Shown here in pieces: positions 1 through 64,000 of a stretch of DNA of 64,000 nucleotides. The stretch is from assembly GCA_010405405.1 (NCBI GenBank), contig MU004242.1, positions 791,769-855,768 of the forward strand, read 5' to 3'. The notes beneath the pieces were generated by a model. It searched no databases, was not told the origin of the DNA, and saw nothing but the letters and a program-made list of their open reading frames with translations. Each line of letters starts with the position of its first letter. The stretch's first letter is position 1. The stretch comes from Microthyrium microscopicum. Its lineage: Eukaryota. A program made the translations under genes and the position numbers.

Positions 1-1761
1 AGTTTAAAGAAGAAGGTTTAATTTCTAAAGATTATAATAAAACTAGAATAAGTAGTAATAATATAACTAGATAGAATTCTACTTATAATATGCTATATTT
101 TTTAATTATTACTAAAGATATAGTAGATTATATTAGTAATAATACTAAAAATAAAGAATTTAAAGAGGTAATTATTACTTCTAAAGAATAGCTTATTTTA
201 GAAGCTATTAGAGATATTCTAGAAATATTTATTAAACCTTTTATTAGTTTATAAGTATAAGTTTATACTACTATTAATACTAGTTTATTATATATTATAA
301 ATATATATAAAAAACTAGAAGAAAAGCAATATTATATACTTAATAATTTAGATTAGCTTAGTTTAAATTAGTTAGTAGATATAGATAATCTTAGAAGTAT
401 TATAGATAAAGGAATTACTAAGCTAGAGCATTATTTCCTTAGAAATATTACTTTTAAATAATTTAAATATTTAAAACCTTACTTAATAAGTACTATTTTA
501 GATCCTAAATTTAAATTAGAGCATTTTAAAGAAGGAGAAGGTCTTTTATATAAACTATCTAGTACTATAAAAGAAAATGTAAAAGAACTACTTAAAGAAG
601 AATATAGAAAGCTTAAAACTATATTCTTTATTATAGAATCTAATATAGATTTATCTAATTTAAATAGTAGTAATACTACTAGTAAAAAGAAGAGTCTAGA
701 TAATAATATTCTTATTATTACTAATAGCGTAGTAGAGGAAGAATATATACTATATCTTTAAGAACCTTCTTTACCTAAATCTAAACCTTTAGATTATTAG
801 AAAGTAAATACTTCTAGATTTCCTATTTTATTTTTTTTAGCTATTAGATATCTTACTATACCTTCTACTTTAGCTTCTATTAAAAGTGCTTTTAGTATTA
901 GTAGTATAGTTATATTTAAAACTAGAAATAGAATAGATCCTAATATAGCTAAGATACTTTTATTATTAAAAAGCTAGAAAATTATAGATTATAATTTATT
1001 ATATTCTCATAAAGAAGAGATATTAATAGAAGAACTAGATATTAATAGCAATAAAGAAGAATTTAGTTAGTTATTAAATTTAGAATATTACTTAAATATA
1101 ATTATTATAAAACTAAATTATTTAATTTTTAAATATTAAAAGTAAGTTATAAATATTTAATATATTAGTTAAAATAGTATAAGAATTAAAGATAAAGCTA
1201 ATAAATAGTTATTATATATAGAAGTATAAAGTATTAGAATAGATAAATATATAGATATAAGTAAGTAGTAAGTAGTAGGTTAATAAAATTATTTTAAATA
1301 AGTAGTAATATTAATTATTAATAGTTATCTTTTATTAAATACTTTATATAGAGTATATAATATAGAAATCTAGGTATATTTAATATAGAATTATTATCCT
1401 AATATAGCTATCTAACTCTAGCTTCTTATTTACTTTTAGTTATTTAAATAGTTAGTAAAATAATAAATAAATAATATTATATTTATTTCTAAATATCTAA
1501 AGAACTAAAAGCGAATAAGAAAAACTAATAATAGATCTAAAACTAGTAAACCTAGACGAAGAGATTAATAAAATTTTTATAGCTTAAATAGTATATTTCT
1601 ATTTTATTAATTTCAATTAATTATTAAAATTAATTAATATTATCTTAATTAATTTAGTATTAATTTAAGGTAGGCATTAATTAATTAATTTTAGTATGAG
1701 CTAGCATTAATTAATTTTAATTTGGCATTAATTAATTAAATTAAATTAAATCACAACCCTG
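1..1761 (+). mobile_element. RIP-degenerated hAT-family DNA transposon, 3' part and right terminus (continues beyond window start)
   Basis: Extremely AT-rich, TpA-rich and CpA/TpG-poor, ending abruptly at 1761. Manual translation gives YLISTILDPKFKLEHFK (~480-530) and the hAT dimerisation motif KPLDY*KVNTSRFPIL..LAIRYLTIPSTLASIKSAFS....KTRNRIDP....LLLLKS*K (~783-980), with TAG where Trp is expected. The end TCACAACCCTG reads CAGGGTTGTGA on the minus strand, a hAT-like TIR. Confidence 0.88.
1600..1750. repeat. Subterminal repeat array of the hAT element
   Basis: GCATTAATTAATT copies start at 1674, 1704 and 1725, within a run of ATTAATT units just inside the terminus. Confidence 0.7.
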
Positions 1762-1830
1762 GCGCCAGCACCAGCCTTGTGCCAAATCACCACCAGCGCA
1801 TTTATACTGCTATATTCAATCGGCAGTAGC

Positions 1831-3607
1831 ATGTTTTATGTATCAATCACAACGAGTAGTCTGGCCATCGTCAGGGCAGCCGATGCACTACTATCCTCAT
1901 TTCCAAGTGTGTGGGGCAAATATCAGTTTGCGAAAACAACCCTCGAAGCTGTCCTGGCCCAATTACAGTCTCTGAACTGTGCCACAACAGAGCTTTCGCA
2001 AAATGTCTTATCCGGTTTCATTAACGAGAAGGAGGATGACGATCTCAGCGTTGTCCTGGACGACTCCTTGAAAGCATGTGCAACTCTTCTCAGAGACCTG
2101 CAGAATCAGGTAGAGTTCGTGCAAGATGCGAACGGGAAGACTACCGAATATATGAAAAATAAGCATACCTGGAAGCAGAAGGATTTCGTTGCACTTGGAG
2201 AACGCTTACGCTTACAAATCGATGTCTTGAATCTTGTTCTTGACATTATTCAGCGGTAGGTGTACCAAGTCTATTAGAGGGTCTGATTCCCGAATGTTCT
2301 AACAAGATAGGGCGATACCCGGTCATGTGGAGCAGGAACTGAACACTGACGCAAACGATTCAGTTCTGCAGAAGGCTGAAGATGATGCCTCAACATATAT
2401 CAACGCGGACGATCTTGGATTCTTCGTGCGTGCAGATCTGGAATCGCTAGCGGAGGCCACTATAGGCTCATCTTGCGGCGCTGAACTCTTTATAGGAACC
2501 CTCAAAGGCCATACCGCAGAAATAATCACCGTCCTGTTTTCTCCGGATGGCAGCAAAATTGCTTCTGGCTCTGTGGATGGTACCTTGAGGCTCTGGAATG
2601 CTTACACAGGTGCTTGCCTTTATAGATTCCAGACTCAGACCCCTGCTGAAGATATGGAATTGAAATTTTCGAGAAATAGCAGACTTTTAATATCAAGACC
2701 AACAGCAAGAGTTCGTCCCAGAAACGAAATCACTATCTCAATCTGGGACACCACTTCCGGTCTCAAAGTACTTACGATTGTCCCAGGGTACGCGAACACT
2801 GCGTTTTCCCTGGATGGCAAAATCGCAACGAGCCTAGACAACTACGATGGAGAAAGGACAAGCATCAATATCTATACACCTGGTGAGGAAGAGTGCCAAG
2901 AACGAAGTACATTGGAAAAAGCCTGGTCAATCTCATCCCTCGTCTTCTCTGATGACGGCACACTACTCGCTGCGGACTATTCAGGTTCCACTTGGAGTGG
3001 CCGTTCGCTGAAACAATTTCGAGTCTGGTCCATTCGGGATAGAAAGAAGTGGGCGTCTATCCTCAAAATTCCGTATCGTTCTGGGGAAGAATACCGTAAT
3101 TACGACTTGCTTTTTTCACCAGATAGTCAGAGGATCGCATCGTATTCTTGGAGAGGTCAGATCTTGGTGTGGGATATTGAGACCGGGAAGCAGATTTATA
3201 GCTTCACGGATGATGCGATAACAATTCGGACTATGCGCTTCCTTCCGGATGGAGAACATGTGTTCTTGCAGCTTTGGTTGAGAGGCCCGTTTGGCAACCT
3301 CAAGATCCTGGACTTGGCGTCAGGCCAAATTCTTCACAGCTTTGAAGAAGTGTTATGCTCGGCTCTTTCTCCGGATGGAAAACGTTTAGTGTATGAGGAT
3401 TCATGTCATCAATACGTTGTAGACGCCACTTCGGGAGAAAAGTTACATATTCTGGAGAGACAGGACTTTGAAGAGTTTCCTAACAAAGTCCTGGTTGTAT
3501 CACCACATTGGCGGCAATTGGCTTCAATAACGCGGCCAGGAGATGCTACGCAGTCGCATGGGATTGATATCGCAAGCCTGTATTCTGGAGTAAAGGCGGA
3601 ACAATAA
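1831..3607 (+). CDS. Fungal STAND N-terminal (HeLo-like/SesA-like) domain fused to WD40 repeats; 2 exons
   Basis: ATG at 1831. Intron 2256-2310 (GTAGGT..CTAAC..TAG) joins the 1777 and 2327 ORFs in frame. The N-terminus is helical (L..SLKAC..LL..L...W.......L..QI.VLNL.L). WD40 repeats include LKGHTAEIITVLFSPDGSKIASGSVDGTLRLWN. Confidence 0.8.
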
Positions 3608-3836
3608 GCTGGACGACCTGCTCATACATCAATGCTGTCTTCTATTTTTGAGCTATCGGTCCTCCAAAGAAGCAGGCTGACGGGTCTATACTGGCATGCA
3701 TTGAATCCGAAGTATGCCAGCCTGTGCATCAGCTTCCTTCTATGCGTGTTCAGACTCGGACTGGAAATCTGCTGTTCTCAGGTCCACACAACTTGGAAAT
3801 TATAATTATAAATTATCTTTGTTACTAATGGTGACT

Positions 3837-4524
3837 TCACTTTCTCCGCCTGATGGCTCTGGCTCTGTAACCCAAAAAAGCTAATATCACTGATGGAATT
3901 CCAACTCCCAAACCAACCCCGATACCAACGCCAAGATTTATTTTTTGATCTTCGGTATAGCCATTCCCCGCGGAGGACGCGCTGGGCGCTTGTCCAGCAG
4001 CGCCGCTTGATTGCGCTGACGTTACGGAGCCGGAAGTCTGCGGCTTTGAGGCCGGTGTCGATGTTATCGGTGTCATATGGCCTGTTGGCGAACCCGTAGA
4101 CGAAGTCGTCGGATGGACCTACGAGTGCATGGTCAGCTTTTATACCTCAGTTCAAAGCACACAATCTCACAGAAGAAGCTACTTGGCTGACAGAGGATGC
4201 AGCGCCTGCCGATGCCGACGTGTTCCACTGCGCATTGTTAAGTACCAGCGGGTAGTCACTTATCGAACACGAATCAAAATATCTAATGTAGGTTCGCTGC
4301 GAATCGACAGGACAGTTCTGGCCCATACAGGCGGCAACTTGGTTGACAAAGGCGGTGGTGGTGCATACGCATATGTTGTCGTTGAGTTCGCAGGGGAAGG
4401 AGGTAGAGATGGGAATGAGGCAATTGTTTTGCGCGCAGGTGGTGTAGCCTCCCCAGAAGACCTGAGGCGTATCGCCATGGACTATGGGGAATAAGAGCGC
4501 GATGAATAGGAGTATGAGATCCAT
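3837..4524 (-). CDS. CFEM-domain type I membrane protein; 2 exons
   Basis: Signal peptide, 8-Cys CFEM spacing (CAQNNC..C..D.ICVC..C..C..C), intron 4119-4170, S/T-rich stalk, TM helix LGVGIGVGLGVGIPSVILAFLGY and a basic tail. Confidence 0.8.
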
Positions 4525-5445
4525 GGTGAGTGCTGGGCGTGATTGTCAAGGTGCGTAGGATTTCTGGAATTTCAGAAGACATGTCTCCATCGCATATAGA
4601 ATGTGGTATTGAGGTCCCTGGGCATTGATCGAGAGCAGATATAGGAGGCAACCTAACCCACTGACGAGCGAGCGCCTATCCACGCCCAAAGTATCAGTCT
4701 GGCTTTCGGAACACGAGACCTTTTGCAAAGCCACTATACCTGCCTCCCAGTCCGTTCGGAATCGTTGATTATCAAGTTTACCCACGTCGGAACCATGTAG
4801 CTATTTCCCGAAGTCCATACTCCCGACCGTTCAGCTGAACACTGCCAGAATTATGCAGGGTAATTGGAGTGCGCAAGCCAGTAACTCCTCCACATCTGAG
4901 CTTGAATGTAGGTGCAAAACTGGTGGTAAGGCAGAATGCATGAACCTCTTTCGAGAAAGTATCGCGAGGCGTCCTATCAGGTTTCTAATACGGATATGCA
5001 TGCATAAATGCTGCATAACGACTCCGCCACACCTGGGTCTTCGGCTTTTCATCGAGACTGTTAAAACCGGAAACAAACATATCCAATCGAAGCTGAGCTA
5101 AGTATTGGCATTCTTTCGGAGGCATCGACGACGCCGAATTGGATATAGCTTAGCCACTTTACGACGGTCCCATCTTGGTTCAGATTGACACTTTTCGGCG
5201 AATTCGAACCATCAATGTTGAAGAAGAGGGCGACTTGTGGCAAGCATACCAACGAAGCTAAGCCCGAAAATTCCGACTTATCTAAAGATTGGAACACACC
5301 TCTAAAGCAAAGAAAGCTACCGTTCGATATATCGATACGGCTACATGCTGTAGTCACTGTTAGATGCCCTATCCTATTTATTCTCTATCTTCCCTGTGTA
5401 AGTGCCTCTTCAGTAATGCGCACATCGAGTGGTTTCTATGTGTTT

Positions 5446-7652
5446 TCATTGAAAGCCAAAACCCCCAATCTCATCAAAAGTCCACCCAAAAGAACTGAAC
5501 AAGGCCATATCGGGTAGCGTAGCCATATCGGCATCAATGTAGTCCTCACTTCCCAGTGCAGACCGCATACCCATAAGTGCTCGATTTGCTGGTGGTGCCG
5601 CGCTCGTCATCGTCTCAATAATAGCCTGAGTTGATGCTTCAGGGGACATACTTCTACGCCAACTCCAGAAACAATCATAAACATGACTAACGCACATCCT
5701 TGAACGAATCTTTGATTCAAGCGGATCAATTGAACCATCAAACATTCCAGCTCTCGACCCATTACCATACCCATTGCCGGACCCGTTGCCGGATCCAAAA
5801 GCTCGCCACATCCTCGCCAGTGCTTCAGCCACACGATCTGGAAAGTCGTTGCTTTTCAAGCTGATTGTACGCATTGCCAGGATCGCGGAATTAAATAATG
5901 ATCGGCCTTGTAGAGTATCAAAACTTGTTGCGTAGGAACTGTTGAGAACTTTCATGAGAACGCAGCATGATGATACAAGCGTCCGAAGGAATACGGTTGT
6001 ACAATACTGGAAGAGAAAGTTGGAGTGAATGTCAACGTCTAGCATTGATTGGATCAGTGTGGTTGCTGTTGTATAAGCATTTGAGAGGGATGTGGGATAT
6101 TCGGTTGATCGGCGGTTCATTAGGAACGCAAAAGACCAGAAATGTACCTTGGCCGCGAGGAGATGGAGTTTGGTGATTGCTGCTTTATTGTAAGTTGCTT
6201 TGAATAAGAATTGAATGGCTTTACATACGCGAGAAATGAATTGATATCTCGTCCAAGCCCAGTAGTTCCATTTTCAATTTCTCCCTTGCTGCAGGTTGTT
6301 CTTTTTCAGCCACCAAACCTGCCAGATTCAAAGGATTGCTGTATAGTTCCTTCGTTATGTGTTTTAAGAATTTGGCGATGAGTAGCCGGTGAGACACGTC
6401 GTCCGGAAGTTGTTGTGGAGTGACTGATAATCCTGGGTCCAGAATCCAGTCAAAAGTGGCTGTTGAAGGTTGGCCGTTGACTATGGATATGCTGCAGATA
6501 TTTAACCTTCTGGTCTATTCAATTGTAGATATTCAGTATATCTTACCCGTGCGATACAAGATTACAGATCGCCCAAGTCAACCACCTGTCCTCCTCTTCG
6601 TTACTGGTCACATATCTGGTCTGCTTGATGAAATCATGAGAATGTAAGGGCCGATGAAGCCCAGTCTGCCACGCAATCTGCATCATGATCCCACTGTATA
6701 GAAACGTTGGATCAGTTTCGCTAAGGCCGAGCTTCCCACCTGGCAAAGATGACTCCGTTGTGTCTTTAAGAAGAGGAACAGGCCAAGTGCAAAGAAGCGC
6801 CAATGCTTTAACAACATGATATGTATGGGGCATAGTCGCTATCGTTACCCAAAGTAGATTTTTGTAAGGACCTGTAAGATTTGACAGCAATTTGGGGTCT
6901 TGTGGGTACCGTCGAGCTCCTATCAAAGCGATGGTCCAGCCTAGGAATGGTGAAAGGGCAAAGTAGTCGGCATGGCTCAGCATTGGGTCAAGAACTGGGC
7001 AGAACGGATGGTAGAATGAAAAGTACCTAGCTCTTTAGTACTTGATTTTCGCTTGAGAGAACGACTACTCACTGCTCAAAAAGAATTGCCAGACTCTCAC
7101 TAGCGACAGTGACACCTTCAAGGGTCTGCTGTTTCGATGAATCATCACTCACAGAGGGATCTTGGACATTCGAAACGGTCTCGTGTTGTGGCATTTGCGG
7201 CGAATTAAGCATTGTACTTTCCCCTGAACGTTCCACTTGACTGGCCAATTGATGTCGTAGCTCACGTATTTCTCGTTGCATTGTAGCTTCTTTACTGCAT
7301 TTCTGGATCAGACAGAAGTCATGAGCACCACTATAGTTTCGTACTTGCGCTTATCAACTCTCTTGAAGCTCGAATCGATTCGACAATCGATGCGAAGCCG
7401 CTGACATCTGGAGCAGGGCAAAAACGGCTCTTTTATTACATCGCAACGTAACTGAAGGACATGGATAATCAGCATATCGACTCAAGCGCGAACCTTATCG
7501 AAACACACCTTTTGTTGTCTACATTCGTTACAGGATTTGAACGGTACATTTCTATGACTTCTGGTCTTGGGACTTATCGGGTGTCTAGAGGCGGTGATCG
7601 CTGGATCGGCATTAGATGAACCACCACCCTGATTTTCCTGCTCATCATTCAT
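5446..7652 (-). CDS. Zn(II)2Cys6 transcription factor (Leu3/Sef1-like), multi-exon
   Basis: The spliced N-terminus gives CNECRQQK|LRCDVIKEPFLPCSRCQRLRIDCRIDSSFKRVDKRK. The fungal TF middle region (ALALLCTWP, AWQTGLHRP, TWAICN) and the KIRSRMCVSHVYDCFWSWRR motif are present. Confidence 0.9.
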
Positions 7653-8121
7653 GCTTATACTTGATCAGACCATGATCAAAGTCATGAGGTTGAGGAAGCC
7701 AACATTGAAGAGATAGGTAGCTCTGGAAGCTCGGACCAGCTAGGTAGTGTGGCAGTGCCTTGGAGGCGCCACAATTCAGGGGCTCGGATCGAAAGGTACA
7801 AAGGAATCAGGACACAGCGCTCCTACTTTTGTCCTCACTTATCATACATCAGCTGTTTCTGAGATACAGAAACAATTGCAAATCTGAGGATACTTGGACC
7901 TTAAAGTACCGGAAAATGTCTGAGACTGGGGTCCGCATTAAGTCATGAAAGACGCATTGAGAATTTGTGACAGCACAATATATCCAAAATGCTGGCAATG
8001 ATGAATTTAAACCACTTGTGAGTAACTTGGAATCAAGGTAAGTATTAATATCAAAGCGTAGGACTCTCTTGTGTTCTATTATCTAGACCTCATACCAAAT
8101 TCACCACATCGAACTCATTTT

Positions 8122-10250
8122 CTAGTTTGCAAACCTAAAGTCCAACCGGAAGCTACCTTCATCTTCGGTAGTAGCGAGGTAGTTGATCTTCTCTTGTTCA
8201 CTCAATGCGCTCCACTTGGCTTCTCTCTGCTTATTTCTCCAAGTATAATATACTTTGGTCAAGACATACAGCACAATGTTACCACAACAGATTCCGATGA
8301 GGGCTCTATTTCCATGCCTATAGTTGGGAGCGTCACCTAGATGATGTTAGCAATGGTTTGTGACAAACCAAATGGGTAACATACTCTTCTGGTATACGTT
8401 CGAGGCTATTATGCCGCCAGCTTGGACGAACATGTTGTATGCTGCTGCTGATACTGTTCGGGATCTCACTGTGTTCGAGTTGCGAGAGTTCCAGCCTACT
8501 TGAATAGGATGGGCTATTTGATGTTAGAGAAATGCAAGAACCAAAGGGATAGAGCAATTACCATTTGGATAGCCAAGCAAGACGGTGATGACTGCCCATA
8601 CAGTCCACTTGGAAACTTTCTTGACATCAATGAGAGTCAGGTAGATGAGGAAAGGCAATGCCCAAATTTGCCCAACCATGGCGTGGAGTGTGAGCTCTTT
8701 GTTCATCTCGGAAAGATACGAAAGAATCAACATAGTAACAACTGCAACCTAGTAAGCAATGATAACCTCTGTAGAACTTGAGCGGAGAATTTACTATGGA
8801 TGGCGGTGTTTGGGATTGCGAGAAGATTGCTTTGAAAGGTATCGAAACCTAATCCCTTTAGCGACAAGGTAAGATATTGGCTGACCGGCGTCATAGGGAT
8901 CTGGAATGTCAAGCCGAGAATATACAATGGCCAAAGATCGAAATCTCGCAGACTTTTGAAGAGTAGCTTGGGGGTGATTGGTTGTCGGTTGTGCATGGTG
9001 CCTTTGGAAGGATCGTCGCGAATGACTCTGTTCACTATGATCTCCTCTTCTCTGGCTGTGAACCAACCCTTCTTTCCACGACTCCAATTGGCAGTCTGGC
9101 AGGGTCCAGCTGGCATAAGCACGAACGCAGCAACACCAATCATCAGTGTCATAAGGCCTTCAATGAGGAACATCCAACGCCAGCCTGATAGGCCATGTAG
9201 ACCTCGAAGGTGGAGAAGACCGTAAGCCAGAAACCCAGCAAAGATGTCTGCAAAACTCATGGCGGTCCAGAAAAAGGACAAACGTAGGCTGAGTTCATGG
9301 TGCTTGTAAAAATAACTCAGGTATAAAACGATCTGCAGAGTCAGTCGAAATGATCGAACGCGTGGTAAGATTTGCTTACATCTGGGATGAAGCCACCTTG
9401 CAAGATGCCAAGAAGAGCTCTCGTCAGAAGGAATGTGGTCCTGCCAGTGAGCCAAAACTGAGATGAAGCGACGATACTCCAGAGCACCAGTTGGGTTGGG
9501 ATCCAACGATCTGGACCGGCCCACTTACTGACCAGCTGGGAAGGTAATTCGGCGCAAAGGAAGGCAAGCTTGAAAACAGTATTGCCAAGATTGTAATCTA
9601 CGCCAGTCAGTCATGGAAGATGTGAATTCTAACCGGCACTGACCATTGGTTGTCAACTTTAGGTCAGGGAGAAAGTTGTCAGTGTTGGCTTGTTGAATGT
9701 TGGCTCTATCGAGTTCGAGGGCCATAAACATGATACATGCAAAGAACATGATCTTGAAGTCAATCTTTCGGATGAGTTTATATTCCTCCTGTGTCTCGTT
9801 AGTGGTCACATAATCGCCAACAGGTCACAGGCTCCTATAGTAAGGTTGTCGTTCCATGTGACTGGATTCGCATGGCTGACATTGCAGCGGTACTTACATT
9901 CCATGTCCATCTTGCTAAAGGATTGAAGCGATGGAGATTCTCCCAGTCAGATCGCGGTTGATACTCTTTGGATGACTCTGGGTCATCGAATACACTTGGC
10001 TAGTTTTCTGTTAAGAGTAAGATCCTATGTTCATTGAAGGTGAGGTTACCTGAGTCGCGATGGCATCACCATCAAAGCCTTTTGCTCTTTGCCACCAAAA
10101 ACGTTTCTCATCCTTTGGTTGACCAAGGGATGGAATGCTCTCCACTGAGCCTGTGCGAACAATCGGTTTCTTCTTGTCGTCCAGTTCCTCACTGGAAGGA
10201 TTGCTCGAAGGAACCCGACTCCGACCAGAATATGTGAGCACGGTCGACAT
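8122..10250 (-). CDS. MFS transporter, allantoate permease (Dal5/ACS) family, multi-exon
   Basis: Motifs [30 protein letters not shown] and the C-terminal RLDFRFAN*. Several canonical introns. Confidence 0.92.
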
Positions 10251-11755
10251 ACTGTTGGCGAAACAAGAAATGATATGGAAGAAAGTTCAAAACCACCAAG
10301 TGAATCAATATATAAGATGATAAACCGCTTAATGTTAAGGAGCAGGTACTGGGTGATTTAAACAGAAGAGCCGGGACCATGGTCTTGGAACCATTCCCAA
10401 GATGATCTTGAATTTGGACTATGGAAATTCCAGTCACAGTAACTGCATATGCTCAGCTACTTGCGCAATTTCGACTTGAAATTGCAAAGATGGACGGCAG
10501 GGCAGCCACTTCAGGCTACGTCCCGATAAGTGTTGCTTCGCCATTCAGTTCTAGAGCTAGGATATAGTTCAAAAAGAAAAGTTTCTTATGGCATACCAAG
10601 GTATTTGGGCTGCCAATTCTCAGCTAAGGATGTTTGTCCTTCCCTTTCCAAGACAATGCTATTCGGGTGAATATTTACGCCATCCCTCAGCTTGATGACC
10701 ACATTAGCCATGCTAAAGTCACAGAGGCAGAGGCTTACAACCTGAGGAATGCTGCGATGCTACGTTCAGGTTTCTCTGGCTATTTGCCCTTGTTTAGCAC
10801 ATTGAATGGTAGTAAGTATTGAAGTAATAACAGCTGCAAACTGGCTTTATGTTTACGAGGAGCATACCCTATGGTCTCGCACGAAACAACAAAATCTAAA
10901 TTTCCAAGCTGAAAGTGCCAATTATGTCCAGTTTAAATTTATGAAAATCTTTCAGAATTCGACAAAATATAAGCAGAGCACGACATGATGTTATGCAAGG
11001 TATAAACGGGTCGTGGGGGATTCGGCTGCTTGGATGTTGATTGCGTTTTCTTGATCATCAATTCGCACATTGTTACCGAAACCTTAGCTTAACTTCATTC
11101 CATTTCCAAGAACTTCGAAGAACCTGCAGAACTGATTGAAGGGATAGAGTTAACAACTGCAGGAGATGCAATTTCGACTCATGATAAACATTACTTCTGT
11201 GAATTCTCAGGCTTGAAATATATGGCAGTGTGTGACTTGACGAGACCACGCCAACTAGGAGCAATAGGCAGTATCTATCATGTTCACAATCAGTACCAAT
11301 CCTCGCACGGACGTCAGACAAATTTCTTGACCAGACAGTGACATTGTACTATATGGTTGCATTGATACTCCCTGCATAATCACAATCCAATCACACATCT
11401 CCCAAGAGTAACAGCGTAGAAAGAAATGTGGTCAACAGCACGACTTATACCTATCACGCAATATGCTTGTGAAAATCATCACTGCATATGGACTGATACA
11501 ACTCGATCATGGCACCACTACTCCACAATCCGTATCTTTGGGCTCGCCAGACTTATTCCAAACGCGTGGTCTTATGAGACGCCATGAGAGGGGAAGATGC
11601 CGCAATACTCCACCAACAAATGTCGAGATCAATATGATGAACTGCGGAATCGGCCATGCTGAGGGTATAACATAGGTATGAAATCCGGTCCAGCGGTTTG
11701 GGTTCGATGAAACCAAGAATAATTGTATTGAAGACCTGCAAAGTGATCGACAATC

Positions 11756-13007
11756 ATGGCTCCACCAACTGCAACTGAAACAGAGATTGAGATTCCTATT
11801 AGCATCAAAGCAAAGACCATTGAAGCCGCCAGAGAGCCACTCAAGTACTCTGGCTCACTCGATCAATACAAGAGCATTGACTTGACACCTGTCATTGGCA
11901 CTGAGTACCCCGAGACCAACCTCGTCGATTTAATCAACGCTCCCAACGCAGATGATCTCCTTCGCGACCTGGCCATCAAGAGTAAGTAGATCCCTCTGCT
12001 CATTTCATTCACAACAGCTAATTTGAATCACCAGTCTCCCAGCGTGGCGTAGTCTTCTTCCGCTCCCAAGACAACCTCACCAACGACATCCAAAAGACAC
12101 TCATCCAGCGTCTGGGCGAACTAACCAACAAACCAAAGTCCTCCGGTTTGCACATCCACCCAATCCTCAACAGCGACCGTGGACTTGATGGTGACCACGA
12201 GATCTCCACAATCTCATCCGAGCTAAACAAGAAGTTTTATCGCAAGACAGCAGATGGCTACAGCCCCAAGAAACAAGCTACCGCCCAATGGCACTCTGAC
12301 ATTGCCTTCGAGCCTGTGCCAGCCGACTATACCTCCTTGCGTCTTGTGACCCTCCCACGTACCGGTGGCGGTAAGCTTTCATACCTTCCAAACCACCCTA
12401 GATTTCTTTGCTAACAATGTATCAGATACACTCTGGGCATCTGGCTACGAGATCTACGACCGCATATCCGCACCATACCAGAAATTCCTCGAAACATTGA
12501 CCGTAACATTCGCTCAACCACACTTCAATGACGTTGCCAGCAAGAATGACTTCCACCTCTACGACAAAGCGCGCGGCTCTCCCGAAAACGTCGGTTCAGA
12601 GCTCAAGGCCGTCCACCCACTAGTCCGGACCAACCCGGTCAGTGGTTGGAAATCCATCTTCCCGGTGGGTGGACATGTGAAGAATATTAACGATGTCACG
12701 GAGGAGGAGAGCAAAGCGCTTTTGCAGTGGTTCTTGGACTTGGTGTACAAGAATCATGATTTGACTGTGAGGTTCAAGTGGCAGAATCCTAATGATATTG
12801 GTAAGTGAGAAATGTTTTTTGATAGGATGTTGACTAATGTTGTGCGTTTCAGCGATTTGGGATAATCGTAGTGTTTTCCACACTGCTACTTTTGATTACG
12901 ATAATGAGGGTGAGCGGTTTGGAAATCGGGCTGTTGGCGTTGGCGAACGCCCATATTTTGACCCTCAGAGCAAGAGCCGCCGTGAGGACCTGGGTATCCC
13001 GTTTTAG
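11756..13007 (+). CDS. TauD/TfdA-family 2-oxoglutarate-dependent (sulfonate) dioxygenase, Jlp1-like; 363 aa
   Basis: Introns 11982-12034, 12371-12425 and 12801-12852. Motifs LTPVIGTE, QRGVVFFRSQ, WHSDIAFE (HxD), GGDTLWAS, HPLVRTNP and IWDNRSVFH. Confidence 0.95.
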
Positions 13008-13474
13008 ATGCCGGCGTGTTTCAAGCCCTGAACGGGGATGATGGCAAATTCCGTATGCTTCAAAGAACTATCACGACATATAAGTAAAATATTCGTAATT
13101 GAATTCAAAATTGATTAGTTCTCTCTATTACTGAGATTTAGGAGTCAAGTGGCACTATCTGTAATACACTATCCCCAGGATCGAGGTAACGTGTTCTGTA
13201 AATTAAACAAGTGACACAAACGACGAGAGTGAAGTTGGACAAAACTCAGCCTTATGGTCAGCCTAATAGCCCCAAAAGGAAGGTCACATCTTGGCGCGGG
13301 GTCACCCCCTTCCCATCTAGCCTTCTCCAAACCAGATCTACGAAGGCATCACTCATCCCATCACAACTCAACTCCTACCGCACACAAGCTCTTCTCTCTC
13401 TCAAACCTTAACTGAACTCCAATCCCCATCCTACCAACTCTAATCCAACATACACCATCATACCGACCGCAGTC

Positions 13475-14561
13475 ATGCCTCCCCCAAACCTAACCGTACG
13501 CTCCCCCCTCCTGCCGTACCCAGCTACCATCCCATCCTACCCCAACTAACAAACCCCAGACAAAACTAAAAGTCCACCTAAAAATGTCCATCCAACGCCT
13601 CCGAACCCTCCAAGCAAAACAAACCGCCATCGCCAAATCCCAACGCCGCGCAATGGCCGACCTCCTCTCCACCCACAAACTCGAATCCGCACGGATCCGC
13701 GTAGAAGCCATAATCCGGTCTGACATCACCACCGAATTGCACGAGATTCTGGAACTATACTGTGAACTACTCCTAGCACGTATAAGTTTGTTGGATGGAC
13801 CACTACTCATCACGAACGCCGACAATAGTACACGGATAGTTGGAGGCAAGAGTGGGATGGCGGAAAGTGAGGCAAATGTATTGGATGATGGGTTGGATGA
13901 GGCGGTGAGAAGTATTATGTATGCGGCGCCCAGGGTGGAGATTAAGGAGTTGCAGAGTGCGAGGGCGTTGTTGGTGGAGAAGATGGGGAAGGAGTATGCG
14001 GTTTCTGCTAGTGAGGCGAAGGGTGTGCCGGAGAGGGTTGTTAAGAGGGTCAGGGTGGAGACGCCCAAGAAAGAGTTGGTTGATGCGTATTTGAGGGAGA
14101 TTGGACGGACGTATGGGGTGAGGTTTCCGGGGGATCCAGAGACGGACGACGAAGTCGATGAGGACGAAGCTGAGGCCGATGATGCTGGGGACGAAGAAGG
14201 AAAGGCTGACGGTGGCGATGATGATGGTGAGGCCGGCGGAGGAAAGAAAGTCAGCACTTTAGAAAGGGAAGACTTGGCCAGAGCCACACCGCCGAGGGAT
14301 TTGGGCGAGACGAGGAGTCCACTACGCATCGCGCCGCCGAGTCCGAGTACAGAAAATCCAGGGCCTACAGTCAAACTACCAGGCGGAGCTGCTCCCAAGC
14401 CTGTGGCGAAACGCAAGAAGAGTGCGTCTACCGAAGCTCCCAAGACGACTACGGGGACTACACCAAAGCCAAAGGCGAAGGACAAGGCTGATGGTCCAGG
14501 TGGTCAAATACCGGATGTTGATGAACTTACCAAGCGATTTGCGGCGCTGAAGAGAAAGTGA
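13475..14561 (+). CDS. IST1: ESCRT-III-associated regulator of Vps4, Ist1
   Basis: ATG 13475, intron 13496-13559. Motifs KLKVHLKMSIQRLR, SARIRVEAIIRSD, ELYCELLLARI and YAAPRVEIKEL, plus the C-terminal MIM-like DVDELTKRFAALKR. Confidence 0.93.
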
Positions 14562-15298
14562 GAAGGCGCTGCAGTGAACGTAGACTCGATTTTGGTGCCT
14601 TCATGTATACACAGGGCGTTTCCAAGATTTATACATACGATACCCTTGATAGTCACTGTTGTTAAACGTGGTTTCAAAGTGCGCGTGAAAAGCATAGGAG
14701 ATTTCCAACGACCACTAGGATCGTCTCATGCTATCTCCTGCTCTATTATTCATTGTCTAGTTAAGCTAAGGTTGCAAGCCGAGTGCAAGCCAAGTATAAA
14801 TGAGCCTTGACGTAAACCCAATGCGAAAGTTTCCAACATTCATCAACGAAAGGGTATCTTGCCGGATAAGCGAAAGCAAAGAATTGAAGTAGTGATAAAG
14901 GGTAGATTGCTCCAATTGGTGGTATAGCAAACCCAATATGGTAAAAGCGATTGGTTTTGGTAGAGAAAAGAAATATCGGCAAAGCTCATCGTGCGTTGGG
15001 CTGCTCGAAATATGGTAGGTGGGCGCAATAGGCGTTGTAAACGAGCCGTGTAGATGGAATATCCATAAAGTGCGCCGAAATGGTGTATGCTCGCAATGCA
15101 ATGCTGTAAAGACAAAATAGTATCCTCCCCAAATTTGCTGGGCGAGTATCTGCGTCCAGTTGGAAGAAAAAAGGCCAGTGAAAACTCCGTGCAATGCAAT
15201 TAGGTATTAGAATGTTGAAGCCATGTAGTGTTCCCCTTCCTCATCAATGATATTTGGTTATTTCATGCGAATCGACAAAAGGCCAGGCTTTGTCAAAA

Positions 15299-16617
15299 CT
15301 ATGGTTTCGCATGGCCAAAAAGAATGTCGTTGTCGCTGACAACAGAAGGACTTCGTTCGCGAGGGCCGTCGCTAGCAATACTACTGCTTTCGCCGACTGT
15401 CCACTCGTCGTCGGATCGTGCGGGGTGATAATATCCGTCGTTTAGTTCCGTGAAACCATTGTCGGCTTCGCCAATTTCCACGAAATCGTAGTCCCAGCGC
15501 AGGGATTTATCAGCTTGCATTCGCGGGATCCATTTAGCTTTGGCTACGAAAAAGCAAACACCGGCCACTAGATCAGGGATTAGCTAGATGTTAAGGACAA
15601 GTATATTCCCAGCAAATAAGGCGCTGAGGAATAATAAATAGGTTAAAAAAGATATGAGTGCTTACGTAGGCTACCTGCGACCAGATCAATTGCGTAATGA
15701 TGCGACAAGTACATTGTGGCCCACCAAATCCATAATGTGTAGGAGAACCATAGAGCGGCAAATCTCGGGAAGCAATGGGCCATGAATAATGCTTCTAGAG
15801 TTGCATTTGCGGAATGCAAACTTGGAAATGCACCGAAAACCTGTGGACTGGCCGTGAAAGTGCTTGTGTACAAGTCCACGCCAAACAGTTTGTCTATGGC
15901 GGCCAAACCAGCAGGAGATCCATGAACGCTGTAGTTTGCTGGGACTAGACCATACATATTTTCGTACCATGGAGGACTACATGGGAATATCAGTTGAATG
16001 GCGACTCCAGCAATGTTCATGTATCCAAAGGTTTTCGCAAACATTGGGGCTAATCCTGGAGGTCCAGCGATGAAAAGTATTAGAGTGACCACAGCAGGAG
16101 CACCGAAATGTGTGATTCCATAGGGAAACCAGGCTAGAACGTCCAATACCCAATGTTTGTGCGCGCTGAGAATATTGCTTAGGTTGGCGCCGTAAAAGAT
16201 GTTTTCGAGCGCAGGGAGGACGGAAACCCAAGGTTCGGGGCGGATAGAGCTTGGGATGAATTTACACGAGTAAAAGAGTACTAGCCAGCCAGCGATTGGG
16301 AGAAAAGGTAGGAAGAATTGTCGGGTCATAGGTATTAGGAGGGAGAGAATGACCAGCGCGGAGACAAAGGTTCGGAAGAGTGGACTTGGAAAAGCCATTA
16401 TGGAGAGACAGAAAACGGCGAGTATGATTAGGAGAAGGTATTGCGCGTCGTATATGGACCATTGGTGATTCTTAAGCGACCGGAGTGTATCGGCGGGAGA
16501 AAGGGAAGACTCGAGTCCAGTGATGGCAGAGGCAGGTGAGTTGCCAGAGCGTATTCTCGATTTTGTGGCCCTCCATTTTCTGCGCAACTTTCGCGGCACC
16601 AGCGTTCGCAGTGCCAT
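15299..16617 (-). CDS. AUR1: Inositol phosphorylceramide synthase (aureobasidin A target)
   Basis: Motifs RQFFLPFLPI, VLPALENIFYGANLS, PCSPPWYE, FGAFPSLH and ATMYLSHHYAIDL. An intron at about 15570-15666 precedes the RWDYDFVEIGE tail. Confidence 0.95.
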
Positions 16618-19247
16618 TGTGTAAAGGGTGTATGGCGGAGCAGCGTGGTGGTGGAGGATGAATGTAGCGCTGGGTTCGATGACGGTGTCCCAGGACGCGA
16701 AGGCGGGTGGCGGGAAGAACGGGAGAGGTGTAGGAAGAGGGAGAAGTGGGCGGTCGCGGTGAGAAGGGAAAGCTGGAGGAAAATGAAGCTTTCTTGAAGG
16801 TTTAATGGCAGCAGGAGGTTGTGGGAGTAGGAGTAGTAAACGGATTGAAGAGTTGAGAGGCAAGAGGAACTGGATGGGACTGGAGAAGAGACGACAGTGC
16901 AGTGTAAGAGTAAAGACTAAGGATTGAAAGGGTAAGGAACGACGGGCGTTTTGGGGCAGGGACGACGCTGGTTGGTTCGGCAGTCGCGGATCTTGGCAGG
17001 ATCAAAGATGGCTTCTTAGTTCTGGGAACTTGGGAAGGCGCTGTTGGGATTTTGTGGTTTGTCCTTTCCCGTTTTGCAGGCCAAGCATTAGCAAGCAGAA
17101 CAAACCAGGCAGGCACAGTTGACGACCAGGGAAACCACGACTCAACAGCAATTGTACTACAGTCTACCACAGACGAGAGACAAGGAATAGGATAAAGCTG
17201 TTCGCATTCGCTAAATTGCTTAGTAAATCCAAAATTCCAAAATAGATCTAGGGTTGTACAGTATCTTGATGTTGATGGATCGCGAGCTTTGAGCACCACG
17301 CTGGCATTTGACAATTCACTCTGCATTATTTACTGACCACTGACAACCACAACCTATTTTTCTTCATATAAAAACCCAGACACTGTACAAAGTTATTGAG
17401 TTTCAAAATACACATTCCCAGTACAGTCTGAGTAATCCCCGCAGTCTAAAGCTGCGATTCTGCCTCATGTCTCATGTTTTCCAACATGACTTGTCATCCA
17501 CCATCCATTGCCGCCTTTGAAACTGCCCTCAAACAGCTTTTTCGATTCCTACTTCCACATCATCACGTCCATAACTCACTCAATTATCTTGTTCTTTCGT
17601 AGAGAAATCAACACAGCAATTCTTGCACCAATTCACACCAAGCAGTTCCAAATTGCTCGTGATTACAAGAAGTAAACTAATGCATAATGCTAGACGTCCG
17701 TTAAGATCCGAATCGCCCGATCATTCACTTGACCCTTCGGCCCTACAATCCTTCCGGATCCGAGAGACATGCTTACAGACCGCCCAAAATTCAGATCCAT
17801 CTCCATCCACATTAACAGTTGTGTAGCTCAACGTTAGATTAATCATTCCTGACATCACCACTTCCTACACCCAAACTCAGCCTAATCCACATGCAATTCT
17901 TCACCCGTTAAGTTGATGACCGTTGAAGAGCTCTGCAAGATAAGATCTCAACTGTCTGCAAGGGCCCCAGATACACTTTGCCCTTTGCGATTATTCTGCA
18001 TGGCCGCCCAAGTCGACAGCCAGTCGCAGTGCCAGGAAGCTCAGTCATTGACAGTCAGCACGGTAAATAGCAGCGCGCTAAATAATATTAGCGTGTATGA
18101 AGCGAACTAGGATGCGGAATGACATCAAAATTCTCAAATCTGAGCAAAATTCGGCGGCGTTCCACAGTCGGTAAAATGCTCTGAAATCGTCTTTTGCTTA
18201 ACTCCAACCACTCGTCAAAAGTAACAAACTTATCCCGATATCATACTACAGACACAATACAATAGAGCAACATCGATTAGCAATTTCGTCATCTAATAAT
18301 TCACGGTACCCTAGGAGATATGTGCAATTGGGCCGTCAAGTCTAGAATTTTGGCAGCAAGCACAGTCCATCTCTGTCGCGTGCGCTTCTTCATTTTCCTT
18401 TCCCACGCGATGGCACTTGTGGCGCTCTTGCCCAATCTTTTTTTGGTTCCGATGATTATTGGCTCATGGAAATTGTAAATGAGGCTGATATAATTTCCGA
18501 AAAGGGGTTCATTTCTTGAACGAAGCTTTAGGGGATTTATTGTTTTTGGACTTTTCTCCTATTGCGTACCAGTTTTGACTCTTGAGCTAGAGTTTTACTG
18601 CCTACTACTGCAAGGAGGTTTATGGTCTTGTACTGGTACAAAGGATCTGACGTGCCTATGGATAGATATGACTAGGTTTGGTAATGTATGGCAACATGAC
18701 CCCTACGGTTTGGTAGGATTTAATCAAATCCTTTGTTGCGGCTCTTCGGTTCCTTTGGAGGTCCTTGCTTCGATCGTTGGAGGTTATTACGACGACTGAA
18801 GTGGTTAAGTTAACTACATGTTAAGAAGAAATAATGCTTTTCTATTATATGCGTGTATTGATAAACCGAACTGTTTCTGAGATCACATTTCAATTTGGAG
18901 AAAGTATCAACAACCCTTTTACGATATATTACAAGAAAAAATATCAAAATCCAGCTGCCATATAAAGACCAGTCAATACCGTTACAAAGATTTTTTCTTT
19001 ATACCTCACTGACAGTATGCAAAGTCATATTGTTCAGCAACATAATCGCCAACAAAATTTGCAAAACTATGAACAAGGTAAGAAATCATAAATGCCGAAC
19101 CCACAAAATGTCTACTGATACTATCAGCCAACGTTTAAATTTAGATCCTTTCGTCTCCTTGTCCTCCTTTGAATGTTGTTTTGGGGATTTAAACTCAACC
19201 ATTTAGATCCAAACATCAGCCCTCCATACTGTGCTCAACTCAATGAA

Positions 19248-19274
19248 AACTGATAACTGATAACTGATAACTGA
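19248..19274. repeat. Short tandem repeat (AACTGAT)x~4
   Basis: AACTGATAACTGATAACTGATAACTGA read directly. Confidence 0.8.
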
Positions 19275-19331
19275 GAAATGAGATAATAGAGTAGCATAGT
19301 AATAGTAATATACGCTGCTGGAAACTTCTAG

Positions 19332-19590
19332 TACCAACTCACTTCAACTCCCTCCCTTGACAAAACAGGCTGGGAACACATTGTATCCTCCACCAATCCA
19401 CATTGTCGCCCTCCCAAAGAAGCATTCATCCTACACCTTCCAGATGAGCTCCTCAGCAAAATCATCTCTCTAGCCGACGCAGTTCCAGGCTCAACGCATC
19501 ACCATCTGATCTCGCCATTGTCCTATCCTGGCCTGAAAGTCTCCTGCACTTTGACTTTGGGAAGAATCCGGAAGACAACTGTAAAGTGAA
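19332..19590 (+). pseudogene. Possible F-box gene relic
   Basis: One frame reads AFILHLPDELLSKIISLA (F-box-like) but has no ATG and is bounded by stops. Confidence 0.3.
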
Positions 19591-21021
19591 ATCCACCTAC
19601 AATCTCGCTATCATTTCGTCCCTCCTGTCTCCTCGCGCTTCGAATCACTCAGCATCGGCTCCCTTTTTGGAGCATCAGAGCCGTTCGATAGCTCAATCTT
19701 TTCAGCTTTGAAAAAAGTCGATATCGCGCCAGAGCGTGTCAGCACTACTGGCGCTAAGACATGGCACTAATCTCGCGCTCTGCGTTGGGTCTTACCTACG
19801 GTTCTTCAAATAACTGTAGAAAGGTAGAGAGCCCGGAAAATGTGGAGCCGCGGTATCTAGCATGGCAGGTGGAACTTGTGAGTTCGGCGAAGGGATGGCA
19901 TCGCAGGGGATTATAGGTGAACAGAGGATATGATGGATGAATTGAAAGTGCGAGAAAGGTTCGAGGTAAGAGCTCGTTTTATAATCGCGGAGATTGATGG
20001 AGGCTTTGGCAGTGTTATCTCAATGAAGGAGGGTTATATTGAGTGTGAGAGTTCTATAGCGAAAACCGTGTAAGAATAATGCCCAGTAGCCAGAGCTAAT
20101 TGCTTTGGTTGTCTTTAGTGGTGAGAATTGTTGAGGATATTTGCTACATGTGTATGGACACTCACAGCCCATTGTTTCGCTGGTCTGTCTGGCTGTTACT
20201 TCACAGCGAAGTTGGCAATAGCCGATCCTTCTCTTGAGAGAAGCTGCACATTAAGACTCTAGGTTCTGTTACTGCGGCGAGGAGATGTAAATACATACCT
20301 CCTACCGAACCACTTGAGGGATGAATGACTCCAAAACGTTCTCTTGGAAGCTCCTTCCAAAGCTGGTGGCTTGACTATCCCTGTGTAGCCCGCGCGTCAA
20401 TAGCTTACGTCAAATGACTGTAACCAGGATTACAATTCCTATTTTCGTATCTATTTGCACAAGGCTAGGCAGTAGCTCCTTCTTTGTTTGTGGGAAATAA
20501 TGGGCGGCGAAGTTCGCGGCTCTGAGATTTTGCGGCACAGTACAATCCTACGATCTACGTAATTACCTAAAGGGTATTCTGATCCATGTTACAGCCTAAT
20601 TAGTACGTAAATAATCCCATGACTTTGATTCCTTGTGTAAATCTGGTTGGCAGTGAGGATTTCATGGAGTTCTTTTGCACGAATGAGCTTGTGGTACTTG
20701 TGAAGAGAGAAAACTTGGAGTAGCATTGAGGCATAGGATGGATGATATCGACTGCGGTTCTTCTCTCCTAGCACGGTACTGATCCTTGAGAAACACCTCG
20801 AAATCCTCAAGCTGCTTCATCCGGTTTAACAGACTTGAGAAGCCTTCCGCAATCATGCCACAGAACAGCAGAGATCGATAATCCATGGCATTCCTGTGTG
20901 GTGAGGATGAAGCCTGCCTAAATCTAGCTGATGGAGTAAGACTGTTATAAATTCTGCGTGCTTCGCAAGAGAATGAAGTCTCAAGTCAAACAAATTCAGC
21001 TTCTACGCTTGGTCAAACGAC

Positions 21022-22340
21022 ATGTATCCCTCTACTAGCTTTATTGGCCTCTTTGGCTTGTTTGCCGTTGGTTCAGCCAATCCTGTCAACAATCTTGGTC
21101 CAAGAAACACTCTTGCAATTGACCCAAACCTGTTCAACACTATCAGTCGCTACGAACAGTTTGCAGCAGCAGCATACTGCGATGCAAATATTGGAGGTTT
21201 TACGGCTGTCGGATCCCCCTTGAGGTGTTCTAGAACAAACAATTGTCCAGACGTCGAGAGCTCAAGGACACAGATTGTTGCGGTGCTGCCACCGTAAGTA
21301 TTGCCTCTATCCCGACTGTTTTTCGACTGAGTTTGAAGACTAATGCGTTTTAGGACCAGCATCATCAATCCAGACGGCACTCGCGGCTACATCGCAGTTG
21401 ACAGTTCAAATTCCACAATCGTGGTCGCTTTCCGAGGAACACTAAGCATAGAGAACCAGCTGGCCAATCTTCAAATTGCTCATGTCCCAGTTGGTCCTGA
21501 CTTATGCCTTCCTCCAAAGACAGATTGCACAGCCCATCGAGGATTCCTTACGTCGTGGGAGTCTGTGAGCACGCTTGTTCTAGATGCGGTGAGCAGATAC
21601 AGTAGTCTCCACCCAACCTTTCGAATTGGAGTCACTGGGCATTCCTTCGGGGGAGCGGTGGCTACGCATGCAGCTGTTGCTCTAAGAAATCGGGGACTGA
21701 CAGTAGACCTCGTGAGTGCTTATCCAACCTCGCAGAAGACCGTACTAGATGAAGAAGTATAAGCTAACACGTGAGACAGGTGACATTCGGTTCTCCTCGA
21801 GTAGGAAATGGCGCTTACGTTGACTACATCCAGTCGCAAAACAGAGGCCAAAATATGCGAGTGGTGCATGCAGACGACAACGTACCAAATAGTCCCGATT
21901 CACAGGATTCATTCAATGGCTTCTACCGACATTTATCACCATCTTATTTCATCAGTACGGCTACTAGTGTCACGCCTACCGCTAACGATGTCACTATGCG
22001 AGCCACACCTGCTGACTTTATCGAAACACTGACTGCAGGAGTTGGCGACGGATATTATAATCGTGCTCACAACTTCTATATCAATGGCATCGCTGATTGC
22101 GCGAATACTAGCAACTTCGCCATTGCCATGATTCCCGAAAACACGAAAAAATTGGGTATCGCATCAGCGGATCTGGCTAGGCAATTTCCAGATACAAAGA
22201 TTGGCAGAGATATAGCTGCGCAACAAGCTGCTCAGCTCGGATTCCAATTTGTCAGGAATATCGCCCCACTGTTGCCTCCAGGCACAGTACCGCAAGAAAT
22301 CTTGAACGGGGTGATTCCTGTAAATTTGTTGATGACTTGA
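21022..22340 (+). CDS. Secreted class 3 lipase; 3 exons
   Basis: Signal peptide, FAAAAYC, IVVAFRGT, HRGF, VTGHSFGGA, TFGSPRVGN, RVVHADDNVP and the catalytic His in AHNFY. Confidence 0.93.
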
Positions 22341-22491
22341 TGTCAGTCAACAGCAGGTACTTGGTATTTTCGACAGGACAACTTTGGTTGACAAAGGAAA
22401 CTTCTCAGTCTCTTGATCAAAGTTTAGCACACTCTTTTCAATGAAAATGGTCTTCCAATTTGCTCTTTTTGCTGAATTGTCCTCTAAATCT

Positions 22492-23376
22492 CTATGAAAA
22501 TTTGCTTTTGAACTCGCTGATTGATGCGACCTGTTCTGTAACGTTGACCATTAAACTACAAAACGCGGGATCATATGGCGGACAGAGCAACCCACCGTGT
22601 GCTCCATAGAGAAACTGACCTGAAAACTGCGGACCTCCTGGGATATCGACCGAACTACAATAAAGCACAGTTCTGTCGAAATGAAGTCGAGCATTATATG
22701 TTTTAACTTGCGAAGTCGATCTAAAACCTAGTTAGCAAATTGGATCTGAGACAATTCTTAGTTTCAACATATCCTCTTGCAAGACTCACCCGTTGAATTG
22801 AGGTACACCATACATGATTTCAATTTTGGCAGAAGTGAACGGACATTCAGTATAATTTTGATTTGGCGGAGGCTTCAAGTCTCTCAAATCTTGCTCTTCC
22901 CAGTCGATTGGTCTCCATTTTATGAATTGCTTCCTGTCTTCCGGGACGTTCCTCTCGCCCTCGATAGCTCTTGGGTATGATTGGCACGTTTCCCACTTGC
23001 TGGCTGATCTAAGTTTTCCTTCTATCACATCCATTTTGGCTCGACCAGTACAACGGATTGGATTATCCGGTAAGATCCAACCACAAGGTGGGCTGAGTTG
23101 CGGACTAAGACATTGAAGGATACCAAAAATGCCGAGATCACCTTTTGGGCATCCTTGACATTTGTTCAAGTAAGTACGATATAGATTGAAGGACATCTCG
23201 ACTTCTGGGGCTGCTCCCTTCGGGTCAGCCCATTTCTTGAGCTGCACATATTCGATCTCCCATTGGTTATCTGAGTTCGGGAAAATGCGTCTAGGAGTCT
23301 CGCGATTGCCGGAAGTCTTCTGCGATTTTGACAATTTGAAGTAGCTTGCAACGAGTAAAAGAATTGCCAGAAGCAT
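22492..23376 (-). CDS. Secreted/membrane-anchored Cys-rich hypothetical protein (~270 aa); 2 exons
   Basis: Hydrophobic start MLLAILLLVASYF. An intron at about 22721-22789 (GTGAGT..CTAAC..TAG) continues the frame as GSTSQVKTYNARLHFDR...SKFS*. About 10 Cys. Confidence 0.65.
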
Positions 23377-24053
23377 GATTGAATGGACAATGGAACCTGT
23401 TGTACGAAGCCAGATCCAAACTTCTGGGGAAAATGAAGTTGAAGAGCCTGTTTGGAACAAAAGGAATACGGTAATTCGAGTTCCGCAGTTGCAATTATTC
23501 CAAGTGGGCTCAGAGGGCTTCTTATTTTACAGGGCCAGTTACCAGCAAGCTTACGATCCTACAGCCTACAGGCATCTTATACAGCTGCCAGGGGAGCACA
23601 ATATAAATCTCACTGGCAGGATTCAAAGGGCCCCAAGTAATCTCTAACCCTCACAGGTTGGTTACACCAACTCAAAGTATACTAGTCATGGTGTCAAGTG
23701 AAAAAATACCAATTGTTTCCCATTTTTTGTCCGCATTTGAACAGAATGTTTGAGTTTCGACCAACGGTCGCACTATTCCAAATTGGTTTGGGAAGGATTC
23801 GAAGTGGATTTGAATATATTTGAAGTACCGCAGTGATAGTGTACGAAAGCAGCCCCTACATTTAGGCACGCCAAAGGAGAACCCTTCAGCATTACTGTGC
23901 CGCAGTGTTTGCGCTCGATGTCACCGTTAGGTTGGGATAAGAGCAAGTCTATCATTTACTACAGATTCCATGATGTATAGAAGAACTCTTGAACATTCTT
24001 TGTATTCGATCTTTGGGCAATTTTTTGAATTGCCAAAGACGCCACTGTCAAGA

Positions 24054-24922
24054 CTACAAGTACTGGACGAAGAATTCTGAGATGATTCCATATCCCCGTT
24101 CAAACTCCCTCCTCGACTTTTGATCTTGCAAATTGGCTCTGATGGACATGTTGGTCTGATGATCACTATTGTATTATGTAATGACTCACCTAGCTCCCAT
24201 CCATCCATGATTCATATCATGAAATGTCTCAAGAACCTTCTCCCCAGTCAAGTTCGCCCCAAATTTCTCAACCTCACTCTGATCCTCCTCTCCACTTGGC
24301 AGCATGGCAAAAGGGATCTTGATGGTCTTTGCATCCTCCGGATCTAACAAGCTTGGATGGACTTGAGCAGCCGCTTTCCACCCAAGCCCTTCTTCTGTGC
24401 CGCTCGACAGCATGATGACTTTTCCTCCCCAGCAAAGTCCCAGAGCGCCCCATGACTTAACACCTTTGGTCTCAGTGACTTCAGAAAGAATACCTGGCAG
24501 TCGCGAAAGGCTTAGGGAAGGAACTGCGCGCTCTTGGAAGAAAGGTCCTATTTTAGCTTGATCTGTTGGGCTTGCGTCTGGAGCAAACCATGCAGCTTGT
24601 GCTGGAGTTCCATCGAAAAAATCTGGGACAATGACGAGATAAGGATTTTCTTTACTGGAGTAGGCGAGGATGTCAGCGCCCTGAAGGGTTTGAGAACAGA
24701 AGCCGAAGATATCAAAGACCATGAGAATGCCTCTGGTAGCTGCGGCAGGACCAGTGATATCTAGTTCTTTTATTAGAGCCTGTTCTGCTAGATCTAGCAT
24801 ATTCGATCTGGAGACCACTAACAGGTGTTGGTGCCATCAACTGTAACATAATATCCCCTGGGTTTGTAATTTTCTACTACAGCGGGAGCTGTTGTACAGC
24901 AAGATTCTGAAGGTTTCGACAT
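24054..24922 (-). CDS. Dienelactone hydrolase family protein; 3 exons
   Basis: N-terminus MSKPSESCC..PAVV..YKPRG, then DIFG, VPDFF, nucleophile GLCWGG, HPS and HGWMGAR. Confidence 0.92.
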
Positions 24923-25178
24923 GATCTAGATGTGGAAATAACCGTTGATTAATGCTTTTAATGAATTGTTGGAATTGATAGTTCGAATTTAGTAGCATTC
25001 CAAAGATGGGAAACTTCCTCCTCCTTAAGTATGGCTTTCATCTTGACTGATCACACAGAAATCCTACGTCACAGGTCATTTTCATCGCTTTCAAACATTT
25101 GAACATCTGGACTGCAACGGTATAGGAATAATGGTGCTGAGGTTTAAAGAACTCCGAGCAGTTGTTGTAGATCTTAAG

Positions 25179-25230
25179 TCCGATTACCGGATCGGACCTT
25201 GAGCAGCATGCGATTCTCGGATCGGAGAAT
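25179..25230. promoter_or_regulatory. Candidate Zn2Cys6 binding sites in a divergent promoter
   Basis: Two CGGATCGGA copies (25188, 25218), each associated with a short inverted repeat, between the divergent hydrolase and DHA1 genes. Confidence 0.35.
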
Positions 25231-25512
25231 TTTCGCCACTCGAGAAGGATGCGAAAAGTGTAGTCTTGCTCGCAAGACATCACAACACGATATCTTCGTG
25301 GGTAATACTCGATGAACCATGATCGCTAATCTTGTACTACCAGGAAAGAATGACGCACGAGGGTAGGATAAGAGCTTTGCTATATATAATGGAAAGACTT
25401 GCTCGATATCTTCAGTCTGTTATAGTTCGTCAACAATCAAATTCTTCGAATATCTCATTTGGTTGTGTTTACATTCGATCGAACTCCATTATATCACCAT
25501 ATCTCCAATACA

Positions 25513-27213
25513 ATGCACTCTGGTGACCTCGAAGCTGCGATTGAGAAGGATATTGATTGGAACTCCGAAGCCTCAACTCCCAGATTAACGTCACCTCCTA
25601 TGGCGTTGCTCGAGTCTACGCCTGCCAACCCTCTGCCATCGCCAATGCCGAGTAAGCACGAGAAGCTGGTAGACTTTGATGGCAATGGTGACCCTCTCCG
25701 TCCTATAAACTGGCCGATGCGCAAAAAAGTTGTCACGACAGTCCTATATGGAATGACTACTGCCATCGCAACTTGGTTAAGCAGTATATACACTTCAGCC
25801 AGCCAGTCGATATCAACAGAATTCCACATTTCTCCGGAAGTCAGCACTCTTGGGGTGACTCTCTTCCTTTTTGGGTCCGTCATATGGTTTCTTTGCAAAA
25901 ATCAACCTTGTACTAACAGTAGTCAGATTCGGGCTAGGTCCATTATTGTGGGCGCCAATGTCAGAAGCATACGGGCGCAAGATAGCTGTTCTTCCACCAC
26001 TCTTCGTCTCTGCTTGCTTCGTGTTCGGGACGGCGGCGGCAAAGGATATACAGACTATTCTCATTACCCGTTTCTTTGCTGGTTTTTTCAGTGCTGCTCC
26101 GGTAACAAATACAGGAGGTACGAGATAATCTCAAGAGAAAGTATGAGGCCGTTTTTCTAATATATTTACAGGAGTTCTTAGAGATATATGGTCGAATGAG
26201 CAAAGAGGCGTTGCCGTTTTAGGCTATTCGGCCTCCGTGAACATGGCACCATTACTCAGTCCAATCGTCGGTGCAGCACTCGTGCAAAGCTCACTCGGCT
26301 GGCGGTGGACTCACTACCTTACTGGCATCCTGATGCTCGCGCTGCTTGGACTAGATCTTATCTTCTTAGATGAGACGTACGACAAAGTCATTCTTGTAAG
26401 AAAAGCAGAGAAATTACGCAAAGAAACAGGCGATTGGGCACTCCATGCCAGACACGAAGAAGATTTGAACATGGCAGATCTAGTGCACAAATTCCTTGCC
26501 AGGCCATTTCAGCTGCTGCTCACACCAATATGCTTTCTTATGGTTCTCTATGCCAGCTTCGTGTATGGAATTGTATTCCTGTAAGCTTCTATTCATCTCA
26601 TCTTGCGTATAACCCACTAATCTTGATCAGGAACTTCTCCGCATTCGACATTGAATACGCTCAAATCCGCGGCTGGAGCCCAGTAAACGCTTCACTTCCA
26701 CTACTGTCAATTCTAGTCGGTTGCGCCATCGGCGGAGTCGTATGTTACTACAACCAAGGCTTTTATACGCGTCATCTGCATGCCAACAACGATAGAGCCG
26801 TTCCGGAAGCTCGATTACCACCAATGATGATTGGTTCAGTCTCTCTGGCAGCAGGACTGTTCATTTTTGCATGGACGTCCTCGCCGAACATTACCTGGGT
26901 AGCAAGTTGTGTAGGCGGTGCTCTAATGGGACTTGGCTTTTTCGGGATATTTCAAGGAACAACGAATTATTTGGTTGATACCTTTGGAGAATATGGTGCC
27001 AGTGCTATTGGTGCTCAAACCTTGATGAGGAATATCTTCGCTGGGTCATTTCCGTTGTTCACTCGTCAGATGTTTGGCAAGCTTGGTATTGACTGGGGAG
27101 TCAGTCTGCTAGGCTTTATTGCGGTGGTTATGATTCCAATTCCGTTTCTGTTCTACTTAAAAGGGAAGATGATTAGAGCTAGAGGTGCGTTTTCGCGGGA
27201 GTCTGACGATTAG
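25513..27213 (+). CDS. MFS drug:H+ antiporter (DHA1 family), multi-exon
   Basis: Motifs DPLRPINWPMRKK, GPLLWAPMSEAYGRK, LGWRWT, DETY, PEARLPP and YLVDTF..YGASA. Confidence 0.93.
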
Positions 27214-27738
27214 AGGACATATTTCATGTTCAAAAGCATGAATTAGGAGAGGTTTCCTACAAAGCACAAATACACATTCTTCAGAAGTCTAAGCCTTTTT
27301 GATTGATACTACATTTAACTTCAAGACGTTCAGTACATTTGTTAGAGCAGAATCTCTACTGTCCATGTTATCCTACTGCGTATCGCTGGCAGTGTTTCGA
27401 GACTGCTTCTATCTCATGATTCAGGGGAGTTGCTTGCCTGCTTAAAAGTATCCGGGTACAAATTGAAAGTCTTAATCATTTGGTGCAGATGAGTAGAGAT
27501 CTCGAGTAGCGATCTCAGGGTCCAGTAGCATGTCGTGCATGTGTCAATTGTATCACTTCCGTCAGCGGAGCGCATTCTGACCTCATCAAGCTGCAATATG
27601 TGGCAACACACCGGACGGATGGGAGAATTCCAATAGCGATCCAGAACCGCATATTATTACACTCGAGCATCCTGCAGCTTTCTTTGCACTTGTTAAATAA
27701 ACGTTCATCAACAACTACCGTATATTCTGGTACACGAT

Positions 27739-28366
27739 ATGGCTTCCGCGACATCATTTCGAGAAATCATCGGCGTCTCCCCTAGCTCAGCATCTCCAAC
27801 TGACAGCACACTCATCATTATTGACGCGCAGAATGAATATGCAGAAGGAAAGCTTCAAGTCAGCAATGTTGCCTCATCTAGAAAGGCAATTGCAGATCTA
27901 TTGCAAAAATACCGCGACGCAAAAGGAGACATTGTTCATGTTGTTCACAGTGTCCCGGATGGCGCACCCGTCTTCACTCCAAATACGAATCTGGCAGAGG
28001 AATTCGATGAATTAAAGCCAAAGAATGGCGAGAAGGTCATCAAGAAGAACCACCCTGGCTCGTTTGCAGATACCGACCTTCAAAAGCATCTTGAGAGCAC
28101 TGGGAAGAAAAAGTTGGTGCTGACTGGGTATATGGTATGATTTCGCGTTGATATTTGAAGGACCGGGCTGACTTTCCTAGGCACATGTTTGTGTGTCAAC
28201 AACAGCACGTCAAGCGGCGCAGCGAGGATATGATGTTATTGTTGCTGAAGATGCTGTGGGTGATAGGGATATCCCTGGTGTAAAAGCTCAAGAGCTCACG
28301 ACTGTGGCATTGAGGGAGATTGCCGATGCCTTTGGAACTATAGTTTCGAGCAAAGAGATCGCTTGA
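27739..28366 (+). CDS. Isochorismatase-like cysteine hydrolase; 2 exons
   Basis: [19 protein letters not shown] and [15 protein letters not shown], with an intron at about 28135-28180. Confidence 0.92.
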
Positions 28367-29622
28367 CGAATTCTCCGCCTACCGCCGATAATTCTGTCAA
28401 CTTAGCAAATTTGATATTTCAGAATGAGTCGCGCGACAATGTATCTTCAGAACCGCATCGTAACATCAACTAGATGCGGCGTGTGCGATATGGATGAGTT
28501 GTAAAGCTCTGGAGTTGCGAAGTTGAGCAGCTCAACAGCTTGACAAGAGATACAATACGCTCACACAAAGCGCGACTTTCAATAGGAATCGCCGCATCTA
28601 TGGAAGTGATATTCAGTTTTTTTGTTTGTGAAAAGCCGGCTGAGATGGATCCGTATCCAAGAGAACAGAATGGGCAGAGGCCTGCACATTACTGCACTCC
28701 GCACGCGTTGCATTCATTAACATCGAACAGAGCAGCTCGCTTGAATCCTTCCAAGCTATGTCTAGGGCCCTTTAAATCCAAGAATGATTCAAAAATCATA
28801 CAAGTACAGACTTTCTGTGTTTGACCGGAATTTCATTTATTCTTATCTGTTACGTGCAGACTTATTGAACTGTGACTGTTGCTATTTTTCGAAGAACGGC
28901 TAAGGGGATGAACTTCTCAGAACTCTAAGTAATTTATCAATCACCGAGTGCTCGTATATAAGGCTGAGAGAACCGTGCCAATTGCTCAGCCATAGACATC
29001 ATTGCGGGAAGCCAAAACTTGACGCCGCTGACGATCATGATTTGATGGATCCGCATCACCAAACCAAGCACTGAGCAAGATATTATCCACTCTGCTTCAC
29101 GATTTCGAGGATGCATCCTATATTATTAGCATGTTTTCAATTGCAATTGAAAGCGTAAAATTCCACATCTGCATCATCGAAAAAATGAACTTCGGCATTG
29201 TCGGATAACCAACCTCCTCGATGAGGCTCTGCATGTCCAAAATGCCCCTCAAGTGCTCTCGTTCTGGCTAGACTCAGCCTTTCCAAGGCGGCGAGAAAAA
29301 CGCTTGGATCGTACCGCAGCAATCTTGCCTTTTCAAAGGTCCAATCTGCATTGCGATGAGCGTGATCATTGATGTGCAAGTTCCCCATTAGTCGAATCCT
29401 GGCCAGTAGTCATTGAGGTGCATCCGGCACTGCGGGAGATTGACCGAACCTGCATGAGAAGCTCTGCAGCCATGCAGGTCTTCAATGTTGACGGTAGAGC
29501 TTGAAAATGCTTAAGAACAGTGATCGCTGCTGAAAATTGACGAATTCAACAATTCAACAAGTTCTAAACCTTCTCTCTTTTTCAACATCAAATTTCAAGC
29601 GCAGAAAAATCTCGAGTTCAAA

Positions 29623-30150
29623 ATGGTCTTCTTCAAATCTCTCGTTTCAGCCTTGCTGCTCGCAGTATCAGCAGTAGCACAAACAGCTCCACCAGCTCCA
29701 GGCCTTACATATTTGTACACCGTCAACCTCAACGTTTCCACACCAATCGATTTAGGTGTTGGACCAGCTGGTCTTCGCCGTATCGTTCCCGTCATTGGAG
29801 GAGTTTTCACTGGCCCAAAACTCAACGGTATGAGAGCCTTTTGTGCGTCCGACAGGGTAGATTCTAATAGCCTTCTAGGTACTGCTTTCGCAGTCGGTGG
29901 AGATTTCGGATTCGCGGACCCTAAGACAACTGTCTTCTACTCGGACACACGTTATGCTTTCAACACATCTGATGGCGCTTTAATCTATGTCACATCCACT
30001 GGAGCTTCAGTCAACGGCACCCTCCACTCTCACTTCAAGTACGAAACTAGCAGCGCTGCATACGCATGGTTGAACACCATTACCACCATCGGCGTTGGCA
30101 AGATCAACTTGGCCACTGGCGGTCTTAAGGTCGATACCTGGTACTTCTAA
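29623..30150 (+). CDS. Secreted DUF3237 (UPF0311)-like protein
   Basis: Signal peptide, GPAGLRRIVPVIGGVFTGPKLNG, DTRY, T.DGALIYV and ETSSAAYAWLN. Probable 51-nt in-frame intron at 29828-29878. Confidence 0.85.
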   Translation: MVFFKSLVSALLLAVSAVAQTAPPAPGLTYLYTVNLNVSTPIDLGVGPAGLRRIVPVIGGVFTGPKLNGMRAFCASDRVDSNSLLGTAFAVGGDFGFADPKTTVFYSDTRYAFNTSDGALIYVTSTGASVNGTLHSHFKYETSSAAYAWLNTITTIGVGKINLATGGLKVDTWYF

Positions 30151-30639
30151 AGAATCAAGTAACAGGCGGCCTGAGTGGTAATGAACGGCTGCGTGCCAGG
30201 CTCAGGAAAATTTCAAATACTTTGTACATACATCCAGCATTAATGTCTTATCAATAATGAAGCCATAAAAATCTTTTCACAACAATTTCCAACTCTTAGG
30301 CACATTCATTTTTCATATTCGTCATGATGTTTACGAAATCTAGACTTTACGGAGTGTGGCCCGGAAAATGGGGAGCCCGCAGGTACGGGACAAGGATTTA
30401 AATCAGTTGTCCAAAAATATCTTTTGATCTGCATTTCTGATTGGTCGAAAGGTGGGACTAGCGCACAATTTCAGATAGAAACTTGACAAGCTTGACAAGC
30501 TGGAGTGCAGTGCTGTATGCATGCATATGTCCAAACACTGGTCATTTTTATACTTTCAGAGGCGGGAGGCTGGAAATGCTTGCGATGGGCGACGGCTTTC
30601 TTTGACTACAGGATATTATTCAAGTGGGTTTGCGCCACT

Positions 30640-30717
30640 AGCGAGATAAGCCGTGGCATTGACATATTCAAGCTCCCCAGCGAGATAAGCCGTGGCGTTG
30701 ACATATTCAAGCTCCCC
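30640..30717. repeat. 39-bp tandem duplication
   Basis: AGCGAGATAAGCCGTGGC(A/G)TTGACATATTCAAGCTCCCC occurs twice with one mismatch. Confidence 0.95.
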
Positions 30718-31382
30718 AACTTGATATTGGCTTCAAGTTTGGTATATTATGGTTTCCTCAAAATGCCTACAAAGTAAAGCGAGGCGGGAAGCTTAGCTCT
30801 ACAGTCCCAATAACGAAGTCAATTTCGACTGGACGGTACCAACAAAATGCAAAATTGTATGGTCTATGGTGGGAGGCTCTCAAACAATAAGGTAACGATA
30901 AGGCTGAGGATCGCTACTTTGTCCCAAGCTTAGACAAATTGGGTTTTGCATCGGCAAGCCGACGGGGTCGCAATAAGTGGCGAACTCCCATCAGACCTGT
31001 TACATTCTAAGATCAGTTGTACATCAAATCTGGCGACCTTGATAAGGTATGCAAAAACTAAACACCATGCCAATCGTCACTTCAATCTCCCAGATCCTAG
31101 TGAACGGCCTCACCTTTCAGCAGCCGGAATTACTGATTATTGTATCAGAAAGCGAGGTTTACCTATACTTTCAACATGCAAGTCATTACGATTACCCAAA
31201 GCCTTTGGGCCATCATACCTAAGTCACTAGAATACACCATTGGACATTCTGCACGTACTTTTGCAATATCCAATATCCACACGAGAAAACTAGTTCATTA
31301 TTACCAGGGACGTAACCAATGCTAAGCGCGAAGATTTCCTCTCTGTCTACCCACCAATAAGGCGATTTCAAGGCTTATTGAG

Positions 31383-32682
31383 TTATGCCTTAACCTTGAT
31401 TTTGTCTGTATTACGCATCGTGACGTTCCAATTCTGGCTAATCAGCGAACCGGGGCTCTTCGGGTCAGTCCATTGTGCTTTAGCTTTAGCATCACCTCGG
31501 AAGACCCAGTCAAATAGAGCAGCAACAGCATCTCCATATTTCCCTCCGTCCTTTCCAAAGAAAGTACCCAGATGTCCAGATTGTAACTCGGCATTAATTA
31601 CAACATTTTCTGCAGGCAATGCTGGGTAATCAGATTTAGCCTGAAGGAAAAGTTAATACATAAATCGCAAGGAAATGGAAGACTCGTCGACTCACGTTCT
31701 CATAGGCAACATCTTTGGGTCCACCAGTGATGAGAACAACTGGAGCTTTGACTTCTTTGAGCAAGTACTTTTTCTTCGGGTCGATGACACCACTGTTCAT
31801 CGGAACAATCAATTTGACCTTATCATTATGATAGGCCGCAGAGTATGCTTCCAAGCCACCACAGCTGGACCCAGCAGTCATAAAAAAGTCCTTGTCAATG
31901 CTACCAAGCTTGTCTGCGCCACCCTTGACGACCCAATCTTGAGCATCAAGCATATTCTGGATCTTGGAGAAACCGGCGCGTAGGGTTGGATAGGCTGGGC
32001 CGGACATGTCTTCTTTGAGCAGAATGCCACCGGCACTGCAGTCCTTGACACTTGGTGGGCATGCGCCAGGAGGTCCATTAGCAATCGCGACATAACCGTA
32101 CGATGCGATATCAGTGAGGAATAGGCCGTAAGGCGTGCCTGCGCTGGTGCAGCCTCCGTTGCCTACGATAAACGTCAGCATGGGTTTGAAATCTGGTAAT
32201 TGCGCTTTGGAATACGTACCCCAGAGAAGAGTTGCCATCTTCAGATCCTTGGGTGGGTTGATTGGCGCATATACCGTATGGTTTCCTAGAAGCTCACCAT
32301 ACATCTTCGCCGGATATGGACCCTTTCCTTTGGAGTAAAAGTCCTTCACTGAGAGCTTGGCTGTTGGATATTCTGGACCAGTGGGAACCAGCAGTGTGAT
32401 AGGGTCAATTTCACCGAGCCAGCTGGATATTCCAGCTGTGATGCTGTCCAGAATTCCTTTCGGTGCAGCTTTCGGTGCCGGAGTTGGAGTCGCACTTGGT
32501 GCAGCAGGTGTAATGACTACTTGATCCAGGGAGGCTGGTATCGCGTAACCCATACCATAAATACCTCCCATCTCGAGCTGTGCGGTCTTCTCGGCGGCGC
32601 CCGTAGGTGGAACTTGTGCAGGCGCTTGGGGTGTAGCGGCGGCCACACCCAGGAGACATAGTGCGTTGATGAGGCGCGTCAT
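31383..32682 (-). CDS. Secreted alpha/beta hydrolase with a Pro/Ala-rich N-terminal region; 3 exons
   Basis: Signal peptide, GPYPA, HTVYAP, LWGNGGC, IASYGYVAIANG, nucleophile elbow AGSSCGGLEA, GGPKDVAY and GHLGT. Introns at 32163-32219 and about 31638-31693. Confidence 0.85.
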
Positions 32683-33724
32683 GTTGCTGATTATGCGGCA
32701 GACGATGGTAAGTGCCCAGTTGAATCAAGCGTCAAGAAGTCTATGAATGGTTCGTCCAGGCTAAACTCTTATATAAAGTCTTCTACGAGAATATCTCCCC
32801 TGTCACACTCTTCGCTCTGGTACAGCTTGTGCTGCCCTACTGTTTACAAAAGTAATCTAAAATCGGACGCAACCGAAGTAACGGTACTGAACTAGCAATG
32901 TCCGGGGTATTCTATGCCTAGAAAGGACAGCTTAAATGTAAATAATGATCCGAATAGGCTCTATTACTTTCCAATAGCAATGAACTTAGCTGTGAAGTAG
33001 GTAAAGGTGCACTTTTCCTATTTACTTTTATTAGCAGCTCGCTTTTATGCGACCCACGGTTGATGCTATTGGGCAAACAGACTTAAGATAGATTAAACCT
33101 TTATATTGTCTCGATGCTTTCATGTCATATGTCTTACTTAAAGTCTTTTGAGCTGCATACAGAAGCCCTTCAGCTGTGTACAGACACAATCGTCTCAACG
33201 CAGACTATCACGACTGCGAAATTATTAGCCGGAGCATACAGATAATCATAGCCTAAAGCTACTACACAGAGTACTGCAACAAGTAACAGCGCATATAGCT
33301 TCGATCACTACTCGATTTTGACTAACAAATAAGCAAGGCTAGATTTAAAATTTTAGAATGTTCGTTGAATCGATATGAGGCCGGTCAGATTCAATACTTC
33401 CTTTGAATTGCAGATACGGCTGGGCAAAAGGCATGCTGAGAAAAGCTCATCATAGTGCAAAAGTATTTGACCGCCATCTGGTTATTTACACTCCATATTT
33501 TCCAACCTTGCTTACGAGCTCATGCTCGAACCAATCTACCAACAATGGAGCAGTCACTATGTTTCATTTCGAGATTCGTTTTTACAGTGAAGGTCTTTTG
33601 ATTTGGGCAAAACTAATATCACCTTATGTAGTACATTGCGCATACACATAGGACCACGACCGGATCCTACCGACAATATGAACTAATGATGATCTTGAGC
33701 CTGCCTCGTGAGATTCTAGACTAT

Positions 33725-34087
33725 CTAGATCATCTTATGTTTCTTTGGTGCAGTTTGGCAGGTACATACGGCCTTGGCCTGATTGAGAAGCGCACCGATA
33801 TCTGGAGTTGGTGTGCATTTGTTGACACACGGAACAGCTGCTGCCTGGATTGCGTTCAAGTTCTTGCAAAGACAGTCAAGATCCTTAGTACCAGCCGAGC
33901 ATTTAGCTGATGGTGCGGCGTCGTCGATACATTTTTTCTGTTAGGCTGTTAGATGTCTTGCAATAATAGACCTTTCAGGCATGCATACAGGGCAGGCGGC
34001 GAATGCGTTTGCTTTAGCGACGCATTCCGGCCTTGAATCTGCGGCAACCAGGCCGAAAGCGAGAGAGATAAGGGCGAGATATTTCAT
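33725..34087 (-). CDS. Small secreted CFEM-like protein (~100 aa, 10 Cys); 2 exons
   Basis: MKYLALISLAFGLVAA signal. An intron at about 33938-33988 gives ...CVAKANAFAACP|KKCIDDAAPSAKCSAGTKDLDCLCKN..PCVNKC..VCTC..KMI*. Confidence 0.8.
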
Positions 34088-35189
34088 CTTGGACTGTAAG
34101 AAGATTTGATTGGGATTTATTTGAAGTTGAAGTTGAAGTAGTTGAAGATGAGAACTGGTGGATATCTTGAACCCATATGCAGACCTTCTCAATAATATAT
34201 ATACCTACATGCTGTCCCTGAATCACAAGCCAATATATATAACTATTCCCACCTGAAGATCGTTATCTCCAGAGCCCTCCGTCATTGCTCAGGTTTGGAG
34301 CTTTGGCGGGCAGAGTTCGCTTCCTCCGAAAAGCACAGTTCATGTGTGGTAAACGATTTCTGCTCAGGGCATGTCTTCACGTTACCAGATATTCATTAGA
34401 GCTAATTGATGAATAAGGTAGTGTGCTAGGACACGGAATATGGATAGGCGATCTTACAAGCATAGTAATTGGCTACCTTGAATGTTATGTTGCAGTGATA
34501 TCATACGATGGACGAAAGTGCCCTTCAAGCATAAGCTAGGCATCTCGGTAGGGCCCAAGTCCAACCATTCCGCTAAAATAGTGGTTTAGAGATGAAAGCT
34601 CATTAGCACAAAGGCAAACCACGCGTTAAGCTTTTGGCTACCCTTTTAGATGGGAGATGATTATCAAGGGTTGGTAAATGACCCTTCTCGGGTTTGAAGT
34701 ATAGCGAGAGGCTCTTTCTATCATGTTAATCTCTCCAGAATCCCACAGACAGGCACCAACTATTGATCTGCAAGTCCCGCAGATGACCAGGCGTTTGAAT
34801 AATTTTCTATGCCCCAGTGACTGGTATTAGATGAAGAAATGGAAGGAAGACATCTCCAGAGCTCACAATTGCTCTGCCCACGAACCAATCTAACATCTCG
34901 GAATAACCTTGCAGAAAAAGAAAACCTACGTAAGTCATGTCTTTCATAATCGGTTTGTAAGAGAGCTATATGCTGAAAACTTGGTCTAAAACTACGAGAG
35001 TGCGCACAGAAGGCAATGACATGCAAAAATATTCTATTTGATCAAACTAAACGCTTGAGTGGATGAGGTGTAGTTATCTACCCAGCTCAAGAAACATATC
35101 TTCTAGTTGTCTGAATGATGAAAGAATCTGGGGAAATGATGGCATAACCAGACTTCCCAGAATCTGTTCCCTGCATATCCGCCTCAATG

Positions 35190-35763
35190 GAGATCTACCC
35201 GTCACTTAATCTCAAAGACTATGGAACGAATGTGATCGCCCTTATAAGGCCGAGCCCTACTCAACTTCTTGCTACCTGGTTCCCAGCTTGCCTCCTGACG
35301 AATTTGATATATACCTCGACCTTCATATCAACCGCCCTCTACCAAATTCAGGATACGTAATGGTTAAACCTAGGTCCGCGGCTTGGTAAGATGATTGTGG
35401 TGTGGTCGTCTTGAGAGAGATTCCGATATAGCACAAGAACGGATTATATTTGTATGAGATAATCCAAGCGCTGTTTTTAGCCCAAGAAACTCGAGTTCCA
35501 CGTGGTTTGAGAAGCATGTGAAACTAGGTACTGTTTGGTGTAGATATGAACTTGATGGTAATGCTGTTGTTGCTTGGGTCATGTCTTTTTCGATCTTCTA
35601 GTGCTTGAGCATCGCCGAGGCATATCTGGTACCTGAGTTCCTCCAGTGGACGACGAGCGGAGGTCAGATCTCCTCCATTTCGTGTCCCTATCTGGTCATG
35701 AATGCCTGTCAAGGCGCCTCGCATGAAATGAATTTGTTCGGATTCGCTCAAAGGGTCAACCAT
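35190..35763 (-). pseudogene. Degraded gene relic, possibly a fungal Uma2-like PD-(D/E)XK family member
   Basis: Fragments across three frames with stops: HDPSNNSITIKFISTP, YQAADLGL, LVEGG*YE, IRQEASW and IRSIVFEIK. The match is from memory of motif order only. Confidence 0.22.
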
Positions 35764-36526
35764 TGAAGTTTGGCTGTTTGGAATTGGGTTCTTATTATTA
35801 TTGATATCATACTGGTTATGATTTATATCCAAAACTTCAATTGTTGCCGCTGGAGTTAGATCAAGTGACAATTTCACAAGAAATATGTAGGCCTAAATTA
35901 GGATCAAAAAGAAACCACAAATCTTACCAAGGATGGTGGCTGTGTGTGGTGCAGTCGCAACAAGTGGAAACTGCAAGCGACGCCGAGGCCTTGTTCAACA
36001 AGGTTCCTACCTCTCACTCTTTACAAGTACAGAACCTTCAACACTCCAAACTCGAGTACTGAATCTGATGAGCTTCACTTCGATTTCTAACGCTTTTGTA
36101 ATTCATCCATACCGGACAAGCTATGGTCTAGAGCACTTCTCGTTGGGGGCGAGATGACTAGGAGTTCATTTCACCATCCAACAGTTGGATGGCAGATTTT
36201 GCCGTGATCTGCCAAGCAGACTCTCATGAAAGCACAAGGGGTAAAGTAATGACTTCCTGCGCCACTACCAAGGAACTAGCCAGACGTTGCAGTTCAACAG
36301 ACATTCTGGACTACTGATAGGCATCGTGACTGGTGGTACATATTTTCTTGCATGTCTTGGATACTTGGCAGCTGAACGGAGATATCGAACTGACTGAACA
36401 CGATGGAGAAGTAAATATCTCGCTATCTCCAATACTGAGTTCTATATCAAATTACCTTGATCCTCCGCTGAGAAAAGAGCCTTCAGTGTCTTGCATGCCT
36501 AAAATCCATAGCTTTTATGGTGTACG

Positions 36527-37675
36527 ATGCCGCAAATCAGATTGGTTCAGAGGCCTATAACTCATCAAGTATGGGTCTTACTTTCCCTGATCACTAGTTT
36601 CGCTATACTACCATCAGCCAACGCAGCAAGCAACTCGTCACATGCGGCTACTAATACATCGACATCATCAAGGAACAGCACATATTCCATAGACGACGTT
36701 CAAAACGGAGAGGTTGACAAAGTCAAATCACAAATCAAATGCTACGCACTTCCATATGGCGGTATTGGTGCCGCCTCTCACGTCCTCACTTACTACTGTC
36801 TGTTAGTGAATGCCATAGGCCGAAAGCCGCTTATGCCATGGAAACTTCAACAGTACGCCTGGCTCAACATCGCCATTGGTACCATTCAGCTCATCGGCTC
36901 CACGATCACATCTGTCTTAGCGATTTCACGATGCTCAGGACATCCAGATCTACAATTACTAGGAGTGTGGATGATATTGACTAGTCTCGCGGCGTCTACT
37001 GCTTCTATGCTAGGCCATGGCAGGTGGATCTTTTCCAAGCGGGGAAAAGCGGCAGAAGAAGAAACAGTTCAGCAAAATGAGAATCCTCCCAATTTGACGT
37101 ATCAACAACCATATCAATCCAACCAAAGCATGAACTATTATGCATACGAACTCGCTTCCCCAACCGACAAGCTGCGTGAACCAGAACAGACAATCAGAGA
37201 GCCATATACAAAGATCTGTTGCTTCATTCCGGTGTACAAACCAACCTTCGGCGGCATGGCAGACAAGAGAGGCCAATACATATCATGGGGCCTCATCACC
37301 GCTCTATGGCTTGCTGGATGCGAAATGGGAGCGGTGGGATCTGTGAGAATTGCTTTGAAAACCTTCCTTGTGGTTACACCGGTCTGGAAGATCACTGCTG
37401 GCTTTTTCGGCCTGCCAGCACTGTTTTTGATCTTTTGGGCACTGAGTGTGATCACCGCAACTACCTGTAAAGACGTGAAGGAAAGCTGGAATTGCTTGCA
37501 GATGACTTGGAAAGTATGCTTGGTCTTCTTGGTGGCAATGTTATTCTACATGGACTTTTGGCTCGCAGCTGTCATTGGGAATTGGGGTGGTTTGCCACAG
37601 AACATGGAAAAGGACGGAAAGATACTGTACTGGGTCTATTTTGGCGTTAAAAGATTGGCTTTCTTGTCAAGCTGA
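36527..37675 (+). CDS. Multi-pass membrane protein of an uncharacterised fungal family
   Basis: Intronless 382-aa ORF with an N-terminal hydrophobic segment, IKCYALPYGGIGAASHVLTYY, about 7 TM segments and LYWVYFGVKRL. Confidence 0.8.
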   Translation: MPQIRLVQRPITHQVWVLLSLITSFAILPSANAASNSSHAATNTSTSSRNSTYSIDDVQNGEVDKVKSQIKCYALPYGGIGAASHVLTYYCLLVNAIGRKPLMPWKLQQYAWLNIAIGTIQLIGSTITSVLAISRCSGHPDLQLLGVWMILTSLAASTASMLGHGRWIFSKRGKAAEEETVQQNENPPNLTYQQPYQSNQSMNYYAYELASPTDKLREPEQTIREPYTKICCFIPVYKPTFGGMADKRGQYISWGLITALWLAGCEMGAVGSVRIALKTFLVVTPVWKITAGFFGLPALFLIFWALSVITATTCKDVKESWNCLQMTWKVCLVFLVAMLFYMDFWLAAVIGNWGGLPQNMEKDGKILYWVYFGVKRLAFLSS

Positions 37676-38228
37676 GTTGGTCACAGACTACAGACTAGGA
37701 GCATGGTCGGGTGTTTGGCTGCTGTACACTCTGACTCCAGTCTCGCGACCTGCTGGCCAGTACTATGACTTCAAAGACCTGGAGAGAGTTGCTATACATA
37801 CTCGCAGCCACAGCCGACCTTCGATTTGAGCCTCTGAATTGAACAGTAATTTACAAAGTCAAAAACGCTCTTTTGCCAGTGCGATGGGAGACATTTTAGT
37901 CGATGGGAGCGTTCCGATCATTTGTTGCCCAGTGGCTCTATGAATCAATGATTGAAAGTCTTGGCAACAGATCATAGCGCGAGCCGATAGGGCATCAGTG
38001 GCTGTGATCGCATTTATTTATGGTGTGGACCTGACTAAGTTCATTTAGAATTAATATATATCCATGAGTTTCGAGATACCTCAACATTTCACAACAACAT
38101 GGCGAGAAATCACGTAGCTCATTCATGCTCGTCGCATACGAATTTGTGGTAAATGCGCTTCAATTCGCGGTATTGTCTTTTCATGTTGCCCACTTAGATT
38201 TGATCTTGCTTTCTGGCAGATTGGGCAC

Positions 38229-40594
38229 ATGGCGGAAGTTCAGAGCCGACCTTTAAGATTAGTGGTCTACCTCTTGCTTTTGAGCACAGCGAATGGTCAG
38301 CAATGTAGGTGATAAAACGTGCCGCTTCATGATTGAGACAGTTTGACTCATGCGAGCTAGCAGGGAATAAAACCAGTAATGCAGACGTTGTGGAGCCGAG
38401 CCTGGAAGAGTCAGAACAATGCTATCAAAAGCACCTCGACTGGAAGAGTAGAGTTAGAGGATTGGAAACAGATCCCAGCATCACCACCACGCACTATTTT
38501 ACCACGCTGTATCAAACACTTAAGCCTGTCGGCAACGGCATATCATACTCCTGCCAAGATGGTATTCCCAGGTTTCAGCTCACCTCGACGCGGTCCCTTC
38601 AAACAAGCTCCTTTTCATTTATCAAGACCGAATACCGAGCTACCTATCTGCCATATGTGTCAGAAGAGCCTCCGACATGTTCGGTGAACTCCCAGCTCTG
38701 CTCGAAGATCTTGCGCTCGTATGAAGCAGACAGATTGCGCGCTCCGAATGAGTACCACCCTCTTCCTGGCTTTGGCTGGGACAGATTGGAAGGAGGAGTT
38801 CATGTCTTTCCACCAGGGTGTCCAGAGCCCTTGAAGTGCCATTTTATCAACCGAGGATACATCGGAAATAATGTCAGATTGCTATTTTGGCCTCCGGCAG
38901 AGTCATCAAAGGCTGTATGTGGCCTGCAACCGGAAATGGAACCAGTCAATAAGGAAAATGATCATGTGGCACCATCAATCACTAAGCCGAGAACCTTTAC
39001 AACTGATGCCATTACGTTTCCAGGCTGGGACAGCTGGTATATGACAGCAACAGAAACCATTCTTACAAATGGCCAACTTTTGTGGTCTGGCAGTTACTCT
39101 AATGACCTTGAGGCTGTACGCCAATATACCAGTTCTAGCATGCTATACGGAAATTTCACTTTCGTTGAGCCTAAGAAATCCCAGGTCCTGTATCTTGCTC
39201 ATCATCCGATATCTGTCGCTATAGGCAACCGGTATTGCGTTACGTCAACCGCAGCGGGCGTACAAAATATAACAACAATCTCCAGCCTCGCAGATGAGAC
39301 CGGCGATTGTATGACCTGGTCCCAATTACTACCTGCCGGGATACTGACTGTCGACGTGCGAGATGTTTATTCCCTACGACCCAAGATCAAACCAGAGGAA
39401 AGCGCAAGCTTTGCCTATCAAGTGGCCCAAGGGCAGTTTGGTGTTGATCGCTCTATGGAAATAGAGGAGGAAGTCGTACAGTTGAACATTGCCCATCTAC
39501 TTAATCCAGTGCCAGCCAGCGAATACTTCAATGCTCGACCGGACTGCTGGGGCCGCCAAACACATTGTGCCACCATAACTGCCGATACTCATGCACCTCG
39601 ACTATATATACATCCTCGAGTATGGCAGTCTCTCCTGCCCAAACGACTTGGACTTGTGTGTCCGGGACATCTTCTCGAAGACCCACCCCTGGAGCTACCG
39701 GGGGGCTATGCGACTGGTGATATACTTGATGCGCTCGCAGGTCTTAGTATACCAAGACCCATAGCCCAAATCAATCATGGAACGACAAATAATCAAAGTC
39801 CTGGAATGACGATGGGAGAGGATCTATCTGGTTCTGGCCCGGAGTTCGCGATGGGAGCTCAGGCAGATCCAGTACTGCCAACGGCTATCTTTCCATACCA
39901 TGTACCGACTGGAACAGCAACTCCTGGAATCGTTGCTTATGCACCAGGGCCTGCGCCTACAACACAGCCTAAGGGAATTCATAACAATCCTTCGCCAGCA
40001 CAAGCTGTCAAAGATCTGGAAGAATCTCTAAAGCTATCGAAGCAAACACTTTCCACAATTACCTCTTATGCCACCGGTGACAGTGCTCCAACTAATGATA
40101 TTGACAGGGTTTCTTTGAATAGGCAGATTACACAGCTAAATGGTAGGATTGAGAGCGTGATCGTAACAAAAGATCCAAGCCATCCAGTCTTTAACTTGGG
40201 AATCATTCATGAGCTACAATCAAGGCTTGGACGATTCAACAATGACCTTGAGAATATATTGGAAAAGGGCCAACAAAGCGGGACCGACGAGGATGACTCC
40301 TTGAGGAATCTGAGAGATAAGGTCGGCCAATTGAACGAAGACGTTGAAACCATCATTCACTCTGGGGGCACTACTGGTGATAAGGGAGGGTTTGCAGGGC
40401 CATACCCCGCTAGAGAAGGAAAGAGCGCAGCGTCGCTTGTTGATTCGGACAATATGAAGACGAAGTATGCTGAATGGTCTTCAGGGGCTGCTAGGACTCT
40501 TTCGACGACAAAGCAGAGCACTGCAAACCGGGTTCAACCTTTCCTTGGTCCGCTGATAGGAACTGGGTTTATAGCGGGTTGGTTTTGGCTTTAA
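38229..40594 (+). CDS. Large secreted Cys-containing cell-surface protein, possibly GPI-anchored
   Basis: Signal-peptide exon MAEVQSRPLRLVVYLLLLSTANG, intron 38305-38360. Motifs CQDGIPR, VRLLFWP, LNPVPASEY, CATI and DPPLEL, a coiled-coil-like region and a hydrophobic C-terminus. Confidence 0.75.
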
Positions 40595-40872
40595 AATCTT
40601 GTGCTATCATTTGAGCGATCACCAACGCCTAGATGATATCCAATAATAAGTAATGGCCCAGATACAATAATATAGTTGTGGCGCCTGACATGCATTTCTG
40701 AACTTCGGGTTTTCTTGTTGTTGTCCTCTTCGACCAAGAAAAGAACATGTAGTTTTTTCAAGACGCATTGGCTCTGATCCTAGCCTCATTCAAACAAATT
40801 CCAGCGGCGGCGGTCGAGTATGGATATTTTAGAGGTACAGGCCAACCTTCAGGTGGGTAATGGGCGTACGGA

Positions 40873-42580
40873 TTAATCTGAGAGCAGATCGATATCTCCT
40901 CCTGGATATTCTTTCCTTGGCGTAATTTCTATTATCAAGTTTGGCTTCTCCCATGTGTTGAACGATTTGTGCTTGATCCAATCCTTCATATCAGGACCAA
41001 GCTTCATATCAAATGCGAATATGAGATTGGAGAAAATGAGCCGCATCTCGTGGAATGCCAACCTAAAGATACGTTAAATTACCGTGTCAATGAAGACATC
41101 AGAATCTTTTACTCACTTTTTGCCTATACAGTTCCGAGGACCAAAACTAAACGGCTGGAACACTGCTTTATTGTCCTCTTCAAAGCCAGTCGCCGTTTTG
41201 AGCCACCTTTCCGGTATGAACTCGTCAGGCTGCTTGAAGTTGGATTTGCTGTGATAGGCGGAGTAATGAGTAACATATACAGTCGTCTAGTCGTTTTAGC
41301 ACAGATGATGGTAAGACTAACTTTGATACTTACATTCTCAGGAACATAATCATCGCCAATCATGGCACCTCCTCGCGGCGGGTTCCGAGGCATCCCATTG
41401 TTTAATGGTGGATAGCATCTCAATGCTTCCCAAATACACGCATCCAAATACTCCAATCCGTCCAGTTTCTCTAGACATATGTCTTTCTTTGTAGGAAACG
41501 CACTAAGAATCTCAGCCTCCAGTCTGTCCATCTTTTCCGGATTTCGAAGAAGCAGGTAAGTCAATCCACTGAGTAGGGAAGCTGAAGTTTCGGTGCCAGC
41601 AATCATGAAGCTCGATGAGTTGGAGTACATTTCATCGAGACTTAGACCCCGATCAACATCTTGCTCAGAATTCTGGAATCTCAGCACGTATGTCCATATA
41701 TCGGGTCTTTCTGTCTTCATTTTCATCCTTCTATCCACTCGATCGACAGCATGCTGCATGTGTGCTTTTCGCTTCTCTTGTATCGATTTTGGCATAAGTG
41801 TCGGAACGATCTCTTTCAAGAAAGGTATTTGCATGAGAACTTCGTTGATAGTCAACATTCGAAATAAAGCGAAAAGTGATGTCACCCAGGTGGTATAATC
41901 ACTATTCTCCAGCAGACCCAGGGATTCAGCAAAGGTGAGGTCGGCCATGATATCAAAAGTCGTGAAGTTAAGCCATCTGACCAGATTCACTATAGTAGTC
42001 CCCTTGTCGCTTGATTTTGCCAGGCCGGATAACTTCCTGACCAAGAGATCGACATACTGCCGGAGGAGCGGTTCCTGTTCTCTCAAACTCTTATCCGAGA
42101 AAGCAGCAGAGCACAATCGACGTTGCCTCGCATGACTCAAATCATCAGCCCTCAAAAGACCACCAGTCTCTGAGCCTTTGGCGAAAAAGTCCTTGCCATA
42201 GAAAGGTGAGTATTTCTGAAACATGACTTTCCTGTACCCATAAATCTCTTTCCAAGCTTCTGCATTGATGTAGCTTATTTCGTTCGGTGCAACCCGAACT
42301 TTAGGTCCGTATCGTTCATGCTGGGCATGTACCCAATATACACTTGAACCCCTTATCTTGTGCCAGAAGAGCGGTATTGGTGTCATCGAAGTCCATATAG
42401 ATCCTGGGATTTTCCTTAGTGGGTGGAGAAAAACATTATAGAAGCACAAGTATAAAAGGTAGAATAGCTGCTGAATATCAGCTCAGTGTCATGAGATTTT
42501 CCTGCCTTATTTACCGGTGATAGGACTGCGATTATGAAACCCATAAGCAGAGAGCTTGATTCCGGAGTGATATTTGTCAT
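40873..42580 (-). CDS. Cytochrome P450 (CYP65/Tri11-like), multi-exon
   Basis: HPLRKIPG, YGPKVRVAPNE, AGTET, EALR and PERW. The heme motif FSFGPRNCIG is recovered after splicing. Confidence 0.93.
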
Positions 42581-43157
42581 GTTTGAATGGGGCCAATTAG
42601 CTCGATGGCGCACTCCTTATGGGTACCTAGGTAGCTAAAGGCTGTCCTCAACCTCAGCGCTGGATTGATAGAATCTTATGATGTTAGAGTGTACCACTGC
42701 GACGCGCAGACGACACAAGGGCCGTTGAAGCTGACAAGGAGCACTCTATCTGCGGGGCCGAGAAGAGCGATGGGCCGAATAAAAAATATCAAGGAAAGAA
42801 CGCTCGCTGCAGCCTGCGGCGATCCTTCGTGCATCCTCGTACAATGATTTCTGAACTTTACTGTCACACTGCTAAATTTGGAAGCTTTAGCTACCTACGT
42901 CTTCGTGGACAAAATAGGTGAGCCGTTTCGACAAATACTCCTATCGATTGCGATGGCTGCCATAACACTTCTTAGAGAATGATTGCTCTAATTCCCACCA
43001 GCGTCGTAAAATTTATCTCAACTTATCAAATAGGACGGTAATCAAAGCAGTCACTCCTTATGCTTGTCCACGAAGACTCATCTACCTTGCCGCAGGTCGA
43101 TTACCCGGGGACGCGTAGAGAGCACTATTGCGGAACCTCCTGAGGAACAGGTCGTCA

Positions 43158-43941
43158 CTACCACCATGAGATGGTAGGTGTGTAATCCATATCGCGATAT
43201 ACTTCGGCGTAAAAACGCCTCTGCCAATCTGGATTGACTATAGATATGTTAGACTATATAGGTACTCGCCAGAGATACATAAATAGCGCAACGCCTGTGG
43301 TTGCCTCTTCATTTTCCACGAGTGGGAACATGGGAAGCAGAACGAGAAGGATAACTTACTCCACATATTTTCGACATGAATCACCATATCATGATCCCAT
43401 TTCTTCTCCTTATAAAAGGCCTCGATGATTCCAATAGAGCCTTCAAGCAGTCAGTACACGGAAATGGGGGTTTGTCTGTGCTACTTACCAGCGAAGTTAG
43501 GCCCGCATCTTTCAATTAAAAGCTTCAAAGCTCGAGCAACCACTTGACATTCAAATACAAGTTGATCTCCTGGAAACCTTCGGTACTCTTTATATGCCTC
43601 AAATTTGACCTTTTCCGTATCGTTGTAATGTCCGTCGTCAGAGTTCCAGTGGAGACAACCTGAGATGTGGACGTGCCCACGCTTTTCAAGATGATAACAG
43701 GCATCTGTGCCAACCACACAAGGTGTTCTCCCTTTATCTTCTGGTGCAAGTTAGTTTACGTATAATAAAGTGAGAGCGTACGCCAATAAGGACATATAGG
43801 GGTCTTACCGAGGGCTTTCACGGCAATCAGGAGATCATCCTTCCACTCACCAGTTCGGAAATCTTTATGGCAGCGTATGTTATATGCCTTGGTATAACCT
43901 ATCCAGATCAATCCAACAGAAAACCAAGTTATGAGCTTCAT
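43158..43941 (-). CDS. Small secreted hypothetical protein; 4 exons, 7 Cys
   Basis: Signal MKLITWFSVGLIWIGYTKA. Three canonical introns give a continuous frame ending ...YRDMDYTPTISWW*. Confidence 0.6.
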
Positions 43942-44960
43942 TTTTCTCGTCGATTGCCAATCAGTGGGAGAGTAGGTAGATTTGATGAATAGTTGACAAC
44001 TGGGGAAATGGTCGGATAACGTAGAGGCCAACTTGGCAAGATCATTCGTTACAACTTATATACGACCCAGTATGACTAGGAATCGCCGCGGTAGAAGTTG
44101 TGGTGAGCAATTCTCTACCGTGGTTGTACTGGGGATGTCGTCCCATCATATAGTTTTCGTGTAGCAAAGGTGCCTACGCACAGAAAGAACTTCGAGGTTC
44201 ACTTGGAAACAAACTTAGGGTAGAACCCGACTATTTTATCATTGATATCGTTCCTTCAGAGCGGGTTCTTTCCTTTGGCCACGGAAGATTCTGCCTCCCA
44301 ACCCGAAAGACTCCTGTCTCTGTCCTAACAGAGACCAAAACTGTGCTTTTTGCACAATTTGGAATGTGTGTGCTCGCTCAAGTGGGTTTCATTATTGTAC
44401 CAAAGAGTTACAAGACAACGTGTACTAACGTTCTTTCCTGGTAAACTAGGTACCTAGCTTGCTCCCGAAGTAGTTCAACCACAGCTGACCTGGCTAAACA
44501 ATCTTCGATATCGAACTACCACAACCAACCAAATACCAGGCGAGCACTGATAGTTGCGAAGCCAAACACCCTTAAAGGGACTCAATCTAGAGCCTCCTCT
44601 GTAAGATTTGCGAAATAGTTATAGCCATTCCTAAAAGTTAGATAAACAGACCTTGCTCCATGAGCAAAGCATATCACGTAAAAACTCACAAAAACGCAAC
44701 ATCAAAGATGACAACCGAAATATATTAACAGCATTATCTAAAACAATTGATCATACATAACCGAAATATATCGTTGCCTTTCGCTTTCATCATCATGATG
44801 GGGGTAGTTGAATACAACACAAAAAAAGCCGCCTTGCAAAATGCATCAACAAATTTTTAACAACTTCCCAACCAACCGCCCATCTCTTCGGTGCTAGTCC
44901 ATAATCATATATAGACCTGCCTTGACACCCTCCAAAACCACCACAGCGGGCCCCTTGCGT

Positions 44961-45898
44961 TTAATTCTTCTCACTCCAAGACCGATTGTCAGTGATACCC
45001 TGACAATGTACCTCCTCGACGACCATATACGTCGCACACAATGCCGCGCCAGCAGCACACGCCGCGATGGAGACCCATGTGGTTAGGGGGCTAAAAGACG
45101 AATGTGTGGCGTGGATGCTGAGGAGGGCGGCGAGGAGGGTGAATATGGTGGCGGAGAGGTAGCCTTTTAGATAGTGTCGGGGGCATTTATCTGTGCCGAT
45201 AAGGGATTTGTTCATGCGCATTGCTAAGACACATGGATTAGTGAACGAGTACTTGGGAAACGGGAGTACAGGAAGACAATGTGACAGTACTGGAAAACAG
45301 GTAGGTGGAACATCGGGAAGAAGCCGGTGTGAAGAGGCTTGAAAAAGGGCCGAATGAGAGGACCGAATGAGTAGAGTCGATATCGGAAAGTTAAACGAGA
45401 CTGGATGCGTGATTGGATACATGGGGTACGTACCATCAGAACATAGCGAGACAAATCCTACTGCTCCCACAAGACTTAGGACGATTGGTAGATTCAGAGT
45501 GCCGAGCGTGCTGGGTGATAGGCCCAGTTGGGCGGCGAAGATTGCATATCCTATGGGATGTCAGCCTTGTCTTGGAAAGAGTTGGTGGGAGGTGTGTCGC
45601 ACGACATGAACACGGCAGGAATGGTGTCTTGTCACGCCCCTCAATCCTGCTGCGAACTGATGCAGGATGGAAAGTGCCTGGCAATGGGAAGCGTGGACAT
45701 GTGGGAGGGAAAGAGGGAAGGGGAAAGGAAGAGATTTCATGTATACATACCAAAGAGTGACCATGTAGCTCCTATACCAACAGCTTGACATATCCGCCAG
45801 GCCAATGGGTATTTCTCGAAATTGATAAGTATTTGTGATGATTCGTCGAATGGAATCAGTGATTTCCGCGGTAAGAAAAAGTCGACAATGAAATCCAT
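44961..45898 (-). CDS. Small four-TM membrane protein (~175 aa); 3 exons
   Basis: MDFIVDFFLPRK...AVGIGATWSLF|GYAIFAAQLG..VLSLVGAVGFVSLCSD|AMRMNK..., with introns at about 45552-45750 and 45224-45433. Four hydrophobic segments. Confidence 0.65.
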
Positions 45899-47790
45899 CT
45901 TTGCCTAATAGCTATAGTTGTATAAGAGGAGAGAATAATGTAATGTGTGGTAGTTATGCAAGCAAACAAAACCGTTTATTGTCGAAGTATCAAGGAATTT
46001 CAAAATGCGTTTCTTCTGCCACTTCCTTCTTCTCCTCTTGGGCACTGGACAGCATTTATAACGATGGGCATTGGACGTGCTTGCTGCTCGGTTGCAGCGA
46101 CGCTTGACCTTCTTCCAGACCCAACCATAGTGCGGTGCGGTTGCAAGAGAAGAAAAAATTCTTTCGCCTGTGCTTTTTCATGCCTGAAGTCGAGTCTCAG
46201 CAGTCAAAGCAGATGTGCGGTTGCACGTTTGTGGTTGTTATTCAGGCGCAAGCTGAGTCTAATGCATGGCATGCTCCACTAAGATTTGGCAATGTGCATA
46301 ATCATGTTGTCCAACTCAGATGGCGGAATTGACAGTTGCTTCACGCGTACGAACATTGTCTTCCAGCAATGGCACATAGCCGCGAAGCGACGGATTTGGG
46401 ATTTCTATTGGAGCGGATAAACAGACAAACGAGAACGCTGGATCATACGTGGCGTTGGAAAAAGTGGTTGAGTTTCTAGGTTAACATAAATTGCAGCTGG
46501 AAGCGAAGTTTTGCAGAGAGAGGAAACTTTTCACATCACGCTTAAGCAGCGCAACTGCGCTTCTTTCCGTGGTAGATTTGGTCGTATAATGGATGATCTT
46601 CTTTGCATCGTGGGGTTGGAAGTTTGGTTGCTTGGAGCAGTTGAAGTGAGGCAACAAGTAAGCCACTTTCTAGACCAATACGCCATAATTGCAAGATGTG
46701 GTAAGACGATCAATGGTCGCTCAGGGGAAGAAAAGGATTGAATGGTGAATCTCGAATTTTGATTTGCTGGTGAAGGAAACGAAGCGACGATATGTCGTGT
46801 AACACACAAAAAAGCCATCTTGAGTTTCTCTAGTAGTAACATATCACGACTAAGACAGGTCATTCGCCTCAATAAGCATATCCAATTATCCACCCCGGGG
46901 TCATCGCGTCAAAGGTTAGTTCTACAATCTCCACAAATGAAGCTTGCTGGAATGGGTATATTGTGCTTTGGCTAATTCGGGGATACTTCCCGCTGCAATG
47001 CACATTGACGTTGGAGGGTGAAGAAACGGTGCGCTGGTAACGATCCCGCCGCTCCCCGAAGAAACCAGCAAATGCGAAGGAGTCAACGAGAAGAAGCCAA
47101 CAAATGCGAGGCAGAGGTGCAGTTTGCATGACGATTGGTCGCTCTAGCCTTGTTCTCTCCTTCAATGAAGCAATGGCTGGTCTTGACTGGGAGTAAGAAG
47201 GATTTCAAGTACCTAGGCTTGCTTGTGGGTGGGAAGTATGACTTTTGTTACTTAAGGTCTAAGGAAATGCATCAAATGTCAGGCGTCCAAGATCCAGTTG
47301 GACGTTTGAAAGTACTAGTAGCCTTGTAGGCGATTGGATCTCGCAGTGCTTGCGGCGGATACTGCATAAAGGTTTAGCCAACGTCTTCTTACATAAAGAA
47401 TCAGGTGTCCAAGATGGTACAGTCGGATACTAACAAGTTGACAAATAGGCGATTCAAATTTATAATGTTTATGGCATTCGATACTGCAAGAAAAGCTTAG
47501 CGAAGTGCGCTTTCATTAAAACTTTCATAGTATTCAATACCTTCTCGGCCAAAAAATGCAGAACAAATGAAACAAAATCCAGAAGCGTACAACAAGCTTC
47601 TCATAGCCGAAATTTCAGCCCGATGTGTTGTGCCATAGCTCATCTTGCCAGCGAAGCGCGCAAAGCCAGCAACAGAAGTAGAATCGAAGAAAGGAAACCG
47701 CACAATAGAATATCAACCGGGTATGCCAAAAACTCCATCCAGTCCACTGAAATCCAAAAGAAAGACCATCCGTTGCCACTTTTCATCCAA

Positions 47791-50006
47791 TCAGAAAGCT
47801 GGCCGTCCACTATCCCACTTATCAAAAGTCTTTGGACTCCCATTCGAACGTCGCAACTCCGACATGGGTGGACTACTATCAGTTTGTGGTTGAGCTGGTA
47901 GACTCCATCTTGCACTGGATCTCCTAGACCCATCCTCTCCATTTTCAATGGCACGAATCGGTCCGATCCACTTCCAGCCTCTTCCCACATCACCCGTGTC
48001 TAGCGCACCGGTCTTGGCGCGGACATTAGTATTTTGCTCGACGAGTTTTTCGACATGTTTCCATAACTTCTTGCGCCGAGACGCGCTGAACTCATGGCGA
48101 AGGACGTCGTCGCGTAGTTGATGGACGGAGAGATAGCCATCATAGCCTTGGGGGTCGTGAATGACGGCCGCGGCGTGCTCGGCGAGAGATTGGAAGACAT
48201 CGGATGCTAGAGTCTTTGCTTCGGCTTGCGTAGCTCGTGAGTCACGCAGCTGTCGGGCGGGTAGGATAGTGAAGAGGAGTGCGAGAATGGCGATTACAAG
48301 TTTCCGAGAATGTTGTTCCAAACTGCGTCGGAAGGATCGGCGGATGGCGCAGGAGAGGCTGATTTTTGCGAGAGAGGTGCTGTGGTAGCTGCGTTTGCGG
48401 GTGCTTCTGTAGGGGAGAAAGGGTGTCTGTTAGTTTGAGGCATTTACATCAGTATGATATGTCAAGCACATGCTACGAGATGCATGGCGCAAGGGAGTAG
48501 AGAACTTGGAATATAAACTTACTGGTCATCAGTTATGACGATTTCATCACGTCCTGCTAGGTCTTCGAGTGCTTGTGAGAACAAGATTTCAGCCTCCTCT
48601 GGGCTTACGTGTTTGCGAAAGCTGGAGAGGACTTCTTTTTTGAGCTCGGCTTCTTCAATCTTGGGTGACTTTGAGGTGCCGCACTCTGCGTCTGCGGAAG
48701 CTTTCCTAAGCTTTTCCACTGCAAAGTCGGCTACTGCTTTGATTCTTTTTGCTTTTGCGCTATCCGGTGCGCAAGTTGGTGGTAATGGAAGTAGACCGCC
48801 AAGTGAGAGTGGATGATTCTGAAGGACAAAGTCTTTCTCACACTCAGTTTTCAGATTCTGATAACAGCTAGCGTGAAGCGGACACTTTTCGCACTCGGGA
48901 CGTAAGCCATCTGCCCAAGGTGGAATTTCAACACCTGCGATGTTACCGGATGGTTCCCCTACACCGCAATATCCAACTTTGAACTTTTCTTCTCGATATA
49001 ACTGCCCAAAGCACGCTGAAACTACTAGAAGGAATGCGATGATGAATTGGCCAAGAGGTGCAAGATTCGCAGGTTGTCGACGTCGAACTGGAACTACAGC
49101 AGTTGGCCTATCTTTGCGATCATGCGCGAGAGCATGTTGTTCCTCTGGAGTAAACTCTTCTGTGACATCCATATCGTCTTCTGGGTCGTAGGAATTATTC
49201 AGGGGCAGGTCAACAACGGTATTATTAGTGACAGTAGTAGACGCATTATCGGTTTTTCTGCGTCCAACGGATTTGCGGCGTCTCGGAGCTTCCTCTGATG
49301 GGCCATCAGTCCGTCGTCTTCGTGATGATGACTCTGCTGGTGGCGAGCTCCCGCTCTGGAATGGATTGTCGGCTGAAAAGGGACTGTCATTGCCAAATTG
49401 TCGCCATGTCGCAGGATCCGACTCTTCTTTCTTGATTCCTGGAGTGGCTGTCGCACGGCGTGTATCTTGTACAGGACGCGATCTCGACCGCTCTTTAGAT
49501 GGTTCGACGCTCTTTCTTGTTGGCGCAGGAGTTTTGCGTCTTATGGTGGTAGGGGCGACTATCGTGTCATCGTTGTCTTCTTGAATTGGATCTCTGCTCT
49601 TTTTTGGAGCGGGAGTTCTACGTCGCGAAGTAGATGGGCGGGTAGCGCTTGATTCCGCTTGATCATCGGTGGAGGGTTTGGTCGACTTCTTTGGGCGTCC
49701 TCTTTTCTTGGGAGCTGGCTCTGGCTCCGGCTCATCATCATCGTCTTGGGTGCTTGCTATGCTGCTGGTCGCATCTTCGATACCAGTGCTAGATCTTTGG
49801 ATTTTGCGATGAGCGGCGAGAATCTTACGGGCCTTGGGTTTGAGGTCGGAGTTGAAAAGGGCGACGAGATCAGCCTTCTTCGCATTGGACGGGTATTTGA
49901 TGTCATGTGTTAGGAGGATATTGCGCAGACGAGGGACGACTAGCGTAGATGGGTCAAAGTTTGGTTGGAGATATGCCAACTCATCATCGGCGGAGAGGCT
50001 AGCCAT
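47791..50006 (-). CDS. SRC1: Inner nuclear membrane LEM/HeH and Man1-Src1 C-terminal protein
   Basis: HeH domain YLQPNFDPSTLVVPRLRNILLTHDIKYPSNAKKADLV, GYCG, CEKCPLHASC, PTCAPD, and MSC domain QLRDDVL..LWKHVEKLVEQNTNVR..WKWIG. Intron 48407-48522. Confidence 0.93.
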
Positions 50007-50667
50007 GATTTAAAGTCGAGGGTAGGGTGTAGGGATGAGGGATTGAGGAAACGGGAGGATAGAGGCAAAGTGGTAGAGATACTCAGATACTCACTGACGG
50101 GTGATGTAAACATTCAAGAGTTGAAGTGTTTTGGGTCCGAGCTTCAACTCTAGCTGTATCTGGTCTGGCGTTGCTTGTCTGGCCATGATTCTTATCCGCC
50201 ATCCGCCATCCGTCTTCCGCGCGTCTAGCGGGCCGCTTTCTGCCTTGGTTCGCCACACTCTGAAGCCTTGATGCCTTGATCCCAGCATCGCGTTCAATGT
50301 TCAACATTTGAACAGTTGAAGATTGAATCTCTACCGTATTTCCAGTAACCGCACCATAAATTATACACCATACAGCTTCATGGCCTACCAAACTATTTTC
50401 GTCGCCTCTGGGGATCACATCGATTGCCAATGATGCTTTGGTGCTGAATGCTGATGGCTTCGTCTAACTTGTAGTACTTTCAACGTCGCCAAATTTTTAA
50501 GAGGACCTACGGTAGGTATCCATCGATCAGGGTGAGTATACCTAGACTACTCCCAATCTCTACTAAGCCTGCTTGTAGAACCTCAAAGTCCCTCGAAATC
50601 CTTCCAGTACATAGCCTGATCTTTGCGCTGCCCCAAAGATGCTTCTCGATTGTATGCTGCCCGCAAA

Positions 50668-53600
50668 ATGTCCTCCATTCGCCTTACACCATTCACCAAA
50701 GACTACATAGAGGCTTTATCAAGGCTTCCAACTTGCCCAGCACCAAAAACAAATATAGTGCACGCCCAGTGGGACCTATATTCTCAGCACAGGAGAAGAT
50801 TGGTCAATCTATTCGCAAGAGACAAATGGCCAGAAATATCAGTCAAGCATCCTCAGGTGCTCCGCCCCTACGTATTCGATCCGAAGGTGGACAAATGGGA
50901 ACATATTGCAAAGACTCATGGCAAACCCCTGCATCGTGGCAAAGTTGTGCGAGTGTATTCATACAACCGCTTTGCCCACTCTTGGGGTGTAGAGCGCATG
51001 TCTGCGCTATTGGACTATTTGAAGACAAAAGTCGGCCCCGACCCAAATGCAAGCGTCATTATGCTACAGGAAGTTCAGGATAGTACCTACAATGTTCTAA
51101 TGAACCATCCTTGGGTCAAAGAGCACTATGTTTTGTCGAATATTTCCAAACCCGAGAGTGTATACACCGACATCCCAGATGAGTCCTTCACAGTTAAGCT
51201 CGAAGAATGGACATCATCAACTCATGCCACTTCGATGCTAGTGTCAAAAGATCTTTCCATTCTCAATTGTGTGCGCATTCCTTTCGAGAACACGTTCTCA
51301 GGACGAGAAGCACTGGTAAGACGCACCCTCATTATTGGCATAAGTTGACCTTCTCTGGAATGCTACTCAAAGCCTCAATGCTGAGCATTATTTCAGCGGA
51401 GCACCTTAGCCAACACCAATCCATGCGCCGAGTCGACGCTGACAGGACCAGGTGATAGACATTGCTCTCGCCCAAAATGACAGCTCGTCCCCACCCGAGG
51501 CATTTCGGTTGTGCACCGCTCATCTAGAGGCAAATATTTTACCCGCAAGGTTAAGCCAGTTAAACTTACTCTCCACTATTCTTGAAGGATCGCTGCCGGC
51601 CCCTTACACCATCCGGGCAGGTTTGTTGGGAGGTGATATGAACAAGCTTAACATACCATCGACCCACAGGCATCGTGCGCCCTCTAGAGGAAATCTGAAG
51701 GATGCTTGGGATGACCAATTTAGGCCTCTGGTCCCCAACAAATCACAATTTGATTCTTCAGCTGCCCATAGCTTGCAATTAAATGCTACCAGTGGAACTC
51801 ATAGTCGTCGAATATCGCGACCAACTGCACACTCTGCACAAAAAGACGATATGTTATCGCCTCTCCTAGCTCTCCAAGACCTTGAGCGCGATCTTCCTCA
51901 AAATCAAAATGATTCTCCACTGAGGCCCGCCATACCTGAGAAAACAAATTTCGATTATCCGAGTAATACAAGCTCACAATCAACGGTACCATTCACGTAC
52001 GAGGCGTCACGAATCAGAAATCGAAAGCTAAGAAGTAGACCGCGAGTAAGTCTTATCGATATCCTGTGTGAAAGGATCAACATTAACACATTTTGGGTGC
52101 GGTTCCATTCCAGGATACTGGAGCGCATAAAAGCTAAAATACGCTTTTCAAACATACAGAGCAAGCAGATTAGCTTCTCCGCAACTTCCGTTGCTGAGGA
52201 AGTTATCCCTAGCCTGGCGCAGGAACATGCATTGGACATCACGTCCTCTTCACCAACACATGAGTCACAAGCAATCAATTTTCTGCCAAAAAGGTTAGGA
52301 ATTAATGCAAGGAAGAAAAAATCTTATTGGGCAAGGAAGAAGTTGCGGCGCATGAAGGCTGCAATACACTCTCGATACGCACAAAACTTGATCAGTCACT
52401 CGGACTCAGTCAGTGAAAAGATGGAGGACGAGGTCCCTATAGAAGAGTATAGAACGGGCGCCACGACCCCTTCCGTACTGAATGGATCAACCTCCACGGA
52501 GGTCAAGACGATTTCAAAGGGCACAGCCCCAACCGCCGCTCCTGTGCTTAGAGGACAACATCCATATTTTCATTGCAGTCCGGGAGAAGGCGCAATCGTA
52601 TCAGATCCTGCTGTTGCACACCAATTGCCGCTGCTAGCAAACGACTCGTCGAATATTGGGTCAATGTCTAGGTCTGCTTATCACCCCCCGCGACATGGCA
52701 CAGTTGAGACGTCAAAGGAAGCAATATCAGCGGGGAAACGACCTGCTAATCCACCTGCTGGTTATGAAGGAATCAAACCCAGATTATGGAAGCCAACTCT
52801 GGTGAGGAAGCATCTCGTCTCCTCAGACAGGGAGCATAAAACGTTGGAGTTGTCAGAACACCAAATTGTGTACCATTCTCATATCCCAGCAGTGGCTCGA
52901 GAAAAGTCGGCTGTCACAAAGCTCGAGGCCCCGTCGGACGGAGAAGCATTTTGTGTTCCGTCAATCACTGAGCAGCCAGTATCATCATCGTTAGAACAAC
53001 AAAATCTGACCGATGTTGAGATGCCAGCGGTATCTCGAGAACAGTCAGCCCTTGGCAAGCTGAAGGCCATGTCAGATGGAGAAATATGTACTCGGACGCC
53101 AGCAAGTACAGGACGAAAGGAGTCATTGCCCTATAAGCAATTGCTAGACGAGGAATCTAAAGATCGTGCGCTACGGACGAAAATATTGCCTTTCTATCAC
53201 GCAATCAGCAGTAAAAAGCACTACCACACTGTAACGCGAAAGCGACAATTTCGCGAAGGCCTGCACATGCAGGGTCTGCGACAGGCGTTAAAGAAAACGG
53301 AATTCACTGTTCCTGCTAGCTTTCAGCATCTACTCACTCAACCATTCATCGACCGGTTCTGGAGCGCCCCTGATGGAAGCATCAGGCGAAAACAGAAAGA
53401 CTTGTTCTCGGAAAATGATAACGATACAGACAAATGGTCCACTAGTTCCCCCTTCATCCCAATTGAGCTCCGACGAGATCTCCTTCAAAAGTTCCATGAT
53501 AGAAGCGGGCACTCGTCTTGGCCAGGTCATGCCAGTCTTATTGAAGCAGAGGGATGGTGGCCGGGGATGGAGGATGACTTCCGTGAATTTCACAAGTTCT

Positions 53601-54475
53601 GTCCTGTTTGTCAAAGCAAGCAGGGTGATGGAGAGAACAACCACGATGAAGCTAGCCCATCATCTACATTGGAGGACGCAATCAGTCGTCAAGTCGGCTC
53701 ACTTTATTTTCCCCGTGTTCCTGTGCGGGGAACTCTCCCTACTCCTGCTCCAAGTCCGATCACCCATACGCAAGCGAAAACCCCACCTCTTCTCGTCAGG
53801 AAATATCAATCTAATAGCTCATACCCTCTCGTGGAAAAGCATCTCATCGCTTGGGAGGATCATGGCAGGCACTATACTCCTATTGTAAGCCATGGTGTGG
53901 TAGAGAATACTAAACGAGCCCCTACTCCGCTCCCCAAATCACCATCTAATTTTGACCATGATCGCGATAACCGATGGAGTCGCCGTTCACGGGCAAAGAT
54001 GGACATCCACACCAACTACGCCATAGCCATCGCCGAGCACAGAAAACTCGGCCTCGAACCCAGCACAATACAGGACCACTTCCCTTATGCTGGCCGGTAC
54101 GAAGGATCTACTTACGGCTTCCATATTAAACCGGGCGGCTCGTTAGTCTGGCCGAAGCGGCTAGACAGATTTTTCTACACCGGGTCGCTGGAGACTGTGG
54201 CGCTTGGCAACGGCGAAGACCAGGTGCGCAATGTTGGACGTTTGGGTATCGGTCTCAAGACCACAGTTGATGCCTGGAGAGCCGAGAAGGATGGACAGCC
54301 GGGTCAGTCGCACGGGCGCGACCGTCCGTATGTTGACTATATTTCGCTCGAAACGCTTGCTTCGCAGCAGCTGAGTGTTCATACGTGGTCGCGGATACGG
54401 AAGTTAGAAAAGGTCCGACATGATATTTGGGTTAGCGATCATTTTGGCATATGTGTTGGCGTTAGAGTACTTTGA
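50668..54475 (+). CDS. EEP-superfamily (TDP2-like) phosphodiesterase with a large internal insertion carrying an integrase-type HHCC zinc finger
   Basis: Intron 51316-51451 joins the two ORFs. EEP motifs VYSYN, VIMLQEV, LCTAHLE, GGDMN and LKDAW precede the insertion; STYG, RLDRFFY and WVSDHFGI follow it. HHCC motif at about 53453-53620. Confidence 0.82.
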
Positions 54476-55003
54476 GTTGTCGGGACGCATTAGCTGTATT
54501 ATATTCCAATCTGTAGATAATATGTATGATAGAAAGAGACCTCGCCCTGACACATAATTTGACTCCATTAGCCTGATGTTGAATGTTCGCTGTTACAAAT
54601 GCCTTGGATGTGATAAGTTCCAGTCTAATCATTGCTCTCACCTACAATCATAGAGTAGCTAACAATGGAACACCTATTCTCATTTGACCACCTTGATATG
54701 TTCAAAACTAGTTCTGAAGCCCTGTCGAGTGGAGAGGTTGGTACCGTAGCATACTTAGTACTGAATGGTATACAGAACATGTATACGACTGGGACAGTTG
54801 CTACTTCCAGGTCCGTCTGAGGATCTTATTGTCGTGCATCCGGGTATTTGAGCACAAAGAAGTTGTCACCAATGAGACCAACTCAGAAAACGTCTTGTTG
54901 GGGTCTTGACGAGTGCCGAATTGATGGTTGCAGGTGATCATATGAGACATATTGTGAGATGACATGGTACTAGGTAAAAGATGAGCAGTGTAGAATGCGC
55001 TAT

Positions 55004-55705
55004 TCACACTCTGCTCTTCTTACATCCCTTCCGCAGTAGGTCGTCCTCGTCGCCTGAGCGTCTTTTAGGTTGTGCTTGCTCCCTCACAGAGGACACCGTT
55101 CCACTTCCTAAAGCTATGAGTTCCTTGAATTTGAGGCGTAATCGATTTGACGCTCGGAATCCAAATCCACGTTCTATGACCGGCCAAACAGCAGAGTTCT
55201 GGGCTTCCTGGTCCAGTTGAGACATGACTCTCAACAAGACCTCTTCAATAAGGTTGAGGTCAATTCTTGTGATCGATGTTTGCATCATCTCTGATAACTT
55301 ATTCAGAAAAGAGTGTATTTCAGCAGCCTGGGGAAATGGAAGCTGGCCCCCATGGCAGATGCTCGATAATGATTCTTGCATCACATTAATCCTAGAGACG
55401 ATGTCATCTAGCAACCCCAGGTAAAACGTCTGACATGATACTGAAGGAGGAAACAACAAAGAGGCAAATAGTAATGGCTGCCAAGCGATGAAAGGATCTG
55501 CTCCGCTTTCAAGCATTAGGGAGAATATCTTCTTTTCAAGTCCCCATATCAAGCTGTTGTTGTCTTTCATGAGTTGACTCAACATCAAACTCCATACAGT
55601 TTGCTGCGATACCTGATCAATCTCATTCGGATTCGCGTTATGGAGCAGAAGAATTCGTAAATTTTCGAGGTGCAGGGGCTCGGTGGTGAAGTCTGTGTGG
55701 CTCAT
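55004..55705 (-). pseudogene. Orphan C-terminal fragment resembling tails of fungal NACHT/ankyrin-like proteins
   Basis: Degenerate ankyrin-like motifs LRILLLHNANPNE...TVW and LMLESGADP. No upstream NACHT frame; the Kelch gene start is about 360 bp away. Confidence 0.4.
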
Positions 55706-56065
55706 TTGTGGCTACTATGCAAGCCTACAAATGCAACTGGCGAAGTAAAGACGATACTGCTTGCACAGTCAATGATATCGGTGCGAAGATACTCAATGTT
55801 GAGATCTTATTCCCGGTGCTTTATATTCGGACAGACCACAGAGCGATCCATTGAGGGCCAAATATCTATTTTAACAAGCAATGACAGGGCTTTTCAGGCC
55901 ATTGATATCTGATAACTTTATTTGAATTAAGCCTTCTCATATGTGCCAGTGTAATTATACCGGGCTTGCGCGGAGCACGATTTGAGATGCTTACTACCAT
56001 TCACCGCTGTACACAAACTCCATACTTGAGGTGATCGTGAGAAGCATCTGCTCAAAACAAACATC

Positions 56066-57076
56066 ATGGGCAGATATAGCTCCCTAGCCACACTTGCCCT
56101 TCTATTCACCGCAATAACAGCACTTCCCCAAAGCCCGCCGTCCACAAACTGCTTCAGAGCCCTTGCTCCCATCGCCGAAGGCGCCAGACAAGAACATGGC
56201 GCCGCAGCAGTCGGAACGAATCTTTATATCGTCGCTGGCATGCGCAACTGGAAGCTAGGTACCTCCGTCGAGAAGTACGACACCATCGCCAATAAATGGT
56301 CCACTGTAGCGCCGACGGAAATGGGTATGCACCATCCGAACGTCGCGTCCGTTGACGGAAAGGTGTATTTACTTGGCGGTCTCACCACTTTACCAAACGT
56401 CACTTCTGGATTATGGCCGAGCGAGTTGAATGTACGCTGCTATGCGTATGACCCAGCAAAAGATACATGGGAGAAGCTGGCGCCGTTGCCGGATCCGAGG
56501 GGTAGTGCGATGATTGCAGTACATGGCAAGAAGATATATCTAGTCGGCGGCGTCGTTGGGCCTGGAAAGGTGTTGGATGTAGTATCCGTGTATGATACCG
56601 TGAGCAACACGTGGTCCAAACTGTCCGACAAACCACTTCCCGAAGGACGAGATCATGGCGGCGGGGCTGTCGTTGGCGATACGTTTTACGCAGTCGCAGG
56701 TCGCCTAGGCTCACAAACTTCGCGCCAGAACTCCCTGTATGCGCTGAATCTAGTGGATCCAGCGGCGAAATGGCAGACACTTATGAATATGCCAAGCGCG
56801 CGAGGAGGCATCGCGGTGTCAGCGTTGGGAAGGAAGATATATGTCTTTGGTGGTGAGGGAAATCCGGAGCCCAATACGCAGGGCGTGTATTCCAACGTCG
56901 AGTCCTTTGATACTGAGACTAAGTCTTGGGCTGTTGAAGCTCCGATGAAAGTACCCCGACACGGAACTCCTGCTACGACTGTTGGAGATCGTATCTTCAT
57001 TGCGGGTGGTGGAGTGGCTCAGGGTGGAGCTAAAGGTGTTGCTACTGTAGAGTCTTACGGGCCTGGACCGTGTTAG
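56066..57076 (+). CDS. Secreted Kelch-repeat beta-propeller protein
   Basis: Signal peptide plus six Kelch repeats (e.g. GKVYLLGG, KIYLVGG, KIYVFGG, YD...W). Confidence 0.93.
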   Translation: MGRYSSLATLALLFTAITALPQSPPSTNCFRALAPIAEGARQEHGAAAVGTNLYIVAGMRNWKLGTSVEKYDTIANKWSTVAPTEMGMHHPNVASVDGKVYLLGGLTTLPNVTSGLWPSELNVRCYAYDPAKDTWEKLAPLPDPRGSAMIAVHGKKIYLVGGVVGPGKVLDVVSVYDTVSNTWSKLSDKPLPEGRDHGGGAVVGDTFYAVAGRLGSQTSRQNSLYALNLVDPAAKWQTLMNMPSARGGIAVSALGRKIYVFGGEGNPEPNTQGVYSNVESFDTETKSWAVEAPMKVPRHGTPATTVGDRIFIAGGGVAQGGAKGVATVESYGPGPC

Positions 57077-57528
57077 TAGTGTTGATATCGATGTATATGT
57101 AATGATACTCCCAAGGTTGAGGTCTTTTTACTTGCGAGAGTCGTTCAAATATTCGGTAATCCCACAGATCGTGGCGTCGTAAGCGCTGGGGAAGCAGAGC
57201 CTCAATTCAGCCCCCAAAAATCTGGGGAACCACCACCCAAAAATGACAGCATTGAACCTTCCTTGGCCACCATGATTCTGGGTAGAGATTGGCAGGTCCA
57301 ACGCGTCGATTTGACTCTTTCGTGATGAAGTCCCGCTGCGACTTGCCAAAGTACCTTTGTATGACCTGCTGACCATCGCGCCTTTCTGTACTATGTGTAG
57401 CCGCCTATTTTCATCACAGAGTTCCAGAGTGTTCAATTGACACTGTTGAAATCCCCGGAACGCCTGAATTGGATAGACCGCGTTTTTTGCAGCTAGGGAA
57501 TACCACAAATGGCATGTAGCACTCCGAA

Positions 57529-60500
57529 ATGGCCTCTCCCGTCTTCCCCACTTCAGGGGTAAGTCATATCCGTCTGATCTCGAGTACGCGTATGCACCAG
57601 CTAACCAACAATCAACAAACAGGATCGTCCACCAGCCGTACCGCGCTTAGAACTTCTCGCCGTCCCAGCTCCTGCAAAGCCATATCTCGATCTCATCGCT
57701 GTCCATGGCATCCTCGACCATAACCCAGACAATGCCTGGTCAGCACTGGGTACTGCGAATCCTCGCAATGCAGCCGGTGCCAAAACTACCAATTGGCTGG
57801 CCGATGCCGATATGCTGCCTTCGCAAGTACGCAACCTACGAGTATCAGCATTTAGATATGATACAACACCAGCGCGAGAGAAAAATGGCGGCCTAAGATT
57901 GCATCTAGAAAGATGTGCAGAAGCCTTGCGCGAGCGCATAAAAGAGCATACCCCGGACAAGCCACTGCTTTTCGTGGCACATGGATATGGAGGCTTGATT
58001 GTACTCAAAGCCTTGTTGAATGCACCTTTGTGTGAAAGGACCATTGGCGTAGTATGCCTGGGGACTGCATTCCGTCCTGTCGATGCCGAGATACACAATG
58101 CTATTAAAGACACCTTACCAGTCAGCAATCAAGACGGCTACGCCTCGGGAACGAACTTGGCAAGTCTTTTCGATGAATTTGAGGCCTTGCCCGACCTACT
58201 CGTCGACTTTCAAAGCGCCAAGGGAGCCCTAGACAGGCCAATCCGATGCTTCTACGAGACTGAACCTGTTGAGGATCGCGGAATCATCGTCCCGAAGCAA
58301 GCTGCAGTGCTGGATTGGACCAATGCAGTCAGCTTTGCTTTGGAGAAAGTCAACCACAACACCATGAACAAATTCGATGGGCCCCACGACCACAACTACG
58401 AGCTGATCAGCGATGTAATACAAGGACTCGTGGACCTGGCATATCCTCAGATGCTCGTTCAGGCAATTCAGAACAGCGACGATCCTCTAATCATCAGCCT
58501 CATTGATGCCCATCGAAGCTCATTCCCAACTAACGAGCTGCTAAACGAAGTACTGCAAGCCACAATCGTTGAGGGTAAGATTCCATCGCATTTCTCATTG
58601 TAACCAATGGCTTGGACCCTTAAAAGTGTTAGCTCCGATTGTAACCTTATACTGACAGATTACAGGCGATGTAAGGACTCTTCAGCTTCTCTTTGATGCC
58701 AACATCCGTGTCAATGCGCATCTGAACGAGGCTAAAGACACTGCTCTTATTCTCGCGGTGCGGTCACAAATTCCCAACAAGGCTCAAATCGTTCGCATGC
58801 TTCTTGAAAAGGGCGCAGATATAGGCGCCGTGAACTCGGACGACAGAAGTGCGTTTGATTACGCAGAGGGTTTCGAAAACGATGGGATCACGAATCTCCT
58901 TCGTGATAGACCTCTGATCCTGGGACCAGCAGTACGAAAAGCACAGGACGATTGGATTCCTGCCCCACATCTTAAGGTATACTTTTCCCGTATCTAATCA
59001 CATATCTTGATGGGATTTGAAATATACCGAAGTCAGTGATGCTGCCAGCGCATTCGAATGCTCTCATAGAGAGTATTTTCAACTGAGAGCTAAAGGATGC
59101 CACCAAATGCGCTAAGAGACCTACTATTCACCAAATATCTTTGCAGACCGTGTCAGCTCTAAACGCAATCTGAGACTAACAAATTGTAGGTTAATGACTA
59201 TCAAAGTACTCGGGGTCTCTTCGCCAAGATTGCTGATGTCTACGATGTGAATGGAGAAGAACGTACCTTTCTCCGCAATCCCAGCGTTCACGACCTGATC
59301 TATGAACATGGACCGCGCCATTTGATGAACCGGGCCACTTCGAAAGAATCGCAGCAAGGGAACCGAAAATTTCGTTGGCTCCATTTGCCAGCGAACAATC
59401 TGACTTGGATCAAGGACCTTATCCAAAGAACGTATCGCGAACGCGATGAGGAGAATGGGCGACAAAGAGCTTATTTCATACGCAAATTTCAGAGTATCAC
59501 GGATAAATCGCATTGGGAGGATATGGTGATCGCCAGTCCACTCCCGGAATTGACTCACATTCGACACATGACTCCTCGGTGCCGTGTGTTGCCTTATTAT
59601 GGAATCCCAGAAGACATTCCATCTGCCGATATGATACTCTTCGTAAGCTATTTCTAGCTCTAGAAGAATGCTCTAACATTTTCAGATGCCCTATCTTCAC
59701 TACGAATATACCGAGAAGCGCGAGAGTATGGCGAAAGCCGTCAATCGCATTCGAAATGGTGCCAGGAAATGGCCTGCTCGATCTGAGGAGCACAGCGCTG
59801 ATGAGAATTCCCTATGGGCCTACCTGAAAAAGGATATTCCTCTACATATTCGGAGAACACTCGATCAGTTTTACTACGATTCTTTTGATTCTGACAAATC
59901 AGAAATGGAAGATGTTCCACCGAGAAATCAAGATCAAGTTGTACAAAGGTTCATGAAATCGCAAAAGGAGTGGAAGGGCCAGGATCCACTTCTTTTGATG
60001 GTAGATCAACTATGGATGGTCATGTTAGAAGATGGTATGCTTAGAAATACTTGTAACAATGCCTTGCTAATTGTATAAACAGATACACTTATCACTGCAT
60101 TCCCAGAGAGATGGGGCTTGGTTGATCCACACCAAACGAATCCTATCAAAGATGCAGATATTGCCAATATGATTGCGAAAGAGCTTAGCAATCGACACCG
60201 ATCACCCCTCGATACCCCTTTTGACATGATGCTCCTGATTATTGAGCTCTGTACCAAAGTCCTATTCGATTCAGCCTCTCATCGAAACGAGAAACTAAGA
60301 TTTTTCGAATTTTATGAGCGTAAAATCCAAGAAATTGTAGGATGACCATCCTCGCCAATACCAAAACTAACAAAGCGTAGACCAACGAAGAATCTGTTGC
60401 ATTTACGCACATGAAAAACCGATTTGCCGACCTTTCTGAGAGAACTAACGCTCGCGTTCAGGCAAAGATGCACAGAAAACTTCTGGATGAGCTCCTTGAT

Positions 60501-61523
60501 ATATCGAATGAGCTCACCATGCTCAACGAGATCAAGGATGTCTCCGAAGAACTAAACATGATTGACTCTTTACTACAAGAGCAAATGGTTGTTATGGAAA
60601 AGATGGCGGACTTGCTAGAGTACCCAGTAAACCCGATTCCTCCTACAGTAAACAAGAAATGGAAAAAAACTCGAGAAGCAATCGAGTTACGTCGAGACAG
60701 AATCGCCGATATGACCGCTCACGCCCAATCAGTTCAGGACAATATCAAGACTCTCTTCGACATGAAACAACGCCAGGCAAACGCACTAGAAGCCCACATC
60801 TCAGCCAAAGTCGCTCAAGACGGAGAGAGGCAATCAGTGACCATAATGGTTTTCACCGTTGTAACAATTATATTCTTACCGCTTTCATTCATGAGCTCGT
60901 TCTTCGCGCTGAGCGTTAGAGAATGGCCTCGCGACCCACAAAACCAAAACCAAGTATACATGTCCCTCGGCTACGCGAGTCTGCGCATATTTGGCATCGG
61001 CTTTGGCATTGCCATTGGCATCGTTGGTCTCGCTTTCGGCATCAACGAAACACGAAACCGTCTCACCAAACCTGATCCACTCGGCGGTCTCGACAGTCTG
61101 CCATCATCTGCCGCCTCATCCGCTATGGACTCTGCTGCATCGTTCATCTCTTCTTTCCAAGCACGCGCCACTTCTATTCTCACACCCGCCGGCCGCCCAC
61201 TCATTCTAGATCCGAAGCGCGTTCTTGCGAGGCGCGCAGATGGCTTCAGTATGATCGAGTATCAAGAGCCCACGCCTTGTCCGCCAGCCAAGTTTCCAAG
61301 TCAGGCAGTTGCGACGGGGCTATCGAGCTCGAGTTCAGATTCACCAGCGACACGCAGTCTGCTGTCAAACTTCCTCCGTAGATCGACGCCGAAGTTGGCG
61401 AGTGTGGAGGATGATGGTGGCCTGGCGGAGAAGGGTGGGTTGGCGAGGAGACAGACTAAGAGCTGGGATGTCAGGCGAAGTAAACCACGGCGGTGGGGGT
61501 TTTGGAGAAATGGGACTATGTGA
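57529..61523 (+). CDS. SesB-like alpha/beta-hydrolase + ankyrin + CorA-like membrane domain fusion (~1160 aa); 7 exons
   Basis: Introns 57559-57622, 58576-58665, 58977-59189, 59643-59685, ~60035-60082 and ~60338-60380 all keep the frame. Motifs DLIAVHG, NWL.D..MLP, LLFVAHGYGGLIV, CFYET, ankyrin TALILAV/LLEKGAD, RWLHLPANN, MPYLHYE, RRTLDQFYY, LMVDQLW and FTVVTIIFLPLSFMSSFF. Confidence 0.85.
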
Positions 61524-62371
61524 GCTGCTGGGCTCTGGAGATGCTAACGAGATCTACATATCTGTTCTATACACTATTTCGTATTAACTAAATGATTATA
61601 CCTTTCTACACCGGACGGTTTGGCATGCCTCCTTGTCCTTGCGTTATGGCATCGTCGATATGTTACAGACAATCCATGTGGAGCCCAGCGCGTACGCTTT
61701 AGACGTCTTTGCCCAGAGATCAACTTACAAACCCTGAGATCTAAGGATCATTCCCACGTACCAGATCTAATCAATCCTTCCCACGAAACGTATTTTAGTC
61801 ACGCCTTCGTCGGCTAGGACGTTATCATTAGTACGTGAGAGCCAACCGATCTCGGCGCGCAGCGGAAGAGCGCATTCCAAGCAAGGGAGGCAAGGCAGAC
61901 TTAGCCCTTTGGGCACCGAGAATGAAATTGATAGTCATTTTGTGCGAGATTGAGATTGGTTGTCGTGGGTGTTGTTGTTGCGAGTGAAGACAAAAAGGAA
62001 TACTCTAATATGCAACAAGACTTGGGTAGATCAGCAAGTGCTAGGCTAAAGTAGGGGTTGAGTGATCGATTATACTACAAGTATTCACCAAGGTTCTAGA
62101 TACTTAGGTACGGTAGTAAGTATTTGATAGAGCGCTAACTAAATGCCGTTAATGAATAATTAGGATATTCTAGTCGTCTTGAAGAGATATATCTTTTTAA
62201 AATAATACAAAAGCTCACAACATGAGCAGAAATAACACCCAAGCATATCAAAACATACATACAGGTACCATACATCAGTGAAGTCAACTATAAAAATGTT
62301 TATTGCATAGAAACCAAAAAAAAACGATATATTGAAATATCCGCTTGCACATAGACATACATTTTGAAATG

Positions 62372-62442
62372 TGCATCGGCCGTGAATCGAACACGGGGCC
62401 CATCGATGGCAACGATGGATTTTACCACTAAACCACCGAAGC
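62372..62442 (-). tRNA. tRNA-Gly(GCC), intronless
   Basis: Minus strand reads GCTTCGGTGGTTTAGTGGTAAAATCCATCGTTGCCATCGATGGGCCCCGTGTTCGATTCACGGCCGATGCA: cloverleaf, GCC anticodon, A and B boxes, and a downstream T-run. Confidence 0.95.
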
Positions 62443-62955
62443 AAGCTTGGTATTAAACACAAAATCAGCGGCCAAACGTATATATTCTCCTAGCTCTGTC
62501 ATTGGATCATATTCACCCAAACTGGAGGTTACTCAATTCTCGTTGGACGTTTTGCATAATTTGACATTTGAGCATATTATTTATCTTGCCAGTTATCGTT
62601 GTTTCGTGACGTGGGTAATGCCGTGGACTTTAGGTAAGTGCTTATTATCCTTAGATGCCGAATCCATAAGAATACAGTGGTATAGCACTACCGGTTAGAC
62701 TTCAGGACAATCTTTTTTATTATAATTGATCCAAGTTGTAATGTCGTTCGAATACAAGTAAATTCTTCCATTCACAAATTGGGCGAATCAATGCCTGTCT
62801 GGCAGCGCCGCCTAGTAGGACTCTTAAACCTGAATCCAATATAGGATCTCTGTTTATGTATCATCCTGATATGACATAAGACGGAACCGGATTTCAATTC
62901 TCTTGAGTTACCTCAGCATCTATAATTGGCACTAGTAGGAAAGTATATCATATCG

Positions 62956-63768
62956 ATGCGGTATCTGCTATTTCTCTTCTCCTATATCCATATCATTTCT
63001 CTATTGGGACTCGTTCAAACTCAACACTATTCAACGCAACCACCAATGACTGTATTCAACGAGCCATAGCCACCTCGGTCAAATAAGGCGCAAATGCCGA
63101 ATCTCTTATCGGGACTGGATCACCCTCTTGCAAGGTTAAACTCTTCCATGTCAGGCAGAAGTTACCACGCATACGAAGATGGGCCACGTTGGCAGCTATG
63201 AGGATGGTGCAAGGCTTAATGAAGTCAAGAAGCCTATCGAAGCTATCCAGTCTCGCCTCTGGTCTGGACTCAGTCCCATGACCGGTGAACAGTGGAAACA
63301 AAAGAACGGCGATGGCACCGTCAACCTTCAAATGGCTGCTGAGTACCTCCGAGCGTTGATCTCTGCTTTCTCGTACCTAAATTCTGACGTCGTCAACTGG
63401 AAGCTTCGCGATACCTACAATCCTATATTCAACGATTTGCTGGAAGTTGGGAATGCTCTGGCGGAGCACTGTGACGAGAAGCCGCTTTGTCGATTCCGTT
63501 ATCGATTCCGTGCAATATGGGCTTCCTGTGTTAGGACTTCTTTCAGATTGTGGCTATTCGAACGCACTCGTGGATCGTCAACCGAGCTCAAGAGCTTATA
63601 CGAATAACAATTGCAAACTTTGAAGCGACTCCTGTAACATCTTCCCAAGAATTTAAATTGGTGGCTGAACAGTTTGTGACCACGACATACTCAATCAGAG
63701 GAGCAATGATTCGTGCGGACCACACAATTTTCGTAGATGCGGAAGAAATCAAAGGCATGAAAAGGTAA
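62956..63768 (+). pseudogene. Disrupted secreted-protein gene with a helical domain resembling C-terminal domains of large fungal GH18 chitinases
   Basis: Signal peptide MRYLLFLFSYIHIISLLGLVQT, then in-frame TAG at 63067 and frame changes near 63170 and 63550. Pattern GS......I.....LW....P....W...A..LR..I.AF.YLN...V......N.I...L. Confidence 0.5.
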
Positions 63769-64000
63769 AACCCATTCAACCTCACTGTTAAAGAAAGGAG
63801 CAAAAAGCATCAAGAGCGAATACACAAGGCAGGTGTAAGTGATATACAGACGGAACTGCGAAAATTTATTCGGCCATCGAACGAGAACTTGATCACTGCA
63901 AAGAACCTAGGTACCTAGGTGGTCAGTTATCACCACAGAATTGTTGCTGCCCGAAATATATTCCAAAAAGAGATTCGAGGTGATCTCAAACGGCTAGGCG

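Follow-up and report, generated by a model that had tools for sequence, protein, structure and literature searches.

CorA-type channels are the textbook Mg2+ channels, CorA, Mrs2 and Alr1 require a GMN triplet for Mg2+, and an MPEL-type sequence lies in the CorA loop after the first transmembrane helix (TM1). Fungal genomes contain many divergent CorA copies, which are routinely labelled Mg2+ transporters. Neuroligins and the gibberellin receptor GID1 possess the alpha/beta-hydrolase fold minus a triad residue and use it for binding. SesB-like domains, also of this fold, are described as common N-terminal modules of fungal NLRs (PMC4986451, PMC12258605), and, among the repeats that act as sensors in ascomycete NLRs, ankyrin is given as the commonest (PMC4986451). 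Type III CRISPR defence employs a membrane effector of the CorA family: the SAM-AMP-activated effector of the Bacteroides fragilis type III-B system is, in the available text of PMC10600005, a divergent family member whose N-terminal ligand-binding region is unlike CorA and which is proposed to form a ligand-opened defence pore. On both the NLR modules and the CRISPR effector, these sources agree with what had been set out in an initial reading made from the letters alone (hereafter, the sequence-only reading).

The gene described here lies in a window of 64,000 nucleotides from Microthyrium microscopicum (contig MU004242.1), which is the whole stretch analysed, and unites in one protein a SesB-like domain, a set of ankyrin repeats and a membrane domain of CorA type, an architecture for which literature searches on CorA, ankyrin, fungal NLRs and cell death gave no description. 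With CorA, Mrs2 and Alr1 (MIT superfamily, PF01544; Thermotoga maritima CorA, PDB 4i0u and 8tmb), it has in common the cytoplasmic alpha/beta/alpha domain, stalk and two TM helices (Z 18), the TM1 motif FLPLSF and a predicted TM1–TM1 association of copies, and it differs from them by ALS in place of GMN, a longer loop after TM1, ~430 extra N-terminal residues (SesB-like and ankyrin), a 150-residue disordered tail, and a sequence identity of only 9–11% to solved CorA structures. The B. fragilis effector is likened to it by description, and differs in being bacterial, encoded beside cas10 and NrN, and of another N-terminal fold, with CorA likeness limited to its C-terminal 172 residues, whereas the whole CorA fold is present in the window protein (PMC10600005, available text); no cas10 or NrN/DEDD gene was found among the open reading frames (ORFs) scanned at 44–64 kb of the window, and the window gene is eukaryotic.

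SesB, its counterparts at the N-terminus of fungal NLRs (PMC4986451 and PMC3321046, available text) and the human SERAC1 lipase domain are homologous alpha/beta-hydrolase domains. They agree with the window protein in N-terminal position and in the conserved oxyanion HG, Glu and His; the window protein has Gly for their nucleophile Ser or Cys, and continues into ankyrin repeats and the CorA-like domain, where SesB-type proteins continue into NACHT or NB-ARC plus repeats, or carry a sigma amyloid motif. The uncharacterised Pezizomycotina 'ankyrin repeat proteins' (Aspergillus clavatus P0002, Fusarium graminearum P0069) belong to the same Ank-CorA family, with GMN lost and ankyrin repeats upstream, but have long N-terminal ankyrin arrays and no SesB-like domain, against SesB-like plus about four repeats in the window protein. 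Two further likenesses are analogies only: neuroligins and GID1 are from unrelated alpha/beta-hydrolase subfamilies, and the TRP channels TRPA1 and NOMPC, which surfaced as ankyrin matches, fuse cytosolic ankyrin arrays to an oligomeric cation channel of a different, 6-TM tetramer fold.

Gene structure and the CorA-like membrane domain

The coding region was modelled on the plus strand as exons 57529-57558, 57623-58574, 58666-58976, 59190-59642, 59686-60034, 60083-60336 and 60381-61523, with introns of 64, 91, 213, 43, 48 and 44 nt in order, all GT..AG and each with a CTAAC/CTGAC-like branch site. Conceptual translation of the 1163-aa product gave no internal stops, and the spliced model matched, in every letter, the deposited 'hypothetical protein BT63DRAFT_418056 [Microthyrium microscopicum]' (P0001).

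Table 1. Features of the window gene, in window coordinates
Feature	Position	Strand	Details
Whole coding region	57529..61523	+	7 exons, 6 introns, 1163 aa; stop TGA 61521-61523
SesB-like alpha/beta-hydrolase domain	57623..58400	+	~aa 20-270, inside exon 2; from relatives and fold model
Ankyrin domain, ~four repeats	58401..58976	+	~aa 280-420; end of exon 2, intron 2 (58575-58665), exon 3
Intron 3, 213 nt	58977..59189	+	GT..AG, absent from contig; parts SesB-like/Ank half from CorA-like half
CorA-like cytoplasmic domain and stalk helix	59190..60800	+	~aa 432-925, exons 4-7 with introns 4-6; from structure match
Two TM helices	60834..61040	+	TM1 ~aa 936-961, TM2 ~aa 980-1004; from hydropathy and Pfam CorA
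C-terminal tail	61065..61520	+	aa 1013-1163, Ser/Ala/Arg/Pro-rich, predicted disordered, pLDDT <50

The Pfam CorA profile was matched above its cut-off of 27 bits by both exon 7 (36.0 bits, profile positions 136-286 of 292) and the whole protein (31.2 bits), and the top Foldseek matches were to T. maritima CorA (E 5e-6). By VIA, model residues 441-917 aligned with T. maritima CorA 27-291 at Z 18 (257-261 residues, rmsd 3.0-3.2 Å), and when the TM helices were taken in, the whole chain aligned as 437-1005 with 25-349; a PDB profile search with the whole-family alignment gave matches dominated by ankyrin proteins. Exactly two TM helices were found by hydropathy, separated by a loop of ~18 residues. 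The region has a complete CorA fold with two C-terminal TM helices, and the CorA-like C-terminus that the sequence-only reading had proposed is borne out. In the tail, no Ses_B or HET-s type Pfam match was present at E<=1, and an amyloid signalling motif was rejected for that region.

ALS occupies the place of the CorA GMN triplet, as had been claimed from the letters, at aa 959-961 (60906-60914), directly after the TM1 motif VTIIFLPLSFMSSFF. Family motifs of the CorA-like part include RW.HLPANN, LH.RRTLDQ.YY and MVDQLW, and conservation in the family peaks in TM1, with 12 of the 28 columns at >=90% conservation falling in aa 941-958. For four copies of aa 772-1012, an association score of 0.57 was obtained, against 0.00 for the best control, with contacts from TM1 to TM1 (aa 942-959), which points to likeness to CorA and may reflect the predictor's memory, since CorA pentamers have already been solved. 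Three runs agreed in >=92% of contacts, with partner pLDDT >=69, and the mark used for association was reached by 21/30 proteins whose solved structures are pairs of one chain, and by 0/23 of those solved as single chains.

Ank-CorA proteins were found by relatives search to be widespread in Pezizomycotina, and SesB-like fusions form, by their sequences, a recurrent subset of them; in the CorA-domain tree, SesB-bearing proteins fall in a few clades, counting as SesB-bearing the doubtful P0003. This Biscogniauxia protein has 'SHGYGS' at the expected place and a marginal SesB-like profile match (0.9 bits). Among 64 relatives with a readable TM1 motif, GMN was present in six more distant members and absent from 58, which carry TIN, AIG, ALD, AIN, ALN, AIP, ALS and other triplets. 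Position 3 of the triplet varies (N, D, G, S, P, E), with Asn kept in 30/64, so some divalent-cation selectivity may remain in the family. The CorA-like family is patchy and divergent: among relatives assigned to a named species, the best match to the CorA part reaches only 40-41% identity. A lichen fungus has a CorA family expansion listed beside HET, ankyrin and P-loop expansions (PMC3897900, Table 2, available text), and the sole related mention found in the literature, one passing sentence in the available text of PMC12345182, concerns an Ank-CorA gene on a Fusarium oxysporum accessory chromosome.

The SesB-like and ankyrin modules

For the N-terminal domain, 756 relatives were obtained at E<=1e-3, and NACHT, NPHP3_N or NB-ARC followed the domain in 31 of the 69 best relatives, which were those scanned; one relative (P0098) carries Ses_B (PF17046). 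The domain model (pLDDT 87.1, pTM 0.87) has an alpha/beta-hydrolase fold, with at least 500 matching PDB structures at E<=0.001, all alpha/beta-hydrolases among the matches listed. In the whole-protein model, the SesB-like part is of middling confidence in places, Pfam alpha/beta-hydrolase matches were sub-threshold only, and when aa 1-330 were used in a word-indexed search, a single NPHP3_N protein came up besides the protein itself.

The elbow AHGYGG lies at aa 129-134 (~57977-57994) and places Gly131 at the nucleophile position, so that an acyl-enzyme cannot form; the pseudo-hydrolase lacking Ser that had been read from the letters is upheld by the computed homology and fold. The other catalytic-site residues are kept, namely the oxyanion His38-Gly39, Glu222 (98% conserved) and His255 (99% conserved), with Glu222 assigned as the probable acid and His255 as the probable base from strand order in the model. 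Retained residues comprise D33, H38, G39, W49, W68, E222, H255 and N259-K260-F261, each 78-99% conserved among aligned relatives, and the pseudo-hydrolase of the window protein appears from this alignment to be kept under constraint. The nucleophile column of 149 aligned SesB-like stretches contained S 73, C 58, G 16, T 1 and N 1; the proposed family consensus AHSxGG therefore holds for the 73 with Ser, about half, and leaves out Cys, present in 58/149.

HGYGG was found in 7/7 proteins of the closest group (P0001, P0071-P0076), within which P0072 is 49% identical to the window protein over the N-terminal domain and 54% over the CorA region. Ser or Cys occupies the nucleophile position in 2/22 CorA-fused SesB-like domains and in 32/32 stretches from 31 NOD-containing proteins, a contrast that counts related sequences and not independent events, and by which nucleophile loss appears to accompany CorA fusion. 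Outside the closest group, most CorA-fused relatives give no more than a partial alignment of the hydrolase domain, which in them may therefore be in decay instead of acting as a sensor. The architecture described in the sequence-only reading was recovered in this survey; judged across the alignments, loss of GMN (58/64) and of the nucleophile (all but 2/22) are traits of whole families and not private to the gene.

The ankyrin repeats matched Pfam Ank_4 at 30.9 bits (cut-off 22.7), with further matches to Ank_2 and Ank, and model residues 280-420 aligned with designed ankyrin proteins (Z ~17, rmsd ~2.0 Å, ~122 residues). Neither a NACHT, NB-ARC or AAA Pfam match at E<=0.01 nor a GxxxxGK[ST] P-loop motif is present in the protein, in agreement with the initial remark that the NLR-type P-loop is missing.

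Proposed function and alternatives

The reading we favour, at a rough probability of 0.45, is a CorA-type channel, homo-oligomeric and without Mg2+ selectivity, under the control of its cytosolic binding modules. The protein would be built as CorA is, its cytoplasmic funnel domain being followed by a long stalk helix and then by the two TM helices at the C-terminus. It would most likely form a homo-oligomer, a pentamer by homology, whose central pore is lined by TM1. The channel is probably not Mg2+-selective, because GMN is absent and position 3 of the triplet varies freely across the family, and a pore mouth lacking GMN would conduct other ions or select poorly between them. Upstream of the funnel domain, two modules, the four ankyrin repeats and the SesB-like domain, would face the cytosol; the latter, with its pocket retained (oxyanion HG, Glu222, His255) and Gly as nucleophile, would serve for binding and not through an acyl-enzyme. 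These modules most likely bind a ligand or partner protein and control gating, which would replace the Mg2+ feedback of classical CorA. The protein could plausibly act in cell death or non-self recognition, and a regulated cation channel of the ordinary kind would account for the same observations.

The gene and its relatives show that CorA proteins in a large Pezizomycotina branch have lost the Mg2+ filter and acquired binding modules in the cytosol; in a recurrent subset the module acquired is a lipase-like domain typical of fungal immune receptors, with the nucleophile almost always absent. They are a candidate ligand-gated CorA-type pore in eukaryotes, and a natural set for asking what the SesB-like domain binds.

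A more specialised function, put forward in the sequence-only reading and possible but in our estimate somewhat unlikely, is that of a dedicated executioner of non-self recognition or cell death, in which the ankyrin repeats and dead SesB-like domain would detect a ligand, foreign or signalling danger, or a protein, and would then open a CorA-like pore of no selectivity, so that the cell is depolarised or killed. Such a protein, NOD-less and of a single chain, would correspond to NLR-plus-effector systems and to the CRISPR-associated CorA effector of bacteria. Consistent with this, the family of the N-terminal domain is otherwise overwhelmingly an NLR module (31/69 with NACHT, NPHP3_N or NB-ARC among the best 69 of 756), one of its members carries the Ses_B motif, and the filter triplet is lost and variable in a family that is itself patchy and divergent (40-41% identity to the best named-species relative of the CorA part). 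Published accounts, as far as their available text extends, point the same way: ankyrin is the commonest ascomycete NLR sensor repeat (PMC4986451), a CorA-family protein is a proven bacterial defence effector that is somewhat toxic when expressed alone (PMC10600005), an expansion of the CorA family is listed with those of HET, ankyrin and P-loop in the lichen fungus (PMC3897900), and an Ank-CorA gene lies on the Fusarium accessory chromosome (PMC12345182). Against it stand the gene's neighbours in the window (kelch-repeat, integrase-like and Src1/Man1), the small number of ankyrin repeats, about four and not the arrays typical of NLR sensors, and the lack of a Pfam amyloid signalling motif.

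A bolder extension of the executioner account, which we consider unlikely, would place the protein in a Pezizomycotina class of NOD-less, single-chain 'sensor-pore' immune proteins, with the non-Mg2+-selective CorA pore as executioner, the ankyrin repeats as trigger reader, and the dead SesB-like domain as integrated decoy or as homotypic adaptor to SesB-type NLRs. Were this true, eukaryotes would have a parallel to the CRISPR-associated CorA effector of bacteria, and HeLo, gasdermin and patatin would be joined by a new family of executioners of fungal cell death; a cell-death role in general, if true, would likewise mean a new executioner class in fungal immunity, linked by design to a bacterial defence effector.

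An ordinary transporter of divalent metals (Mg2+, Zn2+, Co2+, Ni2+) of the CorA/ZntB/Alr1 kind, with N-terminal extras only for localisation or turnover, seems improbable. The complete CorA fold and the TM1 motif FLPLSF are as expected of one, GMN occurs in the six more distant members with Asn at position 3 in 30/64, and such proteins are named Mg/Zn transporters in databases and in one paper (PMC12345182, available text); but ALS retains none of the three filter residues (Gly, Met, Asn), position 3 varies (N, D, G, S, P, E) as a conserved selectivity filter would not, and the loop of ~18 residues after TM1 appears to have no MPEL-type sequence.

There is a slimmer chance still that the protein is not a channel, and that its CorA-like part is a membrane anchor and oligomerisation scaffold displaying the ankyrin and pseudo-lipase domains at the membrane, for instance to receive a lipid or a protein. 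Loss of the filter, a retained pseudo-hydrolase pocket that could hold a lipid, and a long disordered cytosolic tail would suit a scaffold, but no stretch of the family is more conserved than TM1, which lines the pore in CorA, and conservation of this degree exceeds the needs of an anchor.

Splicing evidence and neighbouring genes

One expressed gene encodes the whole protein. A 10,742-nt contig of a single public run (X1), whose kind is guessed as RNA and which is the one source of splice evidence, maps to 57400-61700 and lacks exactly the six introns, the 213-nt intron included; further isoforms may occur beside the one in this contig. Removal of the six introns that the sequence-only reading had used to join the SesB-like, ankyrin and CorA-like parts yields the deposited protein. 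That two adjoining genes, split at the 213-nt intron as that reading had asked to be checked, or a decaying pseudogene have been taken as one is scarcely credible and largely refuted, for while this intron is long for the gene, a multiple of three and situated between the two halves, in the contig exons 3 and 4 meet precisely where the GT..AG intron is cut out, with the other five introns also removed, read-through of intron 3 meets a stop after 6 codons, P0072 and P0075 run from SesB-like through Ank to CorA-like with no break at the junction, and the ORF is intact with conserved motifs retained. P0072 derives from a 7.8-kb JGI/IMG contig, and a metagenome scan for this contig gave 16 pattern matches, with no relatives among them. 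Among the ORFs scanned at 44–64 kb of the window, the neighbours of the gene are a kelch-repeat gene, an integrase-like ORF and a Src1/Man1 gene.

Gene model, transcript and neighbourhood

The seven-exon model (see table) gives an uninterrupted frame of 1163 codons, and searching for homologues of the last exon brought up a database protein of equal length, 'hypothetical protein BT63DRAFT_418056 [Microthyrium microscopicum]', which is the same as the model at every residue. Splicing was assessed on one contig of X1, the sole public sequencing run listed, whose type is only guessed to be RNA. Aligned to window positions 57400-61700, this 10,742-nt contig lacks exactly the six model introns, with GT..AG at each, and since the organism's DNA would retain the introns, a spliced molecule does exist. 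Since the contig was assembled from short reads and exceeds the length of the gene, minor isoforms are possible. It extends past both ends of the aligned segment, and as it far exceeds the 3.5-kb coding region, neighbouring transcripts appear to have been merged in the assembly.

A division into two genes at the 213-nt intron 3 is contradicted on three sides: the contig connects the SesB-like/ankyrin half with the CorA-like half over this intron, read-through of the intron meets a stop codon after six codons, and two relatives, P0072 (834 aa, from a 7.8-kb JGI/IMG contig; 49% identity across window-protein aa 30-809) and P0075 (746 aa, ENA; 41% identity across aa 74-784), show no break at its site. 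The sequence-only reading, in which six introns link three modules in one frame, is therefore upheld.

Neither an NLR or HET gene nor a further copy of this gene was found within the 64-kb window. The adjacent kelch-repeat gene encodes a galactose-oxidase-like beta-propeller with a hydrophobic, signal-like N-terminus, the 1010-codon ORF may have been left by a retroelement or may encode a domesticated integrase, and the AT-richer downstream stretch holds no ORF of at least 110 codons.

Features of the gene and its surroundings (window coordinates; every intron is GT..AG with a CTAAC/CTGAC-like branch site)
Feature	Position	Strand	Remarks
Exon 1	57529-57558	+	followed by intron 1, 64 nt
Exon 2	57623-58574	+	followed by intron 2, 91 nt
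Exon 3	58666-58976	+	followed by intron 3, 213 nt
Exon 4	59190-59642	+	followed by intron 4, 43 nt
Exon 5	59686-60034	+	followed by intron 5, 48 nt
Exon 6	60083-60336	+	followed by intron 6, 44 nt
Exon 7	60381-61523	+	
Kelch-repeat gene	56030-57076	+	immediate upstream neighbour; single exon
1010-codon ORF	51443-54475	+	~3 kb upstream; only Pfam match Integrase_H2C2 (integrase zinc-binding), E 6e-11
Src1/Man1-type inner-nuclear-membrane protein gene	47791-50009	-	upstream; HeH and MSC domains; intron divides two ORFs
AT-richer stretch	62000-63000		downstream; GC 0.37-0.38 vs ~0.47 around

The SesB-like domain and its nucleophile

In Pfam, the N-terminal region matched alpha/beta-hydrolase families below threshold only (Hydrolase_4, E 9e-4; DUF676, E 0.09). 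Exon 2, run with phmmer against all 1.84 billion representatives, gave 756 relatives at E<=1e-3, and among the best 69 of these, scanned with Pfam, 31 carry NACHT, NPHP3_N or NB-ARC straight behind the SesB-like domain, usually with Ank, TPR or HEAT repeats next, and one short protein (P0098) has the Ses_B motif PF17046 at its end. The structure model of exon 2 (65-sequence alignment, pLDDT 87.1, pTM 0.87) gave at least 500 alpha/beta-hydrolase matches in the PDB at E<=0.001, including thioesterases, monoglyceride lipases and esterases. By sequence kinship, the N-terminal domain is thus the SesB-like module of fungal NLRs, as had been proposed, a module described in passages of PMC4986451 and PMC12258605.

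Across 149 aligned related stretches (from P0071-P0220, SesB-like relatives of the window protein), the elbow follows the pattern [AG]H[SC]xGG, and the nucleophile column holds S 73, C 58, G 16, T 1 and N 1 times. In the window protein this position is Gly131 (AHGYGG), and HGYGG is common to all six of its closest relatives (P0071-P0076). The loss of Ser was thus read correctly, and the consensus AHSxGG was drawn too narrowly, since a large Cys-type branch stands beside the Ser type; in it ASCFGG is frequent (21 stretches), with Ser replacing the preceding His. Other conserved residues are retained, namely D33, H38-G39 (oxyanion motif), W49, W68, E222 (98% conserved), H255 (99%) and N259-K260-F261. 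E222 lies behind the seventh strand of the model and H255 behind the eighth, which suggests a triad of position 131, Glu222 and His255 from which the nucleophile alone is missing.

A SesB-like profile located the domain ahead of the ankyrins in 21 of the 69 other members of the CorA-like family (70 proteins matching the last exon, window protein counted), of which, where the nucleophile would stand, ten have G, five T, two A, two S, one N and one D. Ser or Cys is therefore present in 2/22 CorA-fused domains (window protein included), versus 32/32 stretches in 31 proteins with a central NACHT/NB-ARC (NOD) domain (Fisher 7e-13, descriptive only, as related sequences were counted as independent). 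Among the 150 best SesB-like representatives, only five carry part of a CorA-like domain, all in the closest group of the window protein, and two of them came from the training set of the profile. Identity between P0072 and the window protein is similar in the pseudo-hydrolase domain (49%) and the CorA region (54%, 357 columns), which argues for continued retention of the domain despite its missing nucleophile.

In a quick ML tree computed for the CorA-like region (70 rows, truncated P0071 left out, unrooted), P0072, P0075 and the window protein cluster together (support 100), adjoining eight Ank-only proteins (support 95), and most of the remaining SesB-bearing proteins lie in a clade apart. 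The SesB label requires at least seven changes on this tree, in which several short 'SesB-less' rows may be truncated models and P0003, a further family member, is labelled SesB on marginal evidence. An ancient fusion with later losses and a fusion arisen more than once both fit the unrooted tree. P0033 (Kalmusia sp., 1943 aa), annotated as a mitochondrial Glu-tRNA ligase, has SesB-like (aa 815-935), ankyrin and CorA-like regions behind synthetase domains, and is probably two genes fused by the gene caller.

Ankyrin and CorA-like modules across the family

Pfam Ank_4, Ank_2 and Ank matched aa 288-394, and aa 280-420 of the whole-protein model (mean pLDDT 74.7; >80 in most blocks of aa 430-930) aligned with designed ankyrin proteins (Z ~17, rmsd ~2 Å, ~122 residues), suggesting roughly four repeats. 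The Pfam CorA match exceeded its cut-off of 27 (36 bits for exon 7, 31.2 bits for the whole protein) and was restricted to profile positions 136-286. Foldseek ranked T. maritima CorA best (E 5e-6, ~570 columns), and VIA-align placed model residues 441-917 on CorA 27-291 (Z 18, rmsd 3.0-3.2 Å, 257-261 residues) and, including the membrane helices, 437-1005 on 25-349; E. coli CorA, C. jejuni CorA and CmaX were further matches. Since the fold alignment covers the whole CorA chain, the complete architecture is, in the model, distributed across exons 4-7. Hydropathy gave exactly two membrane helices (~936-961 and ~980-1004), and the tail (aa 1013-1163) is predicted to be disordered. Both modules are as first described, and so is the lack of a NACHT/NB-ARC P-loop, as neither a Walker A motif (motif search) nor a NOD domain (Pfam scan) was found in the window protein.

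Nearly all family members are Ank-CorA proteins of ~1100-1400 aa from many Pezizomycotina, including Aspergillus, Talaromyces, Fonsecaea, Exophiala, Trichoderma, Fusarium, Podospora and Cladosporium. The TM1 motif VTIIFLPLSF..S.F and the triplet in the place of GMN were readable in 64/70. GMN occurs in only six of these, the most distant ones, and the others have TIN 11, AIG 10, ALD 10, AIN 5, ALN 5, AIP 3, ALS 2 and further triplets. Conservation within the family peaks in TM1 (12 of the 28 columns conserved at >=90% fall in aa 941-958), which, with the diversity of triplets, indicates a strongly constrained pore-lining helix and a freely varying Mg2+-binding triplet. Both altered signature motifs are therefore real, but as traits common to the family (58/64 without GMN) they are no peculiarity of this protein.

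By its sequence, the window protein belongs to the CorA superfamily, with a filter that has been lost and regulatory modules that are new. Its gene model is already in databases, as are many relatives, under the labels hypothetical or 'ankyrin repeat' protein. In the literature no description was found of the SesB-like/Ank/CorA-like architecture, of GMN loss in the fungal Ank-CorA family or of nucleophile loss accompanying CorA fusion; the sole related mention found was one sentence, in the part of PMC12345182 consulted, on a Fusarium CorA-like transporter with ankyrin repeats. The family is real, unstudied and expressed (on one contig from a run guessed to be RNA), with a clear and testable design.

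Predicted assembly, selectivity and role

By homology, the window protein would assemble as CorA does. In a self-association prediction, a set of four chains of aa 772-1012 obtained a score of 0.57, versus 0.00 for the best control, a mark attained by 21/30 proteins solved as one-chain pairs and 0/23 solved as single chains; the result shows likeness to CorA and may come from predictor memory, since CorA pentamers have already been solved. Three runs agreed in at least 92% of contacts, with partner pLDDT of at least 69, and the predicted contacts pair TM1 with TM1 (aa 942-959). GMN is essential for Mg2+ selection in CorA, and since the pore mouth has no G, M or N, selection of hydrated Mg2+ in the CorA manner is unlikely. 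Read most economically, the protein would be a CorA-type channel that is oligomeric and whose selectivity is changed or low. What binds to the cytosolic ankyrin repeats and to the SesB-like domain, which is inactive but has a pocket, would control its gating.

The relation of the N-terminal module to effector domains of NLRs, the divergent and patchy family, and the bacterial precedent of a CorA effector activated by SAM-AMP (described in part of PMC10600005) point to a role in conflict or cell death. A CorA expansion named in passing beside HET, ankyrin and P-loop expansions (a passage of PMC3897900) and an accessory-chromosome Ank-CorA gene, also mentioned in passing (PMC12345182, in part), point in the same direction. 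A regulated ion channel serving homeostasis or signalling fits equally well. Of the sequence-only reading the three-module anatomy stands, and its pore for death or non-self recognition is conjecture. The strongly conserved cytoplasmic motifs in the family alignment (RW.HLPANN, LH.RRTLDQ.YY, RD.DQVV, MVDQLWLW, LLD...E..LL.E.KDIRDE and LLDLKQK.AN), for which classical CorA has no stated equivalent, could belong to a regulatory site specific to this family.
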